A DNA stretch of 62,402 nt, taken from the IMG/VR virus record IMGVR_UViG_3300032241_001301, positions 1 through 62,402 of that record; one strand, 5' to 3'. Below the pieces are notes generated by a model. It was not told the DNA's origin, did no database searches, and saw only the letters and a program-made list of their open reading frames with translations. This DNA is from a virus. Taxonomy: Duplodnaviria > Caudoviricetes. Positions 1 through 62,402 of the stretch are shown piece after piece (position 1 is the first letter of the stretch; each line of letters opens with the position of its first letter). The position numbers and the translations under genes are program-made.

Positions 1-301
1 CACGTTGCGCTTGAAACTCGGGGCTACCTTGACCTGACTGCCCCTTACCACCAACATAACTGTCCCCGATATTGAGCCACAGGGTTCCGTCATCGGCCAG
101 CACTCGCCAGACCTCACGGAATAACGCCACCATTTCAGCGACGTAGGCATCTGGCGTTTCTTCCAGCCCGATTTGGTCGCCTACGCCATAGTCTCGGAGT
201 CCAAAGTACGGGGGGCTGGTGATGCAAGTCCTAACCGACCCTTCTGGCAGTTCCGCTAGACGCTTTCTAGCGTCACCGATAAGGATACGAGATGTAGGCA
301 C
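1..301 (-). CDS. DNA methyltransferase (N4-C/N6-A, beta class), partial; runs off the window start
   Basis: Not in the ORF track. Manual translation from GTG at 301: VPTSRILIGDARKRLAELPEGSVRTCITSPPYFGLRDYG...REVWRVLADDGTLWLNIGDSY. Has the catalytic SPPY motif and is paralogous to 58089..59186. Confidence 0.9.
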   Translation of the reverse strand, partial: MPTSRILIGDARKRLAELPEGSVRTCITSPPYFGLRDYGVGDQIGLEETPDAYVAEMVALFREVWRVLADDGTLWLNIGDSYVGGKGQSGQGSPEFQAQR

Positions 302-310
302 TAAACCATC

Positions 311-2773
311 TTACTTATTTAGACCACGTTCTGCCAGACTTACCAGCAGGTCGCCCACGATAGACGTTGATTCTTCCTCGTCGTTGCTTGACCCGTCAAT
401 GGCACGGTTCACAATCGAACGCTTGTTGTCAATCAGTACGGCAATATCTTCGTCGATGGTGTTGGCGCACAACATAAGCCAACCAGTCACGCTGTCACGC
501 TGACCGATACGGTGGCAACGGTCCACGGCTTGTTCCATGTCGCTTGGTGTCCACCCTTGCTCGAGGAACAACACATCACTAGCAGCAGTCAAAGTAAGCC
601 CAACCCCAGCGGCCTTGATATTGCAAGCAATCACCCTTTGGTCGTCATTGGTTTGGAATGCGTCTACGGCTTCTTGACGCTTTTCGGGGGTTAGCCCACC
701 TTGGATTTTGACCCCGTTGCTGAAGTTCGTGGCAATGTCGTCCACTACCGAACGGTGCCAACCAAACACCACCAACTTCTTATCGCCGTCCACAAAGTTT
801 TCAATCCATTCACGGGCTGATTCCATTTTGGCTTTTGCGGCCAATTGTTTCAAGGTGGAAATAGCGACCAATTGTTCGGCGGCTCGAGCCTTTAGTGCTT
901 TGCGCCACGCTTCGTTTTGTGCTTCCCTATCCGTTGCGCCCGACTGAAGTGCTAGTTCCCGTGCAAGGTCGGCTAGGTAATTTACAATGTCGGCTTCCGC
1001 TTCACGGTATTCCGTCATCACCTTGGCGTTGCCCTCGACAAACACTTGCGACCAACGCTTTGGGGGTAGTTCGGTTAGCACGTCGGCTTTGCGACGACGG
1101 ACGTAGCAGGTGGAACGCAGTTTGCGATTTAAAGCAGCAAGGCTACGACTACTAGCGTTGCCATAGGTGTTGCGAAACTTGGTTGCCCCACCGAAGTCGT
1201 CTAGTCGGTTGATGACCCGAAGTTGGGTGACAATTTCCGTGGGCTGATTGACGATAGGTGTCCCCGATAGGCAAATGCGTATGCCACCCTCCACCACCTT
1301 GTCTGATAGGCGCACACACGCTTTGGAACGCTGTGCTGACCCGTTCTTGATGTAGTGGCTTTCGTCCAAGACCAATGCCTTGATAGGTGGAAACTTATCC
1401 ACCCAGTGGGTAAGAACGTCGTAGTTGATGATGTAGATTTCGGCTTCGGGTACGTCGCCCGTAGTGCCACCTAGAACGGCTACCTTCACGCCCTTTATCC
1501 AACGCTTGGCTTCCCGTTCCCAGTTCAGTTTCAGGCTGGCTGGGACGACTATGACTGCTGGAAAAGCATTAGCCGCCTTGACAATGGCTAGACCCTGCGG
1601 TGTCTTTCCTAGACCCATCTCGTCGCCTACCAACACACCGCCCGTGGTTGGGGTGATTAGTTTCCACTCGCCATCGTTGTGTTCGTATCCCATAGCACGC
1701 ATAGCGTAAGCAACACCGGCACGTTGGAACGGGAACAGTTTGTACTGCTCGTCACCAAACCCCTTGATGTCAATTTCGGCATCGTGGGCTTGGGACGCTT
1801 CAATGATTTCCGCTACCACGTCACTATTGGCTAGTAGTAGTTCCGCTTCCTTGGTCACCACGGCATCGTGCTGGGCAATAAAGTCCTTGATTTCTTGGAC
1901 GCTTTCTACCGGAATGACCCACACACGTTCTTGCGCAACCCAGTAGGACCCTGGCATTTGGCGGATTTGGCTAACCATGTTGTTTTGGAAGTTGAAGGTG
2001 ATAGTAAAGTTTTCGCCCTTGGCGCTGACGATTGGGCTGGGATTTATTTCCTCGCCGTGTAGTCGCTTTACATCTTCGGTAAGAAACAACCTGTAGCGTG
2101 ACGCTATTTCCTTGACCATCATCACGTACTTTGCTGGAACCACCCACGTCTTTTCATCGGCGTTGAAACGACGTTCGGGTATGGTTCGGATAGCGTCAAG
2201 GATTTCTTGGTCGTAGTCAAACGCAATTATTAGGTTGCCCTTGCGAAAGACCACCTCACCCTTCCATTTGGCTGATTCAATTTGTGGCACTTCATTTAGC
2301 AACGCTTTGGCACGGTCCGATACCGGCACGTTGTTTGCTTCAGCCCAGCCGAGAACGGCACCGTATTTGGATACGTCCACCACCCAGCCCCTAATGTCAC
2401 GGTTCCACGTAGCCTTTAGTGGTCCTTTGGGCTGAACGGAGTCGCCGTAGGGTATGAACGCTACGACGTGTCCGTGGCTAATGTCCACAGCCTTTACGCC
2501 ACGGGCTATTGCTTTGGACTTTACCTGTACAACGGGTTCCGGCACGGTGCTAAAGTCAATGCCTAAGCGTTGCAGTTGGTCACGATACTTGCCCAACATA
2601 TGCCACGCTTGGTTCGCCATTTCGTCGGTCCACGCTTCATCGGGTATCTTGGCTAGTTGATTACCAAACTTGGTATCCCCACCGTTGAAGCCAACGTTAT
2701 CCCGTCGCACCGCCCCGTCATCTTGGTGGGCTAAGGCACGAACAGCATTGGCAATTAGTGAGTGACTAGACAT
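311..2773 (-). CDS. SNF2/SWI2-family (SMARCAL1/HARP-like) helicase
   Basis: Motif I GDEMGLGKT, motif II LDESH, motif III SGTP, motif VI QAVDRCHRIGQ. N-terminal repeated 'W....W.V/IP' HARP-like segments. Confidence 0.92.
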   Translation of the reverse strand: MSSHSLIANAVRALAHQDDGAVRRDNVGFNGGDTKFGNQLAKIPDEAWTDEMANQAWHMLGKYRDQLQRLGIDFSTVPEPVVQVKSKAIARGVKAVDISHGHVVAFIPYGDSVQPKGPLKATWNRDIRGWVVDVSKYGAVLGWAEANNVPVSDRAKALLNEVPQIESAKWKGEVVFRKGNLIIAFDYDQEILDAIRTIPERRFNADEKTWVVPAKYVMMVKEIASRYRLFLTEDVKRLHGEEINPSPIVSAKGENFTITFNFQNNMVSQIRQMPGSYWVAQERVWVIPVESVQEIKDFIAQHDAVVTKEAELLLANSDVVAEIIEASQAHDAEIDIKGFGDEQYKLFPFQRAGVAYAMRAMGYEHNDGEWKLITPTTGGVLVGDEMGLGKTPQGLAIVKAANAFPAVIVVPASLKLNWEREAKRWIKGVKVAVLGGTTGDVPEAEIYIINYDVLTHWVDKFPPIKALVLDESHYIKNGSAQRSKACVRLSDKVVEGGIRICLSGTPIVNQPTEIVTQLRVINRLDDFGGATKFRNTYGNASSRSLAALNRKLRSTCYVRRRKADVLTELPPKRWSQVFVEGNAKVMTEYREAEADIVNYLADLARELALQSGATDREAQNEAWRKALKARAAEQLVAISTLKQLAAKAKMESAREWIENFVDGDKKLVVFGWHRSVVDDIATNFSNGVKIQGGLTPEKRQEAVDAFQTNDDQRVIACNIKAAGVGLTLTAASDVLFLEQGWTPSDMEQAVDRCHRIGQRDSVTGWLMLCANTIDEDIAVLIDNKRSIVNRAIDGSSNDEEESTSIVGDLLVSLAERGLNK

Positions 2774-2781
2774 ACACCACT

Positions 2782-2810
2782 ATTATACCCTAGTTTAGTT
2801 GCTAGGTCAA
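2782..2810 (-). promoter_or_regulatory. sigmaA-type promoter for the helicase, probably leaderless
   Basis: TTGACC-17 bp-TATAAT on the minus strand, 8 nt upstream of the ATG, with no SD. Confidence 0.7.
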
Positions 2811-2839
2811 GTATAGCGAAATTGCTATAACCGACGAAA

Positions 2840-3112
2840 CTACTTAGTGTCTCGGTTGTGGTGCTTGTACAAGGCTTGGTCGGTGGTTTCAGCCCACTCG
2901 GCAATCTTGCGCCACGTGACACCCTTTTCACGAAGTCGGGTGACAGTCTGACGACGTTCACGCCCCAGTTCGATTACTTGCTGTTCGTGCTTGCGCATTT
3001 CACGGCAGATGTCACGGATGTGCGAAAGCAACGATGCTACTTCTGGTGAAAAGTCGGCTTCGACTTCCTTGCGAGCGTCAAGAGGGGTAGTGAAATCGTC
3101 GTTGGGGGTCAT
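2840..3112 (-). CDS. Small helix-turn-helix DNA-binding protein
   Basis: C-terminal LREKGVTWRKIAEWAETTDQALYK resembles an HTH; AAGGAG SD upstream. Confidence 0.7.
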   Translation of the reverse strand: MTPNDDFTTPLDARKEVEADFSPEVASLLSHIRDICREMRKHEQQVIELGRERRQTVTRLREKGVTWRKIAEWAETTDQALYKHHNRDTK

Positions 3113-3185
3113 AGTGTTTCTCCTTGTACCGATTTAGTATAGTAGGGTTTCCAAAGTCGGGTGGTGGTGCTGTCACACCCGTTTG

Positions 3186-3554
3186 CTAACAAACGTGCTT
3201 TACGGTTAGTGATAATGCGTCTTTGCCGTATTTGGGTGCCAAGAACGTTAGTTTCACTACGATTTGGGAGTGGTCGTCAATAAGTACACCAGCGTCCACC
3301 AGCCCATCGATGGCTGCTTTGACGTGGGGGAAACACGCCCCTACGTCTTGACGGTATCGTGCGCTTAGTACATAGGGCTGGGCGATGATTTCCACCTGTT
3401 CCATGTGGGGAACCATTGCTTCTTGTGCCAAATCGCAGAACGCTTGTCGCCATTCCTTTGTCACTTTCGCCCGAACCATGTGGTGAACGCCACGTTCTTT
3501 ATTGAGCGTAAAGTCAGGTCGCACGTCATAAGTAAGGGTGTACGACTTTTTCAT
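3186..3554 (-). CDS. rusA: RusA-like Holliday junction resolvase
   Basis: QDVGAC..HVKAAIDGLVDAGVLIDDHSQIV matches the RusA D-x-x-N/K...D-G-L...DD pattern. Confidence 0.8.
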   Translation of the reverse strand: MKKSYTLTYDVRPDFTLNKERGVHHMVRAKVTKEWRQAFCDLAQEAMVPHMEQVEIIAQPYVLSARYRQDVGACFPHVKAAIDGLVDAGVLIDDHSQIVVKLTFLAPKYGKDALSLTVKHVC

Positions 3555-4033
3555 AGTGAAATAACCGTGTATGGGGGGCGTGCGTTAGTCGTGTGGTAGC
3601 CGGTGGCTTTCATTACTAGTTCCATACGCTTTTCAGGGGTGACTTCCTTTCGTTCCAATACGAACAATGCGCTTAGTGCTGATGGTGCGCCTGCTCCGGT
3701 TGCCCCGTAGTTCTCGGCGGATTTCACTACACCAAAGTCGGCACCGATTTCGTAAATGCCCGTTTTGTTGGCTACCAACACCGACCACTCGGTGGGGAAA
3801 CCTGCGTCGTTAGACTTGCTAATAAGAAAATCACGAATTTTGTACGGGTCGCCAATACTGCTGTTCCGAAGAATGTCCATTATTCGGAACGAACCGGCTA
3901 CGCCAACCAAACTTGTATCGGTTTTCCAAACCTTTGGTTGTGCCGAAATAATAACCGTGGTGTCGTCAAATGCGCCACTGTCCCCAGCCATCCAAACCTG
4001 TTTACGGTCTTTCCAAGCGCAGATAACGGTCAC
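3551..4033 (-). CDS. HslV/proteasome-beta-like Ntn peptidase
   Basis: N-terminal Thr nucleophile (M-T-VICAW...MAGDS), conserved K in 'QPKVW', GVAGS and 'YGATGAG..ALSAL'. Confidence 0.75.
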   Translation of the reverse strand: MTVICAWKDRKQVWMAGDSGAFDDTTVIISAQPKVWKTDTSLVGVAGSFRIMDILRNSSIGDPYKIRDFLISKSNDAGFPTEWSVLVANKTGIYEIGADFGVVKSAENYGATGAGAPSALSALFVLERKEVTPEKRMELVMKATGYHTTNARPPYTVISL

Positions 4034-4071
4034 CCTATAAGGCTACTAGTAGATTTCACTACTGCTTTTGG

Positions 4072-4554
4072 CTAAATAGATTCGCTGGCCTGCGTGGCCT
4101 TTTGCGATTCCTTCAATACCCTTTGTGCCATTTTTGACATACCCCTAAGAACCGTTGCGTGGTTGGTGGAGCCAATGGAATTTTCACCCTTGTCGGCATC
4201 AACACGGGCAATCATTGAGGCTGAGGCTGCTCGTTCGTGGAGTCCTTGCGCCCGAACGTGCTTGGCGTATTCCTCACCCGTCGCCTTTTCAGCAGCCTGA
4301 CGGTGAAGTTCCGCCATAGCACGGTGTCCTTGCTCAAGGGCGTGGTAAGCGTCCCACATATGGTCACCGTCGGCAACACCGCCACGTCCCTCTTGACCAC
4401 GTTCTTTGCCAATAGCCCCCTGTAGGTTGCTTTGACCAAAAGAAATGTCGGACTTGGCTTCGGTGTACTGGTTTCCCTCAAAAGGGTGACCAACAACGGC
4501 TCCCTTGGCTACATAACCTTGGGCGTTGATTAGACGGGAAATAAACGTAGACAT
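4072..4554 (-). CDS. GHxFxGNQYT-motif His/Ala-rich protein A (putative internal virion protein)
   Basis: Leader...VAK|GAVVGHPFEGNQYT followed by a helical domain with Hx6H spacing. Confidence 0.75.
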   Translation of the reverse strand: MSTFISRLINAQGYVAKGAVVGHPFEGNQYTEAKSDISFGQSNLQGAIGKERGQEGRGGVADGDHMWDAYHALEQGHRAMAELHRQAAEKATGEEYAKHVRAQGLHERAASASMIARVDADKGENSIGSTNHATVLRGMSKMAQRVLKESQKATQASESI

Positions 4555-4568
4555 TTCACTATCAACGA

Positions 4569-5348
4569 TTAGGAAAATGCACCCACGGTGGCGGCAAGGG
4601 CCTTAAGGCTGGCTTTTGTTGCCAAATCGGTCAAGTAATCAGAGTGACCCATTTTTTGAGAAATGTATCGGCCATCGCCGTATTCTTGCTGTTGCCGAGG
4701 CAATAATGCGGTAGCGGCGGCAGCACGGTGTAATGCGGCAGCCTGCAAGTGAGCCTGAATAGCCTTATCTACTGCTTCACCCTTACCACTTGCAACACCC
4801 AACCTAGGGACTCGTTCGCCACCGGCAAGACGCTCCGCCATGCTTTCGTGGTCACGAGCAAGTTGAGTGTGCGCCCCTTCACGGTTATCAGTACTATTCC
4901 GGCCCTCGTAAGGCATACCAGCAACTTGGGATGCACGAGTGGCGAGTTCGCTTGCCGCTTCGGTGTACTGGTTCCCCTCAAAAGGGTGACCCGTCTGAGC
5001 GCCTTTAGTGAAAACAGCCTTTCCAAAAGTACTTTGGTTCGCCCTTGCCGATGCGACCTGAGCGTCGGCAGAAAAAACGGGGGCGTACTTGGAGCCGTGT
5101 TTAATAGCATCAGCGGCTTTTAGGTGTGCTTCTTGGGCAAATCGGTGAAGGTCTATTTGGTTTTGAGCCTCAGCGCCCCTGCCCTGTGAATAAGCAAACG
5201 AAAGACGCTTTTCAATGTCATTGGCATTCTTCTTGTGTTCCGATGCGGCACTAAGGTGTTCGGTGTACTGGTTGCCCTCAAATGGGTGACCCGGCTGAGC
5301 GCCTTTGGAAATAATGTTTTCCATTTGCTTGCGAATAATGAAGTTCAT
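4569..5348 (-). CDS. GHxFxGNQYT-motif protein B (two tandem units)
   Basis: ISK|GAQPGHPFEGNQYT and FTK|GAQTGHPFEGNQYT, each followed by a His/Ala-rich helical domain; AAGGA SD. Confidence 0.8.
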   Translation of the reverse strand: MNFIIRKQMENIISKGAQPGHPFEGNQYTEHLSAASEHKKNANDIEKRLSFAYSQGRGAEAQNQIDLHRFAQEAHLKAADAIKHGSKYAPVFSADAQVASARANQSTFGKAVFTKGAQTGHPFEGNQYTEAASELATRASQVAGMPYEGRNSTDNREGAHTQLARDHESMAERLAGGERVPRLGVASGKGEAVDKAIQAHLQAAALHRAAAATALLPRQQQEYGDGRYISQKMGHSDYLTDLATKASLKALAATVGAFS

Positions 5349-5405
5349 TTAGGGGTTCCTTTCGGCTTCGTCATAAATGCTATACCCAGATTTCACTACC
5401 AGCGA

Positions 5406-5831
5406 TTAGGGCAGTGCATCCTTGGAAGCGGCAATCAACGTTTTGGTGTTACGGGCAATATCGTCGCCGTCGGGGGCGTATAGGACACGGCGCAGTTCTA
5501 TTTTGTGCGCCAATTCTGCTACGAGTGAGTGTTTCCAATCTTCCAAAATGTCTGGTACTTTTGAACCAAAAAATGCGTGTCCTCTGGCCAGTGCGCTGTG
5601 AGCGTCAAGCATATGGTAGTCATCAGATAAGGAACCGTGCGACGGGTCACCGTCAAAGCCCTTTGCCAAAGCGCTTTCCAGCATCGAGCGACCTTCACGA
5701 ATATCCGCTATTGCCTTTTCTTTGGTGTATTGGTTGCCGTTGAAAGCATGGCCTGCCAACTCGTACTTCAAGATTTCACTGGCGGTTTTCCAAACTGGAA
5801 CCAGTGCGTCGGTGGAGAAAGGGTTTGACAT
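5406..5831 (-). CDS. GHxFxGNQYT-motif protein C
   Basis: ILK|YELAGHAFNGNQYT; AAGGA SD overlapping the upstream stop codon. Confidence 0.78.
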   Translation of the reverse strand: MSNPFSTDALVPVWKTASEILKYELAGHAFNGNQYTKEKAIADIREGRSMLESALAKGFDGDPSHGSLSDDYHMLDAHSALARGHAFFGSKVPDILEDWKHSLVAELAHKIELRRVLYAPDGDDIARNTKTLIAASKDALP

Positions 5832-5841
5832 TATGTTTTCC

Positions 5842-6270
5842 TTACTTTGGCAGGTCAGCGTTGCCGTAGTGGTTTACCGCATCCATTGTCTGGTTTACTG
5901 CCTTGGAAGCGTCTGCCCCTACGTTCCTATTGCTGTAGTCCGCAACCTTAGTCCACGTCTTTTGAGCAGCGAGGTGCGCTTTGGCGAGGGCGTTCAGGTT
6001 GTCTGCAACGTCCTTGTAGCCAGTTTCATTTCGTGCTGCCATTGCTTTTGCTGCTTCACCACGGTGGTACTCCGCCATGCTCAAAGCGTCTGCACGGTTT
6101 GGGGCACCGCCAATGCGGTCACTGGCAACCTTGGCTGCTCGGCTCACAATGTTGTCCGTTTTGCCCGCTGTGTACTGGTTCCCATTGAAGGCGTGTCCAG
6201 CCAACTCGTATTTCACCACGGGGTAGCGTGAGAGGGATTTGAGTAGTTCGTCGGGGTGAAAACCGGACAT
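5842..6270 (-). CDS. GHxFxGNQYT-motif protein D
   Basis: Start moved to the ATG at 6270 (AAGGA SD): MSGFHPDELLKSLSRYPVVK|YELAGHAFNGNQYT. Confidence 0.78.
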   Translation of the reverse strand: MSGFHPDELLKSLSRYPVVKYELAGHAFNGNQYTAGKTDNIVSRAAKVASDRIGGAPNRADALSMAEYHRGEAAKAMAARNETGYKDVADNLNALAKAHLAAQKTWTKVADYSNRNVGADASKAVNQTMDAVNHYGNADLPK

Positions 6271-6328
6271 AGTTTTGCATTCCTTTCGGGTCTGCGTAAA
6301 TGCTATACCTAGATTTCTAAATGTTATT

Positions 6329-6529
6329 TCACCAAGCACCGGGGTCTGCGACGTGCGCCTTTGCGACCCTTTCCGCTTGACTTTCCGTAAAACAACGAGG
6401 TGATGACCAACCGCACGAGCAAAACGGCTCATACAGGGTGGTGTTCAGCATTGCCGATTTGTAAGCCTTGACCTTTGCCTCGTGGTCTGACGGGGCTTTT
6501 TCAGCAACAACTTTCTTTGGGCGTGGCAC
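6329..6529 (-). CDS. Small putative Zn-binding protein
   Basis: H...CSCGW...AKAH pattern; start overlaps the upstream stop. Confidence 0.6.
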   Translation of the reverse strand: MPRPKKVVAEKAPSDHEAKVKAYKSAMLNTTLYEPFCSCGWSSPRCFTESQAERVAKAHVADPGAW

Positions 6530-6927
6530 TAAAAGGACCGCTTAAACAATGTCCACACGGGTTCGCTGTTAGCGTTCACCTCGATAATCCATTGGTCGTA
6601 GCACATCTTGGAAAGACCGTCGGGGTTCTTGCGTGTTTGACCGTGGCACTCCCAGATGGTTCCCACCGGCAACGTCGTTGCGTCGGGGCGGTCACAATCG
6701 TGGGGGGTGTAGATGATTACACCACTTGGGCGCTCGTGTTCTACAGCGACCTGCCACTTATTAGACCATTCGTGCTTCTTTTCCCAAGTGCTGGGCTGAA
6801 CAACCCACGGGTCCTTGCCGTGGGTGCTGTTCCACTTCATGTACTTGTTTTCATTTTGGAATTGCGTAAGCAAAGATTCTCGCATAGATAATCTCCTATG
6901 GTGCGCTTCGTTCGGTGTTCCCACCAT
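6529..6927 (-). CDS. Hypothetical protein
   Basis: 132-aa ORF tiling with its neighbours; H-x-C and GTIWEC motifs. Confidence 0.6.
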   Translation of the reverse strand: MVGTPNEAHHRRLSMRESLLTQFQNENKYMKWNSTHGKDPWVVQPSTWEKKHEWSNKWQVAVEHERPSGVIIYTPHDCDRPDATTLPVGTIWECHGQTRKNPDGLSKMCYDQWIIEVNANSEPVWTLFKRSF

Positions 6928-6947
6928 ACCATAGTTAGGTAGTCGAA

Positions 6948-7490
6948 CTACGCAACGCCCATTAGTTCTTGGAGATTGGTTGGTGAAACCATGTACACGT
7001 CGGGTACGTCAAAGTACACACCGGCGTAACGCATTGCTTCGTGCGCAAGGGCGGAACAAATCCACGTTCCCTCACGACGACACTCGAAGAACCACTTAGG
7101 TGAAATAATGTCCACACCGATGCAAATGTCGGACAAAAGCCCATAGGGGTCGCCTACCTGCTGTTCGGCAAACCACGCAGACTTCTCAAGGTCGCCACCA
7201 AGGTTGGTGATGTCGTACATAGACACGATTTCCGACGATGCAATAAGGCTTTCCAAAGTAGATTTCACTACGCCCTTCATTGTCGCTTGGACAATAATAG
7301 TTTCGTCGTAGTTTGACCCTTCGGACACAACGGTAAAGCAGTGGTTGTACTTGCCGTCTTTCCAACGCAACTTTTCACCAAAGCGAATAAGCGCACCCAT
7401 CGTTCCGTCGGTCTTGGCAAAACCCGTCATGCCTCGCTTGATTTCAATAGCGTGGAGGTTTACGGCGCAGTACATTTGTTGCTTGGTCAT
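6948..7490 (-). CDS. Permuted papain-like (YaeF/YiiX, NlpC/P60 superfamily) amidase
   Basis: His first (YNHCF), then VGDPYG, catalytic Cys in WICSAL, and C-terminal SPTNL. Confidence 0.8.
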   Translation of the reverse strand: MTKQQMYCAVNLHAIEIKRGMTGFAKTDGTMGALIRFGEKLRWKDGKYNHCFTVVSEGSNYDETIIVQATMKGVVKSTLESLIASSEIVSMYDITNLGGDLEKSAWFAEQQVGDPYGLLSDICIGVDIISPKWFFECRREGTWICSALAHEAMRYAGVYFDVPDVYMVSPTNLQELMGVA

Positions 7491-7506
7491 GAACCAAGAT
7501 TAGACC

Positions 7507-8034
7507 CTATTCCCAAGAATGCTTGGTTAGTCCTAATGCGTGGGCTTCTTTGGGATTTGATTCGCACCACTCGTTATGGTGATTGCAGGCGAGGATAATG
7601 CCGGACATATCCAACAGGTTTGCGTCGCTTTGCCCCGACCTAGCACGACTAAGGATTTCGTGTCCGTTGATTTCACCAAAACACGGAGTGCCAATCAAGT
7701 CACGCATTTGGCACTTCCAAAGTTCCCTTTTGCCAAAATGGGCAAGCATTGCTTCTTTGCGTTGTTTATTGACCAATTTGCGCTTATCGCTCATTGGTTT
7801 TAGGGGTGTTTTTGCCAGATTTGTGGGCTTGCGCTCCACTTGCTTAGTTTTCTGACGTTCACGCTGTCGTTCTTGTGCTTCTTGACGCTTGGTTTGCGTT
7901 TCAGCGTCACGACACGTCTTACACCGTGGTAGGTATTTTCCTGAACCGTCACGCCGTGCCACAAAGTCATCTACTGACTTTATTTCACGGCAACTACCGC
8001 ACTTTTTTACGTCCACGTGATTTGGGGTCGGCAA
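7507..8034 (-). CDS. HNH-like endonuclease with N-terminal Zn ribbon
   Basis: CGSC...CKTC at the N-terminus; C-terminal C...C..HEILSRARSG...ACNHHN. Confidence 0.65.
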   Translation of the reverse strand: MPTPNHVDVKKCGSCREIKSVDDFVARRDGSGKYLPRCKTCRDAETQTKRQEAQERQRERQKTKQVERKPTNLAKTPLKPMSDKRKLVNKQRKEAMLAHFGKRELWKCQMRDLIGTPCFGEINGHEILSRARSGQSDANLLDMSGIILACNHHNEWCESNPKEAHALGLTKHSWE

Positions 8035-8185
8035 TGGTTGAGGTGATTAGCCAAATGACGAGGGTAATGAAAGCCCCCTTAGCGCAATACAAACTTGGTA
8101 GAAAAACCGCAAGGGTAAAGAAAACCCAAAATGCCACTACGGCGATTAGCGACACCACGGCGCATATGCCACGAAATAGTGTCAT
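7994..8185 (-). CDS. Small membrane protein
   Basis: Two hydrophobic segments and a basic tail; TAATG coupling to the upstream gene. Confidence 0.55.
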   Translation of the reverse strand: MTLFRGICAVVSLIAVVAFWVFFTLAVFLPSLYCAKGAFITLVIWLITSTIADPKSRGRKKVR

Positions 8186-8676
8186 TAGTATTTGCTTGCG
8201 TCCGTAGCAATTTGGTTAGACAAAGCCGTGCTGGCGTTGGCATACGCCGACACGTCGGCTTGGAACGTTGCCAAACTAGTGCTGGCGGTCACAGCGTTAA
8301 TGCCGTCCGTTGCTAGGGACTGGATTGCGCTAACAAGGTTTTGTACGTCGGTGTTGGCAACGGGGTCGGGCGAATTGACGTACTTGCTAAGGGTTGCCGC
8401 ATCGGTGGAGAGGTTGGCAAGGTACTTGGTTGCCGAGGCGGTGTTGTTGTTGCTTAGCGCAACGGTGGTTTGCGTGTAGTCGGCTTGGGCTTGGTTCACC
8501 ACGGGGTAAACGTTTTCCTTCCACGTCGCCCATTGGGCGTTGAGGTTGGTGGTCGTGGTGGTCGTTGTTGGCGTTGATGACTTTCCACCAAACGCTACAA
8601 ATGCCAACGCAACAATCACAACGCAAAAGATTGTCAGGGCGTACAACCTCACTGGATAAAGATTTTTGCTGTTCAC
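8185..8676 (-). CDS. Membrane-anchored/secreted helical protein
   Basis: N-terminal TM helix, poly-Thr linker and an Ala/Ser/Thr-rich ectodomain. Confidence 0.7.
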   Translation of the reverse strand: MNSKNLYPVRLYALTIFCVVIVALAFVAFGGKSSTPTTTTTTTNLNAQWATWKENVYPVVNQAQADYTQTTVALSNNNTASATKYLANLSTDAATLSKYVNSPDPVANTDVQNLVSAIQSLATDGINAVTASTSLATFQADVSAYANASTALSNQIATDASKY

Positions 8677-8684
8677 TTTTTCCC

Positions 8685-9221
8685 CTAGACAAGTTGCCGA
8701 AGTGGTTGTTCTAACTTTACCACAGTTGAGTCACTTATTGCTACATTACCACGTTCTGGGTCAAAACCAACGCTGGTGATTATGCCGTTGTCGTATGAAT
8801 CCTTTAGTTCGTTGTATGCCTTTAGGAAATGCGCCCGTTCGACCCCAATGGTGGCGCTAAAGCACAGCGCCGAAAACCCAACGGATTTCACTGCATCCTC
8901 AATGAGGGGGTGCGACCAACGATTTCCGTTGCGGTAGAACTCCCGTCCGTGGTCGTCCAATCCTTCGTTTACTTCACGCCACGCTTCAAATGCGGTTGGT
9001 GAAAGGTTGCTAGTGACCTCGGCGCACTTGCGTCGGATACCGGCAATAGTGGGGTTGCGTTCCTCGGTGGCAATCCAATTCATGGCGACTTCGGTAACTA
9101 TTTCACCATCAAGGTCTTGCAACATACGGTGCCACATTTCGATGGTTTCGTCTTTGACACGCCACGCCGGAAAAGCGCCCCCCAACAAAAAACACACCTT
9201 TGCTGTTTCTGCTGGTTGCAT
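8685..9221 (-). CDS. Replicative helicase loader/inhibitor (SPP1 G39P-like N-terminus)
   Basis: W..ML.DLD....A..W......PTIA.IR pattern; directly downstream of the replication initiator. Confidence 0.7.
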   Translation of the reverse strand: MQPAETAKVCFLLGGAFPAWRVKDETIEMWHRMLQDLDGEIVTEVAMNWIATEERNPTIAGIRRKCAEVTSNLSPTAFEAWREVNEGLDDHGREFYRNGNRWSHPLIEDAVKSVGFSALCFSATIGVERAHFLKAYNELKDSYDNGIITSVGFDPERGNVAISDSTVVKLEQPLRQLV

Positions 9222-10108
9222 TATTCGCCTCGCCTTTTCAGGAAGTTGTCAATGGCGGTCATCGTGTCCGATGGTCGCTGGGTGGTCGGGTTGTTATTCT
9301 CACTCATTCCAGCACCCGTGTCAAGGAAATCTTGGTAGCGCAACGACGACCCGAAAAAAGTAGACCCGTGGAGTGTGTAGATTTCCGGTTGCCCCAGTCG
9401 GGTGGATGCGTAGTTTCGGGTGGCTTCCAAAAGGCGTTCCATGGTTTCACCGGCACGGATACGGGCGATGAAGTTGTCGTGCGCCTTTCCTCTGCCGATT
9501 TTACGAGGGTAAATTGCCCACACTTGCGCAAACTCGAAAGCGTAGGGCTTTTCCTGTGAAGCCTTTTTCACCACTCCCTCGCCGGAAGTGTGTCCATCGC
9601 CCGATTTTTCGGGTGATGCAAAATTACTAATTTCAGTATTTACTTTATTCAGTACTTGTTTAACTTCAGTACTTACTAGGTGAGCAGGTTTGCCGCTGAC
9701 GGTAAACCCGTTGACGGTTCCACCGTTGACGGTAAACCCGTCCACGGTCCCATCAGGGATTATGTGTATTTCAGTACCAATTGCGACCTCATGTACCACC
9801 CTTTCGGTGTGCGAAAAGTGACCATTTTCGCTGTCAATGTACTGTCCGTTGTTGGTGATGTACCCAAGGGTTTCTAGTTCGTCAAGGATGCGCAAAACTT
9901 TTTGTCGCCCAGCCTTTGGACTTTCCTTGACCAAGTGGTTCACCATGATGACCCAATTGTCTGGTTTGCTAATCAAATACGCCAGCATCCCCTTGGCTTC
10001 CCAAGAAAGGCGTGCGTCGTTCAGCGTGACATTGGGCATAATGGTGAACGATTGACGTGTGACTGATGGACTGCGACGTATCACGGTTTGTACTCCCCTG
10101 TAGAGCAA
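9221..10108 (-). CDS. Phage replication initiator (wHTH) protein
   Basis: FTIMPN...LSWEAKGMLAYLISKPDNW...ELETLGYI N-terminal domain; C-terminal F...W..YPRK.GR..A. Exact start uncertain. Confidence 0.8.
   Translation of the reverse strand: MLYRGVQTVIRRSPSVTRQSFTIMPNVTLNDARLSWEAKGMLAYLISKPDNWVIMVNHLVKESPKAGRQKVLRILDELETLGYITNNGQYIDSENGHFSHTERVVHEVAIGTEIHIIPDGTVDGFTVNGGTVNGFTVSGKPAHLVSTEVKQVLNKVNTEISNFASPEKSGDGHTSGEGVVKKASQEKPYAFEFAQVWAIYPRKIGRGKAHDNFIARIRAGETMERLLEATRNYASTRLGQPEIYTLHGSTFFGSSLRYQDFLDTGAGMSENNNPTTQRPSDTMTAIDNFLKRRGE
9620..9752. repeat. Putative replication origin: four 15-bp iterons plus an AT-rich tract
   Basis: Units at 9693, 9708, 9723 and 9738 (CCGtTGACGGTaaac, core CCGT-nn-ACGG) lie inside the initiator gene next to AT-rich 9620-9677. 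Confidence 0.65.
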
Positions 10109-10200
10109 AGTGGATTCGTGACACTACACCATTGGGGGCATACGTGGGTGGACGGGATTTCACTAGGCATCCCAGCCTTTGCCCATAAATTTCCAAATCT

Positions 10201-10248
10201 ACACAACATTTAGTGGTGTCCACCCTCGAGGGGCGCAACATCTTGTGG
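10201..10248. promoter_or_regulatory. Tandem NrdR-box-like operators
   Basis: ACACAACATTTAGTGG (10201) and GCGCAACATCTTGTGG (10233), 32 bp apart, upstream of the replication initiator. Confidence 0.6.
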
Positions 10249-10305
10249 TCGCAACGTGGCTTTGCGTTTTTTGGTGGTAGTGAACCTCTAGAACGCCCTA
10301 GAAAG

Positions 10306-10350
10306 TCCAAAACCCCCCGAACCTACGTTGGGGCATAGGTCGGGGGGTTT
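10306..10350 (-). terminator. Intrinsic terminator after sak4
   Basis: AACCCCCCGA...TCGGGGGGTT stem followed by a T-run on the minus strand. Confidence 0.75.
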
Positions 10351-10389
10351 GGTAGCCACACAGGGGTACGTGGCGTTTGTGGTGGAAAC

Positions 10390-11307
10390 CTATTCCGGCA
10401 CAACCTCGTCGGTTGGCGTTTCGGCTTCCACGGTGGCGCACTCGGCAACCAACGCTTCTGCTTCCGCAAGGCGATTCTGGGTAAGGGTGTTCACCTTGGG
10501 CAAGTTAGCCTCGCCCCACTTAAGGGCAAGGACCCGACGTTGGGCTGGGGCCAGCGAACGGATACGTCCATCCAATGCGTCACGCTCGGTGTCGCTAATC
10601 AAGGGGTCGCCCGACTTCAGCCAGTTGTCAAAAATCTTTGCGGCCTCCTCGCCCTTGTTCGAGGGGAACACTTTGTCGGCAAGTGATTCGCAACGGGTCT
10701 TGCCGATAATGGTGCGGTGGTCCACGTCCATTTCAACAACAAGGGTGAACTCGTATTCGATACCGTCACGCTGTTGGGGGGCAAGCCCAACCTTCTTGGG
10801 GGCGGTGCGCCCAGTGCGTTCGTCCTTCTCCAAGGTGTACTCGGTCTTGGAACGCATTGTCGAAATGATGTGTCCGTTGAAGTTCAAAATGGTGTCCACC
10901 ATTCGTTGCTGGATTGGCGTACCAGTTTTCCAACCGGCGAAACCATTACCGCCAGCCTTAGCACCAGCCAAGTCCACCAACTCGAGTAGTCCACCCGAGC
11001 CGTTGTAGAAGTGGGTAAGGCTGTCGATGACAACGACGGCGTAGTTTTCTTGCTCGGCTACCTTGAGGACTTCGACCAAGCGGTCGGGGTGATACGGCGC
11101 ACCCATCGAAAGGGTGTCGAAGTTGAAACGGTCGGCGTACAATTTTGCGCTGTCACGTTCAGTGTCAATCACGGCAATATTGCCACCATCGGCTAGGACT
11201 GTCGCCCACGCCAATGCGCTGTAAGTCTTACCCGACCCCGAAGGTCCGGTGACTGCGATGCGAGCCTTGGCTTGCGCCTTGGTCGCCTTGGTAAATAATG
11301 AACTCAT
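10390..11307 (-). CDS. Sak4-like AAA ATPase (single-strand annealing recombinase)
   Basis: Walker A GPSGSGKT, IDTE, Walker B VVVIDSLTH, and EYEFT. Confidence 0.85.
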   Translation of the reverse strand: MSSLFTKATKAQAKARIAVTGPSGSGKTYSALAWATVLADGGNIAVIDTERDSAKLYADRFNFDTLSMGAPYHPDRLVEVLKVAEQENYAVVVIDSLTHFYNGSGGLLELVDLAGAKAGGNGFAGWKTGTPIQQRMVDTILNFNGHIISTMRSKTEYTLEKDERTGRTAPKKVGLAPQQRDGIEYEFTLVVEMDVDHRTIIGKTRCESLADKVFPSNKGEEAAKIFDNWLKSGDPLISDTERDALDGRIRSLAPAQRRVLALKWGEANLPKVNTLTQNRLAEAEALVAECATVEAETPTDEVVPE

Positions 11308-11393
11308 CTAGTTCCATCACTTTCTATAACAATAACAATTACAAGACACGTATCTTACTACACGGGCTACACCCATGTCCACCCTATGTTCAA

Positions 11394-11444
11394 AAAAAGA
11401 TTTCCGAAAAAGATTTGCGTCACGTCGCTAAACTATGGTAAAGT
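11394..11444 (+). promoter_or_regulatory. Promoter with an A-tract upstream element
   Basis: AAAAAGATTTC repeats, then TTGCGT-18-TAAAGT. Confidence 0.55.
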
Positions 11445-11482
11445 CATTACGTAGTGATTTGGAAACTGATTAGAGAAAGGTA

Positions 11483-11854
11483 GTGCCAATGAAGTTTGGA
11501 GTTATGAACGCATACGCTGGTCTTGACACCCCAGCGTTGTCCGGTGCCATTGACAACGGCATCGTGTCTGTGTCCGTCACTTTTGGTTACGCTACGGCGA
11601 GCATCGTGTTCCCTGACAAGGAATCGGCGGTGGACGCTATTCGTGTCACGCAATCGTCTTTCGGGGTCATCGCTAACGATGACACGCAGTTTGACCTTGC
11701 GGTGGCGATGTTGTCATTGTTCGCTAACAAGTCCTACGTGCTTCCCAAGCCCGAGGATTTTAGCGATGAAGAAATGGAAGCGTTGATGGCGGAACAGCAA
11801 GCCCTTGACGCTGACATCGAAAACTACTACTTGGAAAAGGCAGGGTGGCTCTAA
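11483..11854 (+). CDS. Hypothetical acidic protein
   Basis: GAAAGG SD; first gene of the plus-strand island. Confidence 0.7.
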   Translation: MPMKFGVMNAYAGLDTPALSGAIDNGIVSVSVTFGYATASIVFPDKESAVDAIRVTQSSFGVIANDDTQFDLAVAMLSLFANKSYVLPKPEDFSDEEMEALMAEQQALDADIENYYLEKAGWL

Positions 11855-12222
11855 TGGGTCTGGCAATCTACAACAACTTTAGCGACCAGTGCGTCTGGTC
11901 GTCGTCTTACAGTGGCTTTGGTGAATGGCGTGATGCCATTGCTAAGGCGGCAGGTGTAGCCGACTGGCGCACGACTGTTAGCCCAACCGCCGACACGGTA
12001 TTGGGCCTTTGGTCTACGCAACCGGCTGACCCACTGGCGTTTGTTTTGGAACACAGCGACTGCGACGGGTTTATCTTGCCCTACAACGCTGGGCGACTTG
12101 CACGTCGCTTGCGTGGCTTGCTTGATGACCTTGCCGAGAGCGAGTGGTTGGACGCTACCAAGGACTTCATTGTCGCCCTTGAAGAAGCGTTTGAAGACAA
12201 AGCCACTTTGGAATTCATGTAG
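11854..12222 (+). CDS. Hypothetical protein (HSDCDG motif)
   Basis: TAATG overlap with the upstream gene; motifs YSGFGEWR and LEHSDCDG. Confidence 0.72.
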   Translation: MGLAIYNNFSDQCVWSSSYSGFGEWRDAIAKAAGVADWRTTVSPTADTVLGLWSTQPADPLAFVLEHSDCDGFILPYNAGRLARRLRGLLDDLAESEWLDATKDFIVALEEAFEDKATLEFM

Positions 12223-12238
12223 TTCTATCAAGAAACAC

Positions 12239-12268
12239 TTGCATTGTGTCACACCGTTGTGGCACAAT
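12239..12268 (+). promoter_or_regulatory. Promoter overlapping an inverted repeat
   Basis: TTGCAT-18-CACAAT; TGTGTCAC-N6-GTGGCACA dyad. Confidence 0.5.
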
Positions 12269-12305
12269 GCTTGTGTACCGATTTAGCAACTGATTAGGAG
12301 ACAAA

Positions 12306-12860
12306 ATGACTTACTATCGCAATCCAGAGAACATGGCTTCTACCTACGGCGTTCGTGGAACGTGCCGGTGCGGAACTAACGACGTTATGGAGTGTCGTGA
12401 CCAAGGTGGTTGCGATGAATTCTGGGCTGAGGTTTGGGCCTCAAAGCGCCGCCGTGAGGCACCACGTTCGTACACCGCCACGCAGAAGCAGATTGGGTTC
12501 ATGCGCTCGATGGTCGCCAAGAAGCAATTGACCGACGAAGCCATCATCGCCAAACACGCCAACGTGGAACGTATCCTCAGCGAGGGTCGTGGTGTCAATG
12601 GTTTCTCTGTGAGCGCCATCATTGACCACGCTAAGACGTGCGCCGACAAAATTGCCACCCCCGAGGTGACTGCCCCTATCGCCAACGTCGAGCCAGCCTC
12701 GGTAAAGCAGATTGGATTTATGAACGTCTTGCTCAAGAAGAAGGACGTGTCGCCTGAACTGCTAGCGCAGGTAGACGAAGCCAAGGCATCTAAGGCTAAG
12801 GCTTCAAAGTTGATTGACGCATTGACCAAGTGCGCCGACAAAGTTTTGACCAACGTTTAA
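12306..12860 (+). CDS. Hypothetical protein with an N-terminal Cys cluster and a duplicated KQIGFM domain
   Basis: AGGAG SD; ATQKQIGFM...CADK and ASVKQIGFM...CADK repeats. Confidence 0.75.
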   Translation: MTYYRNPENMASTYGVRGTCRCGTNDVMECRDQGGCDEFWAEVWASKRRREAPRSYTATQKQIGFMRSMVAKKQLTDEAIIAKHANVERILSEGRGVNGFSVSAIIDHAKTCADKIATPEVTAPIANVEPASVKQIGFMNVLLKKKDVSPELLAQVDEAKASKAKASKLIDALTKCADKVLTNV

Positions 12861-12861
12861 T

Positions 12862-12891
12862 TTGCGTTGCGTCACACCGATGTAGTAAGAT
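12862..12891 (+). promoter_or_regulatory. Promoter for gam
   Basis: TTGCGT-18-TAAGAT. Confidence 0.55.
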
Positions 12892-12939
12892 AGTACCGTA
12901 GTACAGTAGTTCCAAACCAACTGATGAAAGGATTACCAA

Positions 12940-13518
12940 ATGTCACAAGACATTGTTGATGTAAGCCTTGAGGACTTTCTGGCGCAAGCCGGTCAGCCTG
13001 AAGGGTACGTAGAAGCCGATGCGTCGTACCGCATCACCAACGACGACGAAGCCTTGTGGGCTATGCGTCGCTTGGCACAGGCACAGCGTCGCATTGACGC
13101 TGTGAAGGCACAGGCACAGGTCGAGGTTGACCGTATCAACGCTTGGGTCGAAGCAAACACCACCGACAACAAGGCAACGGTTGATTACTTTGACCGTATC
13201 CTTGGTGACTACCTGATGACCGTTCGTGAGAACGAGGCTGACGGTCGCAAGTCGCTGGACTTCCCTGACGGTACAGTGTCAAGCCGTGCCACCCAGCCCA
13301 AGGTTGCTGTTGAAGACCTCGAGGCGTTCCTTACTTGGGCTGACGCTAACGGTCACTCCGAGTGGGTTCGTGTCAAGCGTGAGGCTGACATCGCCACTAT
13401 CAAAAAGGTCGTAGACCTTAGCGACGCTGGTGTTGTTGACCCAGCCACCGGCGAAGTTGTCGAGGGGCTGTCGTTCGTCGAGGGTGGCGTGTCCACCACC
13501 GTCAAGGTGAACGACTAA
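12940..13518 (+). CDS. gam: Mu Gam-like host-nuclease inhibitor / DNA end-binding protein
   Basis: A.WAMRRL...I..W coiled coil; KSLDFPDGTVSSR; C-terminal VVDPATGEVVEG. Confidence 0.78.
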   Translation: MSQDIVDVSLEDFLAQAGQPEGYVEADASYRITNDDEALWAMRRLAQAQRRIDAVKAQAQVEVDRINAWVEANTTDNKATVDYFDRILGDYLMTVRENEADGRKSLDFPDGTVSSRATQPKVAVEDLEAFLTWADANGHSEWVRVKREADIATIKKVVDLSDAGVVDPATGEVVEGLSFVEGGVSTTVKVND

Positions 13519-13638
13519 CCAAGTTCGTCACGGTGGGTAAGGGAAACTAACCATTCGGTTGTTATCCGCCCCCTTGCCCACTGTGCCGTCATTCCAATCC
13601 CCGACCAATCGTGAGGAACGGTTGGTGATTGGATAAAG

Positions 13639-13681
13639 CAAAACCCCTAGCCAATCCGTTTTGGAAAGGCTAGGGGTTTTG
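13639..13681. terminator. Bidirectional intrinsic terminator between convergent units
   Basis: AAAACCCCTAGCC...GGCTAGGGGTTTT. Confidence 0.8.
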
Positions 13682-13736
13682 TTACGCCTACCAAGGTGGG
13701 CATGAACTCTTGTCGGGGTTCAGCCCCAACGTAGCA

Positions 13737-14051
13737 CTACTTAGTGGCGCTAGTGACACCCGTGGATACGACGGGCTTGGTTGCCTTGACACCAAGCAAG
13801 CGACCGAACTCGGGAACCTTGCTCTCAAGGTAGCGGACGATAATGAAGTAGCCCGACGACACGAAGGGGAAAATCCGCTGGTATGCCTCGGCGGTCGTAA
13901 GGTGGAAGCCAACCTTAGCGCCAAGGGTAATGAACCAACCAACGAGGATTGGGGTGACGTAGCGGACGACTTCCAAACCAAACTCGTCTACGGGGTTGGT
14001 TGTTGCTACGGGAGTACTGCTAGGTGTTTGATTGACCGTTTGGTCGGACAT
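13737..14051 (-). CDS. Putative holin
   Basis: Start at ATG 14051 (AAGGAGG SD); two TM segments, VRYVTPILVGW and YFIIVRYLE...GRLLG, typical of actinophage holins. Confidence 0.65.
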   Translation of the reverse strand: MSDQTVNQTPSSTPVATTNPVDEFGLEVVRYVTPILVGWFITLGAKVGFHLTTAEAYQRIFPFVSSGYFIIVRYLESKVPEFGRLLGVKATKPVVSTGVTSATK

Positions 14052-14370
14052 CTGTTGCCTCCTTAGAAAGCATTTGGGGTAAATGCACTTCGGCTTCGGC
14101 ACGATGCCAGCCCAAGTGCCTTTCTACCTTATCCTCAATTGAGTCCAAACGTAGGTCTAAACGGGCAAAATTTGTGTCAATGCGTTCAAAACGGGTGTCT
14201 ATCTGAACTAGTTTTTCGGATACTTGTTCTACTTGGTGAATAACTTTGTCAGTGTCCCTGTGTCCCTGTTTGCCATTTCGGTGCGCCGAATACCAAGCAG
14301 CCGTGGCTCCAAGTGTCGCCGGAATAGCACTAATAAGCGACGCTATGACGTAGGGATTTGATTGGGCCAT
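14020..14370 (-). CDS. Single-TM coiled-coil lysis-cassette membrane protein
   Basis: N-terminal TM helix, heptad coil, and C-terminal H..WH; adjacent to the holin. Confidence 0.65.
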   Translation of the reverse strand: MAQSNPYVIASLISAIPATLGATAAWYSAHRNGKQGHRDTDKVIHQVEQVSEKLVQIDTRFERIDTNFARLDLRLDSIEDKVERHLGWHRAEAEVHLPQMLSKEATDVRPNGQSNT

Positions 14371-14399
14371 GCCCCAATCTTAGAGTAGGTTTTCCAAAA

Positions 14400-15416
14400 C
14401 TATTGTCCGGTCACAGGGCCGTGGTCGTAAATAGTGATGCTTAGATTTGGCGATGTATCTTTAGTGAAAACAATGTTAGGTACTGGATTTCCAATGTAGC
14501 CAGAGCCAGAAGATGTTTGGTTCTGCGCCAACACGGCAATTGTCCATGAAAACTGATTATGGGGATATTGCTTTGCCCATTCGCCAGCCTTGAGGTTGGG
14601 TGGTGAATCATACGTTGGTGATGAAACGCCATTTATGTACTCAACCGCTCCACCGCTTGGCGTGTCTACTGCGTGGTTGTTTGACCAGATGGTTTCTGAA
14701 CCCGTTGGGCCGGTTAATGAAAAACTAATACTTGTGTGGTCGCCAGCGCAACTGTTGATTTTGAAACGTGCCGTCAAGGTGGCGGTATACATACGGTTTG
14801 GTAAAAACTGAGTGATAACACTTGCCGGAAGCGTGTTTGTTCCGCTTCCGTAACCATAGGTGTAATCCAAGTAAAAGTTTTTTGTCCCAGCAATAGTGGG
14901 GGTTCCACCAATAACAACCGTTTGCTTGACTGGCGTGGTGGTTCCATCAGGGTTGGTTGTTGTTCCCGTAACAATGTTGGTGGTATTTCCAGCAGCAGCC
15001 CCAACCACATACACCTCGGTGCCGTACACCAAACAGCGAACCGCCTGATTCATGACGGGCGTGTAGTTATGCTCAAACCGGCACCCGTGAATGGCAACAT
15101 TATCGCCAGCCAAAAACACACTTACCGCCGGGTAGGTCCCCGTTACTAGGGTGGACGAGTTAGTGTTTTCACTAGAAGATGTGTTGTAAACAGTTGGAAC
15201 TGGTTGGCTTGTTGCCACTGATTGACCAATACTGGCACCATTGTTGAATGACGGGTCATACCCAGCAATTGTTCCAAGTCGCTCCACCGCTTGTGGTGGT
15301 AAAACCATTTGCCCGTTGTTGATAAGGGCGTTTGTAAGGTCGCCAAAGTCAAACGGTGGCGTAGGACCAATACTTGGTGAACCGTTGTATTTGCTATAAA
15401 CCGGCATTGGGGTCAT
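14400..15416 (-). CDS. Minor tail protein
   Basis: Follows the tail-tip genes; beta-rich composition; start moved to MTPMPV. Confidence 0.65.
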   Translation of the reverse strand: MTPMPVYSKYNGSPSIGPTPPFDFGDLTNALINNGQMVLPPQAVERLGTIAGYDPSFNNGASIGQSVATSQPVPTVYNTSSSENTNSSTLVTGTYPAVSVFLAGDNVAIHGCRFEHNYTPVMNQAVRCLVYGTEVYVVGAAAGNTTNIVTGTTTNPDGTTTPVKQTVVIGGTPTIAGTKNFYLDYTYGYGSGTNTLPASVITQFLPNRMYTATLTARFKINSCAGDHTSISFSLTGPTGSETIWSNNHAVDTPSGGAVEYINGVSSPTYDSPPNLKAGEWAKQYPHNQFSWTIAVLAQNQTSSGSGYIGNPVPNIVFTKDTSPNLSITIYDHGPVTGQ

Positions 15417-17136
15417 CCTGTGAGTATTCGGCAATACGAACAGCATCCTTGCGTGTACCGACACGACGCTCACGCATTGTAATCTCAATTTCCGTAGTGA
15501 AATCTAACGGAATAACGATTTTGTCAATGTAGTAGTTGACCGCACCATCGTTGCTAGTGATTTTGGGGTCAAGGATACTTACGCCAATCACATAGTCGTT
15601 TGTTGGGGTGAAAGGGGCAACGTTCAGAACCGTATTGGTGCTTGTGGCGGTTTGCGTGGTGGTGATTTCCTGTGTTCCAATACCCGTTTTGATAATCAAC
15701 GTTGTTCCGGCTGGAATGTCGTTTACCAAGGGCAACACCGTGATTTGTGTGTATGACTGGGTGTGCTTTAGGAACGTGTCAATTACTGCAACTACTTCAT
15801 AGGCGTTATACACGCCAAGACGCTTGCGCCGAACACGCACTACGTCATTTACGTCAAGCAACGGGTTTGGAACGCCCTTCATAACCATTTGGTCATCGCC
15901 ACCCGTGAACCAACTAAGAAAAGTCCGAGCGGCTACCTGTGTCTGCTGTAATGTGGTCAGCAGTTTGTGGCCCGGTTCGTAGGCGACGACACGCCCAAAC
16001 GGCCCGTTTACATACGTTGGTGAAGTTGGGTCAGTGTCTGAGGCCACGGCTTTGTATGGCTGGTTTAGGGTAATGCTTTCACCAGTGGCAATAACGAAGT
16101 TCACGGCTTTGGAGTCTGAAATAGTACGGCTTACATTGGTAAGTAAACCACCGGCTCCATCGCCGTTTCCATCAAAGAAATCCCATACAGGTTCCACCGC
16201 ATTAGGGTCCGCAATGGCAACCATTTTAAACTTGCCCTCCACGTCCACGTACAATTCACCAATTCCACCACCAACAGCGGCGGCCAATCCCGAAATGTCC
16301 GTCCACGGGCTGTTGGAGCCAGAATTGGAAACAGTGTGCGACCCCATAATCACGGGTACTTTTAGTGGTACGTCTTGTATTCCACTGAAATCAAATGAAT
16401 CGTCAGTGAGGGGCCATAAGGCTGGGTTGTTGGGCCAACGGTCATAAATCAACAGTTTGATTGCTTCTTGGATTCCAGCAGAAGCCAACGTAAGTCCGCC
16501 GTAGTTGTTTGGCAACGTGTACGTTTGCTGAATGGGGTAATAAGCATCAGCGGCACTATTTCCAACGTCAGAAGTTGAGGGCGCAACAATCGGGGGCTGA
16601 ACGCCAGCCTTCCAAATCGTAACGGGTTCAGTCCAGTGGTTTTTAGCAATGTTGTTGCTAACGTCCGTTCCGTCCACCGTGATAGAAACGTCGCCGTCCT
16701 TGTCTTCGGTTATTTTCAGCGAGTTGATACGAAATACGCCAACAGGGACTAGTTCATACGCACCATTGGCTGGTCGCAAAAAATCATCGGCAAGAGGGGC
16801 GTGTGCCGAATACACACCAGTCGCTTCCACCTCATCTATGTTCCAAACAATGCCACGATAAATGTACAGGTGATTGCCGTAGATGTTAAGTGGGTCGTAG
16901 TCCTTCATTGGAATCATCGAGGCATTTGTGCCGTCCGGTTGCTCCACAAACAAACTATTGACCACGATTTCACAAGTACGTCGAAAGTCTTGCGAGGTGC
17001 GGTCTGCGGTTACAGTCCCACTGACAATAGGAATGTTTGTCGTAGTGCCATTTACCGACAACGCTTTCACTAGAACCATTGGTCGGTGCGATGTTTTTAG
17101 GCTGTCTATGAACTTCTGTGTTGCCTTAGCGTACAT
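15394..17136 (-). CDS. Minor tail / baseplate hub protein (DUF5047-like)
   Basis: SGTVTADR...RRTC, LVPVGVFRI, SPTYVNGPFGRV and PNPLLDVNDVV are typical of actinophage minor tail proteins. Confidence 0.78.
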   Translation of the reverse strand: MYAKATQKFIDSLKTSHRPMVLVKALSVNGTTTNIPIVSGTVTADRTSQDFRRTCEIVVNSLFVEQPDGTNASMIPMKDYDPLNIYGNHLYIYRGIVWNIDEVEATGVYSAHAPLADDFLRPANGAYELVPVGVFRINSLKITEDKDGDVSITVDGTDVSNNIAKNHWTEPVTIWKAGVQPPIVAPSTSDVGNSAADAYYPIQQTYTLPNNYGGLTLASAGIQEAIKLLIYDRWPNNPALWPLTDDSFDFSGIQDVPLKVPVIMGSHTVSNSGSNSPWTDISGLAAAVGGGIGELYVDVEGKFKMVAIADPNAVEPVWDFFDGNGDGAGGLLTNVSRTISDSKAVNFVIATGESITLNQPYKAVASDTDPTSPTYVNGPFGRVVAYEPGHKLLTTLQQTQVAARTFLSWFTGGDDQMVMKGVPNPLLDVNDVVRVRRKRLGVYNAYEVVAVIDTFLKHTQSYTQITVLPLVNDIPAGTTLIIKTGIGTQEITTTQTATSTNTVLNVAPFTPTNDYVIGVSILDPKITSNDGAVNYYIDKIVIPLDFTTEIEITMRERRVGTRKDAVRIAEYSQDDPNAGL

Positions 17137-17138
17137 AG

Positions 17139-20100
17139 TTATTGTCCATAGGTGTAAGAATAGCCACTGGGCGGTGGTGCCTCCACGTAAGTAATAGACA
17201 CCTCACGGTACGGAGAGCCACCGGAGTTGTGCGTCACCTTTACGTCGTCGCTGAGCGCAATGTAGCGACGCTCGCCTTCTACGGGGTCGGTAAGAACCAA
17301 AGTTTCACCAAGGTTGAGCATATTTATAAAGTCTTGCCAGTGTTCGATGTCCGTCCAAATGATGGTGATGGTTGCGTCCCGACCTTGCACCACACCTTGC
17401 GTGATGACTGGGCGTGACGAGCCAAGTGGGTAGAACACACCGACAGGGTGCTTTTGCGTTTCTTCCACCTGGTTCTGAACCAACACGGGGAATCGCAACG
17501 CAGGGTTGGACGTACTGCCGAGCCACCACGAGTTGGTCTGTAGTTTTGGTGATGGCAGTCCCGACACACTTACACCCGGTACCGACGTGCCGTTGATGTC
17601 AACAAATGTGGGGATTACTTGGTAGTAATTAACCGCATTTGGAATAACTTGTACGTCGGTTTGCAGTGCTACGCCGGTTTCATCAGCGGAAACAGCGTTT
17701 GCGCCGTACAAAGTTGTGTACGTGATTCCACCATCGTCACTGCGTTGGACGTTGTAACTGTATGTGGTGTTCGGAGTGTTGATGTACCCATCATTGTTGT
17801 AGTTGAACACGCCAACCAGCGTTCCGGCTTTCTGCGTGTGCTTTAGACCATTGGTAATCAACGTAACCGTAGCCGAAACGATTTCACCTACATTGTGGTT
17901 GTACACAAGGGGGTCGTTTAGAGCCACCGTTTCTGTTCCGTCCCACGCACTGCTTACGTAGTTTGTTTCATTTGTTTGCCCCGAGCCAATAGTTATTTCA
18001 GCACCACGAGCCAAGCCATTGACGTTATTCAACGAAATGGTTTCGTCACCTGCCAAAGCATTGGAAGCAATCGCATAAGACGCACTTGTGGGTGACGTTC
18101 CACGGTGAAGTTCACGGGTTGAGTTGTCATTGGTTGGGTCAAACAAGTACAGCGTATTTACACCAGATGTTGGCGTGGTCTGCGGAATAGCAAACGTGTT
18201 CACCGGAGCATTGAGGGGGTTTGGCGTTTGCGTCAATGCTGGCAATAGGGTGTTTAGGGGTACGTAGGTGTTGTCGGGTAGGTGGGGTGTCATGGCTTGG
18301 AAAATAAGCCCTGACACGGCATACACGTCACCACTTTGGGTGTTGCTGAACTGTATACGAGGGCAAGCGTAGGTCGCTTGTATGTTCAGGGTGTACGAAC
18401 CACCGGCAGTTTTGGGGCCGTTGCGATTGGGGAACTTGACGGTAACCGAGGTATCCGCATCTACGGGCTTGGAAATAACACCGTTTGCCACGCCCTCGAC
18501 GGTGATGTTCGTGCCTTGCGCCAAAGTCAAAACGCCATTTGAGGAACTGTTGAAGGTTCCACCATTTTGTGGGTTGGCAGGGTCGGTTGGCGTGTACTTA
18601 GCCCCAGTGAAAACGGTAAGGGGGGGTGCCTTGAATACAATGGCGCTGGGTTGCCACGCAATGCTAGTGAAATCCGACGATGGCATCGTTCCGAGAGTAT
18701 TGAAGTAGTTTTGTTCGCCCGTCGCCAAACTGGTTGTTCCGTCGTCTGTGACTAGGAAGTTTCCAGCATTGTCGTACCAATCGACCAACAACTTGAACGT
18801 CGGCTCAACAGTGATGGTGAATGGCAGTTCGGTAATAACCCCAAGAGCAGATGCAATCGCAAACTCCTGCGTGGGAACCAACGTAAGTTGCGTGGAGTTT
18901 AGAACGTTATCCACTGTGGTGTTGATGCCATACAATACGTTTTGAACCGTAGAGCCAACCGTAATGCCCGTAGTGTCAGAAATGGTAATGGTGTTGCCAC
19001 TAACTGCCGATGGGGTCACTGTAATTGAATCACGCTTAGGAACATACAGGCTTGTTCCAAAACCGGCAAAACCGTAGGTCTGTCCAACATTGACCGGAAT
19101 AGCGTTTTGGTTGTTGAAACCGTTAGCACTGTAAGTAGTGATTTCACCAAACGTGCCTGATGCTGTGATTTGCAAAGCATTGGCACCGAAAGGACTGGGG
19201 ACGCTGAAAAGTACGGGAATGTGCCGGTCAAACGAACGCCGTGAACGGAATGGAATAACCGGAACGCTTGTGCTTCCTGCTGGAATGACAAACGAGTTAG
19301 AGGCATACACCGTAATGGTTTGTTCAGTGGCATACGTTGTACTGGTGACAGCAGGGACGTAGCCAACGTTTCCACCAAAGTAAATAACCTCAAGTCCACC
19401 GCCCGGTGAGTACAGATTGGTAACAACGGTTCCGACAGGAAGCCCCTGCGCTTGGATTACCGAACCGGCGCTTACTCCCGTGACAGAGGTTGATACTGAA
19501 AAGGCGTTGAAGGCGTAGTTGTTTGCGCCAGAAGGGTATGTACCGCTACTGCTGATTTGGGTAAAGGTAGATGTCCCCGTGTCGTACCAACCCATAATCG
19601 CATCAGCATAAATGGGGGGTGCGTTGAAACCAATTCTAAATGGTTCACTGAAACTGTATTGCGTGGGAACAAGTTGGTTCCCATTTACCTTGTGTGCTGA
19701 AATGTCTTTTGTACCAAGGCTTGTGTGGGTGGCACCAGCACGGGTGTTGTAAAAGTTTGCCGAGTCGTACTTGTGAAGCAACAACCCTGCTGGCAGAACC
19801 GTAGATTGACCAGCCGATAGGGTGAGTTCCAGCACTTGTCCGTTGCCCTCAACGGGTACTGCCTCGGTAATGACGTAGTAAACCTTGGCGTTTGGTGGAA
19901 TGTATGCGCACGCAACTACCTTGTTTGTTGCAGGGTCTTTGAAAGAAAAGGCAAAATCACCAAAACTTGCCAAACCATTTGAGACGTTGAGGTTTAGTGG
20001 GTTGTAACCATTGGCACTGGCAGAACCCTTAGCGTAGATTGCCGCAAACGGGTCGAATGTTTGGGAAAGGGTGAACGCAACTTGGACATTGTTGCGAATC

Positions 20101-23100
20101 CACGGCGTTTCACCAGTGGCTGGTGTAAATGCGTTAGAGCCTCCGTTGGGCGTAGAAACACCGTCAGGGTTGTTGATTATTTCTTTGGCATCTGTCCCAA
20201 CAAGCAAATAGTCCCCTACGGAAATTCCAGCAACTCCCGAAAGAACAAAAGTATTGCTAGTTGCTGTTCCAATGTCGTAAGAAACATACGTGTTGTAGTC
20301 GGTAACTACACTTCCACCAGCCGATGAACCCGTGTAACCATTCACACCTGTGAAAGTAACGGTGTCTCCTGAAATGCCAGTTACTTGACAAATTCCAACA
20401 TCAGTACCCCACGAACCGGGGTGCCAACAAACGGCTGACGCAATAACGGCGTAAGGTGCTTTTTCTCCCGAGGGGTACGGCAAACCGGGGACTACTGAAA
20501 TAGTGGGGTCATTCAGTGCTTGGAAAATGTAGTTGTATCCAAACTCGGATGCCCCAGCCTGAAGCCAAGCGGCAGTAGCCTCTGCCCCTCCGTCAGGGCT
20601 GTGGAACCTAAGAAACTTTCCTGCTGGTTGAAGGCTGGCAGGACCAGACCAACCCCCCACACCGGGAATGGTTATGGTCTTGTAAGTACCCGGAGAGGGC
20701 GCAGTGCCACCTTCCCACCAAGAAGAACTTGGTGAAATGTTAATGGGGTTGTTGTAGGCAACTTCATTTCCTTCAGCAGTTGACCAACGCAAAAACGCTT
20801 GCAATGATTCTTGCGACGGGTTTCTGATGCCGTAGGCCGACATAAACGTGTAAACCCATTCTGGGTAGTTTTTGTTTTCACCAAAAATAAGTTGCGTGTA
20901 TTCTCCGCCAGTCGGTGGTCGGAGGTCGGGAATGAACTTGCTAGCGTCCCAAGTATCCACCTCAATAATGATTTGGTCACCTGCGGAAAGTTTGGGATTT
21001 TTCTTTGTTCCAAACTTTTGCTTGAACGATTGGATGTCATTGGCGTTGAAACTTGTTCCTGTTGGGGTGGTGAGCAGTTGGATGGTCTTGCCCAAAGCAC
21101 CCGCCCCTGTGCCGTTTGACGAGTAGCCAAGTGAACTTGCCGTAGAAGCAATGTAGCCCGAGTTGTATTGGTCGGTAATGGAACCGCCAGTGGTTATGCC
21201 AAGTAGCCAGTTGGCAATTTGGTCGGCAACGCCATTGCTGTTGCCGGTGGCTCCAATAGTGGCCTTGAGCAAAGCGGTCTGAACTGCTTGCACCGTAAAT
21301 GACGATTTTGGCTTTGGCGGAAATACCAGCGTAGGGTTAGGAGGGGACCCCGGTGCTGGGGGGACGGTGGTGCTAAACGTAACCTCATCGCCTGGCTGGA
21401 TTCCACCACTTGTAGAAATAACGTACACAATGTTGTCGGCAGTGGGCAACCCGTCGCCATTTGGAATAAAGATTGACTGACCCGTAATACTGGTGGTAAC
21501 CGCCGGACCTTGCGTGGTAGTTGGCAATGTAGCCGGAACGTCGGCAACCAATACAAGGTCTTTTACCTGTTCCTGTGCTTGGGTGGCTGGGTAGTTGAAG
21601 TAAACATTTCCTTCATAACCAGCGTAAATGTCGTTCTGCAATCCGTAGGTCACGGTGGCGTTGAGGCTGTGACTGGCTGGGGTCGTTCCCAAGTAGCCAC
21701 GCTGAATAATTTGGAGTTCACTACCTTGGCCCGTGGACTTTGGAACAGTCTCCACCAAGATTTTTTCACTACCAACCAATACCCAGTATTGCTTACCCGG
21801 CAAGGGGAAGCCAATGGCCTCAGTAGCAAGGGCCTCGTTCATCACGACTTGCGTTCCGCTCGCAGTAGCGGCTTGGCTGAACTTGAAGTTCCACGTGACA
21901 TTTGAGGCGGTTTGACTGGAATACGCCACACTCAAAAGCGACGTAAGCGGTGGGAAGTTCTTGCTAACCACCAACCAGTTCAGGGGAATGTTGGTGTCGT
22001 TAGGCAAAGTTACGCCCGTGACAGTGTTGCTACCTGCCGTAACCGTACCCGTAATGTAGAAAGCGCCAGCGGTGTTTTCCGCCGTATTACGGATTGTGTT
22101 GCCGGTTACTGAAAAAACACCCGTACCCGTTCCGCTAAGTGCGCCAACGTCAGAAATGGAACCAACCGCACCAATAGAAATTTGTGTGTAGGTAGAACCA
22201 GCCACGAGGTCTTGCCCCAAGGTGATTCCCGTACCGCCGGAGTCCAAAATACTGTCGGTGTCATTGGCGGTGGTGTGCCAACCGCTTGCTCCGTTATCAA
22301 AAGAACCGTTTTGCGCCGAGAACAAGTTGTCGGAGGTTTGGATTGACAACTTGTTTGCTGAAATAGAAGCGTCGGGGCTTACGGCAACAAGTGGCGGAAG
22401 AGGTTGCTCAACGGTGGTGGCAAACGATGTAGCAACCCAATCGGTGTACTCGGTTTGCGCTTCCTTTTGCTTCAGCACTCGAACAAAGGCAACATACGTC
22501 GCCCCATTGACATACCCGTCGCTCCAAGTGATAGCCGATGAGGTGTATGGCCCCCTGCCGACAGTGTGAACCAATGGATTTGTGGAATCTGGTGAAAAAA
22601 ACTTGGAACTAGCAACTGCAGCGTCGTAAATCTTTATTTCGTAGCCAACTGGCGGAACCGTCTTGATGCCGTCGTTGTACACCCAGTTGATGGTGTAGCC
22701 GTTTTGCGCAGGGTCACCACTTTGAGAAACGGTTTGGTAGTTGCCGTTGATACGCTCAAACAAAACGTTGCTTGACGGTGCCATGTAAACAGAATCAAGT
22801 TGTCCCTTAGGGCGAATAACAAAAACACCCCGAGTGGAACGGTGGAGGGTTTTCTTGCCAGCAGGCGTAGTAGTGGAAACACGAATGGCGGTGGTGTGGA
22901 GGTCGCTTGGCTTCCACTTTCTACCACTTGGGTGCGTGCTTCTCTTTCCCCCCATACGAACTGTGTGGGTGGGAACGTTGAGGTTGTTTGCGAACTGCGA
23001 AAGGGTGTCAAGTGGAACAACGTCGCCGGTCTGGGTGTCCAACAATTCTAGTGAAATCTTGTCGTTTCCATTCGTAGAACTTTGGGCGGCGTGGTGAACC

Positions 23101-26100
23101 TGAACCGAACTGATTTCAGAGTCAATCCACTTCTTACCGTTGTACGTCTTTAGTTTCTTGGTGTCAGGAGTGATAACCGTATCGCCCACGTGAGTAATCG
23201 GTTTACGGTAGTACGTGACAGTGGTGTTATTGCTGTGTGGGTACAACATCGGACGAGCAAGTGACAATCGCCACGGGTCGCCGGTAGGCAACAAAACTGG
23301 TGGAACCGCCGGTACAAGTTCTTCCGTGTTGTTGCCGTCGTTCATGTTGTAGACGGGGGGCGTGGTGATTGAAGTTCCATTGGTATAGAACGAAATGCTT
23401 GATTGGTCAGATACCGAGTTGGTGGAAAGGTTTAACAGCCACTCGGTAATAGACACACCGTTGTACAAAAGTGGTGAAATCATAATTTCACTACCGCTTA
23501 TGGGAATACCAACTAATTCGCACGTTGGCGAATTTCCGGTCCACGACCAAAAAATGGTATTGGTGTTGTCGCAATAGAAATTTAGCCCCCCACTTACTGG
23601 TGCCAAACCTTCTGACGTGAAAGACCCCGACGTGAACGAGGCAATGTTCGCAATATAAATGTTTTCACTAATGTTGAATACCAAGAAACCGTAAAACCAC
23701 TCCATAACGCCATTGCTAACTCCCGTGGTAAGGGTGGTGTCGTTGTAGTACGTGACAGTTCCGCTGGAATTTACGGACGCAACCGCTAATCCGCCCGTGG
23801 TTCCCAACATCCAAATAAGTGTCCCGTCATACGCAATGTTGCCCAACAGGGTCATACCGGAAATGACACCGTGAGCGAAGGCGTTTCCACCAGTATCCCA
23901 ACGCAATAGGCGTTGCGTTCCATTGTTATCAGCAACATACAAGTATGTACCATCAGAAATAATGTTGTTGTTGACCGAGGTAATGCTGTCGCCAATAAGG
24001 GGAACTGCGGTAAACGTTCCAGACGTAGACACCTTGTACACGGTTGGTGATGTTTCACCGGCACCAGCCCAACCACTTGTCCACAAGTTTCCATCGGGAC
24101 CTAAGCACAAAGAACCATTTTGATAAGTGGGGAACGGCGTACTATACGTAGTGAAAGTACCCGAATAGGACATACGGACAAGCAACGTTCCGTCGTCGTT
24201 GTAATACCAAATCGCCCCGTCGCTTCCTGCGCAAGCAGATTGGAAAACACCAGAAAAGTAAGTGCTTGCCGGAAAGAAGTTCTCAACAACTCCGGTTGGT
24301 GAAATTTTGAAGATACCCACGTTGCCTGTGTTTGAGAATCCATAAAGGTTTCCGTCGCCACCGACAACCATGTTTTCCAATCCACCGTAGTACGTCGTCC
24401 CACCGCCCGACACAACGGTAGTGGTGGAAACTGATTGGACAAATGCCGAGGCTCCACTGAATACGTCGTTACCTGACCCGTCAAAGATTTGCTGACCAAC
24501 ATGGATAGAGCCACCATTTGTGGTAGCCACAACGTTAGAGCCACTAGTTACTGAACCAGTAAAAGCAATGCCCGTGGGGTTATCGTCGTAGGCGTAGTTT
24601 GGTGAAAAAGGTTCTACGACAATTGACGTGGCATCAAAACTTGGCGTTTCGGCTACGACTAACGATTGCGAAATTGGAAGTTCTGGCTCTAGAGAGTTAC
24701 TCGCAACAAGAACAATGGGGTCACCGGCAAGGATTTGGTTAGGCAAACCATATGAAGCGACGGTTCCACCATTGACATTCCCGTTGTTCCAACCAAACAG
24801 CGCACCGTTAGAAACGACAGAACACTCGTGGCTAAACGTTGGGACGTATGGCTCAATGGTGATTGAGGTGTCGCCTACGTTGGCACTTGACGCAAGGGTA
24901 ACTTGGTCGCTGTGACCGCCAGAGGAAAGGTGAATAGTATCCCCTGCGGACAAAGCAACTGCCAATGGGGTTGTGTAGACAGTGGTGAAACCAGTGTTGG
25001 GAGTTTGCCCAATTGCCGTCGGCAGTCCGGCGTAAATGTTGATGGTTTGTGTTCCGCTAACTGTGGCACTTGCCGGTCCGATAGCACTATTAGTCCCATA
25101 GGCGTTAGTGAAATACCCTAATGTAACTGTGCTTCCCGATACGTTCTGAATAAACGAACCCAACGGAACACCCTCACCCTGCACCTCAAAGGCTGCCCAG
25201 AGGCTTCCGTAGGCGGAGTCGTTCAAGAATGGCTTGGACAGTACGGCTGTGCTTGTGGTGGAATCAAACGACACAATGTACGTGTCTTTTTGGATAGAAG
25301 CGTCACCAAAAATACGCATACCGATTTGTGGGGGGGAATAATCAAAAGACAACGTATTTTGACCGGCGGTTCCACCACTTGACGAATACACCGAACCCAT
25401 CAGTTCCGTAGAACTAACCACGCCAGTTACGGATGCGCTTCCTTCGGTTAGCACACCTGTAAAACTGCGATTTAGGCGGAAGTTTGGAACGTAAACGCTG
25501 TTGTACCGTGAGGAAGGCGAAAGTGCGCCTACGTGGACTGGCGTTCCGTCATAGTAGTTATTTGCCGTGTTGCTAAACAACAACACATCAACGGCATTAG
25601 TTGAGGAAACCGACGATGACGGGTTTCCACCATAGACGTAGTAGTAATCCGTGCCAATGCGAACGGAAAAAAGGTCTTTCGGAAGGGATGTTTCCGAAAG
25701 GACTAGTGAAATCGTATTGGTGCCGGAAGCCGTGTACCCAGCCAAGCGACCAACTTCAGGGGTGACAAAGTTGGTGGTGTTGTAAGGGGTATCAAAGTTG
25801 TCGGGGAAACCACTGATGTTGGTTAGCGTGATTGAGGTGTCACCAGAACTAGAACTGTTGATAACCGTTGCCGAGGTATTTGGGGTGTTCTTTGCGCCGA
25901 CAGGCACAAGGATTGGTGAAAGGCCAAGTGTAAACGTGGCAGTAGTGGCAACTTGACCATTGGTGTTGTCTACAACAACCGAGTTGATTCCTTGGTTTCC
26001 AGCACTGTTGTCCGCACCACCCAAAATCGGCGCTTCCTTGGCGTGCTGATTCGCAAATCCCGTTGTCTTGATGTTTGGAACAAAGACGGGTTCGCCAACA

Positions 26101-29100
26101 GCGTGAGGGTAGGAGAAGGCTTGACCCTTTGCCAGTTGGAACGTTGCTGGTGAAACTGTGTTGCCCGTTTCTTGCCCCGACGTAAAAGCGTAGTTGGTGG
26201 TGAAAATGACACTTTCTTGGGTGTCGCCTTGACCAACAACCATAACGCCCCACACGTCAGGGGTAAAGGTGAACGTACCGTCCTCTACCGCCGAGGCCGT
26301 GGCGTTATTGGAAATGCCGATTTCAGTACCACGAACATACGTCACAAACGTATTTGCTGGGATGCCAGCACCCGTTACGTTCCACCCGACGCTCGGGCGA
26401 CCGCCATTCGTAGGGTTGGTGTTCCACACGGCGGTGATGTAGTTGTTCCCCTCGTAGACCGTACAACCCTTCAGGGACGTTCCACTGGTGATTGGGAAGC
26501 CCTGTGTGGCGACATTGCCATACTGGTCGTAGTACGTTCCACCAACAAGGTTGCTGGTGTTCTTTAGTGGGGCAACAGTAGCGGACGTAGCACCAGGGTT
26601 GACTGACTTAGAAAGGGTCGTTCCAAACAACGAACCAATGTTGATTGGTGAAAGGGTTTCCAAGTCGCCAACCGTAGACGAACCAAAGTAGCGATTTCCC
26701 TTGTCGTATGAAGAAACCGCTGTTCCAGCATCGTGGTTGCCTGTGATGTTGCCACGCAAGGCAATAACGCCAGCGCCACTGCCATCTTGTAAAGGCGTGG
26801 TGAAAGCCGAGGCAATTGGAACGGTATTGGTCACGGGGTAAATGGAGTTTTGATTGTTGCCATTTGGGTAAGCACTTGTATTGACAAACTTTCCACCAAC
26901 CGGCAACGGCTTGTCCACGGCCCACATCAACGCTGTGTTCTTGGTTGCGTTGATACCCAAGCAAACAAGGCGACTTTTGTTGTAAATGTATTGTGGCGTG
27001 TAGTTGACAAACGTACCGCTTTGGTCGCCTTCACCAGTACCGTCGAGAGGGGCGTACTTGATGGGGTACGGCTGACCGTCATTGTCCTCAAGGAAAACCG
27101 TGTAGACGTTTTCACCATTGGAAATACCGCCCGAAACAATGGAGGAAACAAAAGCATTGCTGTAGCCAGCCCACCCTTCAGGGTTTAGGCCACCCACCGA
27201 ATAAGGAATGTACACCACGTCGCCAATGTTGATGTTGGCGATTGCTGATTCACTTACCTGACAAATACCGTTATTGGTGGTGGCAATGTTGCCAGTCCAA
27301 ACGTTCGGCGTGGCGACACTAAGGTTTTCAGTACCCTCAACTTCCATCGTGTACGTCGAAGATGTGCCGTAATACGAACCGCTAACAACCGCTTCACCAA
27401 CAACAATGCGAGTGTTGTACGAATCGGCGTGGGTGACGTGGTAGCCGTTGAATACGTTGGTTGTTCCGCCGACATACTCGCCAATGTAAATGTTGTAGTA
27501 GTTGGCGGTGAAAGAAGAAAGGGTGCTGGTGCTGGTGGCGTTGGCAGACAGGGTGATTTGATTTGCCGTGTCTACCGATTCAATGACCGTTCCAGCAGGA
27601 ACGTATGTTCCGCTTACCGCCATGCCAACCAAAAGCCCTTGCGTATTTGGAATGTTGTTGATAACCGCCGAGTTGAACGACGTATTGCCAGTAAACGTTT
27701 TTGTGTCCACCACGGGGTCGAGCGTGGCGTTACTGCTTAGTAACACGCTTGACACGGCTGGGGAGTAATGGCTTCCGCTAACGCTCAAAGTGGTGAAACC
27801 GCTGGCGTATGCCTGTCCGATAGAAACACCAGTCAAGTCTGCAATCTGCACTGGTGGGGTGGCAATGATTTGTGCAGTTACCGTGGTCCCGCCATCTACG
27901 CCACTTTGAAAAAAGTCTGGGGTGAACGTAATGGTTGTACCCGATACTGCGGTAATGGTAAGGACTCCACCCTGCGTTCCAAAGAAAACAAGGTTTCCAC
28001 CACTACCGCCCTTGATAAACAGTTGGCTACCAACCCGAATGTCGCCCTTCACCGAGGACACGGTGGCAGTGTTCTCGGCGTAAGTTCCACCACTGGCGAT
28101 AAATGTTCCAACAAAAGTGGAAGATTGGAATACATTGGCGTACTTTTCAGTACCTGAAACAAAACTGTTGTTGTTTCCAATGGTGGCAACGCTGGTGGCA
28201 TTAGTTAGTGGCGTATTGCTAATGCTGTTGATTTTTACGGGCAAAATCAACAAACCGCCGTAGTTCGGATTGTTGTATGGTGAGGTGGCGACATAAGGTG
28301 CTGAAAAGAACTCACACTTGTACCCAACGCCCCCATCGGTGTTGAGAAGGGTGGTGTGTCCCTCAATGGTTGCGCCAAAAGCCGTAGCAGTGGACACGGT
28401 GTACCCAACAGTAAGTTTTACCTTGCCACTGCCCGTTGCCGGTTGCGAGAGATAAACGTACCCGTTGTATCCATTGAGTTGGATGGTTTCAGTGGTTCCC
28501 GCCCACACTTCAGAAAGGGTAATTGTTCCGTCGCCGGTGTTGATACCGGCAATGGTGTAGTTGGCACCGTACAACTGGTTGGTGCAAATAACCGTTCCCT
28601 GCGTAAGACCGTAGAAAACTGACGAATATGACGTGTTGGTTTCCGTCAGGGTGACGGTGGTGGAACCATTAGTAACCTCACCGACAAACGAAAATGTTTG
28701 TGCGTACATTGGCTCGGTGGTGAAGTTCTCAAACGCTGGCAAACTAACCGTTTGCGTAGGAGTGTTGCTAACGGTGATGTAGCCGTCCGTGGTGTTGATG
28801 CCGATAATGCACGTTCCGTCAGGGAAGTAGTTGCTTGGCGCAAGGATTTGCCCAACCGAAAGTCCAAACATACCGTTGGACGTGTAACCACTGGGGAGTG
28901 TGGTGGAAGCAACGTTGATGGTGTTTACGCCCGTGGCAAAAGACCCCTCAAAGGTAACGGGCTGACCGCTTACATACGCATCTTCTACGCCATTGGGGTT
29001 AGCAACCGTGGTGGTGCCAGATACATAACTGCCCGTGACCGACATTCCAGCAAGGAGACTCCCCTGCACTTGGGAAACTGGCGACATAAGGACGGACGTA

Positions 29101-30632
29101 TTGGAAACCAAAGCGTCAAAAGTAAAGGAACTTTTGTATCCACCGCTAATAGTGAAATCGTAAACGGCACTAGTTAGTTCGGCGCTACTTCCTGATGCCG
29201 TAGTTGTTTTGCTGATTACAACCGTAACTGAACTGCCAGAACCCGATGAACTAACGACGGTTGCCCCTGCTGGAATACCCGTTCCAACAACGTATTGTCC
29301 GGCAACCACCGTTGCTCCGCTGAGAAAACCCGTCAAGTGGGTGGTTCCGCTTGCCCACGTCAAAGAAGTGTCGTTCGCATTTCCTAAAGCAACAAACTGG
29401 TCGCCCGTAGCAGTTCCACCAGCACCCGTCGCAAGGGTGATGTATGTGCCAGAAACTGACGTAATGGCGTTTTCAGTAACATACGACGTGTGCGTGGAGT
29501 CGTTGACAAGCATCCCCGGTACGAAACCGTTGTATGCCGAAAGGTTGGTGATGTGCGTTGAGCCGGTGGTGACGTTTCCCACGAAGCCAACATTGGGAGT
29601 TGGCAATACAAAGTTGCGCTCGTCAATGCCGGTAATGCCCAATACATAAGGCGTAAAAATGTCATAGTTGGTGTAAAGAACGCCATTGGTGCTGTCAATA
29701 GAAATAATCTTTCCGCAGTTCCAACCAGTCGGAACAGGATTTTGGTTTGTGGATTCCAAACCAAAATAAACCGTGACAGTTTGCCCCACGGCAAAACCCA
29801 CGGTGGTGGAAACCAAAATCTGCGTCTTGCTGTATCCAACAATGATTTTGTTTACAAATGGTGGGCTGAAAATGCCAGCCGTAGCGTCGGGAAGGATTGT
29901 GTTCAGGTTGGACAAAGATTGTTCGTCTGCTGAAGCGGAAATGTACATCGGGGCGACACTGCCGTTTCCTACGTAATAAGGAAGCGGTGGATTGCCCTCA
30001 ATGTTGGGGGAATAAATGTTGCTGGAAAAGAACTGACCAACAGCCTTATTCGCCGGTGGGTTGTAGAAAGACAGGTTCGGTGACATAACCGACGAAATGT
30101 TGCCCGACCCTTGTGGCAACATAAGTGCTGAAAGGGGGAAATCAAAAGGGTCAATGGATTGGTTGCTGGGCGTTGTTGGAACAAGACCCGTGGCTCCGAC
30201 CTCAAGCCACTCGCTAAATGGTGCGTCAGTAGATGTAGCGTCTGGTGAAAAAATGACTTGGTTGGTCTGTTGCCCTTCCAAAATAGCAAGCACTTGCCCT
30301 TCAGAAGTTTTTTCGATTGAGTCTACGTAGATAAAAGTGTCGCCACCTGAAGCCGAAAACGTGCCACTTGACCCGTCATTGGGGTTGCCTACAGTGGTGT
30401 TGAGGCTACGAGTACCAGCCGTAGGTTGCGTGGACTGCGTGTAGTTGGTGAAAAACTGGTCAACGTGTTCGGCGTTGCCGTAATACGTGTAACCCGATTC
30501 ATCGGGGATTGGCGCAGTACTGAAATGCGTAAAGTCATTGAGAGCAGAAGCAATGTCGCTTCCGTCGCCCACCACCGTAATTGTTCCGTTGGAGTCAATA
30601 GTTGTTGATGGAATAGCAACAATGGGCTTCAT
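17139..30632 (-). CDS. Giant (4497 aa) multi-domain tail-tip/adhesin protein with a distal-tail-like C-terminus
   Basis: Lies directly after the tape measure; T/S/G/N-rich; repeated ~65-aa beta modules, GxDGNLW propeller repeats, FN3-like segments and a C-terminal WWL...GVFYPLGSSRPV domain. Confidence 0.8.
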   Translation of the reverse strand: MKPIVAIPSTTIDSNGTITVVGDGSDIASALNDFTHFSTAPIPDESGYTYYGNAEHVDQFFTNYTQSTQPTAGTRSLNTTVGNPNDGSSGTFSASGGDTFIYVDSIEKTSEGQVLAILEGQQTNQVIFSPDATSTDAPFSEWLEVGATGLVPTTPSNQSIDPFDFPLSALMLPQGSGNISSVMSPNLSFYNPPANKAVGQFFSSNIYSPNIEGNPPLPYYVGNGSVAPMYISASADEQSLSNLNTILPDATAGIFSPPFVNKIIVGYSKTQILVSTTVGFAVGQTVTVYFGLESTNQNPVPTGWNCGKIISIDSTNGVLYTNYDIFTPYVLGITGIDERNFVLPTPNVGFVGNVTTGSTHITNLSAYNGFVPGMLVNDSTHTSYVTENAITSVSGTYITLATGAGGTATGDQFVALGNANDTSLTWASGTTHLTGFLSGATVVAGQYVVGTGIPAGATVVSSSGSGSSVTVVISKTTTASGSSAELTSAVYDFTISGGYKSSFTFDALVSNTSVLMSPVSQVQGSLLAGMSVTGSYVSGTTTVANPNGVEDAYVSGQPVTFEGSFATGVNTINVASTTLPSGYTSNGMFGLSVGQILAPSNYFPDGTCIIGINTTDGYITVSNTPTQTVSLPAFENFTTEPMYAQTFSFVGEVTNGSTTVTLTETNTSYSSVFYGLTQGTVICTNQLYGANYTIAGINTGDGTITLSEVWAGTTETIQLNGYNGYVYLSQPATGSGKVKLTVGYTVSTATAFGATIEGHTTLLNTDGGVGYKCEFFSAPYVATSPYNNPNYGGLLILPVKINSISNTPLTNATSVATIGNNNSFVSGTEKYANVFQSSTFVGTFIASGGTYAENTATVSSVKGDIRVGSQLFIKGGSGGNLVFFGTQGGVLTITAVSGTTITFTPDFFQSGVDGGTTVTAQIIATPPVQIADLTGVSIGQAYASGFTTLSVSGSHYSPAVSSVLLSSNATLDPVVDTKTFTGNTSFNSAVINNIPNTQGLLVGMAVSGTYVPAGTVIESVDTANQITLSANATSTSTLSSFTANYYNIYIGEYVGGTTNVFNGYHVTHADSYNTRIVVGEAVVSGSYYGTSSTYTMEVEGTENLSVATPNVWTGNIATTNNGICQVSESAIANINIGDVVYIPYSVGGLNPEGWAGYSNAFVSSIVSGGISNGENVYTVFLEDNDGQPYPIKYAPLDGTGEGDQSGTFVNYTPQYIYNKSRLVCLGINATKNTALMWAVDKPLPVGGKFVNTSAYPNGNNQNSIYPVTNTVPIASAFTTPLQDGSGAGVIALRGNITGNHDAGTAVSSYDKGNRYFGSSTVGDLETLSPINIGSLFGTTLSKSVNPGATSATVAPLKNTSNLVGGTYYDQYGNVATQGFPITSGTSLKGCTVYEGNNYITAVWNTNPTNGGRPSVGWNVTGAGIPANTFVTYVRGTEIGISNNATASAVEDGTFTFTPDVWGVMVVGQGDTQESVIFTTNYAFTSGQETGNTVSPATFQLAKGQAFSYPHAVGEPVFVPNIKTTGFANQHAKEAPILGGADNSAGNQGINSVVVDNTNGQVATTATFTLGLSPILVPVGAKNTPNTSATVINSSSSGDTSITLTNISGFPDNFDTPYNTTNFVTPEVGRLAGYTASGTNTISLVLSETSLPKDLFSVRIGTDYYYVYGGNPSSSVSSTNAVDVLLFSNTANNYYDGTPVHVGALSPSSRYNSVYVPNFRLNRSFTGVLTEGSASVTGVVSSTELMGSVYSSSGGTAGQNTLSFDYSPPQIGMRIFGDASIQKDTYIVSFDSTTSTAVLSKPFLNDSAYGSLWAAFEVQGEGVPLGSFIQNVSGSTVTLGYFTNAYGTNSAIGPASATVSGTQTINIYAGLPTAIGQTPNTGFTTVYTTPLAVALSAGDTIHLSSGGHSDQVTLASSANVGDTSITIEPYVPTFSHECSVVSNGALFGWNNGNVNGGTVASYGLPNQILAGDPIVLVASNSLEPELPISQSLVVAETPSFDATSIVVEPFSPNYAYDDNPTGIAFTGSVTSGSNVVATTNGGSIHVGQQIFDGSGNDVFSGASAFVQSVSTTTVVSGGGTTYYGGLENMVVGGDGNLYGFSNTGNVGIFKISPTGVVENFFPASTYFSGVFQSACAGSDGAIWYYNDDGTLLVRMSYSGTFTTYSTPFPTYQNGSLCLGPDGNLWTSGWAGAGETSPTVYKVSTSGTFTAVPLIGDSITSVNNNIISDGTYLYVADNNGTQRLLRWDTGGNAFAHGVISGMTLLGNIAYDGTLIWMLGTTGGLAVASVNSSGTVTYYNDTTLTTGVSNGVMEWFYGFLVFNISENIYIANIASFTSGSFTSEGLAPVSGGLNFYCDNTNTIFWSWTGNSPTCELVGIPISGSEIMISPLLYNGVSITEWLLNLSTNSVSDQSSISFYTNGTSITTPPVYNMNDGNNTEELVPAVPPVLLPTGDPWRLSLARPMLYPHSNNTTVTYYRKPITHVGDTVITPDTKKLKTYNGKKWIDSEISSVQVHHAAQSSTNGNDKISLELLDTQTGDVVPLDTLSQFANNLNVPTHTVRMGGKRSTHPSGRKWKPSDLHTTAIRVSTTTPAGKKTLHRSTRGVFVIRPKGQLDSVYMAPSSNVLFERINGNYQTVSQSGDPAQNGYTINWVYNDGIKTVPPVGYEIKIYDAAVASSKFFSPDSTNPLVHTVGRGPYTSSAITWSDGYVNGATYVAFVRVLKQKEAQTEYTDWVATSFATTVEQPLPPLVAVSPDASISANKLSIQTSDNLFSAQNGSFDNGASGWHTTANDTDSILDSGGTGITLGQDLVAGSTYTQISIGAVGSISDVGALSGTGTGVFSVTGNTIRNTAENTAGAFYITGTVTAGSNTVTGVTLPNDTNIPLNWLVVSKNFPPLTSLLSVAYSSQTASNVTWNFKFSQAATASGTQVVMNEALATEAIGFPLPGKQYWVLVGSEKILVETVPKSTGQGSELQIIQRGYLGTTPASHSLNATVTYGLQNDIYAGYEGNVYFNYPATQAQEQVKDLVLVADVPATLPTTTQGPAVTTSITGQSIFIPNGDGLPTADNIVYVISTSGGIQPGDEVTFSTTVPPAPGSPPNPTLVFPPKPKSSFTVQAVQTALLKATIGATGNSNGVADQIANWLLGITTGGSITDQYNSGYIASTASSLGYSSNGTGAGALGKTIQLLTTPTGTSFNANDIQSFKQKFGTKKNPKLSAGDQIIIEVDTWDASKFIPDLRPPTGGEYTQLIFGENKNYPEWVYTFMSAYGIRNPSQESLQAFLRWSTAEGNEVAYNNPINISPSSSWWEGGTAPSPGTYKTITIPGVGGWSGPASLQPAGKFLRFHSPDGGAEATAAWLQAGASEFGYNYIFQALNDPTISVVPGLPYPSGEKAPYAVIASAVCWHPGSWGTDVGICQVTGISGDTVTFTGVNGYTGSSAGGSVVTDYNTYVSYDIGTATSNTFVLSGVAGISVGDYLLVGTDAKEIINNPDGVSTPNGGSNAFTPATGETPWIRNNVQVAFTLSQTFDPFAAIYAKGSASANGYNPLNLNVSNGLASFGDFAFSFKDPATNKVVACAYIPPNAKVYYVITEAVPVEGNGQVLELTLSAGQSTVLPAGLLLHKYDSANFYNTRAGATHTSLGTKDISAHKVNGNQLVPTQYSFSEPFRIGFNAPPIYADAIMGWYDTGTSTFTQISSSGTYPSGANNYAFNAFSVSTSVTGVSAGSVIQAQGLPVGTVVTNLYSPGGGLEVIYFGGNVGYVPAVTSTTYATEQTITVYASNSFVIPAGSTSVPVIPFRSRRSFDRHIPVLFSVPSPFGANALQITASGTFGEITTYSANGFNNQNAIPVNVGQTYGFAGFGTSLYVPKRDSITVTPSAVSGNTITISDTTGITVGSTVQNVLYGINTTVDNVLNSTQLTLVPTQEFAIASALGVITELPFTITVEPTFKLLVDWYDNAGNFLVTDDGTTSLATGEQNYFNTLGTMPSSDFTSIAWQPSAIVFKAPPLTVFTGAKYTPTDPANPQNGGTFNSSSNGVLTLAQGTNITVEGVANGVISKPVDADTSVTVKFPNRNGPKTAGGSYTLNIQATYACPRIQFSNTQSGDVYAVSGLIFQAMTPHLPDNTYVPLNTLLPALTQTPNPLNAPVNTFAIPQTTPTSGVNTLYLFDPTNDNSTRELHRGTSPTSASYAIASNALAGDETISLNNVNGLARGAEITIGSGQTNETNYVSSAWDGTETVALNDPLVYNHNVGEIVSATVTLITNGLKHTQKAGTLVGVFNYNNDGYINTPNTTYSYNVQRSDDGGITYTTLYGANAVSADETGVALQTDVQVIPNAVNYYQVIPTFVDINGTSVPGVSVSGLPSPKLQTNSWWLGSTSNPALRFPVLVQNQVEETQKHPVGVFYPLGSSRPVITQGVVQGRDATITIIWTDIEHWQDFINMLNLGETLVLTDPVEGERRYIALSDDVKVTHNSGGSPYREVSITYVEAPPPSGYSYTYGQ

Positions 30633-30663
30633 AGATAACCCTTACTTTACTACGCTATTTCGA

Positions 30664-33600
30664 TTAGCGACCCCTAGTTTTCAGGGTGTAGCGCAACGGT
30701 TTCAGCACTTGTTCATTGACGTGGTGTGCCACAAGGTCGGCAACGTGTTGTGGGTCTGTAGTTCCATTGACGTTGATTTGGATAGCCCCAGAGGCCACCT
30801 GAACGGTGCCACCACCAATGCCTGCGGTATTACCACTAGCGACCGCTGTAGCACTGTGAGCAAGGGCAGTAGCAGTGCTAGGGCCACCAATGGTGGAAAG
30901 CGTATTGACGTGGACCGCCCCACCAAGCCACGGTATCCACCCCGTTAGGGCATCCCACGCTTTAATAATCAAGTTCACCGTATCAACAAACCCGTTGTAC
31001 ATACCGTCCCAAATCGTTGTGCCAAGTTTGGTGATGGTGTTCCACAAACTAGTGAACCAATCGCCAACTGCGTCAAGGCCCTTCATGATTTCAGTACCAG
31101 CCCACTTAGCAGCATCAACAATGGCGTGCCAAACGTCCACAACAAACTTCTTTACGGTGTTCCAGTGGGTCACTAGCACGTAAGTGATGGCAATCACACC
31201 AGCAATAGCAAGAACCACAAGGGCAATGGGCCACGTAGCCGCAAAAACAGCAACAGCAGTAGCGGTCCAACCGGCAATCATTTCCGCAAAGAAGCCAACG
31301 CCTTCTGCCATCAAACCAGCCTCTTCGGCTGCGATAGTGGCGTTGGATGCCGTAGCAATAGCAGTTATTTCACCATAGGCGGCATTCGCTTCCATTGTCA
31401 TAGTTGCGTATTTTGTGGTGGTTTCGGCAGTAGCGGTAGCCGTTTCACCACTTACAGCCGTTGCCATTTCGGTAGTAGATGCAACCGCATCGCTAGCGGC
31501 CTTAGAAAAGACCGAACTAAAGACGTTGCCCAAACCGCTAACCATGTCCTTGATGCCGGTGAACATTGGACCAATCCCACTAAGCACCATAGACAGTTGC
31601 ATAGCGGAATTAGCCATGGTTTGGAAATCAACCGATTTCTTTGTCCCTATGTTCCCAAGGGTGGAGAACGACGAAAGATTAGCAAAGGGGTTTCCACCCA
31701 TAAATCCCATCGCAGCCATCCCAGCGCCCATACCAGCGCCCATAAGACCGCCACCCATACGACCCATACCGCCAAGTGCGCCAAAGAAACGACTGCCACG
31801 CATAGATTTGGCAATGTTTTCACTAGCAATAGTTTGCTTGACAGCGGATTCGGCAAGAAGGGCTTGCGCCTCTGCTGTTTTGGGGTTGGAAAAATTGTCG
31901 CTAACGTACAAACCGTTCTCTTCCCTAGTGAAACTTCCAAACCCAGGCACGTTCTCCACAGCCTTAGCAACGTTTTGGGCGGTGTTGCTTCCCGACCCAC
32001 CAATACCCATTTCCGTAATTTGTGCAAGGGTCTTTTCTTGAACGTCAAGTTGTTCGTGAGCGACTTCCACCAAAGCGTTGCTGTTCATACGCTGGATGTC
32101 CTCGGGAGACAAGTTGCCCAAAAGGTAGTTCTTTAGTGCCCCGGGATTTTGTTGGCGAATAGCGGCATACAATTCACCACGACGTTCTTGACGGAAAGCA
32201 GCCTTTTCTGACGGACCCTGCATCTGAGTCATTGTCCGGTAACGTTCAGCCAAACGAACAGGCATTTCACCACGGTTGACCAGTTCGTTGATTTTGCGAT
32301 AGGCAAGTTCCTCTTGACCCTTACCAATGCCAAGGCGATATTGACCTAAGTATTTCAGTGGGTTGGCACCACTAAGGTTCCCGAAAGCGGACTTCTGCAC
32401 CACCACAAGGCGTTCCAGTGCCTTCATAGCCAGTTCGGCACCTTGACCAATAGCCTTGAAGGGCATAAGGATTGCGTTAATAGCAAACTTGGCACCAAAG
32501 AAAGCCAACAACGCCCCTCCGGCAATTTCAAGAATTCCGTTCCAGTGCGTCGCCCATTTGGTCACGTCATCAACAATGCGAACCAACCAACCCTCGACCT
32601 TGGCAAAGCCCAATGCAAATGTGGTGAACCACTTTGCCCCCACCTCAATAAGGGGGGCGATAGCAATAAGAATGTTGGCAAATGCCGTAGCCATAGCCGG
32701 AAGGATAGGCATAATGGCCTGCAACACCGCTAACCATGATTTCATAAGTGCGTCCAACGTTCCGTCGGATTCCATTTGCTTAAAAACCTTCATAAGAGCA
32801 TCAAGACCCGGCATGAGTGCCTTTACAATTTCGTCAGCCAAAGCACTGAAATCGGCAAGGAGAGTTTTTATCGCTTTGTTGTTGAACAGTGAGTTCAGGT
32901 CGGTAGCGATAGTGGTAATAAACCCAAAGATTGGCTGAAAAATACTCATAATCGCTGGGATAATGCCGTTCACCATAAGGTTGATAAGCGGTTGAAAGGC
33001 CACCAGCAAGTTACCAATGTCTTTACCAATGGCGGTGGCGATTGGTGTGAAGGCCGAGGCGGCCGCTGTGATGACGTTTAGCAACGGCTGAAGGGTAACC
33101 GTCAGGATAGATGCCATTTGGTCAAGGATTGGAAGCAGACCCGTGCCAAGTGTTTGCATCAGGAGGTTGAGGTCGTTCTGCATACGCTCAACCGGCGACA
33201 TAGCGGCCTCAGCAGCACCCTTGGTGTGTTTGTTAATCAACTGCAAAAACTGTTCCTGCGCCGCCATAAGACCGTTCATGGCCTCAGTTCGCCCAATGCG
33301 CAACTGTTCTTGCTTAGACAACTGAATACCCATACGGGTCATTGCGCTCATGTGCTTGGCTGGGTCAGCCATAACACGAGCCAACATACGTGCTGAACTA
33401 GTAAGACCGCCACTACTGTTTCCCATTACTGCCGCTACGTTGGCGGCAACACTCAACGTCTGCTGGAAAGTTTGTGGCATTTTTTTGTAAAGATTTGCCA
33501 AGTCTTGGTTCGGGAGCAAAAGGTTCTGCGCCTGAACAATTTGGTTCTTTTGGATACCCGTTTGTAGTGAAAGGGTAGTTGCTTGTTGGTTAAGAACCTT

Positions 33601-33951
33601 GGAATACTGTTCGCCGTCTTTTTTCAGCGCACTTACTGAACCGGCAACGGTAGAAAGGTTGCCGACAAATGCCGCACCGGAAAGACCTTGGTTCTTGATG
33701 AGGTTAGCCTGAACTGCTTGGATGCTTTCCTGCTGGGAAGCCAAGTCCATGCCCTTGTCGATAATGTCTGCGACACCACCAATAACAAAGGCTTTGGTTA
33801 GAACGCCACCAAGGTCGCTAAACAAACCGCCCATTTTGCCCGTAGCGGCTTGGGTGTAGGCCACCATTTGGTCAAGGGCTTTATGTGCCGGTGCTGGGTC
33901 AAGGTCAAGCATCGCTCGGATTTCAGACCCGTTGCTCATTGTGTCACTCAT
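30664..33951 (-). CDS. Tape measure protein
   Basis: 1095 aa of amphipathic helical repeats with W-spaced C-terminal repeats; follows the tail assembly chaperone. Confidence 0.9.
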   Translation of the reverse strand: MSDTMSNGSEIRAMLDLDPAPAHKALDQMVAYTQAATGKMGGLFSDLGGVLTKAFVIGGVADIIDKGMDLASQQESIQAVQANLIKNQGLSGAAFVGNLSTVAGSVSALKKDGEQYSKVLNQQATTLSLQTGIQKNQIVQAQNLLLPNQDLANLYKKMPQTFQQTLSVAANVAAVMGNSSGGLTSSARMLARVMADPAKHMSAMTRMGIQLSKQEQLRIGRTEAMNGLMAAQEQFLQLINKHTKGAAEAAMSPVERMQNDLNLLMQTLGTGLLPILDQMASILTVTLQPLLNVITAAASAFTPIATAIGKDIGNLLVAFQPLINLMVNGIIPAIMSIFQPIFGFITTIATDLNSLFNNKAIKTLLADFSALADEIVKALMPGLDALMKVFKQMESDGTLDALMKSWLAVLQAIMPILPAMATAFANILIAIAPLIEVGAKWFTTFALGFAKVEGWLVRIVDDVTKWATHWNGILEIAGGALLAFFGAKFAINAILMPFKAIGQGAELAMKALERLVVVQKSAFGNLSGANPLKYLGQYRLGIGKGQEELAYRKINELVNRGEMPVRLAERYRTMTQMQGPSEKAAFRQERRGELYAAIRQQNPGALKNYLLGNLSPEDIQRMNSNALVEVAHEQLDVQEKTLAQITEMGIGGSGSNTAQNVAKAVENVPGFGSFTREENGLYVSDNFSNPKTAEAQALLAESAVKQTIASENIAKSMRGSRFFGALGGMGRMGGGLMGAGMGAGMAAMGFMGGNPFANLSSFSTLGNIGTKKSVDFQTMANSAMQLSMVLSGIGPMFTGIKDMVSGLGNVFSSVFSKAASDAVASTTEMATAVSGETATATAETTTKYATMTMEANAAYGEITAIATASNATIAAEEAGLMAEGVGFFAEMIAGWTATAVAVFAATWPIALVVLAIAGVIAITYVLVTHWNTVKKFVVDVWHAIVDAAKWAGTEIMKGLDAVGDWFTSLWNTITKLGTTIWDGMYNGFVDTVNLIIKAWDALTGWIPWLGGAVHVNTLSTIGGPSTATALAHSATAVASGNTAGIGGGTVQVASGAIQINVNGTTDPQHVADLVAHHVNEQVLKPLRYTLKTRGR

Positions 33952-33983
33952 GCACCACCCCCTTCCAAAAGGAAAAAACGACT

Positions 33984-34014
33984 AAACACCTAGTGAAATC
34001 GTACTAGGGGTTTA
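33984..34014 (-). terminator. Hairpin / possible terminator before the tape measure gene
   Basis: TAAAC-CCTAGT...ACTAGG-GTTTA inverted repeat, with a T-rich run downstream on the minus strand. Confidence 0.45.
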
Positions 34015-34212
34015 GCCGTTTCTTGCTTGTTTCATTGCCTGCTCATGCTCAAAGGCACGGAGTTTCCATACCGCTTGCCACTCAACAACCTCAATGGCAG
34101 TAATGGGCTTATGCGCTGGTGAACCGTCTAGCAACTCGCCAACAGTCCTACCAAGTTTTTCCGCTAGTTCGTAGAGGAATCGTCGGTAGGGGTTGGCGAG
34201 GAGTCTTTTCCC
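34012..34212 (-). CDS. Tail assembly chaperone C-terminal extension (-1 frameshift product)
   Basis: Slippery GGGAAAA at 34212-34206; the -1 frame reads RLLANPYRRFLYELAEKLGRTVGELL...EVVEWQA...ARNG*. Confidence 0.85.
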   Translation of the reverse strand, partial: GKRLLANPYRRFLYELAEKLGRTVGELLDGSPAHKPITAIEVVEWQAVWKLRAFEHEQAMKQARNG

Positions 34213-34565
34213 GCTTCGTCCACCGCCGAAGTTCCGTCTGCGCTGTCAAGCATTCCACTAAGACGCATAGCCGTGTTAGCAATAAGTTCGATAGGTGCTG
34301 ACGACTTAGCCATCAAAGCGTCACGGTCAGACTCGAAGAACACACGCTCGCCGGTATTGGGGTCGTAGGTACACATAATCACCATGTCGGGCAACAGTTC
34401 CTGAACGTTGAACTGACCACCGTTTGCGACGGCGTTGGCAATCATCTGTGAACGTGCCTTTGCGGTCATGGATTTCACCATAACAGTGACGTTCCACTGG
34501 GGAACAAAAAGCGTTTCACTTTCGATGTCATCCGTGGCAAAAATCTGTGCTGAAAGCGTGGACAT
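34164..34565 (-). CDS. Tail assembly chaperone
   Basis: VPQW..TV.VKSMT.K.R and DP.TGERVF...D..AL motifs; ends in EAGK at the slippery site. Confidence 0.85.
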   Translation of the reverse strand: MSTLSAQIFATDDIESETLFVPQWNVTVMVKSMTAKARSQMIANAVANGGQFNVQELLPDMVIMCTYDPNTGERVFFESDRDALMAKSSAPIELIANTAMRLSGMLDSADGTSAVDEAGKDSSPTPTDDSSTN

Positions 34566-34605
34566 AGAATCTCCTACTAGGGTTTATACCTAGTAGTGTA
34601 GCGTA

Positions 34606-35361
34606 CTAAATCAAGTCACGGGATACTGAACCCGTAACCTGTAGTTCAGCATCAAACGTGATGACACCGCTAACCGGCGACTTCAAATCGTACTTGGTAA
34701 GCACGCCTTGACCAAAATACTTGGGCGAGGGGTTTCCACCAACAAACCCACCGGGGTCAGCAGGGCCATACACAAAATTGATAAACGAACCGGGCGTGTT
34801 CTGGTAATTAAACATTTGCTGGAAAATGTAGTCAAGACCGCCATTGGATTCGCCAAAAATGGTGCTGGAACCGTCGTACTGACCACTGAACGTAAGGGTG
34901 TAGTCCTTCAGACCCACGATGTACGACTTGACACCAGTGGCGTTGAAAGTCGTAGTTTCAGCAGCGTCAACAGCCGTCGGGAACTCAATGGTGTTGATGT
35001 AGGGCGAAAGGTTGAACATTGGCAAAGCGTAACCAGTACCCGACGTAAAGGAAACGCTGTTGTCAATGGTGTTCGCCCATGCAAACGTACCCGTAGCAGG
35101 GGCAGCCAGCGAAACAACGGGGTACGCCAACGAGGGCATCGGAACCATGTTTTGGTTTCCAGCAGGAAGGATAAACGCACCGTAGTACGAGGTCGAACCA
35201 ACCACTGCCAAAGCAGTGTCATTCGCAAGCAAAGAACCACCCTGAACGGTCAAAGAACACGAGTTGGCAGTCAGGCTGGTGAACGTGTTGGTGTTCTGCG
35301 TGGCGGCGTTCTCAAACCCAAGTGCAAGAAACGCATTCTTACCGTGCTGGAAAATTGGCAT
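34606..35361 (-). CDS. Major tail (tube) protein
   Basis: AETTTF...KSYIVGLKD.T.TFSG.YD...SPVSGVITFDAELQVTG; lies upstream of the chaperone. Confidence 0.85.
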   Translation of the reverse strand: MPIFQHGKNAFLALGFENAATQNTNTFTSLTANSCSLTVQGGSLLANDTALAVVGSTSYYGAFILPAGNQNMVPMPSLAYPVVSLAAPATGTFAWANTIDNSVSFTSGTGYALPMFNLSPYINTIEFPTAVDAAETTTFNATGVKSYIVGLKDYTLTFSGQYDGSSTIFGESNGGLDYIFQQMFNYQNTPGSFINFVYGPADPGGFVGGNPSPKYFGQGVLTKYDLKSPVSGVITFDAELQVTGSVSRDLI

Positions 35362-35464
35362 TGTGGCTCCTTAGTAGCGACCAGCACGAAAAAACAAACC
35401 GTGCGTCTAGGTAAATAGTACCCCAGAATTGGAAAATCACTATCTTGTAGAAAGTTAGTGAAAT

Positions 35465-37264
35465 CTAGTATCGGGCGAAACCGTAGTATCCCTGAAAGTT
35501 AGCGTTAGTTCCCTGCACAATAACTTGCATTTGCGTGTATCGCTGAATTGGCCCCGTTATTTCAAATACGCCAGTGGTGTTTGCGGTTTGACCTTCTGAA
35601 TACAAGTATTCCCGTGAGGTCCACGTTGTTCCGTCTGCTGAATCGGCAAATTGAAGAACGTAAAAAGAAGAAGGTGGGGTGGAAGAAGAAATTGACGGGT
35701 AAGTGGGGTTACTGAAACCGATTACCGGCATAGCAGATGATGGGCGTCCGCCACCCGTGAAATAATCATCGGGGTAATTGCCTACGACCTGCACATAAAT
35801 ACCCTCACCGTTGTTCCCAATGCTAAGGCTGTATCCCGTCAATCCATTGAAATACGCCCCAATGGTTGAAGAGATGGCACTTTCCAAATCCCCAATTGTT
35901 GAGTATGTGCCAGAGGGAAGATTGAAAGCGGTCGTGGTAGAGCCGTGAACGTACTCGAAATAACTATTGCCATAGACAGCAGTGCCAAAGGTGGGGTTGG
36001 TGGTAAATCCGCAGGCAATAGCGCCATTAGCACCTATGTAGTCGCTACCAAACTGACCAGGTACATTAATTTCAATACCCTCACCGTTTACGCCAATGCC
36101 GTATGTTCCATATTGCTGAGTCAAATACGCACCAAAAGTTTGAGTTTCGTCGCTACTCAAGGCACTTGACATAGCGCTCGCCACGTCGCCAACCGTGGAA
36201 TAGGTATTAGCGGCAATAGTGAAAGCGAATAAATTTTCATTGTGGACAAATTGGAAAACGTCATTATCGCCGGTGGTAATGGTTAGCGGAAGCGATGGAA
36301 GCGAATTTGCTTGGAACGTAGTTGAGTCGCCAACAACGGTTACGGGAAGCGATGGAAGCGACGTTCCCTGAAACGTGGAGGTGTACGTAGGCACAGGCGC
36401 ACTGCTTTTTGCCGTCATACCCGTTACCAGCAAGCCACCTTTATCGCTAGGTGTTTTGTTATCGTATCCAGTGGTAGATGCCGTGTAGGAAACATACCCA
36501 GAGGTCAAAAGATTGAAATACTGACCAATGCCGTTCCAAACGCCACCGCTTGCCTGAACCTCCATGTCGGCAGTAACTACGCCAGCGACGGGGGATTTCA
36601 GGTCGTACTTGGTATTGACACCGCTAGCCAAGTGGCAACGGTAGTCCTTACCCAAGTTAGATGGGATTTCACCTGAGTAGGAGGTTTGTTCGCCACCTGG
36701 GAAAACTACAACGGCAGGCAATTGGTATTGGTATGTCGCAGGGCTGGTGTTTTGGTTAGCAAGGACGGCACTAAAGAAAGCGTCCGTACCTTGTACCGTT
36801 CCTTCGTACATACCCGAAAGGTCAATCGTGCCGTCACCAAGTCCCGTAATGTACGACTTAGTGTCACCTGTGCGGAACGTCGTGGTTTCAGTAGCATCAA
36901 TGGCACGGCTAACGTCGGCACTATTGAAGTACTTGGAAAGGTCGGCGGTGTAACCGTTGTAATACGACATATAGTAACTGCTGTATCCAACGCCAGCGAT
37001 AAAAACACTTTGGGGCGTGGTCACCGTGTTGCTGATGTTATCGGCAATGGTGATGACGGCACCGGCAAGCGAATACGACACTGACGTAATGATTGACTCA
37101 AACGCTTCCGAAAGAACGTACATACCTTCGTAAATTGGGGCGTTGGCGGAAACAATGGTGATTGTCTGCGCTGTCGAATCCCACGTCGCAAGAATGTTTG
37201 TACCTTGCCAACTTGGATTGGAATAAAGTACCCGTGTATTTTTACCGTGATTGAAAATAGGCAT
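35465..37264 (-). CDS. Second tail-tube-like paralogue with C-terminal extension
   Basis: Shares MPIFxHGKN, ETTTF..KSYI.GL.D and TKYDLKSPV.GV with 34606..35361; about 350 extra residues. Confidence 0.78.
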   Translation of the reverse strand: MPIFNHGKNTRVLYSNPSWQGTNILATWDSTAQTITIVSANAPIYEGMYVLSEAFESIITSVSYSLAGAVITIADNISNTVTTPQSVFIAGVGYSSYYMSYYNGYTADLSKYFNSADVSRAIDATETTTFRTGDTKSYITGLGDGTIDLSGMYEGTVQGTDAFFSAVLANQNTSPATYQYQLPAVVVFPGGEQTSYSGEIPSNLGKDYRCHLASGVNTKYDLKSPVAGVVTADMEVQASGGVWNGIGQYFNLLTSGYVSYTASTTGYDNKTPSDKGGLLVTGMTAKSSAPVPTYTSTFQGTSLPSLPVTVVGDSTTFQANSLPSLPLTITTGDNDVFQFVHNENLFAFTIAANTYSTVGDVASAMSSALSSDETQTFGAYLTQQYGTYGIGVNGEGIEINVPGQFGSDYIGANGAIACGFTTNPTFGTAVYGNSYFEYVHGSTTTAFNLPSGTYSTIGDLESAISSTIGAYFNGLTGYSLSIGNNGEGIYVQVVGNYPDDYFTGGGRPSSAMPVIGFSNPTYPSISSSTPPSSFYVLQFADSADGTTWTSREYLYSEGQTANTTGVFEITGPIQRYTQMQVIVQGTNANFQGYYGFARY

Positions 37265-37605
37265 TACTTACCCTCAGTGGTGGTGGTTTCGGCAGGTGCA
37301 GGCGTTTCCTCGGGGGTGCTAGGGGTAGCCGGTGCTGTTTCGGGGGTCGCAGGGGGCGTTGTAGCGTTTGCTTGCGCACGGGCTTCTGCAAACTTTGCTT
37401 GCAGGGAGGAAACAATGGTGGGGGTGACGGTGGCGTTGCCATTCGACGGTGCCATCACGGGGGTGATGTTTCCTTGAGCCAACAACCAACCAATAGATTC
37501 ACTTGGGATGTCGCTGACCACTGAACCCTTGCCTACGGTCTTGCCGTTGTACGTAAGGTCGGACTTGTCGGTGACCTGATACCACTGTGTTGATGCCTTA
37601 GCCAT
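37264..37605 (-). CDS. Small structural-region protein with a Pro/Thr/Ala-rich tail
   Basis: G.VVSDIP..SIGWLL.QG.I motif; TAATG coupling to the next gene. Confidence 0.65.
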   Translation of the reverse strand: MAKASTQWYQVTDKSDLTYNGKTVGKGSVVSDIPSESIGWLLAQGNITPVMAPSNGNATVTPTIVSSLQAKFAEARAQANATTPPATPETAPATPSTPEETPAPAETTTTEGK

Positions 37606-37657
37606 TTTGCGCCCTTTTAGATACGTGCCTACCGAAAATCGTACCATTGAAAGGGGA

Positions 37658-37705
37658 AATCCCCCACTAGTACCATCGGGGGTAAACGGTACTAGTGGGG
37701 GAAAC
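37658..37705. terminator. Long hairpin / terminator
   Basis: TCCCCCACTAGTACC...GGTACTAGTGGGGGA, a 15-bp perfect stem. Confidence 0.65.
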
Positions 37706-37715
37706 TGTGGTGTCG

Positions 37716-37994
37716 CTAAGCAGCCTCTTGGTCAGCCTTGCGACGCTTGGTGCGAACCTTCGTCACCCTATCGGGGTAGAACGCTCGCATGGTCGTGTGT
37801 CCGTACACTCCGCCGTGGGCGATAATGCTGATTGCCTTACCGTCCACTACGTGTGCCGAAATAAATCGGAAATCGCCACGTTCACCAGAAACCTTGATGG
37901 TGTCGCCTGCAATCAAATCATTCCATTCCTCTACCGCTACCCACTGTGGGGTGTAGGCAGGGGTCATGGGTTCTGCGATATTACGCTTTGCCAT
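37716..37994 (-). CDS. Hypothetical SH3/KOW-like small protein with its own promoter
   Basis: GDTIKVSGERG.FRF...RAFYPDRV; AGGAG SD. Confidence 0.68.
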   Translation of the reverse strand: MAKRNIAEPMTPAYTPQWVAVEEWNDLIAGDTIKVSGERGDFRFISAHVVDGKAISIIAHGGVYGHTTMRAFYPDRVTKVRTKRRKADQEAA

Positions 37995-38036
37995 TCACTT
38001 CTCCTAAATAATCAGTATCTAAACTACAACACGTTC

Positions 38037-38065
38037 ATCTTATCATGCGCACGTCACAAAATCAA
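38037..38065 (-). promoter_or_regulatory. Internal promoter
   Basis: TTGATT-17-TAAGAT with an extended TG. Confidence 0.55.
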
Positions 38066-38319
38066 ATTGAGATTTGCTCACCACAATCGCACAGGCGATA
38101 CGAACCAGACATAGTGGATACCACTACCCCTTTTTTGTGGGTGCAAGCCTCGAGGGCAAGTTCCAACTGCTGTTCGCCATCGTCGGGATTTTCTGACGGG
38201 GATGTGGTGTCGCCATATCCCAGCATTTGCTCAACGGCTAGCAAAGCGTTGATAGACGCTTCGTTTGCCAGACGGGCCGCACGGAGGCTAACAATGATTG
38301 GTGAAAGTTCATCGGTCAT
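38062..38319 (-). CDS. Hypothetical protein with a C-terminal CxH...CxC motif
   Basis: ATGA overlap with the tail terminator gene. Confidence 0.6.
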   Translation of the reverse strand: MTDELSPIIVSLRAARLANEASINALLAVEQMLGYGDTTSPSENPDDGEQQLELALEACTHKKGVVVSTMSGSYRLCDCGEQISI

Positions 38320-38771
38320 AGGACAGGAAGATTACTACTGTCGGCGTTCGTGTGGAAAGTAAAGTTCATGGTGAACTTGGGTCGGTTGATGTCGTCGTAG
38401 CCCGTGGGGTTTGGAATACCTTGCGGTTCGATACGAATAACATACGGAAAATACGTTTCATCAGGAACAACGTAGCCACACAGGGTGTTGCGGATTAGCA
38501 CGCACCACGCCTTGACCGTCGGGTAATCCTCCGGTTCACCACGCACGGAAATTTGAATACGTGGGTGTTCCAATGCAGAAATGTATGAACCCATGGTGAA
38601 GGTAGGGGGTTGCCCCTCGTACTCGTAAATGGTGACGACGCTGTTCCCTGCCTCGGCTGGGGTGCGACCAAGAAACAGGTTCACGCCCGTCTTTAGATAC
38701 TGGTCTGGGTAATCGGTAGGGTTCAGTTTTGCTGAAAGAAACGAGGCAATGCTCTCGATTAGTGCGGTCAT
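38316..38771 (-). CDS. Tail terminator / minor capsid-family neck protein
   Basis: PRIQISVRG...D...RPKFTMNF; gene order fits. Confidence 0.78.
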   Translation of the reverse strand: MTALIESIASFLSAKLNPTDYPDQYLKTGVNLFLGRTPAEAGNSVVTIYEYEGQPPTFTMGSYISALEHPRIQISVRGEPEDYPTVKAWCVLIRNTLCGYVVPDETYFPYVIRIEPQGIPNPTGYDDINRPKFTMNFTFHTNADSSNLPVL

Positions 38772-39184
38772 TTTCTCTTCATGCCTTTCTTTACGCCCTC
38801 GACCAACGCCTGCTTAGCGGCATCCCTTAGTCGTTGTTCGTTTTGCGCCATTGGAGTTTCCAAATATTTGGCTTGAGTGGGTGGCTTGTGAAAAACCGAC
38901 AAATCTTCGTGTACCTCTACAGCGTAGGTTACTGAAGGATTGCCGTACTTGATGTCTGCTTTTATTTTTTCGCCGTCAGCATTTTCGCTGGCTGGTGTGA
39001 AAACGCCCGACGCTTTTAAGGCACCTGTTTTCACCGGCACAAGTTCTTGGCTCTGGTCAAATACTTCTTTCATTATTTCGTCCACTGAAACAGAAACAAT
39101 TTCGTTAACTTGTTTCATAATGCGCTTGGGGTTGGGCAAAGTTTTTTTATCCAACGTCAGTTTGAACTTGAATCCTTGCGCCAT
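38768..39184 (-). CDS. HK97 gp10-like tail completion protein
   Basis: SQELVPVKTGALKASG...YAVEVHE...QAKYLE.P. Confidence 0.82.
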   Translation of the reverse strand: MAQGFKFKLTLDKKTLPNPKRIMKQVNEIVSVSVDEIMKEVFDQSQELVPVKTGALKASGVFTPASENADGEKIKADIKYGNPSVTYAVEVHEDLSVFHKPPTQAKYLETPMAQNEQRLRDAAKQALVEGVKKGMKRK

Positions 39185-39192
39185 TGCACTAC

Positions 39193-39663
39193 CTACTCGA
39201 AGTGCAGGGTTGTGTTGTAGCCAATCAACCCACTTTCGTCGTAGTTGTTCTCGACGTACATAATGACGGGGTGCTTTAGCGACGGTTGCGTTTGGTTGGG
39301 GACGGTGACACGGCTTTCGGTGCTAATACCCAAGTAGAACCCGTCTAGATACGCACGCCCCGAACTAACACGGTCACGCCCGTCAATGGTTGCTAGAACC
39401 TTTATTTGGTATTCCAAACGGCACAAATACTTCTGGGGCGGTCCGTATTCCACCGTGCTGTTGCTTGTTCCGCTAGGTTCCACAAAGTGGCGACCATACC
39501 CGTCAAGGGTGGCGGTGTTCGGGTTGGCAACGTAGTTAGGGTTTGGAATAACGTTTTCTACCAAAATAGTTTGTGTCATTAAGGCTTTTAGTTCAGGGTC
39601 AATCCCGACGGTTGCTATACCGTTGGGATTATTCTGTCCTTCGTAGCCGTAATAAATCGTCAT
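39193..39663 (-). CDS. Head-to-tail stopper/closure protein
   Basis: DGYG...YG......CR.E...V....G....S...Y; gene order fits. Confidence 0.7.
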   Translation of the reverse strand: MTIYYGYEGQNNPNGIATVGIDPELKALMTQTILVENVIPNPNYVANPNTATLDGYGRHFVEPSGTSNSTVEYGPPQKYLCRLEYQIKVLATIDGRDRVSSGRAYLDGFYLGISTESRVTVPNQTQPSLKHPVIMYVENNYDESGLIGYNTTLHFE

Positions 39664-40223
39664 TAGTCGGCGTTGCCTTCCGACAAAACGGACTCGATTT
39701 CACCTTGTACCAAGTCGTCGTCGGTAATAATGTCGCCAGTTTCGGCGGTGTAGTCACCCATGTATTCGGGGGCATAGCCCGTTCCATACGTGGTGGTAGT
39801 GCCAAGAATTGAGCCGCTAGGCCATGCATTTGGAACGGCGTAGTAGGGGTCGAACTCGCCAATAACCAGTTCCGCACCCAAAGCATTGGGGTCTGCTGAA
39901 ACAAGTGGCGGATTGACACGACGACCACGGAGTAACAAGTCCTTAGCAAGACGCTCGTAGCGTTGCGCACGGTCGCCATACGACTGCGACAGGCTAAGTC
40001 CACCAACAGACTTAGAGGTGGATTGCGCAAGGCCGGTGAACTGGGCTGCCAAGTTGTAGCAAACATTGGAAGCGGCCCGATACAGGTTTTGATTTACTTC
40101 GCCTAGTGAAAAGTAAATCTCCTCGTCTTGAACAAGGGGGTTTGCTTCTACGGTGTCACCAATCATGAACCGTAGTGCGTCCTTGCCGGAACTTTGGGGA
40201 TTACCCGAGTACGTCCACGTCAT
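39663..40223 (-). CDS. Head-to-tail adaptor
   Basis: MTWTYSGNP.....D.LRF.IGDT....P.VQDEEI...SVGGLS.S. Confidence 0.8.
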   Translation of the reverse strand: MTWTYSGNPQSSGKDALRFMIGDTVEANPLVQDEEIYFSLGEVNQNLYRAASNVCYNLAAQFTGLAQSTSKSVGGLSLSQSYGDRAQRYERLAKDLLLRGRRVNPPLVSADPNALGAELVIGEFDPYYAVPNAWPSGSILGTTTTYGTGYAPEYMGDYTAETGDIITDDDLVQGEIESVLSEGNAD

Positions 40224-40576
40224 TAGACCAGCACACTTTCGTCAATAATCAACGTTCCCGTCATAACACGGGAAGCCCCGTTCGAGGTTTGGGCGGCGGT
40301 GATTTGGAAACGCCAACGCCCAGCAGACAAAGCGGAAAGTTCACCGATAGCCCAGTTCACGGTCAAGTTGGGTTGTCCGGCAACGGGTGGTGACATTGTG
40401 TTGGGAACAAAGTACGTTTGGTCGGTCTTGGTAACGACAGCAGGGTTCGGTGGTTGTCCAATCGTCATCTTGAACGTCCATCCACTACTGAAATCCAACG
40501 GGTTTCCTGACGCATCTACCCATTGAAACGAAGCGGCTGGCAAATTGACAGCAGGGGTGGGGTAATGAATGGTCAT
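40223..40576 (-). CDS. Small Ig/BppU-like structural protein
   Basis: D..G.PLD.S.GW...LSAGRW..QI...G.L.I pattern. Confidence 0.6.
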   Translation of the reverse strand: MTIHYPTPAVNLPAASFQWVDASGNPLDFSSGWTFKMTIGQPPNPAVVTKTDQTYFVPNTMSPPVAGQPNLTVNWAIGELSALSAGRWRFQITAAQTSNGASRVMTGTLIIDESVLV

Positions 40577-40606
40577 TTTTATCCTTTAGCGACTAGATGG
40601 GGAGCG

Positions 40607-41263
40607 TTAGTGTCCGTCTGCATAAAATGATACCCCGTCCTCTTGGAAAGTCTCGGTTGATACACCCGTTGTATATTCCCCGTTTGTGGGGTTTGTAAAG
40701 GTTTCACTGGTGTTCTTGGTGTAGAACGGACTGGGATTTTGGCTTCCGAAAATGAACGACGTTATTGCCGACTTGAAGTAGTGGGAAATGCCAACGGACT
40801 TTTCCACCAGTGATACAGCGCTGGCACGCAAAGCCGAAACGGATTTTCTGCCCGTGCTTGACGACGGTAGTGCTGATGCCGAACCCGTAGTGTAGGTCCT
40901 TGCCTTGGGCGAGTTGGTGCTTTCCAAAAGTGCTGTTTCACTTATTGCACTTACGGTGCGAGACTTTGTGCCGTTGGTGACTTCCACCTCGGAAACCTCT
41001 GTAAATCGAACCGCATCGACGTTTCGTGAACCATTAGCCGTTTCCACCAATGCGTTGCTTGACGACCGTACCGCCGAGTAATTATTGGACACTTGGGACA
41101 ATTGGATTTCACTACTAGCGGAAACCCTGACACGCCCGTGAATTGAAGTGGCGTTGTTTAGTTCTTGCAGGCTCGCTTCGCTGGCGTTGGAGAGAAAACG
41201 ACCAGAAAAGTAGTATTGACCGCCATTTCGGAACGCTTGGCTGTACTTTGCTCCCCGTGCCAT
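40607..41263 (-). CDS. Hypothetical Ser/Thr-rich structural protein
   Basis: ~21-aa periodic repeats (SALRASA..LVE); lies within the structural cluster. Confidence 0.6.
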   Translation of the reverse strand: MARGAKYSQAFRNGGQYYFSGRFLSNASEASLQELNNATSIHGRVRVSASSEIQLSQVSNNYSAVRSSSNALVETANGSRNVDAVRFTEVSEVEVTNGTKSRTVSAISETALLESTNSPKARTYTTGSASALPSSSTGRKSVSALRASAVSLVEKSVGISHYFKSAITSFIFGSQNPSPFYTKNTSETFTNPTNGEYTTGVSTETFQEDGVSFYADGH

Positions 41264-41282
41264 TTGCGCCCCTAAATGCTAC

Positions 41283-42527
41283 CTAGATGGAAAGGATACC
41301 ACCGAAACGCTCGCTATCATTTTTCAGCGCAATCAAGTTTGCTTGTACATAACTAATGTCGTTTTGTTGGTGCCACTCGGTGGGGTAATACGTGCGCAAG
41401 CGTGAAACTTGGAACCGTGCGGTCACTTCGGGGACAAATCGCTGAAAATTCAAGTCAGTCCAATACCAATGGCTTTGCTCAACGTAGTACGAGATGTGCG
41501 TCGGGTCCATAAATGCGCCGTTCCCTCGAGCCGATGGTGTCAGGGTAAGCATCATTCCACCATTAGCAAGTACACGGTGGGCTTCGTTCCAAAACTCGAT
41601 TTTGCGCATTGGGTCAAGGTGTTCCAAGAAGTCCGACGCACGGATTACACCAACACTGTCGTCGGGGCAAGCACCCAATACGTCAAACACGTCGCCAATG
41701 TGGTCGGCTGGTTCGTGCAAATCTACCGTTTGGTAACCAATGGCTGGGTTGTGCGCACCGCCTAGGTCAAAGGCAAACAAGTCATTGTCCTTAGACCATT
41801 TCACCATTAGGTCCGAGATATGGCGTTCGTATAGTTCTAGTGTTCCAGTTTGGATTGCTGGGTTGACATCTGGTTGCGCTTGTGTTTGACCGGAGTGAAC
41901 ACGTTGTAGGTACAAGTTTTTTTTAATGTGGTGAAAACGTGTAACCGTGTATAAACGACACATCAGGTCTTGGTCATCTAGGACGGTAAAGGTGTGGTTG
42001 TATCCGCCAACGGCTTTATACGGTTCACGACGAAATGCTCGTAGGTGATTAGGGGCGTACCAGATTTGTGCGACGTGGTGGGGATGTGGAGACTTTCCAT
42101 TTACCACCAAGTAATCGCCCATTTCATACGTCCACCCATACGCTGGGTTGAATATTGTGTGGTTAGGTGTTCCGTCCTCGTTGATTTGGGCAAAGTCGGA
42201 ATACACAAACCCTACGTCGGGGTTTTCACTAAACGCACTAGCCACTTCTTCCAATGCAGTTGGCATAAGAAGGTCGTCGTGGTCAAGTTCTAGCAGTATG
42301 TCGCCGGTACAAAGTTCTACAGCGTACTTTTTTAGCGCACCCACGCCTTTTACGTTTGGTTCGGCGTGGTGAACCTTTATACGGTCATCAAGTGGCGATT
42401 CCCACTCCGCCCCGTTGTTTAGCAAGACAACCCATTCCCAGTTGGGGTTGGTTTGAAAAAGCAAACTTTCGGAGGCTTCGTTTAGCCACTTTGGATTGTG
42501 GCTAGGGGTAAATACTGAAATCGTCAT
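41283..42527 (-). CDS. GT2 glycosyltransferase fused to a class I SAM-methyltransferase-like domain
   Basis: ISVFTPSH, ELDHDD (DxD), DDQDL; then DLGG...SDFLEHL...HRVLANGG..LTP...DPTH. Confidence 0.85.
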   Translation of the reverse strand: MTISVFTPSHNPKWLNEASESLLFQTNPNWEWVVLLNNGAEWESPLDDRIKVHHAEPNVKGVGALKKYAVELCTGDILLELDHDDLLMPTALEEVASAFSENPDVGFVYSDFAQINEDGTPNHTIFNPAYGWTYEMGDYLVVNGKSPHPHHVAQIWYAPNHLRAFRREPYKAVGGYNHTFTVLDDQDLMCRLYTVTRFHHIKKNLYLQRVHSGQTQAQPDVNPAIQTGTLELYERHISDLMVKWSKDNDLFAFDLGGAHNPAIGYQTVDLHEPADHIGDVFDVLGACPDDSVGVIRASDFLEHLDPMRKIEFWNEAHRVLANGGMMLTLTPSARGNGAFMDPTHISYYVEQSHWYWTDLNFQRFVPEVTARFQVSRLRTYYPTEWHQQNDISYVQANLIALKNDSERFGGILSI

Positions 42528-42546
42528 AGACGATAACTATAGCCCT

Positions 42547-45500
42547 TTACGCTAAGCGTTTTACAAAAGCCAACGAGGTCATAACAGCACTAGAGCCAGG
42601 GGTCACGTCGAGGTGAATGGATTGTGCCGTTGAAACTGTCACGGTTCCAGTTGAGCCTGGGATGGGGGAGGCAAATAGTCCCAGACCCGTCGAAGATGTC
42701 AGTTCGTTTTGCGCAAAGGCGGCGCAGGCAAAGGTCGCCGTGCCGGTAGTAATCGCCGTACACATAGCCACCACACGGATTGCGGATTGGTCAATGGCGG
42801 CGGTGTTGGTTCCCGAGGTCCACGTTGCGATAGATGTGTCGGTTGTCGCACCCGAGGTGGTCGTACCCACACGAACGTTCATGCTCCACGTCGCCGTACC
42901 TGCGCCAGTTTTGATAAGTTGCACGTCCCATTCCCAGCACGAGTTGACGCTAATGTCACCAGCCACCGTAAGGGGCCACACGGAACCCGTGAGGATGTTG
43001 TCCGAACTTGCCGTGAGCGACTGCAGAGACGATGGAATGGCGGTGGGGGTTGCTAAACGGTAAATGAGTCCCGTTCCGGCGGCGTTGGTTTGTAGCGTCG
43101 AGCCTGCTACGCCGACTGCGCTGAGGTTTGTACCACCATTAGCGACGGGCAAAACACCAGTTACACCAGTGGTTAGTGAAACGTTAGTGATTGTGTTGTT
43201 TGACCCGTTGATGGTCTTGTTTGTGAGCGTTTGCGTAGCGGCGATTGCTGCTACTGTGTCTGTTACCGCAGGGTGCGTTAAGGTAAACCCATTTTGTACA
43301 AGGTTAAGCACGTTTCCCGTGGAGTTCATCTGGATTGTATTGCCAAAAAGCCCCAGCGTCAAAATCCCCGAAATTTGTGGGCTGTTTTGTTGAACCACCA
43401 AACCCGTACCCGTACCGCTTACCCACGATGGTACTTGCGTGGCACCAGTTGACGCAAGGAACTCACTGTTGTAAGTAGGGTTAGAACTTGGTATATAACC
43501 GAGTACCGTACCACTAACGGCATAAGGTATTGACCCCGTAGAAGGAACTGTAGATGTTCCCGTGCCACCGTTAGCAATTGGAAGTGCGCCGGTAACACCA
43601 GTCGTTAGGGAAACGTTGCTTATGGTGTTGTTAGTCCCAGAAATATTTTTGTTAGTAAGTGTTTGGTTAGCGGCTACCCCAGCAAGGGTATCGGGACCAT
43701 TTGGCAGGGTTAGCGAACCAGAAGCAGTAAGGGCGGCAGCAAGGGTAACCGTACCAGTATTTGCCCCTGAAAAACTTACCGCTCCTGTTAACAAGGGGGC
43801 GGAAAGTGTTTTGTTAGTAAGGGTAGCCGTTGACGATAGTGAAACCAAAATGTCACTACCGCCAATAAAAGGCGGAGTATAAAGTGTTCCACCACCAGTT
43901 GTCGTTGTAGCCGAAACATTTAAAAGTGTGCTACTACCTGTGCCTTGAAGGTAAAAACCACTTATACTAAAGTTTTTGTTGGTATTAGAAAGCGAAGAGT
44001 TGCTTGTGATTAATGAGTATGGATTTATTGCACTTACGCCTAGCGTCCCACTAGAACTAAATGGAATTTGATACACCGCACCGCCGAGTGCGGTTCCTGA
44101 TTGAACATTAACCAACGAAGCGGCAAGTTTTGCAGGTGTGTCTGCATCGTTATCACGGGTGAAAACTACAGGCGCATTGACGTATCCAAATGTTACGCTA
44201 GCCGTTCCAGGGTTAAACACCAAACCTGCGGTAGTTATGGCTCCTGACGATATGGTGGCGATTTTCCAAACGCCGTTGTATCCCGTGACAGTTGCACCAG
44301 TTACTGAAATGTATTGACCAACAGAAAGCCCAAGTGTTCCAAAAACGTTTCCTGTTTGGAAAAAAGTTATTGTTCCAGCAGACCATGAAGCATTACTAAC
44401 GGCGATTGTTGATGACGTACCCGTGAATACCTGTGTGGCGTTCCAAATACCATTTTGTGTGGCGGTACTTTGCCCTGTAAACAAATATCGTGTGCCGAGG
44501 GAAGCAATAATGCCATCAGCAGTAAAAGTGCCAGTTGGCCCAAAAAACATATCCGTTGCAAGGGGATAGTCAAGGGTTAGGTTGCCAATTTGTGCTGTTC
44601 CAAAACCCGTTGCCGTACCGCCAGCGCCGTTGGTGGAATATGTAGTAAACGTTGTGGAAGTGGCACTATTAATGACATACGTTCCGTTTAGCGACGATGG
44701 TGTCATTCCCGTAATGGTAACTAGCGTTCCAGCAACGGGAGTTATGCCGGTAGTGGTGTAGGTATAGACGGCGTTATTCGCCCCGTATGAAGCGGCCGTA
44801 ATAGTTAGGGTTTGCCCAACCACATACGTTCCCGAAACATTACTTTGGGCAACTGCCGACACGGGTTCGTGAATTGTGTATGAAACCCATTCGGGTCCAC
44901 CGTTAGCAATGTTTCCGTATGACGTAAGCAACTGACCGGCGCTTCCAGCCCCACCACCGTTGCTTGATGTATCGGTGTAACCACCCGAGCCATTACCAAA
45001 CACGACTGCGCCAGCAGAAGGAGTGTACGAACCAACACCACCGTTGGCGGCTGGCAGAGTCCCTGTCACGCCGCTCGTCAATGAAACGTTAGTGATTGTG
45101 TTGTTTGACCCGTTGATGGTCTTGTTGGTGAGCGTTTGTGTTGCGGCGATTGCGGCGACCGTGTCAGTTGAACCAACGAGTGTCGGGAGGGAGAACGTCG
45201 TATTTGTCGATTGTCCCGAGGGCGCAGTAATTGTGGCGTTGCCGCCCGACCCCGTTGAGAATGAAGCAGTCCCGGGGTAAGTCGTGCCACCAGCATTGGT
45301 GAACGTTGGCGACACGATAGTCGGATTGTTAATGATTGGCGATGCCGAAAGCACGACGCTACCCGCACCAGTTACGGACTTGCTACTGAACACCTGATAG
45401 ACCGGGATAGCAGTTGTACCAAGCGTGGCTGAAGCAGTGTTCGCCAAAGCAATCTGCCACGTCGTTCCACCGTAGGTCGTACCCTGATTGACCTGAATGA

Positions 45501-48500
45501 GCGAGGCGGCCAGTTTTGAGGGCGTGTCTGCGTCGTTGTCTCGGCAGAATACTGCTGAAACTCCAGTTGTGCCAGTAGTCGTACAGAGCCATACGCCGTT
45601 CTGCGTCTGCGTCGTCTGACCGGCAAACAGCACACGGTCACCCGTTGATGCGCTTATTGTGTATCCATCAACGACAAAAGCCCCCGTCGCCGTGACGGTG
45701 AAGGTATCCACGTTGAGGGGAATGTCATTGGTTGTGTTTGCGCCGGTGGTGACTGTGCCGTTCGGGTTTGCGGCAGAGATACCCGTCGAGACGTAGGTTC
45801 CAGCGATGTTGGACGTGGAGACCACTTGGACCGACTGGTGGAGTTGGAAGTTCACCCACTCAGGGCCGCCGTTGGCGATGTTGCCGTAGGACATGAGCAG
45901 AGAGCCCGCCGAGCCGGTAGCGCCACCACCGTTGGAGGACGTGTCGGTGTAGCCACCGGATGCGTTTCCGAATGGAATAGCACCAGGGGTAAGCCCAACG
46001 TCTTGCGTGACGATGTTGGTGTCAATAACGTACCAACCAGGCGTGGTGGTAGTGAGGTAGCAGAACTGAACCGAACCGCCAGCAGGGATGCTGAAAGTTG
46101 TAAGTGCCGTTGAGTTAAAAGCGTAGATGTTACTGCTGTTGGGGTTGACCGTCAACGTCTGTGTCGAGTTGTTGGTGATGGTGTTAATGGTTGAGTTTTG
46201 AAGTGCGCTAGTTCCGCCGGGTGGGTAGTAGCCCGAAGGCAAGGTGGTCGGTGGAAGATACATCGTGAGGGCTGATGTACCCGTGACAATAGTTTCTTCG
46301 CCAGGGTAGACAGGCGCACCCGAAGTGGTGGAAGCGGAACGAATCTGTGCGTAGTTTGACTGCGACAGAAGGGTGGCGTGAGCCGTGGTTACACCAATAC
46401 CCTGAATAGCACTAACCTTAGTAAGACCCGTATTGGTTAGTGAAACGTCGCCGGAGAAAGACTGCGCCCCCCACTGAGTGCCATTGTAAATAATGGTTTG
46501 ACCCGATGTAGATGGGTTGTTGACGAACTGCGAACCCTGAATGTAATTCTGTGGTCCAGCAGCACCCTGCGAACCATTGGTTCCGTTTGTTCCGGCAACC
46601 CCCTGTGGCCCTTGGGGAATGGCGAAATTCAAAGTTGCGGCACCAGCAGTACCTGTGTTAGTAACTAATGCTGGGTTGCCATACGTAGTGGTGGAAACGG
46701 TGCCTACGGCTACTGATGCCTGTACGCCTTGGTATCCCTGATTTCCCTGCGCACCGTTTGTACCGTTTGTACCGTTATTACCTTGGAACCCTTGGAACCC
46801 TTGGAACCCTTGATTGCCTTGGTTTCCTTTTTGTGATTGCACCAGCCACGTATTGGCATTGTTGTCGTAGACAAATGACACTGAACCGTACACACCGGAC
46901 GCAAGGGTGATAGACCCACCCTGAATAGTGTCGGACCCCGAGGCGCTGATTACTGTCTGGTAAGTAGCCGTAGCAAGGGAAGCAACCGACACGACTGACC
47001 CGTTGCTCGGTGCGCTGGGTAGTGAAATAGTAATACCCGTAGTTGTTGGGTTGCAGACTACGTAGTCATTTGGTAAAGCATTGTAACTGGCGTTGGTAGT
47101 GACCGTTGGAACAAGAAGCGTCGAGGTGGCTGGCGACCATTGGTTCGTAGTAGTGCTGTAGCGCAACACTTGATTGTTTGTAGGCGTTGTATTGGCTACG
47201 GGAAAGCCCTGTATTCCACCAACAACGGGTTTGGGGTATGACCCCGTAAGGTCGCCAGTGGCAACCGTTCCCCACTCGTCTACTTGGAGCAACCACGTGG
47301 TGTTATTTGCGTCGTAGACAAACGAACGGGAGTTGAAGAACCCGTAGGCAAGGGTGGAACTACCGCCCGAAATAACGTCTGAACCACTTGGCGTAATGGT
47401 GACTGTTTGTGTGGCGGTAGAAAGGTTGCATACCGAAACTACTGAACCATTTGCCGGTGTTGCCGGTAGTGAAATGGTGATACCAGCCGACGTGGGATTG
47501 CAAACGACATAATCATTTGGAATTGCCGAATAGTTTGCCGTCTTGGTGGTGGTTGGAATAAGAAGCGTAGATGTTGCCGGTGTCCACGCATTGGTGGACG
47601 AGTTGTAGCGAAGCACTTGGTTGCTCGTGGGGGCAACATTGGAAACCGCAACCCCTTGTATTTTGGCAACGGTGGGGTTAGGGTAGTTTCCGCTAAGGTC
47701 GCCACCAGCAGTGCCATTTGATGGCCCCTGAATACCTTGGTAGCCTTGATAGCCCTGATTTCCCTGAGTTCCTTGGTTGCCCTGATAACCCTGTACCCCT
47801 TGAACCCCTTGTGTACCTTGGTACCCCTGATTTCCCTGTACGCCCTGATAGGTGATTTGTTGGATACTGAAAAGAACACTGTCGCCTGCAGGGACGGTTG
47901 GGCTTGTCTGCGCTGGTATGGCGTAGATGCTTACGCTTGTTGCGGAAGGAACCCAACAAAGTTGGTAGTAGTCGTTGGCGTTTGCTGGAATATTGAACGT
48001 TGCCGTTCCCGATGCAAAGCCGTTTGAGCCAGCGTGTGATGATGGCACGTTGACAACAATGTTGGTAGTTGGAACATCGGCCCCGTTTAGGCGTATCCAA
48101 AGGTCGGCGTTCTGTTCTTGATTACTACTGCTAGTGAAAAATACTTGGTAAGTAAGCGTGTAGTTGCCAGCGTTGGCAATCTTAACTTGCGAACCGTTGC
48201 TTGCCGTTGAGCCAGCATTTACCAACGTAATGCCATTTTGGAAAGCAACACTACCAATGGCGACAATGTTTACTGCGGTGGTAGAACCCGTTTGATTGGT
48301 CGTGTCGTAAAAGCCACCCCAATACGAATTGACACCACCAGCACCCTGAACGCCTTGATAGCCTTGCGCACCGATACCGCCTGCTTGCGTAAAGTTGATA
48401 GGGTCGGTACCAATACGGATTGTTCCGTCAGGGTTGGAACCATCGTCGTATTGCACCCACGTTGTTCCGGCATACAGCGTTCCACTAATGACGAACACAT

Positions 48501-50124
48501 AGTCGCCACTTTCCACCTGACCCGTGACGTGGTTGTTGTAGTCGGTGGCACGGGTAAAGACGTACCTAGTGCTTGCTGAACCCAAACTAGTGACGGTGTA
48601 GATACCATTTTCAGTGGCGTTGGTTCGCCCAGTTAAAAGAACACGGCTGCCTACCGAAAGGGTAACGCCGTCAATTGTTCCAAGTAAGCCGTTGGCGTTT
48701 GCGGTAATGGTTGCCCCAACACCTGTTCCGTTTTCTGCGTCTGCGCTTCCGTTTGCGTAAGTCGCTGGCAAGTTGGTGGTGGAAACGGCATTTACGGCTG
48801 CGTGGACGTTGGCTGAACTAGTTTCGCCTTGTACACCCTGTACACCTTGTGTTCCTTGTACGCCTTGTGTTCCCTGAACACCCTGATTTCCTTGATTGCC
48901 CTGTGAACCAGTGTTTCCCTGAACACCTTGTACCCCCTGCGCACCAGTGAAACCTTGGTTTCCTTGTGCGCCGGTGAAACCTTGGTTTCCCTGCAAGCCC
49001 TGAAAACCCTGATTACCAGTTGTTCCGGTTACGCCTTGATAACCCTGCGCCCCTTGATTTCCTTGATTACCCTGAAATCCTTGTGTACCTTGTACGCCGG
49101 TAGCACCTTGAACGCCTTGAACACCCTGTGACCCGTTGGTTCCAGCAGTACCCTGTGTACCCTGATTGCCTTGCGCACCTTGTGCGCCGGTAGCGCCCGT
49201 GGTGCCAGTTGCGCCTTGTGAGCCTGTTGCGCCAGTAGACCCCTGAGCGCCAGTAGACCCCTGATAACCCGTTGAACCTTGGTTCCCTTGGTTCCCTTGG
49301 AACCCTTGGAACCCTTGGAACCCTTGGAACCCTTGATTGCCTTGGTTTCCTTGTGAGCCGGTGTTGCCCTGATTACCCTGAAAACCTTGGAACCCCTGTG
49401 TTCCTTGGTTTCCTTGATTGCCTTGGGAGCCGGTAGTTCCTTGGTAGCCCTGATTGCCTTGGCTACCCTGCGAGCCGGTGGAGCCTTGCGCACCAGTGGC
49501 TCCCTGAACACCTTGATACCCCTGAGTGCCTTGTGAGCCGGTTTGACCTTGGTAGCCCTGTGCGCCATTGCTACCTTGTGAACCAGTAGAACCTTGAACG
49601 CCTTGCGGTCCTTGCTGACCGTAAACAGTCAGGTATTCCAATGTAGAACCGTCTGGGCTAACACCTAATACTTGATTAGGGCTTCCGATTGGCAACGCCT
49701 CGAGAGTGTTTTCACTAGCCCCAATAAGAAGGTCGCCGTAGTTTTGGATTTGACCAACGGTTTGGGATACTGAGTAGTTGGCTTCGGAAATGTCCGTCGA
49801 GGTGATAATTGGAACAACGGCTACACCTACATCGTGAGGAACGCCATTTCCACCATTGTCGTATCCACGAACAACATCATTTAATACAACGGTAGAACTT
49901 GCCCAATCGTATGAACCTGCTGGAACGTAAATGTGTTCTTCATTGACCGTGTTGTAGTCAATGGCTAGGTAGAAACCACCCGAAACTCCCAAACCTGTCC
50001 ACGAGCCAATACCCTCGGTAAAGGTTAGTGAAATAGTAGTGTCAGTCGGACCAATGGGCGTGGTCAATATGGAGGCGTAAGGGTCGCCTACATAACTATT
50101 TAGTGTGTACGGTGTACGTGCCAT
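42547..50124 (-). CDS. Collagen-like fibre / adhesin protein (2525 aa)
   Basis: Long Gly-X-Gln triplet tracts; GDRVL..GQ.....NG.W fibre modules; repeated TQTLTNKTI...GVTG.LP..NGG shaft motifs. Confidence 0.85.
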   Translation of the reverse strand: MARTPYTLNSYVGDPYASILTTPIGPTDTTISLTFTEGIGSWTGLGVSGGFYLAIDYNTVNEEHIYVPAGSYDWASSTVVLNDVVRGYDNGGNGVPHDVGVAVVPIITSTDISEANYSVSQTVGQIQNYGDLLIGASENTLEALPIGSPNQVLGVSPDGSTLEYLTVYGQQGPQGVQGSTGSQGSNGAQGYQGQTGSQGTQGYQGVQGATGAQGSTGSQGSQGNQGYQGTTGSQGNQGNQGTQGFQGFQGNQGNTGSQGNQGNQGFQGFQGFQGFQGNQGNQGSTGYQGSTGAQGSTGATGSQGATGTTGATGAQGAQGNQGTQGTAGTNGSQGVQGVQGATGVQGTQGFQGNQGNQGAQGYQGVTGTTGNQGFQGLQGNQGFTGAQGNQGFTGAQGVQGVQGNTGSQGNQGNQGVQGTQGVQGTQGVQGVQGETSSANVHAAVNAVSTTNLPATYANGSADAENGTGVGATITANANGLLGTIDGVTLSVGSRVLLTGRTNATENGIYTVTSLGSASTRYVFTRATDYNNHVTGQVESGDYVFVISGTLYAGTTWVQYDDGSNPDGTIRIGTDPINFTQAGGIGAQGYQGVQGAGGVNSYWGGFYDTTNQTGSTTAVNIVAIGSVAFQNGITLVNAGSTASNGSQVKIANAGNYTLTYQVFFTSSSNQEQNADLWIRLNGADVPTTNIVVNVPSSHAGSNGFASGTATFNIPANANDYYQLCWVPSATSVSIYAIPAQTSPTVPAGDSVLFSIQQITYQGVQGNQGYQGTQGVQGVQGYQGNQGTQGNQGYQGYQGIQGPSNGTAGGDLSGNYPNPTVAKIQGVAVSNVAPTSNQVLRYNSSTNAWTPATSTLLIPTTTKTANYSAIPNDYVVCNPTSAGITISLPATPANGSVVSVCNLSTATQTVTITPSGSDVISGGSSTLAYGFFNSRSFVYDANNTTWLLQVDEWGTVATGDLTGSYPKPVVGGIQGFPVANTTPTNNQVLRYSTTTNQWSPATSTLLVPTVTTNASYNALPNDYVVCNPTTTGITISLPSAPSNGSVVSVASLATATYQTVISASGSDTIQGGSITLASGVYGSVSFVYDNNANTWLVQSQKGNQGNQGFQGFQGFQGNNGTNGTNGAQGNQGYQGVQASVAVGTVSTTTYGNPALVTNTGTAGAATLNFAIPQGPQGVAGTNGTNGSQGAAGPQNYIQGSQFVNNPSTSGQTIIYNGTQWGAQSFSGDVSLTNTGLTKVSAIQGIGVTTAHATLLSQSNYAQIRSASTTSGAPVYPGEETIVTGTSALTMYLPPTTLPSGYYPPGGTSALQNSTINTITNNSTQTLTVNPNSSNIYAFNSTALTTFSIPAGGSVQFCYLTTTTPGWYVIDTNIVTQDVGLTPGAIPFGNASGGYTDTSSNGGGATGSAGSLLMSYGNIANGGPEWVNFQLHQSVQVVSTSNIAGTYVSTGISAANPNGTVTTGANTTNDIPLNVDTFTVTATGAFVVDGYTISASTGDRVLFAGQTTQTQNGVWLCTTTGTTGVSAVFCRDNDADTPSKLAASLIQVNQGTTYGGTTWQIALANTASATLGTTAIPVYQVFSSKSVTGAGSVVLSASPIINNPTIVSPTFTNAGGTTYPGTASFSTGSGGNATITAPSGQSTNTTFSLPTLVGSTDTVAAIAATQTLTNKTINGSNNTITNVSLTSGVTGTLPAANGGVGSYTPSAGAVVFGNGSGGYTDTSSNGGGAGSAGQLLTSYGNIANGGPEWVSYTIHEPVSAVAQSNVSGTYVVGQTLTITAASYGANNAVYTYTTTGITPVAGTLVTITGMTPSSLNGTYVINSATSTTFTTYSTNGAGGTATGFGTAQIGNLTLDYPLATDMFFGPTGTFTADGIIASLGTRYLFTGQSTATQNGIWNATQVFTGTSSTIAVSNASWSAGTITFFQTGNVFGTLGLSVGQYISVTGATVTGYNGVWKIATISSGAITTAGLVFNPGTASVTFGYVNAPVVFTRDNDADTPAKLAASLVNVQSGTALGGAVYQIPFSSSGTLGVSAINPYSLITSNSSLSNTNKNFSISGFYLQGTGSSTLLNVSATTTTGGGTLYTPPFIGGSDILVSLSSTATLTNKTLSAPLLTGAVSFSGANTGTVTLAAALTASGSLTLPNGPDTLAGVAANQTLTNKNISGTNNTISNVSLTTGVTGALPIANGGTGTSTVPSTGSIPYAVSGTVLGYIPSSNPTYNSEFLASTGATQVPSWVSGTGTGLVVQQNSPQISGILTLGLFGNTIQMNSTGNVLNLVQNGFTLTHPAVTDTVAAIAATQTLTNKTINGSNNTITNVSLTTGVTGVLPVANGGTNLSAVGVAGSTLQTNAAGTGLIYRLATPTAIPSSLQSLTASSDNILTGSVWPLTVAGDISVNSCWEWDVQLIKTGAGTATWSMNVRVGTTTSGATTDTSIATWTSGTNTAAIDQSAIRVVAMCTAITTGTATFACAAFAQNELTSSTGLGLFASPIPGSTGTVTVSTAQSIHLDVTPGSSAVMTSLAFVKRLA
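48826..49622 (-). repeat. Collagen-like 9-bp tandem repeat (G-x-Q)n
   Basis: Runs such as ccttggaac/ccttgattg on the plus strand encode GFQ/GNQ/GAQ; shorter tracts at ~46720-46830 and ~47720-47850. Confidence 0.9.
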
Positions 50125-50145
50125 TTCACCCTCGACGGGTCATCC

Positions 50146-50862
50146 TTAGTTGCTCAGCAACCACGTTGGCGTGACCTTCAAGGTGTCATTAGCCCCAAGG
50201 ATAGGTCCATTGTTCGACCCCGAACTGTCGGCAAAATTGGACGCAAAGTAGATGTTTCCACCAGTACCGGAGGGGTCGTCGGTGATGAAATATCCGTTCA
50301 CTTGGGGCCATGTTCCATAGGCGGTGAACGTAACTTGGCTACCTGTGGACTTTTGACCGTTTACGCTATCGCCAATGTAGACAGTAGTGCCATTCCCCCA
50401 AGCGAAATTGGAAATTGGTGATGAAAGAGTGACTGACGAACCGTTGATGCCGGTGATGACCCGAATATCGTCAATGCCGGTTCCAAAACCAATGTCTATT
50501 GTCATTCCAACAGCCACGCCAGCGGTGCTAGAAAGTCCAATCAACCAATCGCCAATGTTTGCGTTGCCAGATGTAGTGGTGGAAATGTCTGGCACGATGT
50601 ATGACGTAGCAGTAGTGACTTCATTCCACGTCACGGGCTGACGGGAATAACCAGATGCCAAGTTGCCACCACTGCCCCAGATTTCGTACCCATTGTCGTT
50701 TAGCAAGTAAAGGGTTTGGGTGGGGTCAGGAACGGTAGTGCCACTAAATCCGGTGAAAAGACCAACGTAGTACGCAGCCCCGTGAAGGGTAGAACCAGAC
50801 GTAGGAATCAAAAGTTGGTTGAAAATGGCGGTCAGCCCTTGATTAAAGAATACTTGCGCCAT
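50146..50862 (-). CDS. Structural protein (fibre-base-like) with an inserted beta module
   Basis: YVGLFT...GYSRQ.V.W...VTF..Y.TW..VNGYFI...G..YF...DTLKVT. Confidence 0.65.
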   Translation of the reverse strand: MAQVFFNQGLTAIFNQLLIPTSGSTLHGAAYYVGLFTGFSGTTVPDPTQTLYLLNDNGYEIWGSGGNLASGYSRQPVTWNEVTTATSYIVPDISTTTSGNANIGDWLIGLSSTAGVAVGMTIDIGFGTGIDDIRVITGINGSSVTLSSPISNFAWGNGTTVYIGDSVNGQKSTGSQVTFTAYGTWPQVNGYFITDDPSGTGGNIYFASNFADSSGSNNGPILGANDTLKVTPTWLLSN

Positions 50863-50888
50863 TTATGCTCCCGTAGGTTTCGTTGTTC

Positions 50889-51383
50889 CTATTCTTTCAC
50901 AACATTTGGATTTTCTAGCAACGCCCCTATTTTACTATGCAATTTGTGGATTTCGTGGGTAAGTCGGGTGTTGGTAGAAAGTTCCCGTTCGACCTTTTGG
51001 AGCATTTCTGAGATTTCCCGTGAAAGGTTTAAGTGCGCTGTTGACTGCTCAGCAGCAATTGCATCAGCACGTTTGGCTGCGATAAGCAGGATTGACCCTT
51101 GTAGTCCAGCCAACATAGAAAGAAACAAGTTCAGCAAAATGAAGGGATAGGGGTCGAACCCCTTATTGTTGAGCCAATAGACATTGACACTTGCCCAAAT
51201 CACCATAAACGATAGAAACGACGCTACAAATCCCCAACTACCCATTTTGTTTCGTACCGCATCGGCTGCTTTTTCACCACGGGTTAGTTCGCCCCCCGTG
51301 CGTACATACGGGTGGTCGTTCCACGGATTAGACGGGTCGTTCCAATCCGGTGTGGTTCCGTCGGTCCAAATGTCGTTAGACAT
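50889..51383 (-). CDS. DUF1003-family membrane protein
   Basis: GEK.AD.V...MGSW.F...FDPYPFILLNLFLS.LA..Q...L. Confidence 0.88.
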   Translation of the reverse strand: MSNDIWTDGTTPDWNDPSNPWNDHPYVRTGGELTRGEKAADAVRNKMGSWGFVASFLSFMVIWASVNVYWLNNKGFDPYPFILLNLFLSMLAGLQGSILLIAAKRADAIAAEQSTAHLNLSREISEMLQKVERELSTNTRLTHEIHKLHSKIGALLENPNVVKE

Positions 51384-51741
51384 TTAGCATTTCCGCCCTT
51401 GTGATTATTTTCACATTGGTAAGTAGTTCCAGTACTTCGGGACGGTGCTTGTGGTACGCATACACGGGAATACCCGACGCTACAGCGCAGGTGATTTCTA
51501 CTTTGGAACCCTCACTGCGTGACCAGCCCGGGAGGACTACGACGGCATCACATTTCAGTAGTTGTTCCAAATGCGACTTCATCAACGAGGCAAGTTGTTC
51601 AGGGGTTTCTGATGCTACGTTGGATTCAGCAGGGCAATACACGTCATTGCCTTTATTCCGTAGACGTAGGCGTGCTTCCTCAAATGCTGAAAAGTTATGG
51701 TGTGGGATACCCCTCATGGGGCCAGAAATGAATAACCGCAT
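51376..51741 (-). CDS. DUF4406 / nucleoside 2-deoxyribosyltransferase-like protein
   Basis: FISGPMRG..HNF..F...CDAVVVLPGW.RS.G...E. Confidence 0.85.
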   Translation of the reverse strand: MRLFISGPMRGIPHHNFSAFEEARLRLRNKGNDVYCPAESNVASETPEQLASLMKSHLEQLLKCDAVVVLPGWSRSEGSKVEITCAVASGIPVYAYHKHRPEVLELLTNVKIITRAEMLNV

Positions 51742-51776
51742 AGTCAAATACAACGATACCTGACGTATTTGTAAAT

Positions 51777-52034
51777 CTACTTCTTAGCAGTAGCCTTAGC
51801 CTTCTTGGCAGTGGTGATTGGAACCACAACCTCGTCGGGCGTTTCGTCAACGGGGGTTTCCACCACAGTTTGCGATAGTTCTTCGATTTCCGCCTTTGTC
51901 AAAGGAATAAGGAAATCAGTACTTACTAGAACGGTGGTGTTATTCCAACCTGAAGCGTCTACAAGGTCGCCAACGTGGTAATCAACGGAACCGGCAGGAA
52001 GGAATTTAGCGACACGGTGAGTGGGTGTAGTCAT
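51777..52034 (-). CDS. Small capsid-adjacent protein
   Basis: Y.VGDLVDAS.W.N...LV....L motif and a Lys-rich tail; immediately downstream of the major capsid gene. Confidence 0.65.
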   Translation of the reverse strand: MTTPTHRVAKFLPAGSVDYHVGDLVDASGWNNTTVLVSTDFLIPLTKAEIEELSQTVVETPVDETPDEVVVPITTAKKAKATAKK

Positions 52035-52061
52035 ACTTTTCACTATACCACACTATAAAGC

Positions 52062-52094
52062 AGAAACCCCCCACCCGTGGGGGCAGGGGGTTCC
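52062..52094 (-). terminator. Terminator after the major capsid gene
   Basis: GAACCCCCTGCCC...GGGTGGGGGGTTTCT on the minus strand. Confidence 0.7.
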
Positions 52095-52113
52095 CACTTG
52101 AGACTTTTGGAAC

Positions 52114-53112
52114 TTAGATAATGCTGTTCCAGAAGAAGCCGAGGTCGGCAGCGACAACCTTGTCGTCGAAAGCGATTTCACCTTCAACACGGTCAGCCTT
52201 GAGTTCTTCCATACGGAAGCGGCTAACACCGACGGTCGTACCAAGACCACCCGAAACACCAGTCCACATGAACGTGTAACCAGCCGAAGGGGTCATCAGA
52301 CCGGGGTTAGGAGCCGAGTAGCACAGCAAGGCGTTGGTGTTCGCCGTGAAGTTGTACGAACCAGCAACACCCTCGTCAGACGTGTTCACGACTGCCTTAG
52401 CAACCAGCACACGGTCGAGGCCGAACAACTGCGCAAGCAGGTCTTCGGTCACGATGGCACCGGCTTGGGTGTACTTGTAGCGGTCAACCAGCGTAGGGTG
52501 GGCCTTCAACTTCTGAAAGACAGGGTACGACAACACCAAGGTGTTGGGTTCGTAACCAGTGTTCTGAAGCACGGTGTACTTGGCGTACTCAACGTCCACG
52601 ATAGGCAGGGCGTTGGTGTAGTCCGACCACTTGATGGTGCTGTTCGTACCAGGAACGTAGGTAGTACCACCCGAAGAGTAGGCACCGGCTACGGCATCCG
52701 TACCCCACACGCCACCTTGGAAGAAGTCAGTCGCCCACTGAATCTCACGGCGGAGAAGCAGACGCTGGGTGACGAACTGAGTCGCTTCCATGTCGGGGTT
52801 GAGGGGGTTGTCGGCGTTAGCACGGGTCTGGTCACCAATGTCCTTGTGGAAGGCGAACACGTCGGCTTGGTAGGTGTCCGTGGTAAGACCGTAGCCTGAA
52901 CCAGCGGAAGCCGTACCGTCAGCACGACGCTGAGCCTCGTCACGGAACCAGTCGTCCTTGGTGTACTTGAAGTACAGGTTGGACTTCTTGTCAACAGGAA
53001 TCACGGGGAAAACCTTGTCGGCAATAAAGTTGTTGGTGTTCTGCAAGTACGCAACCGAGATGTTGGTCAAGATTGCGTCAATGTGAACATTGTTTACGTT
53101 GGGCTGTGGCAT
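52114..53112 (-). CDS. Major capsid protein
   Basis: HIDAILTNISVAY.....FIADKVFP..PV.K...PNTLVL......LK.HP...G.FW; strongly biased codon usage. Confidence 0.9.
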   Translation of the reverse strand: MPQPNVNNVHIDAILTNISVAYLQNTNNFIADKVFPVIPVDKKSNLYFKYTKDDWFRDEAQRRADGTASAGSGYGLTTDTYQADVFAFHKDIGDQTRANADNPLNPDMEATQFVTQRLLLRREIQWATDFFQGGVWGTDAVAGAYSSGGTTYVPGTNSTIKWSDYTNALPIVDVEYAKYTVLQNTGYEPNTLVLSYPVFQKLKAHPTLVDRYKYTQAGAIVTEDLLAQLFGLDRVLVAKAVVNTSDEGVAGSYNFTANTNALLCYSAPNPGLMTPSAGYTFMWTGVSGGLGTTVGVSRFRMEELKADRVEGEIAFDDKVVAADLGFFWNSII

Positions 53113-53134
53113 TTTATTTCACTAGCCTTTCTGA

Positions 53135-53845
53135 CTAAGCCACACGACCGGCAGCGGCGGTAGCAACAGCGACGGTAATAACGTCGCCAGCACCAGTGCT
53201 GGGGGTCAAAGCGGTTCCGAGTACAAAGTAGGAGTTGGGGGCGTAGGTAGTGCTGGAAGCAAACGTCGCCGTAACGGCACGACCCTGCGAGTCAATGGTG
53301 ATAGCGTCACCGGCGGTAACAACACCACCAGAAATAACCTTGCTAACACCAGAAACCGTGATTTCCGCCTCCGAGAAGCCCTCCACCGCCGAGGTGGCGT
53401 TCAACTTGGTGATGGGCTGGTTCTGGAGAATACCAATCGGGCGGTCCGTCGAAGCCGATACCGCCGTGGCAACGGGGCCATTCTGGTAAGGCTGTGACGA
53501 AGGAATCACCGTCAAGGTGCAAGACGACTGGGCAGACGTAGCAGGCGTAGAGATGTTGATGCTGTACGTCGTACCGTTGATGGCGATGTTGGTGATAAAG
53601 GCACCCGTGGGGATACCCGTACCGGCGACGCTGGCACCAGTGACCAGACCAACCAGCGACGAAACGCCAGTAATTGAGGTCGTACCGGAAACGACGTTGC
53701 CGGTGATGGTGGCAGTCTTACCAGCAATCTTCACAAACTTGAACTGCGCCGACGAGGACACAGAGCCGTTAGTGATGGTGCTAGCAAGCGAGTTGTCAGC
53801 CGTAAGGGAAATCTTTACGGCGTAGGGGTTCTGTTCAAAAGCCAT
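53135..53845 (-). CDS. Capsid cement/decoration protein (DUF2190-like) with an inserted beta module
   Basis: QFKFVK...PIGILQN.P...G.SKV..G.V.AGD....D..GRA...G.AL...AGDVI.V. Confidence 0.75.
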   Translation of the reverse strand: MAFEQNPYAVKISLTADNSLASTITNGSVSSSAQFKFVKIAGKTATITGNVVSGTTSITGVSSLVGLVTGASVAGTGIPTGAFITNIAINGTTYSINISTPATSAQSSCTLTVIPSSQPYQNGPVATAVSASTDRPIGILQNQPITKLNATSAVEGFSEAEITVSGVSKVISGGVVTAGDAITIDSQGRAVTATFASSTTYAPNSYFVLGTALTPSTGAGDVITVAVATAAAGRVA

Positions 53846-53848
53846 GGA

Positions 53849-54670
53849 CTATCGAGCCTTCTCGTTGAGGTACTGCGTGTAAAGGTCGGGGTTCGACTGC
53901 GCAACAGCCATCAAAGCAGCCTCAAACGAAGGAGCCGTGCCGGAAGCAACAGCAGCCTTAGCGAGGTTCTCCATCTTGGAGAAAGCGTCGTCGGAGGGAA
54001 CAACAGCGTCCGAACCGATTTCAGTAAAGACGGCGTTAGCGTCCATAAGGGCGTTAGCGCTGTCCAGTGCCTTGACAACTTCGTTGGCGAGGATACCGTC
54101 GGACTCGGCAAGGCGACGAAGCGCCGGACCGACAACGGTGGGGTCAATGTTGAGGTGCGACCAGCCAGCAGCCTTGATAACCGCAGCCTCATCAGCACGG
54201 GCTTCACGCTCGGCAATGAGGGCGGCTTCCGAAGCAGCGGCCTTACGAAGAGCAGCCTCGGCGGATGCCGAAGCCTCGTCCAACATCTTGCGGATAGCCT
54301 GCGGCATAGCCTTCAAAATGTCGGCCTCGTTCGCAGCCTCTGGGTAGATGGTCACATCGGTGTCCATCGCAGAAAACTGTGACATAATTTCTTCTTTCTT
54401 GAAATTATTGAGGGTTTCCAAAACGGCGTATGCCGCCTTGGCGGTTTCCAACTCAAACGTTTCCGTGGTTTCCACCACAGGCGCTTCCGCAACCACGTTT
54501 TCAACGACGGGCGCTTCGGCAACGATTTCAGTAGGACGGATTTCGTCAAGCAGGGCAGATGCTTCTTCTGGGTTTGCAGACTTCATAACGACCCAACCAT
54601 CGTGGAGGTGCGCAGGGTGGTCAACACCCGACGTTTCCTTGATGCTCAGGCGTACTAGTTTGCGAGCCAT
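53849..54670 (-). CDS. Capsid scaffold protein with an XkdF-like N-terminal motif
   Basis: Start at ATG 54670; L..L.I.E.SGVDHPA...W.VMKS, then an Ala/Glu coiled coil, F.EIGS and C-terminal NPDLY..Y. Confidence 0.75.
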   Translation of the reverse strand: MARKLVRLSIKETSGVDHPAHLHDGWVVMKSANPEEASALLDEIRPTEIVAEAPVVENVVAEAPVVETTETFELETAKAAYAVLETLNNFKKEEIMSQFSAMDTDVTIYPEAANEADILKAMPQAIRKMLDEASASAEAALRKAAASEAALIAEREARADEAAVIKAAGWSHLNIDPTVVGPALRRLAESDGILANEVVKALDSANALMDANAVFTEIGSDAVVPSDDAFSKMENLAKAAVASGTAPSFEAALMAVAQSNPDLYTQYLNEKAR

Positions 54671-54722
54671 AAATTCACTTTCTGCTTGACCAGTAGGTAA
54701 CCCAATGGTCTTGACAAAAGAA

Positions 54723-54750
54723 AGCGTAAATGACGTTTTGGAAATGTCAA
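54723..54750 (-). promoter_or_regulatory. Putative promoter of the capsid operon
   Basis: TTGACA-16-TACGCT with TTTCCAAA directly after the -35. Confidence 0.5.
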
Positions 54751-54780
54751 GTGTTGAAACCCCTAATGGGGTGAAACGCC

Positions 54781-55596
54781 CTAAAAGGGGTCGTCGGCAA
54801 CCGTTGAAAACAACGGGCAAATGTTCTTAAACGAACACCACTTATCGCACAAATTGTTGGCGGTTGGTGGAAAGTATCCGGCGTTGTACCAACCCTCAAT
54901 CTTGGACCACGCTTCACGGACACGCTTTTCAGCGTAAGCCACGTCGGCATCGGTCACTTCGACGGTAAGGGTCTTTCCAAACTGGACGTAGTGAAGTTGG
55001 ATTTCGACGGGACGTTCACCTAGTTCCCGTTCGCAAAGATAGGCGTAGATTTTCGCCGGAAGGATTGCTGAAGCCTTGTACTTATCTTGTGGCACCTTGC
55101 CGGTCTTGTAGTCCACAATGACTAGTGCGCCATCAGCACGCCGGTCTAAGCGGTCTAGGATGCCACGAAGCAACCAGCCACCCATGTCGGTGTCCAACTT
55201 GATTTCGATACCCTCGGTGGTGATTTCCGTGGGGTTTTCCATCTTGAAGTAGTTGCGTATGTATTTAGCAACGTCGGCGGTAAGCGATTGTGCGCCGATT
55301 TCGTCTAGTTCCATTTCGGAAGCAATTTCGGGGGTGACTAGCGTGGGCATAAGTTTACGCATAATCGCCATTGTTAGTTCAATGGTGCGTTCGTGGGGCG
55401 TTTCCACCGTGCGCAGAAACATCTCCTCGAGGATGGCGTGGAACACGGTGCCACGGTACGTTTCCATTTTCTTTCGTTCTGGCAAACGTTCGATGGTGGA
55501 GTACTGGTATTGACGTGGGCAATTTTCGATTTGCCCTACCCGACTTGGTGATACACCATAGGGCTTTTCGCCAAGATACACGGGGGTTGCCGACAC
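54781..55596 (-). CDS. RecB/Cas4-like PD-(D/E)XK exonuclease with 4-Cys Fe-S motif
   Basis: SPS....CP..Y, GT.FH.ILE, LRGILDRLD, IVDYKTGK, CDKWCSFKNICP. Confidence 0.88.
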   Translation of the reverse strand: MSATPVYLGEKPYGVSPSRVGQIENCPRQYQYSTIERLPERKKMETYRGTVFHAILEEMFLRTVETPHERTIELTMAIMRKLMPTLVTPEIASEMELDEIGAQSLTADVAKYIRNYFKMENPTEITTEGIEIKLDTDMGGWLLRGILDRLDRRADGALVIVDYKTGKVPQDKYKASAILPAKIYAYLCERELGERPVEIQLHYVQFGKTLTVEVTDADVAYAEKRVREAWSKIEGWYNAGYFPPTANNLCDKWCSFKNICPLFSTVADDPF

Positions 55597-55616
55597 GATT
55601 ACAACCCTAGCAGACC

Positions 55617-55886
55617 CTATTCATACAGTGGTGTAAGGGTGTTGTATTTCATTACGGGCAATAGTGCGATGCAAATGTTCTCGGCTAGGTACTTTGCTTG
55701 CGTCAAGTCTTTAGCGTAAATAGAAAAGTCGCTAATCGGGGCAATTACTCCACCAACGTTGTCACGTCGTATGACACGTAGTTCGCCGTATTCTTTGCCT
55801 TGCCAAGCGATAAAGGTGAACGCCCCATACGTCGCCTCCGTTTGCCCGAAGTCATCGACCTCGGACCACTCGACGTTATTGGGCAT
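55617..55886 (-). CDS. Hypothetical protein
   Basis: Start moved to ATG 55886 (GAGGA SD): MPNNVEWSEVDD... Confidence 0.55.
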   Translation of the reverse strand: MPNNVEWSEVDDFGQTEATYGAFTFIAWQGKEYGELRVIRRDNVGGVIAPISDFSIYAKDLTQAKYLAENICIALLPVMKYNTLTPLYE

Positions 55887-56151
55887 CGGTTTCCTCGGCG
55901 TACTGGACAAGGTGGTGCGCCGTCTGAAGGACCGTAAGGCCGTCAATCTTGTTTTCCAACTTGGTGATTTGTTCGCCAGCATCGACAACGGCTTGGCGCA
56001 GTCGGGCGTTGTCGCTAACAAGGTGTTCGATAGTGGCACGCTGGGTCAACGCCGTATCCATAAGTGCGGTGATGTCGTTGGTGTTGTAAGCGTCTTGTAC
56101 AAGTGCCGTATGGATTTTGTTAACAAGTTCATCGAGGGTAATCGTGGTCAC
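55876..56151 (-). CDS. Hypothetical coiled-coil protein
   Basis: AGGAG SD; heptad pattern. Confidence 0.62.
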   Translation of the reverse strand: MTTITLDELVNKIHTALVQDAYNTNDITALMDTALTQRATIEHLVSDNARLRQAVVDAGEQITKLENKIDGLTVLQTAHHLVQYAEETDAQ

Positions 56152-56209
56152 GTTTGCTCCTAACGGCAGTAGATACTACCTACCTATAGTGTAGCACGGT
56201 TATACGGTG

Positions 56210-56584
56210 TCAGTGAACTTCGCCGGTGTACTTTAGCAAGTCCGTAAGCGGTGCGTCCGCCGGTGGGTTGTATTCGACTTCGGTGCGATGGTGGCAAAAC
56301 GAACATTGGATTAGCAACGGGTTCGCAACTTTGCTAACTCGCCAATCGTGTTCGCACGTCTTAGGGTCGCCCGTGTTCACCACACGTATGTTCCGGTTCT
56401 TTGCGCCGAAGGTGATTAGACCCCGTTGCTTTAGGCGCATAAGCATCACGTGAACGGACGACGTTGATTTGTACCCGACCGCCTGCATAATCGCCCGATA
56501 GGACGGTGCGCAATGAAGTTCTTTCCAGTGCCATTTGATGAATTCCAGTGCGTCCCAATCGGAGATAGGTAGTTCATTAGGCAT
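56210..56584 (-). CDS. LexA-type wHTH regulator with a C-terminal Zn finger (no peptidase domain)
   Basis: L.FI.......PSYR.I..AVG.KSTSSVH..L.RL...G.I...R.I; then CEHDW...CSFC. Confidence 0.8.
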   Translation of the reverse strand: MPNELPISDWDALEFIKWHWKELHCAPSYRAIMQAVGYKSTSSVHVMLMRLKQRGLITFGAKNRNIRVVNTGDPKTCEHDWRVSKVANPLLIQCSFCHHRTEVEYNPPADAPLTDLLKYTGEVH

Positions 56585-56642
56585 AGGTAAATAGTCTAGC
56601 GTGGTTTAGTGTGTAATGCCAAACCCCAATAAATACAAGGGG

Positions 56643-56703
56643 AAAAAGATTTCTAAAAAACTTTGCGAAATAACTTGACAATGTGACTAGACCCCTGTAT
56701 AGT
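56643..56703 (+). promoter_or_regulatory. Strong sigmaA promoter with A-tract UP element
   Basis: TTGACA (56675)-17-TATAGT (56698), preceded by TG. Confidence 0.85.
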
Positions 56704-56709
56704 TGTTTA

Positions 56710-57307
56710 TGTAGTAACCGCAGTTGCCTGATGTAAAGACCCCACAAGTAAGTGGTCGTCGGGGGCTGGGGGTGTAGTATGGCAGTATCCGGTAAGTGTG
56801 GACCTTCCTCGATGCAAAGACGCTTCTAAGGCGTTTAGGGTGGCGGAGGTACTAACTTAGAAACGGTGCTTCCGATGTGCGTTCTACGTCGGGGGTCAGT
56901 AGGTGCGGTTGTCTTTTGCAAAAGGCAACCGGCAACTATTGGCTGACAGGCGTGTGGGCTAGGTCGGGGTTGGTGCCAGGCTTATCGGGTACTGTTGAGT
57001 GGTGTGTGGTTCGTAGTGCGATTGAGAAAAGCCCTAGAAGAAGTACCAAATCGAGTGAAGAAGGTTGGGTGGAGCGAAAGTTCCTTTTTCTCAATGGCAC
57101 TACGAGCCATCACCACGCAGTATAAAATCAAAATAAAAGTTGCACGGCGCAAGTGGTGTAGCAAGCCTTGACGGTGACACTCGTAGGGGTGTCAAGCAGG
57201 TCGGGAAGTTGGAAGCGAAGCGGTTAGCCCTAGGAAACGGGAAGTCCGATAAGTAGTCCAGCGATGGTGAAGTCCCCTAGCAAACGGCTGGGGGACTTTG
57301 CTTTTTT
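56710..57307 (+). ncRNA. Large structured non-coding RNA (~600 nt; ROOL/GOLLD size class, family unassigned)
   Basis: Bounded by a consensus promoter and a terminator; no credible ORF; many G-U-containing stems and long-range pairings (see findings). Confidence 0.8.
57270..57307 (+). terminator. Intrinsic terminator of the large ncRNA
   Basis: AAGTCCCCTAGC-AAACG-GCTGGGGGACTT-TGCTTTTTT. Confidence 0.85.
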
Positions 57308-57311
57308 GGTG

Positions 57312-57420
57312 TTGATTTCCAAAATAAACAATGATAGAATTCGCCCGACAGTCTTGGGGGCGAATGGACACAACGCCAAGAACTTTCAGCCCTGCCCCTG
57401 CCGAAAGGTGGGGGCTTTGG
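57312..57420 (+). ncRNA. Putative small RNA (~70 nt) with its own promoter and terminator-like hairpin
   Basis: TTGATT-17-TAGAAT (extended TG); stem-loop exposing AAUGGACACAA; GCCCCTGCC-GAAA-GGTGGGGGC-TTT. Confidence 0.55.
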
Positions 57421-57421
57421 C

Positions 57422-57712
57422 TTACTGTTGGGTAATCCCTAGTTCCCGACGTGCTTCATCCAACAACCGTTCGGTGAAAACTGCTGGGTCATCTTCCGTT
57501 TTGGAATACGCCATTAGTCGCCCCGAAGCGATGCTGAACGCCCAGTTGTACAGGCGTAGTTCGTTCTTTAGTTCTTCAATGGTGTGGTGAAGTTCGTTGT
57601 TGTGCGCCACCATTGTGTCGTGTTGGCGTACTAGCAACTCGAGGGACTTATTGGCGGTTGATAAGTTGTTCTTTGCCGACTCGAGTTGTTCTTTGATTTC
57701 GTTCTTACGCAC
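57422..57712 (-). CDS. Hypothetical coiled-coil protein
   Basis: 96-aa ORF, last gene of the minus-strand operon. Confidence 0.62.
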   Translation of the reverse strand: MRKNEIKEQLESAKNNLSTANKSLELLVRQHDTMVAHNNELHHTIEELKNELRLYNWAFSIASGRLMAYSKTEDDPAVFTERLLDEARRELGITQQ

Positions 57713-57872
57713 GATGGCCCTTGGTGAAATCTATGAACTTAGTTTGGAAGTTAGACGCTTCGGCTTGTGTAGTGAAATCCGGCGTAGTAATCACGGTGTG
57801 ATAGTACCCGTCGTCGCCTTGGTACGTCTTTAGGTAATACCCGTTTCCATTCCAAATTTCTACTAACCGCAC
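57705..57872 (-). CDS. Small hypothetical protein (55 aa, below the track cutoff)
   Basis: GTG..TAA, MRLVEIWNGNGYYLKTYQGDDGYYHTVITTPDF...; fills the gap and overlaps both neighbours. Confidence 0.55.
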   Translation of the reverse strand: MRLVEIWNGNGYYLKTYQGDDGYYHTVITTPDFTTQAEASNFQTKFIDFTKGHRA

Positions 57873-58078
57873 TGTTCGTCCATTCCTTTATAGGATTGCG
57901 CCACCGCCTCCCATTCCTGAATGTTACCAACACGGACGACGTGGACGCAGATGTCATTTCCAGCATCAACAAGTTCTACTTCGGTGGGCGACATTTCGTA
58001 TCCCTCGTGCGTGTCGCACACGATTTCACTAACGTATCCAAGGGATTGACCGTATGTAATCCATTCAACAAAATTCAT
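57863..58078 (-). CDS. Hypothetical protein
   Basis: MNFVEWI.YG...G.VS..VCDTHEG...E...G.D.C.H.VR. Confidence 0.68.
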   Translation of the reverse strand: MNFVEWITYGQSLGYVSEIVCDTHEGYEMSPTEVELVDAGNDICVHVVRVGNIQEWEAVAQSYKGMDEQCG

Positions 58079-58088
58079 CTGCTTGTGC

Positions 58089-59186
58089 TTATCCAAGTTC
58101 GACGGTGTTGAAGAGGGGTGCGTCACTAGTAATCCTGCTTTCTGCAAGTTTGGCGTATTCGGGGTTCAATTCTGTCCCCACAAAGTTTCTACCATACCGA
58201 AGCGCAACTACCGCCGTTGTACCAGAACCTGTAAAGGGGTCAAGGACGGTATCGCCTTCTGCTGAACCTGCCAAGACACACGGGGTAATCAAATCTTCGG
58301 GGTAAGTGGCAAAGTGCGCCCCCTTGTACGGCTTGGTGGAAACAGTCCATACGTCACGCTTATTCCGTGTTTCGTAGGACTTGGTTAGACCGCTGTGTGG
58401 TGTTAGACCCGTACCCTCGTTGTGGTACTTGCCGTTGGTGCGGTCACGGGTTCCCCAATCTTGGGCTGGTTCCTTGATTGCTTCATTATCAAAGTAATAA
58501 CGTGGTGATTTAGAAAGCAGGAAGATGTATTCGTGCGATTTTGTACAACGGTCACTAACCGATTCGGGCATTGGATTTGGTTTCGCCCAGATAATGTCCT
58601 GACGCAAAATCCAGCCATCATCTTGTAGGGCAAATGCCAAACGCCACGGAATACCAATCATGTTCTTGGCTGGCAAATCTACGCCCGATTTCACTAACGT
58701 GCCTTCCAAAGTTCCCTGACTTGTGGCTTGCTTGCTTTCGGGGTCAACATTTACCGTGCCGTCGCCATTTCTGCCTTTACCCGACCCAGCGTAGGAATCA
58801 CCAATGTTTAGCCAGACTGTTCCGTCGTCAGTAAGCACACGGCGTATTTCACGGAATAAAACAACAAGGGCTTCGACAAATTCTTCTGGTGTTTCTTCCA
58901 AGCCCATTTGTTCATCTTCACGGATAGCACCGCAACGTGGGCATACGGTCTTGTAGATAGCGTCGCCTACGGTAAGCAGTTCGTTGGCGTGACCTGTCTC
59001 GGTGGACTTGCCACGCTTGTTGTCACGCTGGTGGGTACAATCAGGGTCACCACCTTGCCAATCGCCTGTTCCATAGTCTCGTAGACCGTAATAAGGCGGT
59101 GAGGTGATGACGGTACGAACGCTTTGGTCGGGCAGTTCCTTTAGCCTGACGTTGGCATTACCTATGAGTATTTTGGCGTTGGACAC
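58089..59186 (-). CDS. DNA methyltransferase (N4-C/N6-A, beta class) with a Cys/His insertion
   Basis: TSPPY, IIWAKPNPMPES..DR.TKSHEY, HFATYP, VLDPFTGSGTT. Confidence 0.95.
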   Translation of the reverse strand: MSNAKILIGNANVRLKELPDQSVRTVITSPPYYGLRDYGTGDWQGGDPDCTHQRDNKRGKSTETGHANELLTVGDAIYKTVCPRCGAIREDEQMGLEETPEEFVEALVVLFREIRRVLTDDGTVWLNIGDSYAGSGKGRNGDGTVNVDPESKQATSQGTLEGTLVKSGVDLPAKNMIGIPWRLAFALQDDGWILRQDIIWAKPNPMPESVSDRCTKSHEYIFLLSKSPRYYFDNEAIKEPAQDWGTRDRTNGKYHNEGTGLTPHSGLTKSYETRNKRDVWTVSTKPYKGAHFATYPEDLITPCVLAGSAEGDTVLDPFTGSGTTAVVALRYGRNFVGTELNPEYAKLAESRITSDAPLFNTVELG

Positions 59187-59195
59187 CCTACTAAC

Positions 59196-59444
59196 TTAGC
59201 AGGGTTTAGTACCCCTGTGCTGTTCAAAGAACAAGTGACCTGATTCGTTTCCCTCTGCGTCGGCTGATGGGATAAGCACCATACCGTTGTCGAAGAAAAT
59301 CATCATCGGTGGTGTTTTCCATACGGAAATATCCCAGCCGTATGAGGAAGCCTCGCCAGTCGTCATCGCACGAACTTCGGTAACCCTCAAGCCAACCATG
59401 TGACCGTAGTTGTCCTCGACGTATTCCTCTGGTGTGTACTTCAT
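59196..59444 (-). CDS. Hypothetical protein
   Basis: TAATG coupling; conserved-looking PS.D.EGN..G.LF motif. Confidence 0.7.
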   Translation of the reverse strand: MKYTPEEYVEDNYGHMVGLRVTEVRAMTTGEASSYGWDISVWKTPPMMIFFDNGMVLIPSADAEGNESGHLFFEQHRGTKPC

Positions 59445-59758
59445 TACCGTCCAGCCCACGCCTTCTCACACTCGGCTACAAACGTCTTAGCCTCCGCAAC
59501 GTCGTCGTTGGTGAACATAGCGACGAAACTGATGTTGTTGTCGGTGTGCGCTTCGTCAAGGAAGAAGCCCCAACCGTAGGTGGTGTCCACTTCCTCGTAG
59601 CAACCCTTACAGACGTGGCTGTCCTCAACGTAGGTCGTTGAAGCGTTGCAACACTTGGTCATCACCACGACATAGCCACGACCGTCGTTCGCAATGTCGA
59701 TAATCAGTGAGCGACCCATTTCTACGACAGGTCCATTGACCATGGTTTCCGTTGCCAT
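59444..59758 (-). CDS. Hypothetical Cys-containing protein
   Basis: AAGGA SD; CC...CKGC. Confidence 0.68.
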   Translation of the reverse strand: MATETMVNGPVVEMGRSLIIDIANDGRGYVVVMTKCCNASTTYVEDSHVCKGCYEEVDTTYGWGFFLDEAHTDNNISFVAMFTNDDVAEAKTFVAECEKAWAGR

Positions 59759-59798
59759 TTTGACTTCCTTTGCTAATCAGTTGGATAGGTACATAACT

Positions 59799-59827
59799 AC
59801 TCTATCCCCGTTTAGTCACGCTGTCAA
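59799..59827 (-). promoter_or_regulatory. sigmaA promoter
   Basis: TTGACA-17-TAGAGT. Confidence 0.7.
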
Positions 59828-59832
59828 GTCAT

Positions 59833-60375
59833 TTAGTAGCAACTGTAGTCGCCATCCCATTCGGGGTGGAATCCACCGTTGCGCTTGTAATAGAAAGACG
59901 CAACACGGAACTGGTCGGTGACGCTTGCTTCTTGGGCGTAGGTCGCTGAAATGCCTAGTGCCTTTGCCCCGTACTGCCAAATGTACGGAATGAACTGGAA
60001 GATACCACCAGCGCCTTGTTCGGCGTTGTAGTCCGTAGGGTGGAACACCGTGGGGGTCGAACGTGACTCGTGCCACATAATGCACGTGAAACCGGCACGG
60101 CTAGACGGTGGCAACAAATACATTGGGGCAGAAACGGGTTCAATTCGGGGCTTTGGAATTGCCCGATGGTGAACCGGCAACGTGGGGTGATACACCTTTG
60201 TGTGGGGCTTGGGGAAACTATTGCCAAACCACAAAATGGTGATGGTCTTGGGTGCCACATGGACGTGGGGCTTTTGGGCGTGAGGTTTCCCGATGGGGTG
60301 CGTGGTGAACACACTTGCCACTAGCGAAACTACAACTGTCAGTGCGAGGAAGCCACCTCGCACGGTGCCTAGCAC
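59833..60375 (-). CDS. Secreted Rpf-like / lysozyme-fold transglycosylase
   Basis: Signal-like N-terminus, His/Pro linker, CI..HES catalytic Glu, G.GGIFQF...W, A...Q...A, and W...C. Confidence 0.8.
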   Translation of the reverse strand: MLGTVRGGFLALTVVVSLVASVFTTHPIGKPHAQKPHVHVAPKTITILWFGNSFPKPHTKVYHPTLPVHHRAIPKPRIEPVSAPMYLLPPSSRAGFTCIMWHESRSTPTVFHPTDYNAEQGAGGIFQFIPYIWQYGAKALGISATYAQEASVTDQFRVASFYYKRNGGFHPEWDGDYSCY

Positions 60376-60446
60376 CAGCCTGCCTTTATAGGCGAATACG
60401 AACTACCGCTAAAAACACGGCGTACAGCATTGGGGTTGTTGGACAC
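60369..60446 (-). CDS. 25-codon leader ORF overlapping the transglycosylase start
   Basis: AAAGGAGG SD then GTG TCC AAC...TGC TAG; its stop overlaps the GTG at 60375. Confidence 0.4.
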   Translation of the reverse strand: MSNNPNAVRRVFSGSSYSPIKAGWC

Positions 60447-60480
60447 AACGCCTCCTTTGGTTGCCCATTGGGGTTGTCCT

Positions 60481-60509
60481 AGTTTACCCGACTGTGACGG
60501 ATAAGGCAA
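60481..60509 (-). promoter_or_regulatory. Promoter of the transglycosylase unit
   Basis: TTGCCT-17-TAAACT. Confidence 0.6.
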
Positions 60510-60541
60510 GTATCAGAAAGTTTGCCCCTGTTTATCAGGTA

Positions 60542-62402
60542 TTATGGTAGTTTTTTGCCCTCAAGAAGCCACCTAAAGTTAGTTGGTTCGCTAGTGTCGA
60601 TGTCGTGCCATTCGCCGTTAGCGTCCATCCACTTATCACCCTCAACCCACATTGGACCAAGCAAGCCATCGGCAACATAGCCGATAGGTGCGACCCCACT
60701 TGTGGTGTTGGTGTTCTTTGACATAAACCCTACTTTAGCAGATTTGTCTATCTTTGTCCAGCCCATTATGTCAGCAATGTTCTTGACTATTGGAATGTCG
60801 GGGATAAGTGGTGATTGGAACGCACTGTGCGCCTCGGCAATCATTTCTTGCAGACTGCTGGAACCGTATCGTGACATACCCATTGACTGAAGGGTTTTTT
60901 GGATACTGTCGCTTAGTAGGTAACGCCCCACCCCTTGGTTCAGCAAGTAGTCAGCCATGTCAGCACGTTGGATAATGCTTCCGTCTGGCTGTCTCCAACC
61001 CGAGGTGCGTGGGTTGCTGGCAATGTAGTTTCTGATTGCGGTTTCTTGGCTTTTCTGCCAGTCCACTGGGGTTGTGCCAAGTTCTTGGGTGGTCTTTTCC
61101 AATGCTGGAAATATTTGGTTTATTTTCATACCCTGCGTATCGAAACTAGTGTGACCAAGTTCGTGGGTAATGGTTGCTTCAACGCTTGATTCGGGATTTA
61201 GAATGTCGTCGCTGTATGTCCACGATTTACTCATTGACTCTGGTGTGAAATCGCCCTGAACAACCGTGGGCCAACCACCCGACACGTTATTGTTGTAGAA
61301 ATCCTTTAGTTCTTGTGGGGCTTCTCCCATACCGGGTATTTCACCTGAACGCCAGTATGTTGTGACCGCCACCGACGACCACTTACCCATGTTGATGATG
61401 TTTGGTTTACCATCATTAACCCATGCGTGTGTTTGTTGAGATGCGTCAGGTGCTTTAGTGAAATCCAATGTTTTGCCTGGCCCGAACTTATCCAAAGCGG
61501 TCATCGCTGCTACGGAAAGTCGCTCGTCGGGCTTCCACCCCCTAGAACCTTTGGCAAAGATAGCGGTAGTGCCGTTCTTGGACTTGTAAAAGATTTGCTT
61601 CCCGTCTGGTGAAGTGCCGGTTTGCTTCCATCCCTTTGGAACGCCAACCTTGATACGTGGCACGTTTTTAGCATCGGTTAGTGCCTTGTAAGCGTTCCAA
61701 CCTTCTTTGGTGCCACTCCAACGAACATTATTTATTGTTTCCGCTTCACCGATTCCACCAGTCCATTGGTTGCCGTGAAAGTTATGCCCCTTTTTGTCGC
61801 CCTTGGTGATTTTGGCTTGGTCCTCGTCGAATTGTGCATTGATGGCAAGGTAGCGCAGTCGGTCGCCCTCTACCTCGTCGCCCTTATCGTAAGCGTCCTT
61901 GCTTTGCGCCCGTAGTTGTTCGGCGGTTGGCTTTTTGCCCTTACGCAGTGATTTCACTACATACGTGTTCCAAAGTTGATTGGCGACTTGGGAGATGGAT
62001 TGCTTCTTGGTGATACTTGATTTCGCCGCTTCCAAAAGTGCGTTGGCGTAGTCCTTTGCTTCAGCGTCGGTGCAAGTAGCAATGCCTTGGAAACGACCAA
62101 CAAGTTCGGGTGTTGCTGGAACAACGTCCCAATGCTTCACAATGGCAAAAGAACTCTTTAGAAAGTTGTCTTTTAGTTCCTGAAGGGTTTGTTCGCCGTT
62201 TCCGTCCACAAACTTATCGTCACCGATTTGTAGTGCGTAGTGCTGAACAAAGACGGGTGGGTAGTCCTTGCCTTCCTCCGGCTTGATTGGGTCGCCAATA
62301 GCGACAGGCTTGCCGTTGGGGTAGATGTTCTGTAGCGCCTTCATCACCACGCCGCAGCCACCAAACAAAGGGTGGTTGTTTGGGTAGGCGAGAAACCCTT
62401 GC
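60542..62402 (-). CDS. Large head-associated multi-domain protein (5' end probably outside the window): papain-like C/H/D segment, GNQWT motif, zincin HExxH domain
   Basis: GGCG...QHYAL...VDGNG; ITK|GDKKGHNFHGNQWT; ITHELGH...SRYG....EMIAEA. Confidence 0.7.
   Translation of the reverse strand, partial: QGFLAYPNNHPLFGGCGVVMKALQNIYPNGKPVAIGDPIKPEEGKDYPPVFVQHYALQIGDDKFVDGNGEQTLQELKDNFLKSSFAIVKHWDVVPATPELVGRFQGIATCTDAEAKDYANALLEAAKSSITKKQSISQVANQLWNTYVVKSLRKGKKPTAEQLRAQSKDAYDKGDEVEGDRLRYLAINAQFDEDQAKITKGDKKGHNFHGNQWTGGIGEAETINNVRWSGTKEGWNAYKALTDAKNVPRIKVGVPKGWKQTGTSPDGKQIFYKSKNGTTAIFAKGSRGWKPDERLSVAAMTALDKFGPGKTLDFTKAPDASQQTHAWVNDGKPNIINMGKWSSVAVTTYWRSGEIPGMGEAPQELKDFYNNNVSGGWPTVVQGDFTPESMSKSWTYSDDILNPESSVEATITHELGHTSFDTQGMKINQIFPALEKTTQELGTTPVDWQKSQETAIRNYIASNPRTSGWRQPDGSIIQRADMADYLLNQGVGRYLLSDSIQKTLQSMGMSRYGSSSLQEMIAEAHSAFQSPLIPDIPIVKNIADIMGWTKIDKSAKVGFMSKNTNTTSGVAPIGYVADGLLGPMWVEGDKWMDANGEWHDIDTSEPTNFRWLLEGKKLP

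What the first reader, a model, noticed from the sequence alone, without database searches (positions are those of the whole stretch)
56710..57307. Phage-encoded ~600-nt ornate non-coding RNA
Seen: a near-consensus promoter (TTGACA-17-TATAGT plus A-tracts) and a strong terminator enclose ~600 nt with no credible ORF, on the strand opposite the flanking genes. Stems readable by eye, many with G-U pairs that favour this strand: 56721-56733/56757-56768; CGGAGGUAC 56844/GUGCUUCCG 56866; GGUUGUCUUU-UGCA-AAAGGCAACC 56907-56930 inside GUCAGUAG/CUAUUGGC; a long arm 56990-57030/57086-57122 enclosing a GGAGC-GAAA-GUUCC tetraloop; GCAA- and GUAG-capped hairpins at 57139-57194; long-range CUUAUCGGG 56981/UCCGAUAAG 57245; and 5' UAACCGC 56715/GCGGUUA 57220 (pseudoknot-like). 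Known: large ornate RNAs of this size class (ROOL, GOLLD) occur in phages and their function is unresolved. Inference: this is a divergent member or a new class, here without flanking tRNAs.
Basis: partly seen in the sequence, partly recalled or inferred. Interest (0 to 1): 0.88.

Follow-up and report, generated by a model that had tools for sequence, protein, structure and literature searches.

The report
New modular structured RNA of lake phages
An uncultivated tailed phage carries a stand-alone gene for a heavily folded, about 600-base non-coding RNA that belongs to a small, uncatalogued family built from swappable folded modules; what it does is still unknown.

Summary
The feature is real. 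A near-consensus promoter (56675-56703) and a strong terminator (57266-57307) enclose a 597-nt plus-strand unit, antisense to all neighbouring genes. It folds far better than shuffles (z -10.9, against -4.15 for the other strand). No Rfam family matches it, GOLLD and ROOL included.

I found 12 distinct full-length relatives (240-597 nt) in related uncultivated phage contigs, each with its own promoter and terminator. They are mosaics. A 5' hairpin module (H1) and a 128-nt 3' domain of three hairpins are kept. The window's central 356 nt (domain M plus a long arm) is an optional insert at a fixed swap site. Compensatory changes support H1, domain M and the 3' domain (11 of 38 pairs in the 3' domain).

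The fold is a chain of seven local domains, not one nested giant.

The unit sits at different genome sites in different phages, so it behaves as a movable accessory cassette. I found no RT, TnpB, integrase or co-occurring phage protein.

Best reading: a new family of trans-acting scaffold or decoy RNA. Expression and function are untested. This scan has noted other uncatalogued modular phage RNAs, but none shares this sequence.

The parts
56675..56703 (+). Sigma-70-type promoter TTGACA-17-TATAGT; the inferred start is near 56710-56711.
   Evidence: 11 of 12 matches. Every family version has TTGAC(A/T) or TTGCTT, a 17-18 nt spacer and a TAnnnT-like -10 at the same distance from the RNA (read by eye). 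A look-alike promoter lies on the minus strand at 59827.
56711..56780 (+). 5' module H1: outer stem 56721-56733/56757-56768, an 8-nt internal loop UAAAGACC (56734-56741), and hairpin CCAC-AAGUAA-GUGG (56742-56755).
   Evidence: MFE. Alignment A2 of 9 sequences of types A, B and C: 10 pairs, 96.7% of cells paired, 3 pairs with both-side changes, slid controls 0. CM R1 scores 90 bits here and finds a single copy in the window.
56782..56995 (+). Domain M, an optional central domain closed by helix 56787-56797/56980-56990. It holds the GCUUCUAAGGC hairpin, the CGGAGG/CUUCCG hairpin, the palindromic UGCA hairpin and the GCGUUCUACGUCG/GGCGUGUGGGC helix.
   Evidence: Homologous to the 5' two-thirds of type D RNAs (L060, L062). 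RNAalifold on 3 sequences predicts 72 pairs, 18 with both-side changes. The domain is absent from L048 and L049, and contigs of runs X2, X5 and X15 skip it.
56996..57119 (+). Long arm L: a ~124-nt near-perfect hairpin with a small branch capped by GGAGC-GAAA-GUUCC.
   Evidence: MFE. Seen only in the window's version, so there is no comparative support.
57120..57135 (+). A/U-rich single-stranded linker. Its 3' edge (57136) is the fixed right border of the swap site.
   Evidence: Joints 56779->57136 (X2, X5) and 56791->57136 (X15) in contigs of other runs; alignment A1.
57136..57263 (+). Constant 3' domain of 128 nt. H3 (57139-57162) has a GNRA loop. H4 (57167-57205) has a GUAG loop. H5 (57208-57262) is a rod with two 4x4 purine-rich internal loops and the apical loop UAGGAAAC.
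   Evidence: A3 (5 sequences): 38 pairs, 98.9% paired, 3 compensatory pairs, 7 pairs with one-sided (mostly wobble) changes. A4 (8 sequences, fitted to CM R2): 97.6% paired, 11 pairs with both-side changes, 0 of 500 shuffles reach this, slid controls give 0-2. The H3 loop is GCAA, GUAA or GAAA across versions.
57266..57307 (+). Intrinsic terminator: a 16-bp stem followed by U6.
   Evidence: Every full-length relative ends in a comparable G+C hairpin plus U-run.

Best explanation
This is the gene for a member of a previously uncatalogued family of modular, highly structured non-coding RNAs. The family is carried by a group of related uncultivated tailed phages. The host RNA polymerase would start at the sigma-70-type promoter and stop at the intrinsic terminator, giving a free 597-nt RNA. 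That RNA folds as a chain of autonomous domains: H1, domain M, arm L, the three hairpins H3-H5, and the terminator. H1 and the 3' domain are the kept parts. A fixed junction between them (56779/56791 to 57136) accepts interchangeable inserts. I think the RNA acts in trans as a stable scaffold or decoy. On this reading its invariant unpaired motifs are binding surfaces for a host or core phage protein, or for other RNA. These motifs are the H1 internal loop UAAAGNCC, the H3 GNRA loop, the H4 GUAG loop, and the H5 purine-rich internal loops with the GGAAAC-containing loop. The inserts would then add or tune contacts. Shown: the promoter and terminator signals, the strand, the fold, covariation, modularity, and mobility of the cassette. 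Inferred: that it is transcribed, that it acts in trans, and that it binds a partner. I rate 'real structured ncRNA family' at about 0.9 and the scaffold/decoy mechanism at about 0.35 to 0.4. The figure below is for the combined statement.
For: Signals and fold. In all 9 versions tested, z is more negative on the RNA strand (-2.2 to -9.1) than on the reverse strand (-0.1 to -4.2). Family: there are 12 distinct full-length versions plus 1 partial. Of the 14 metagenome stretches that match the H1 pattern, 13 are family members. Covariation: H1 has 3 of 10 pairs compensatory; the 3' domain has 11 of 38 (3 of 38 in the unfitted 5-sequence alignment); domain M has 18 of 72. One-sided changes are mostly G-U to A-U or G-C, which keeps pairing only on the plus strand. 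The GNRA loop identity is kept while its letters change. No ORF is conserved. Cassette behaviour: the gap between the 96-aa gene and the LexA-like gene is 837 nt here and about 620 nt in G001, but only about 80-90 nt in L023 and L025-27. In other phages the RNA sits beside different genes, always antisense to them. No antisense target of more than chance length lies in the window, which argues for a structure-based rather than a base-pairing function. No phage gene co-occurs with the RNA: 0 of 59 window ORFs are present in all four RNA-positive records and absent from all RNA-negative ones. That points to a host or core partner, if there is one.
Against: No expression data exist: no RNA run is listed for this DNA. 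Alignments are shallow (3 to 9 sequences from a few lineages), so the covariation reflects few independent events. A4 was fitted to the model, which favours pairing. Types B and C keep only part of the 3' domain (H5, or an H5-like GGGAAACGGG.AGUCC motif), and type D lacks H1. So no single element is strictly universal, and 'one family' rests on overlapping shared modules. Most related phage records show no copy: CM R1 hit 4 of 22 and R2 hit 4 of 24. The RNA is therefore dispensable, though many of those records are fragments. Nothing identifies a partner, so the scaffold/decoy mechanism is inference by exclusion.
Confidence: 0.5

Rival explanations
1. It is an RNA-only self-assembling particle like ROOL and GOLLD. 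The constant 3' domain and H1 would provide intermolecular contacts, and the RNA would form a homo-oligomer that encloses or displays something.
For: It is a large phage RNA rich in GNRA and other tetraloops. Like GOLLD, it has a conserved 3' region and a variable upstream part (passages of PMC12286853). The GNRA loop of H3 is kept as a class, as expected for a docking loop. The window's version has a palindromic hairpin at 56897-56941. No protein partner co-occurs.
Against: I found no conserved self-complementary loop or receptor motif by eye. The fold is beads on a string rather than a compact multi-pseudoknot core. The palindromic hairpin is not kept in type D. No experiment has been done.
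Confidence: 0.15
2. The unit works in cis. Strong convergent transcription and a bidirectional terminator would insulate or interfere with minus-strand operons, and the RNA product would be a by-product whose structure only serves stability.
For: The unit is always antisense to the flanking genes. It is divergent from the LexA-like gene here, and its 3' end abuts or overlaps by a few bases the end of the convergent gene in L031 and L038. Its promoter class recurs at 59827 on the other strand.
Against: Compensatory changes and invariant loop sequences in H1, M and H3-H5 show selection on the RNA fold itself. The cassette keeps its RNA modules while moving between unrelated genome sites.
Confidence: 0.1
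3. It is a very divergent GOLLD or ROOL (or other catalogued large RNA) that the Rfam models miss.
For: Same kind of carrier (phages), similar size in this window, and a lake-type origin for some GOLLD RNAs. Arthrobacter and Microbacterium phages have the nearest capsid proteins among cultured phages.
Against: cmscan with permissive filters lists no GOLLD, ROOL, OLE, raiA or HEARO hit even at E<=10 on 1001 bases. The same holds at E<=1 on five loci carrying other versions. There is no tRNA in the window.
Confidence: 0.04
4. It is the RNA part of a mobile or enzyme-guided system: a retron or DGR template, an omega/reRNA of TnpB or IscB, an intron remnant or a ribozyme.
For: Variable middle between constant ends; the cassette sits at different sites in different phages.
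Against: No RVT_1 (0 of 5 records). No TnpB-type domain (0 of 5). No tyrosine integrase (0 of 5). No intron or ribozyme family in Rfam matches. The variable part is itself a folded domain, not a guide-like stretch.
Confidence: 0.05
5. It encodes one or more small proteins, and the fold is incidental.
For: ORFs of 82, 58 and 38 aa lie on the plus strand. The 38-aa TTG frame over H3-H5 stays open in all type A versions.
Against: No ATG ORF of 20 aa or more is present in 10 of 12 versions. The 82-aa frame lies wholly in the optional insert. The 38-aa frame loses its start in L038 and type D. Substitutions follow base-pairing rules.
Confidence: 0.03

Closest known systems
GOLLD RNA (Rfam RF01998)
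   Same: A large structured RNA carried by phages and prophages, function unknown. Its 3' region is conserved and its 5' region varies (PMC12286853, passages read). The RNA here has a constant 3' domain and variable upstream modules.
   Different: No match to the Rfam model even at E<=10. It is smaller (240-597 nt against often more than 800). It is not next to tRNA genes in the window. Its fold is a chain of local hairpin domains.
ROOL RNA (Rfam RF03087)
   Same: A phage-borne RNA of about 600 nt with its own transcription signals and no known protein partner or function.
   Different: No Rfam match. No pseudoknot is supported here. No tRNA island is present. The family is known so far only from a small set of related uncultivated phage contigs.
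[quoted passage not shown]
   Same: A phage non-coding region driven by a strong promoter, rich in insertions and deletions between relatives, with no conserved ORF and an unknown role (passages read). This is the nearest analogue in behaviour.
   Different: No sequence or structure similarity. blastn of the window's RNA against 50,697 phage records found nothing. CMs R1 and R2 scored at most 8.7 and 5.7 bits on the D29 right end. The D29 region is a leader at the genome end, not a terminated cassette antisense to its neighbours.
Other uncatalogued modular phage ncRNAs noted by this scan (e.g. e1-6034101, e1-3412426, e1-5884494)
   Same: Promoter-to-terminator units in uncultivated phages that fold as chains of reusable modules and match no Rfam family.
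   Different: None shares sequence words with this RNA. These are unchecked AI notes, not published families.

Membership tests
GOLLD (RF01998) | Match to the Rfam covariance model at or above the gathering score. | tested here: not met
   0 hits at gathering score in the whole window. Not listed even at E<=10 in 56500-57500, nor at E<=1 in 5 loci with other versions.
GOLLD (RF01998) | Frequent position in or next to tRNA gene islands. | tested here: not met
   ARAGORN finds 0 tRNA or tmRNA genes in the 62,402-base window. One relative (L041) has a tRNA about 2 kb away.
ROOL (RF03087) | Match to the Rfam covariance model at or above the gathering score. | tested here: not met
   no hit.
ROOL/GOLLD kind | Homo-oligomeric RNA-only assembly (cryo-EM nanocage). 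| not testable with these tools
   Needs in vitro transcription and native gel or cryo-EM. Described for ROOL and GOLLD in PMC12286853.
OLE, HEARO/omega RNA, tmRNA, RNase P, group I/II introns, 6S, SRP | Match to the respective Rfam models. For tmRNA, also detection by ARAGORN. For omega/reRNA, also a linked TnpB/IscB gene. | tested here: not met
   (Rfam). (ARAGORN). (PF07282 in 0 of 5 records).
Retron msr-msd / DGR template | A linked reverse transcriptase gene. | tested here: not met
   RVT_1 (PF00078) in 0 of 5 records, including one estimated 87% complete. The records are fragments, so absence is not absolute.
Cluster A mycobacteriophage Pleft non-coding RNA | Sequence or structure similarity to the L5/D29 right-end transcript. 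| tested here: not met
The new family described here (working definition) | Own sigma-70-type promoter and intrinsic terminator; H1 and/or the H3-H5 domain with the GGAAAC/GGAAAA...AGUCC motif; antisense to its neighbours. | tested here: met
   In the window, R1 scores 90 bits and R2 scores 155.5 bits. Promoter and terminator.

The most novel reading that the evidence does not exclude
The constant parts (H1 plus the H3-H5 domain) form an assembly or effector core, and the fixed swap site carries interchangeable structured 'cargo' domains. This would be a natural plug-and-play RNA scaffold. Related phages would re-equip it by recombination, either to retarget a host factor (for example as an anti-defence decoy) or to build RNA-only multimers of different geometry, as GOLLD and ROOL do.
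Probability: 0.15. Interest if true: 0.85.

Novelty: new variant of a known kind. Interest (0 to 1): 0.58.

Why it matters
Large structured phage RNAs (GOLLD, ROOL) have solved structures, but their function is still unknown (PMC12286853). An independent family would give a second, simpler system for asking what such RNAs do. Three features make this one useful. It has a compact constant domain of 128 nt. It has natural versions from 240 to 597 nt. Its swap site is precisely delimited, so natural deletion and replacement variants already exist. The 265-nt and 597-nt forms are ready-made constructs for cryo-EM, SHAPE and pull-downs. The limits are plain. The family is known from only a handful of related, uncultivated phages. 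The host is unknown, and no expression data exist.

Tried and rejected
1. Known families. Rfam at gathering score and at permissive E-values gave nothing. The best hit, rnk_pseudo at 21 bits against a gathering score of 55, is just the terminator hairpin.

2. GenBank phages. blastn with word size 11 gave no match.

3. Expression. No RNA holder was listed for this DNA, so expression could not be examined. All four runs I laid are DNA contigs.

4. Bacterial genomes. One scan of genome contigs with the H1 pattern gave one stretch, in a Planctomycetota MAG (L039). One metagenome stretch (L043) is similar. Neither has a promoter, a terminator or any further likeness, and I treat both as chance. No host is inferred.

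5. Antisense target. The best plus-sense repeat of the RNA elsewhere in the window is 17 nt at 94% (E 0.45), so none is significant.

6. Partner protein by co-occurrence. None of 59 window ORFs tracks the presence of the RNA across 8 larger related records. The records are fragments, so this test is weak.

7. Temperate lifestyle. No tyrosine integrase in 5 records. Serine integrases were not tested.

9. Motifs by eye. I looked for sarcin-ricin, kink-turn and 11-nt receptor motifs in H1 and H5. None fits consistently, and this rests on recalled consensus motifs, not on a tool.

10. Literature. Three word searches found no description of this family. Word searches cannot find an RNA by sequence.

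11. Mycobacteriophage D29 right end. No similarity.

Full report
WHAT THE WINDOW IS. The window is a whole IMG/VR virus record of 62,402 bases, linear, and about 50% complete by CheckV. It encodes a tailed phage. The genes include:
- a major head protein (52114-53112), a scaffold protein and tail proteins;
- two giant fibre-like proteins of 4497 and 2525 aa, the second collagen-like;
- an SNF2 helicase;
- a PD-(D/E)XK exonuclease (54781-55596);
- a protein with a LexA-type DNA-binding domain (56210-56584);
- an N6/N4 DNA methylase (58089-59186).

All of these lie on the minus strand. The nearest capsid proteins among cultured phages are about 50% identical and come from Arthrobacter and Microbacterium phages. 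The host is unknown.

THE OBSERVATION. The promoter-like site TTGACA-17-TATAGT (56675-56703) matches 11 of 12 consensus positions. The terminator (stem 57266-57302, 16 pairs, then T6) is strong.

The 598 nt between them fold at -269.3 kcal/mol. Dinucleotide shuffles give -197.6 +/- 6.6, so z is -10.9, and none of 100 shuffles folds as well. The reverse complement gives -171.7 and z -4.15. My own shuffles agree. Thirty-nine of the 200 MFE pairs are G-U, which fits the plus strand as the RNA.

The window holds no tRNA or tmRNA gene and no Rfam family at gathering score. At E<=10 only four sub-threshold chance hits appear. The plus-strand ORFs inside (82, 58 and 38 aa, none starting with ATG) are not conserved in relatives.

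RELATIVES. I searched with the two flanking proteins, the exonuclease, short conserved RNA patterns and two covariance models of my own. These brought in 12 distinct full-length versions and one version cut by a contig end. Each has a TTGAC(A/T)-type promoter at the same distance and a G+C hairpin with a U-run at the end (read by eye). Each lies antisense to its flanking genes.

The versions fall into four types:
- Type A: the window (597 nt), L048 (the G001 version, 379 nt), L049 and L045 (265 nt).
- Type B: L031 (300 nt); L051, L042 and L046 (335 nt); L038 (446 nt).
- Type C: L041 (240 nt).
- Type D: L060 and L062 (421 and 422 nt).

The looser H1 pattern gave 14 metagenome stretches, of which 13 are family members. 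The single hit in 185,579 species genomes looks like chance.

MOSAIC ARCHITECTURE. The window's MFE is a string of seven side-by-side domains:
- H1: 56711-56780
- domain M: 56782-56995
- arm L: 56996-57119
- H3: 57139-57162
- H4: 57167-57205
- H5: 57208-57262
- terminator: 57266-57302

Against G001, the first 70 nt and the last ~180 nt are 95-97% identical. The central ~350 nt, however, is replaced by ~130 unrelated letters that are themselves well folded. In L049 the middle is almost absent.

Contigs of other public runs show the same borders. X2 and X5 join 56779 to 57136 with 138 other letters between. X15 joins 56791 to 57136 with 16 letters. X14 carries yet another middle. So there is a fixed swap site between H1 and the 3' domain.

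The window's insert is not junk. Domain M is homologous to the 5' two-thirds of the type D RNAs, which lack H1. L038 combines a type B 5' half with the type A 3' domain. Types B and C keep H1 plus H5 or an H5-like motif.

COMPARATIVE SUPPORT FOR THE FOLD.
- H1 (9 sequences): 10 pairs, 96.7% of cells paired. Three pairs of the lower stem change on both sides between type A and types B/C. Slid controls give 0.
- 3' domain, unfitted alignment of 5 sequences with no indel: 38 pairs, 98.9% paired, 3 compensatory pairs, 7 pairs with one-sided changes.
- 3' domain, 8 sequences fitted to the model: 97.6% paired, 11 pairs with both-side changes. None of 500 shuffles reaches this, and slid registers give 0-2. 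Fitting to the model favours the structure, and the sequences come from few lineages, so this is solid but not deep evidence.
- The H3 loop is GCAA, GUAA or GAAA, so it is kept as a GNRA loop. The GUAG loop of H4, the two 4x4 internal loops and the GGAAAC/GGAAAA loop of H5 are nearly invariant.
- Domain M (3 sequences): 72 predicted pairs, 18 with both-side changes.

CUUAUCGGG (56981) closes domain M by pairing with 56787-56797. In type D the U-to-C change in that strand is matched by an A-to-G change in the 5' partner, not in the 57245 motif. The UAACCGC/GCGGUUA pseudoknot is possible only in type A, where neither side varies. It has no equivalent in L038. Both contacts are therefore unsupported.

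CASSETTE BEHAVIOUR. In relatives the order is 96-aa gene, LexA-like gene, 140-aa gene, exonuclease. The gap between the first two is about 80-90 nt in L023 and L025-27, about 620 nt in G001 and 837 nt here. In other lineages the RNA sits elsewhere:
- in L049, between the exonuclease side and the LexA-like gene;
- in L031 and L038, next to a phrog_2859/DUF3626 protein;
- in L041, convergent with the small terminase gene.

CM R1 found H1 in 4 of 22 related records. R2 found the 3' domain in 4 of 24, one of them the type D copy in a record 87% complete. The RNA is thus an accessory, movable unit, although many of those records are fragments.

WHAT IT IS NOT. There is no reverse transcriptase, TnpB-type domain or tyrosine integrase in up to five records. 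No intron, ribozyme, tmRNA, RNase P, 6S, SRP, OLE, HEARO, ROOL or GOLLD model matches. The RNA shows no similarity to the abundant Pleft non-coding transcript of mycobacteriophage D29. No antisense target lies in the window. No phage ORF co-occurs with the RNA.

MOST LIKELY MECHANISM. The signals predict a free, terminated, very stable RNA made by the host polymerase. Selection acts on local helices and on a few invariant unpaired motifs, not on long complementarity. Whole domains can be added or removed without touching the constant parts. That pattern fits a trans-acting scaffold or decoy: the constant hairpins would bind a host or core phage factor, or other RNA copies, and the inserts would add or tune contacts.

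This mechanism is inferred, at about 0.35-0.4. The statement that this is a real, new structured-RNA family I rate at about 0.9.

The rivals are RNA-only self-assembly as in ROOL and GOLLD, a cis-acting transcriptional insulator, a missed known family, a mobile or enzyme-guided RNA, and a small-protein gene. They are weighed in their own section.

COMPARISON AND NOVELTY. In kind, this is closest to GOLLD and ROOL. Those are phage-borne, large, structured, of unknown function, and GOLLD likewise has a constant 3' region and a variable 5' region (PMC12286853, passages read). Membership in either family fails the model test.

In behaviour, it resembles the indel-rich, strongly transcribed non-coding region of Cluster A mycobacteriophages (PMC5712189, passages read), but without any similarity.

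This scan has already noted several other uncatalogued modular phage RNAs on other DNA. None shares sequence with this one. So the general phenomenon is recurrent, while this family and its clean swap site are new as far as my three word searches of the literature go.

Noticed in passing
57312-57420 (+): A second small unit directly after the large RNA. It has promoter-like TTGATT-17-TAGAAT, a short structured RNA with the motif UGGACACAACGCC, and a GAAA-capped terminator (57394-57415). The same unit, with its own promoter, is present in relatives that lack the large RNA (L010, L019, L024), so it is a separate and more widely kept small RNA. Earlier notes e1-6328497 and e1-6028464 read it as an antisense regulator of a lysin leader.
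   Followed up: partly
59827 (-) and 56675 (+): The RNA's promoter belongs to a class with a shared spacer (TTGACA-n-GTGACTA-AC...) and a shared initial transcribed sequence (GTT(T)ATGTA). A second copy on the minus strand at 59827 heads the operon with the methylase. In contigs of runs X5 and X15 the same promoter piece (56669-56712) is followed by unrelated DNA (loose ends). The RNA may therefore be co-regulated with one temporal class of genes.
   Followed up: no
L060:1960-2130 (-) and L060:1340-1460 (-): In the type D phage (G010), the RNA is preceded by another promoter of the same class driving a ~40-codon acidic ORF. It is followed by a further promoter-like site and a short hairpin-rich stretch. 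Together these make an island of small plus-sense units antisense to the structural genes.
   Followed up: no
L062:4700-4960 and 5435-5600 (+): About 1.8 kb without a minus-strand gene surrounds the D2 RNA. The flanks look G-rich and hairpin-rich and may hold further non-coding RNAs.
   Followed up: no
56897-56941: The UGCA-capped hairpin of domain M is a near-perfect DNA palindrome: it matches its own reverse complement at 83%. It could form an intermolecular duplex. It is not kept in type D.
   Followed up: partly
L041:4169-4239 (+): A tRNA gene (64.4 bits) lies about 2 kb from the type C RNA. It is the only tRNA seen near any family member.
   Followed up: no
56210-56584 (-): The gene divergent from the RNA promoter encodes a 124-aa protein with a LexA-type winged-helix domain (PF01726, 1.5e-09). 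The peptide words of its C-terminal part are rich in Cys and His. It is a candidate regulator of the shared intergenic promoters.
   Followed up: no
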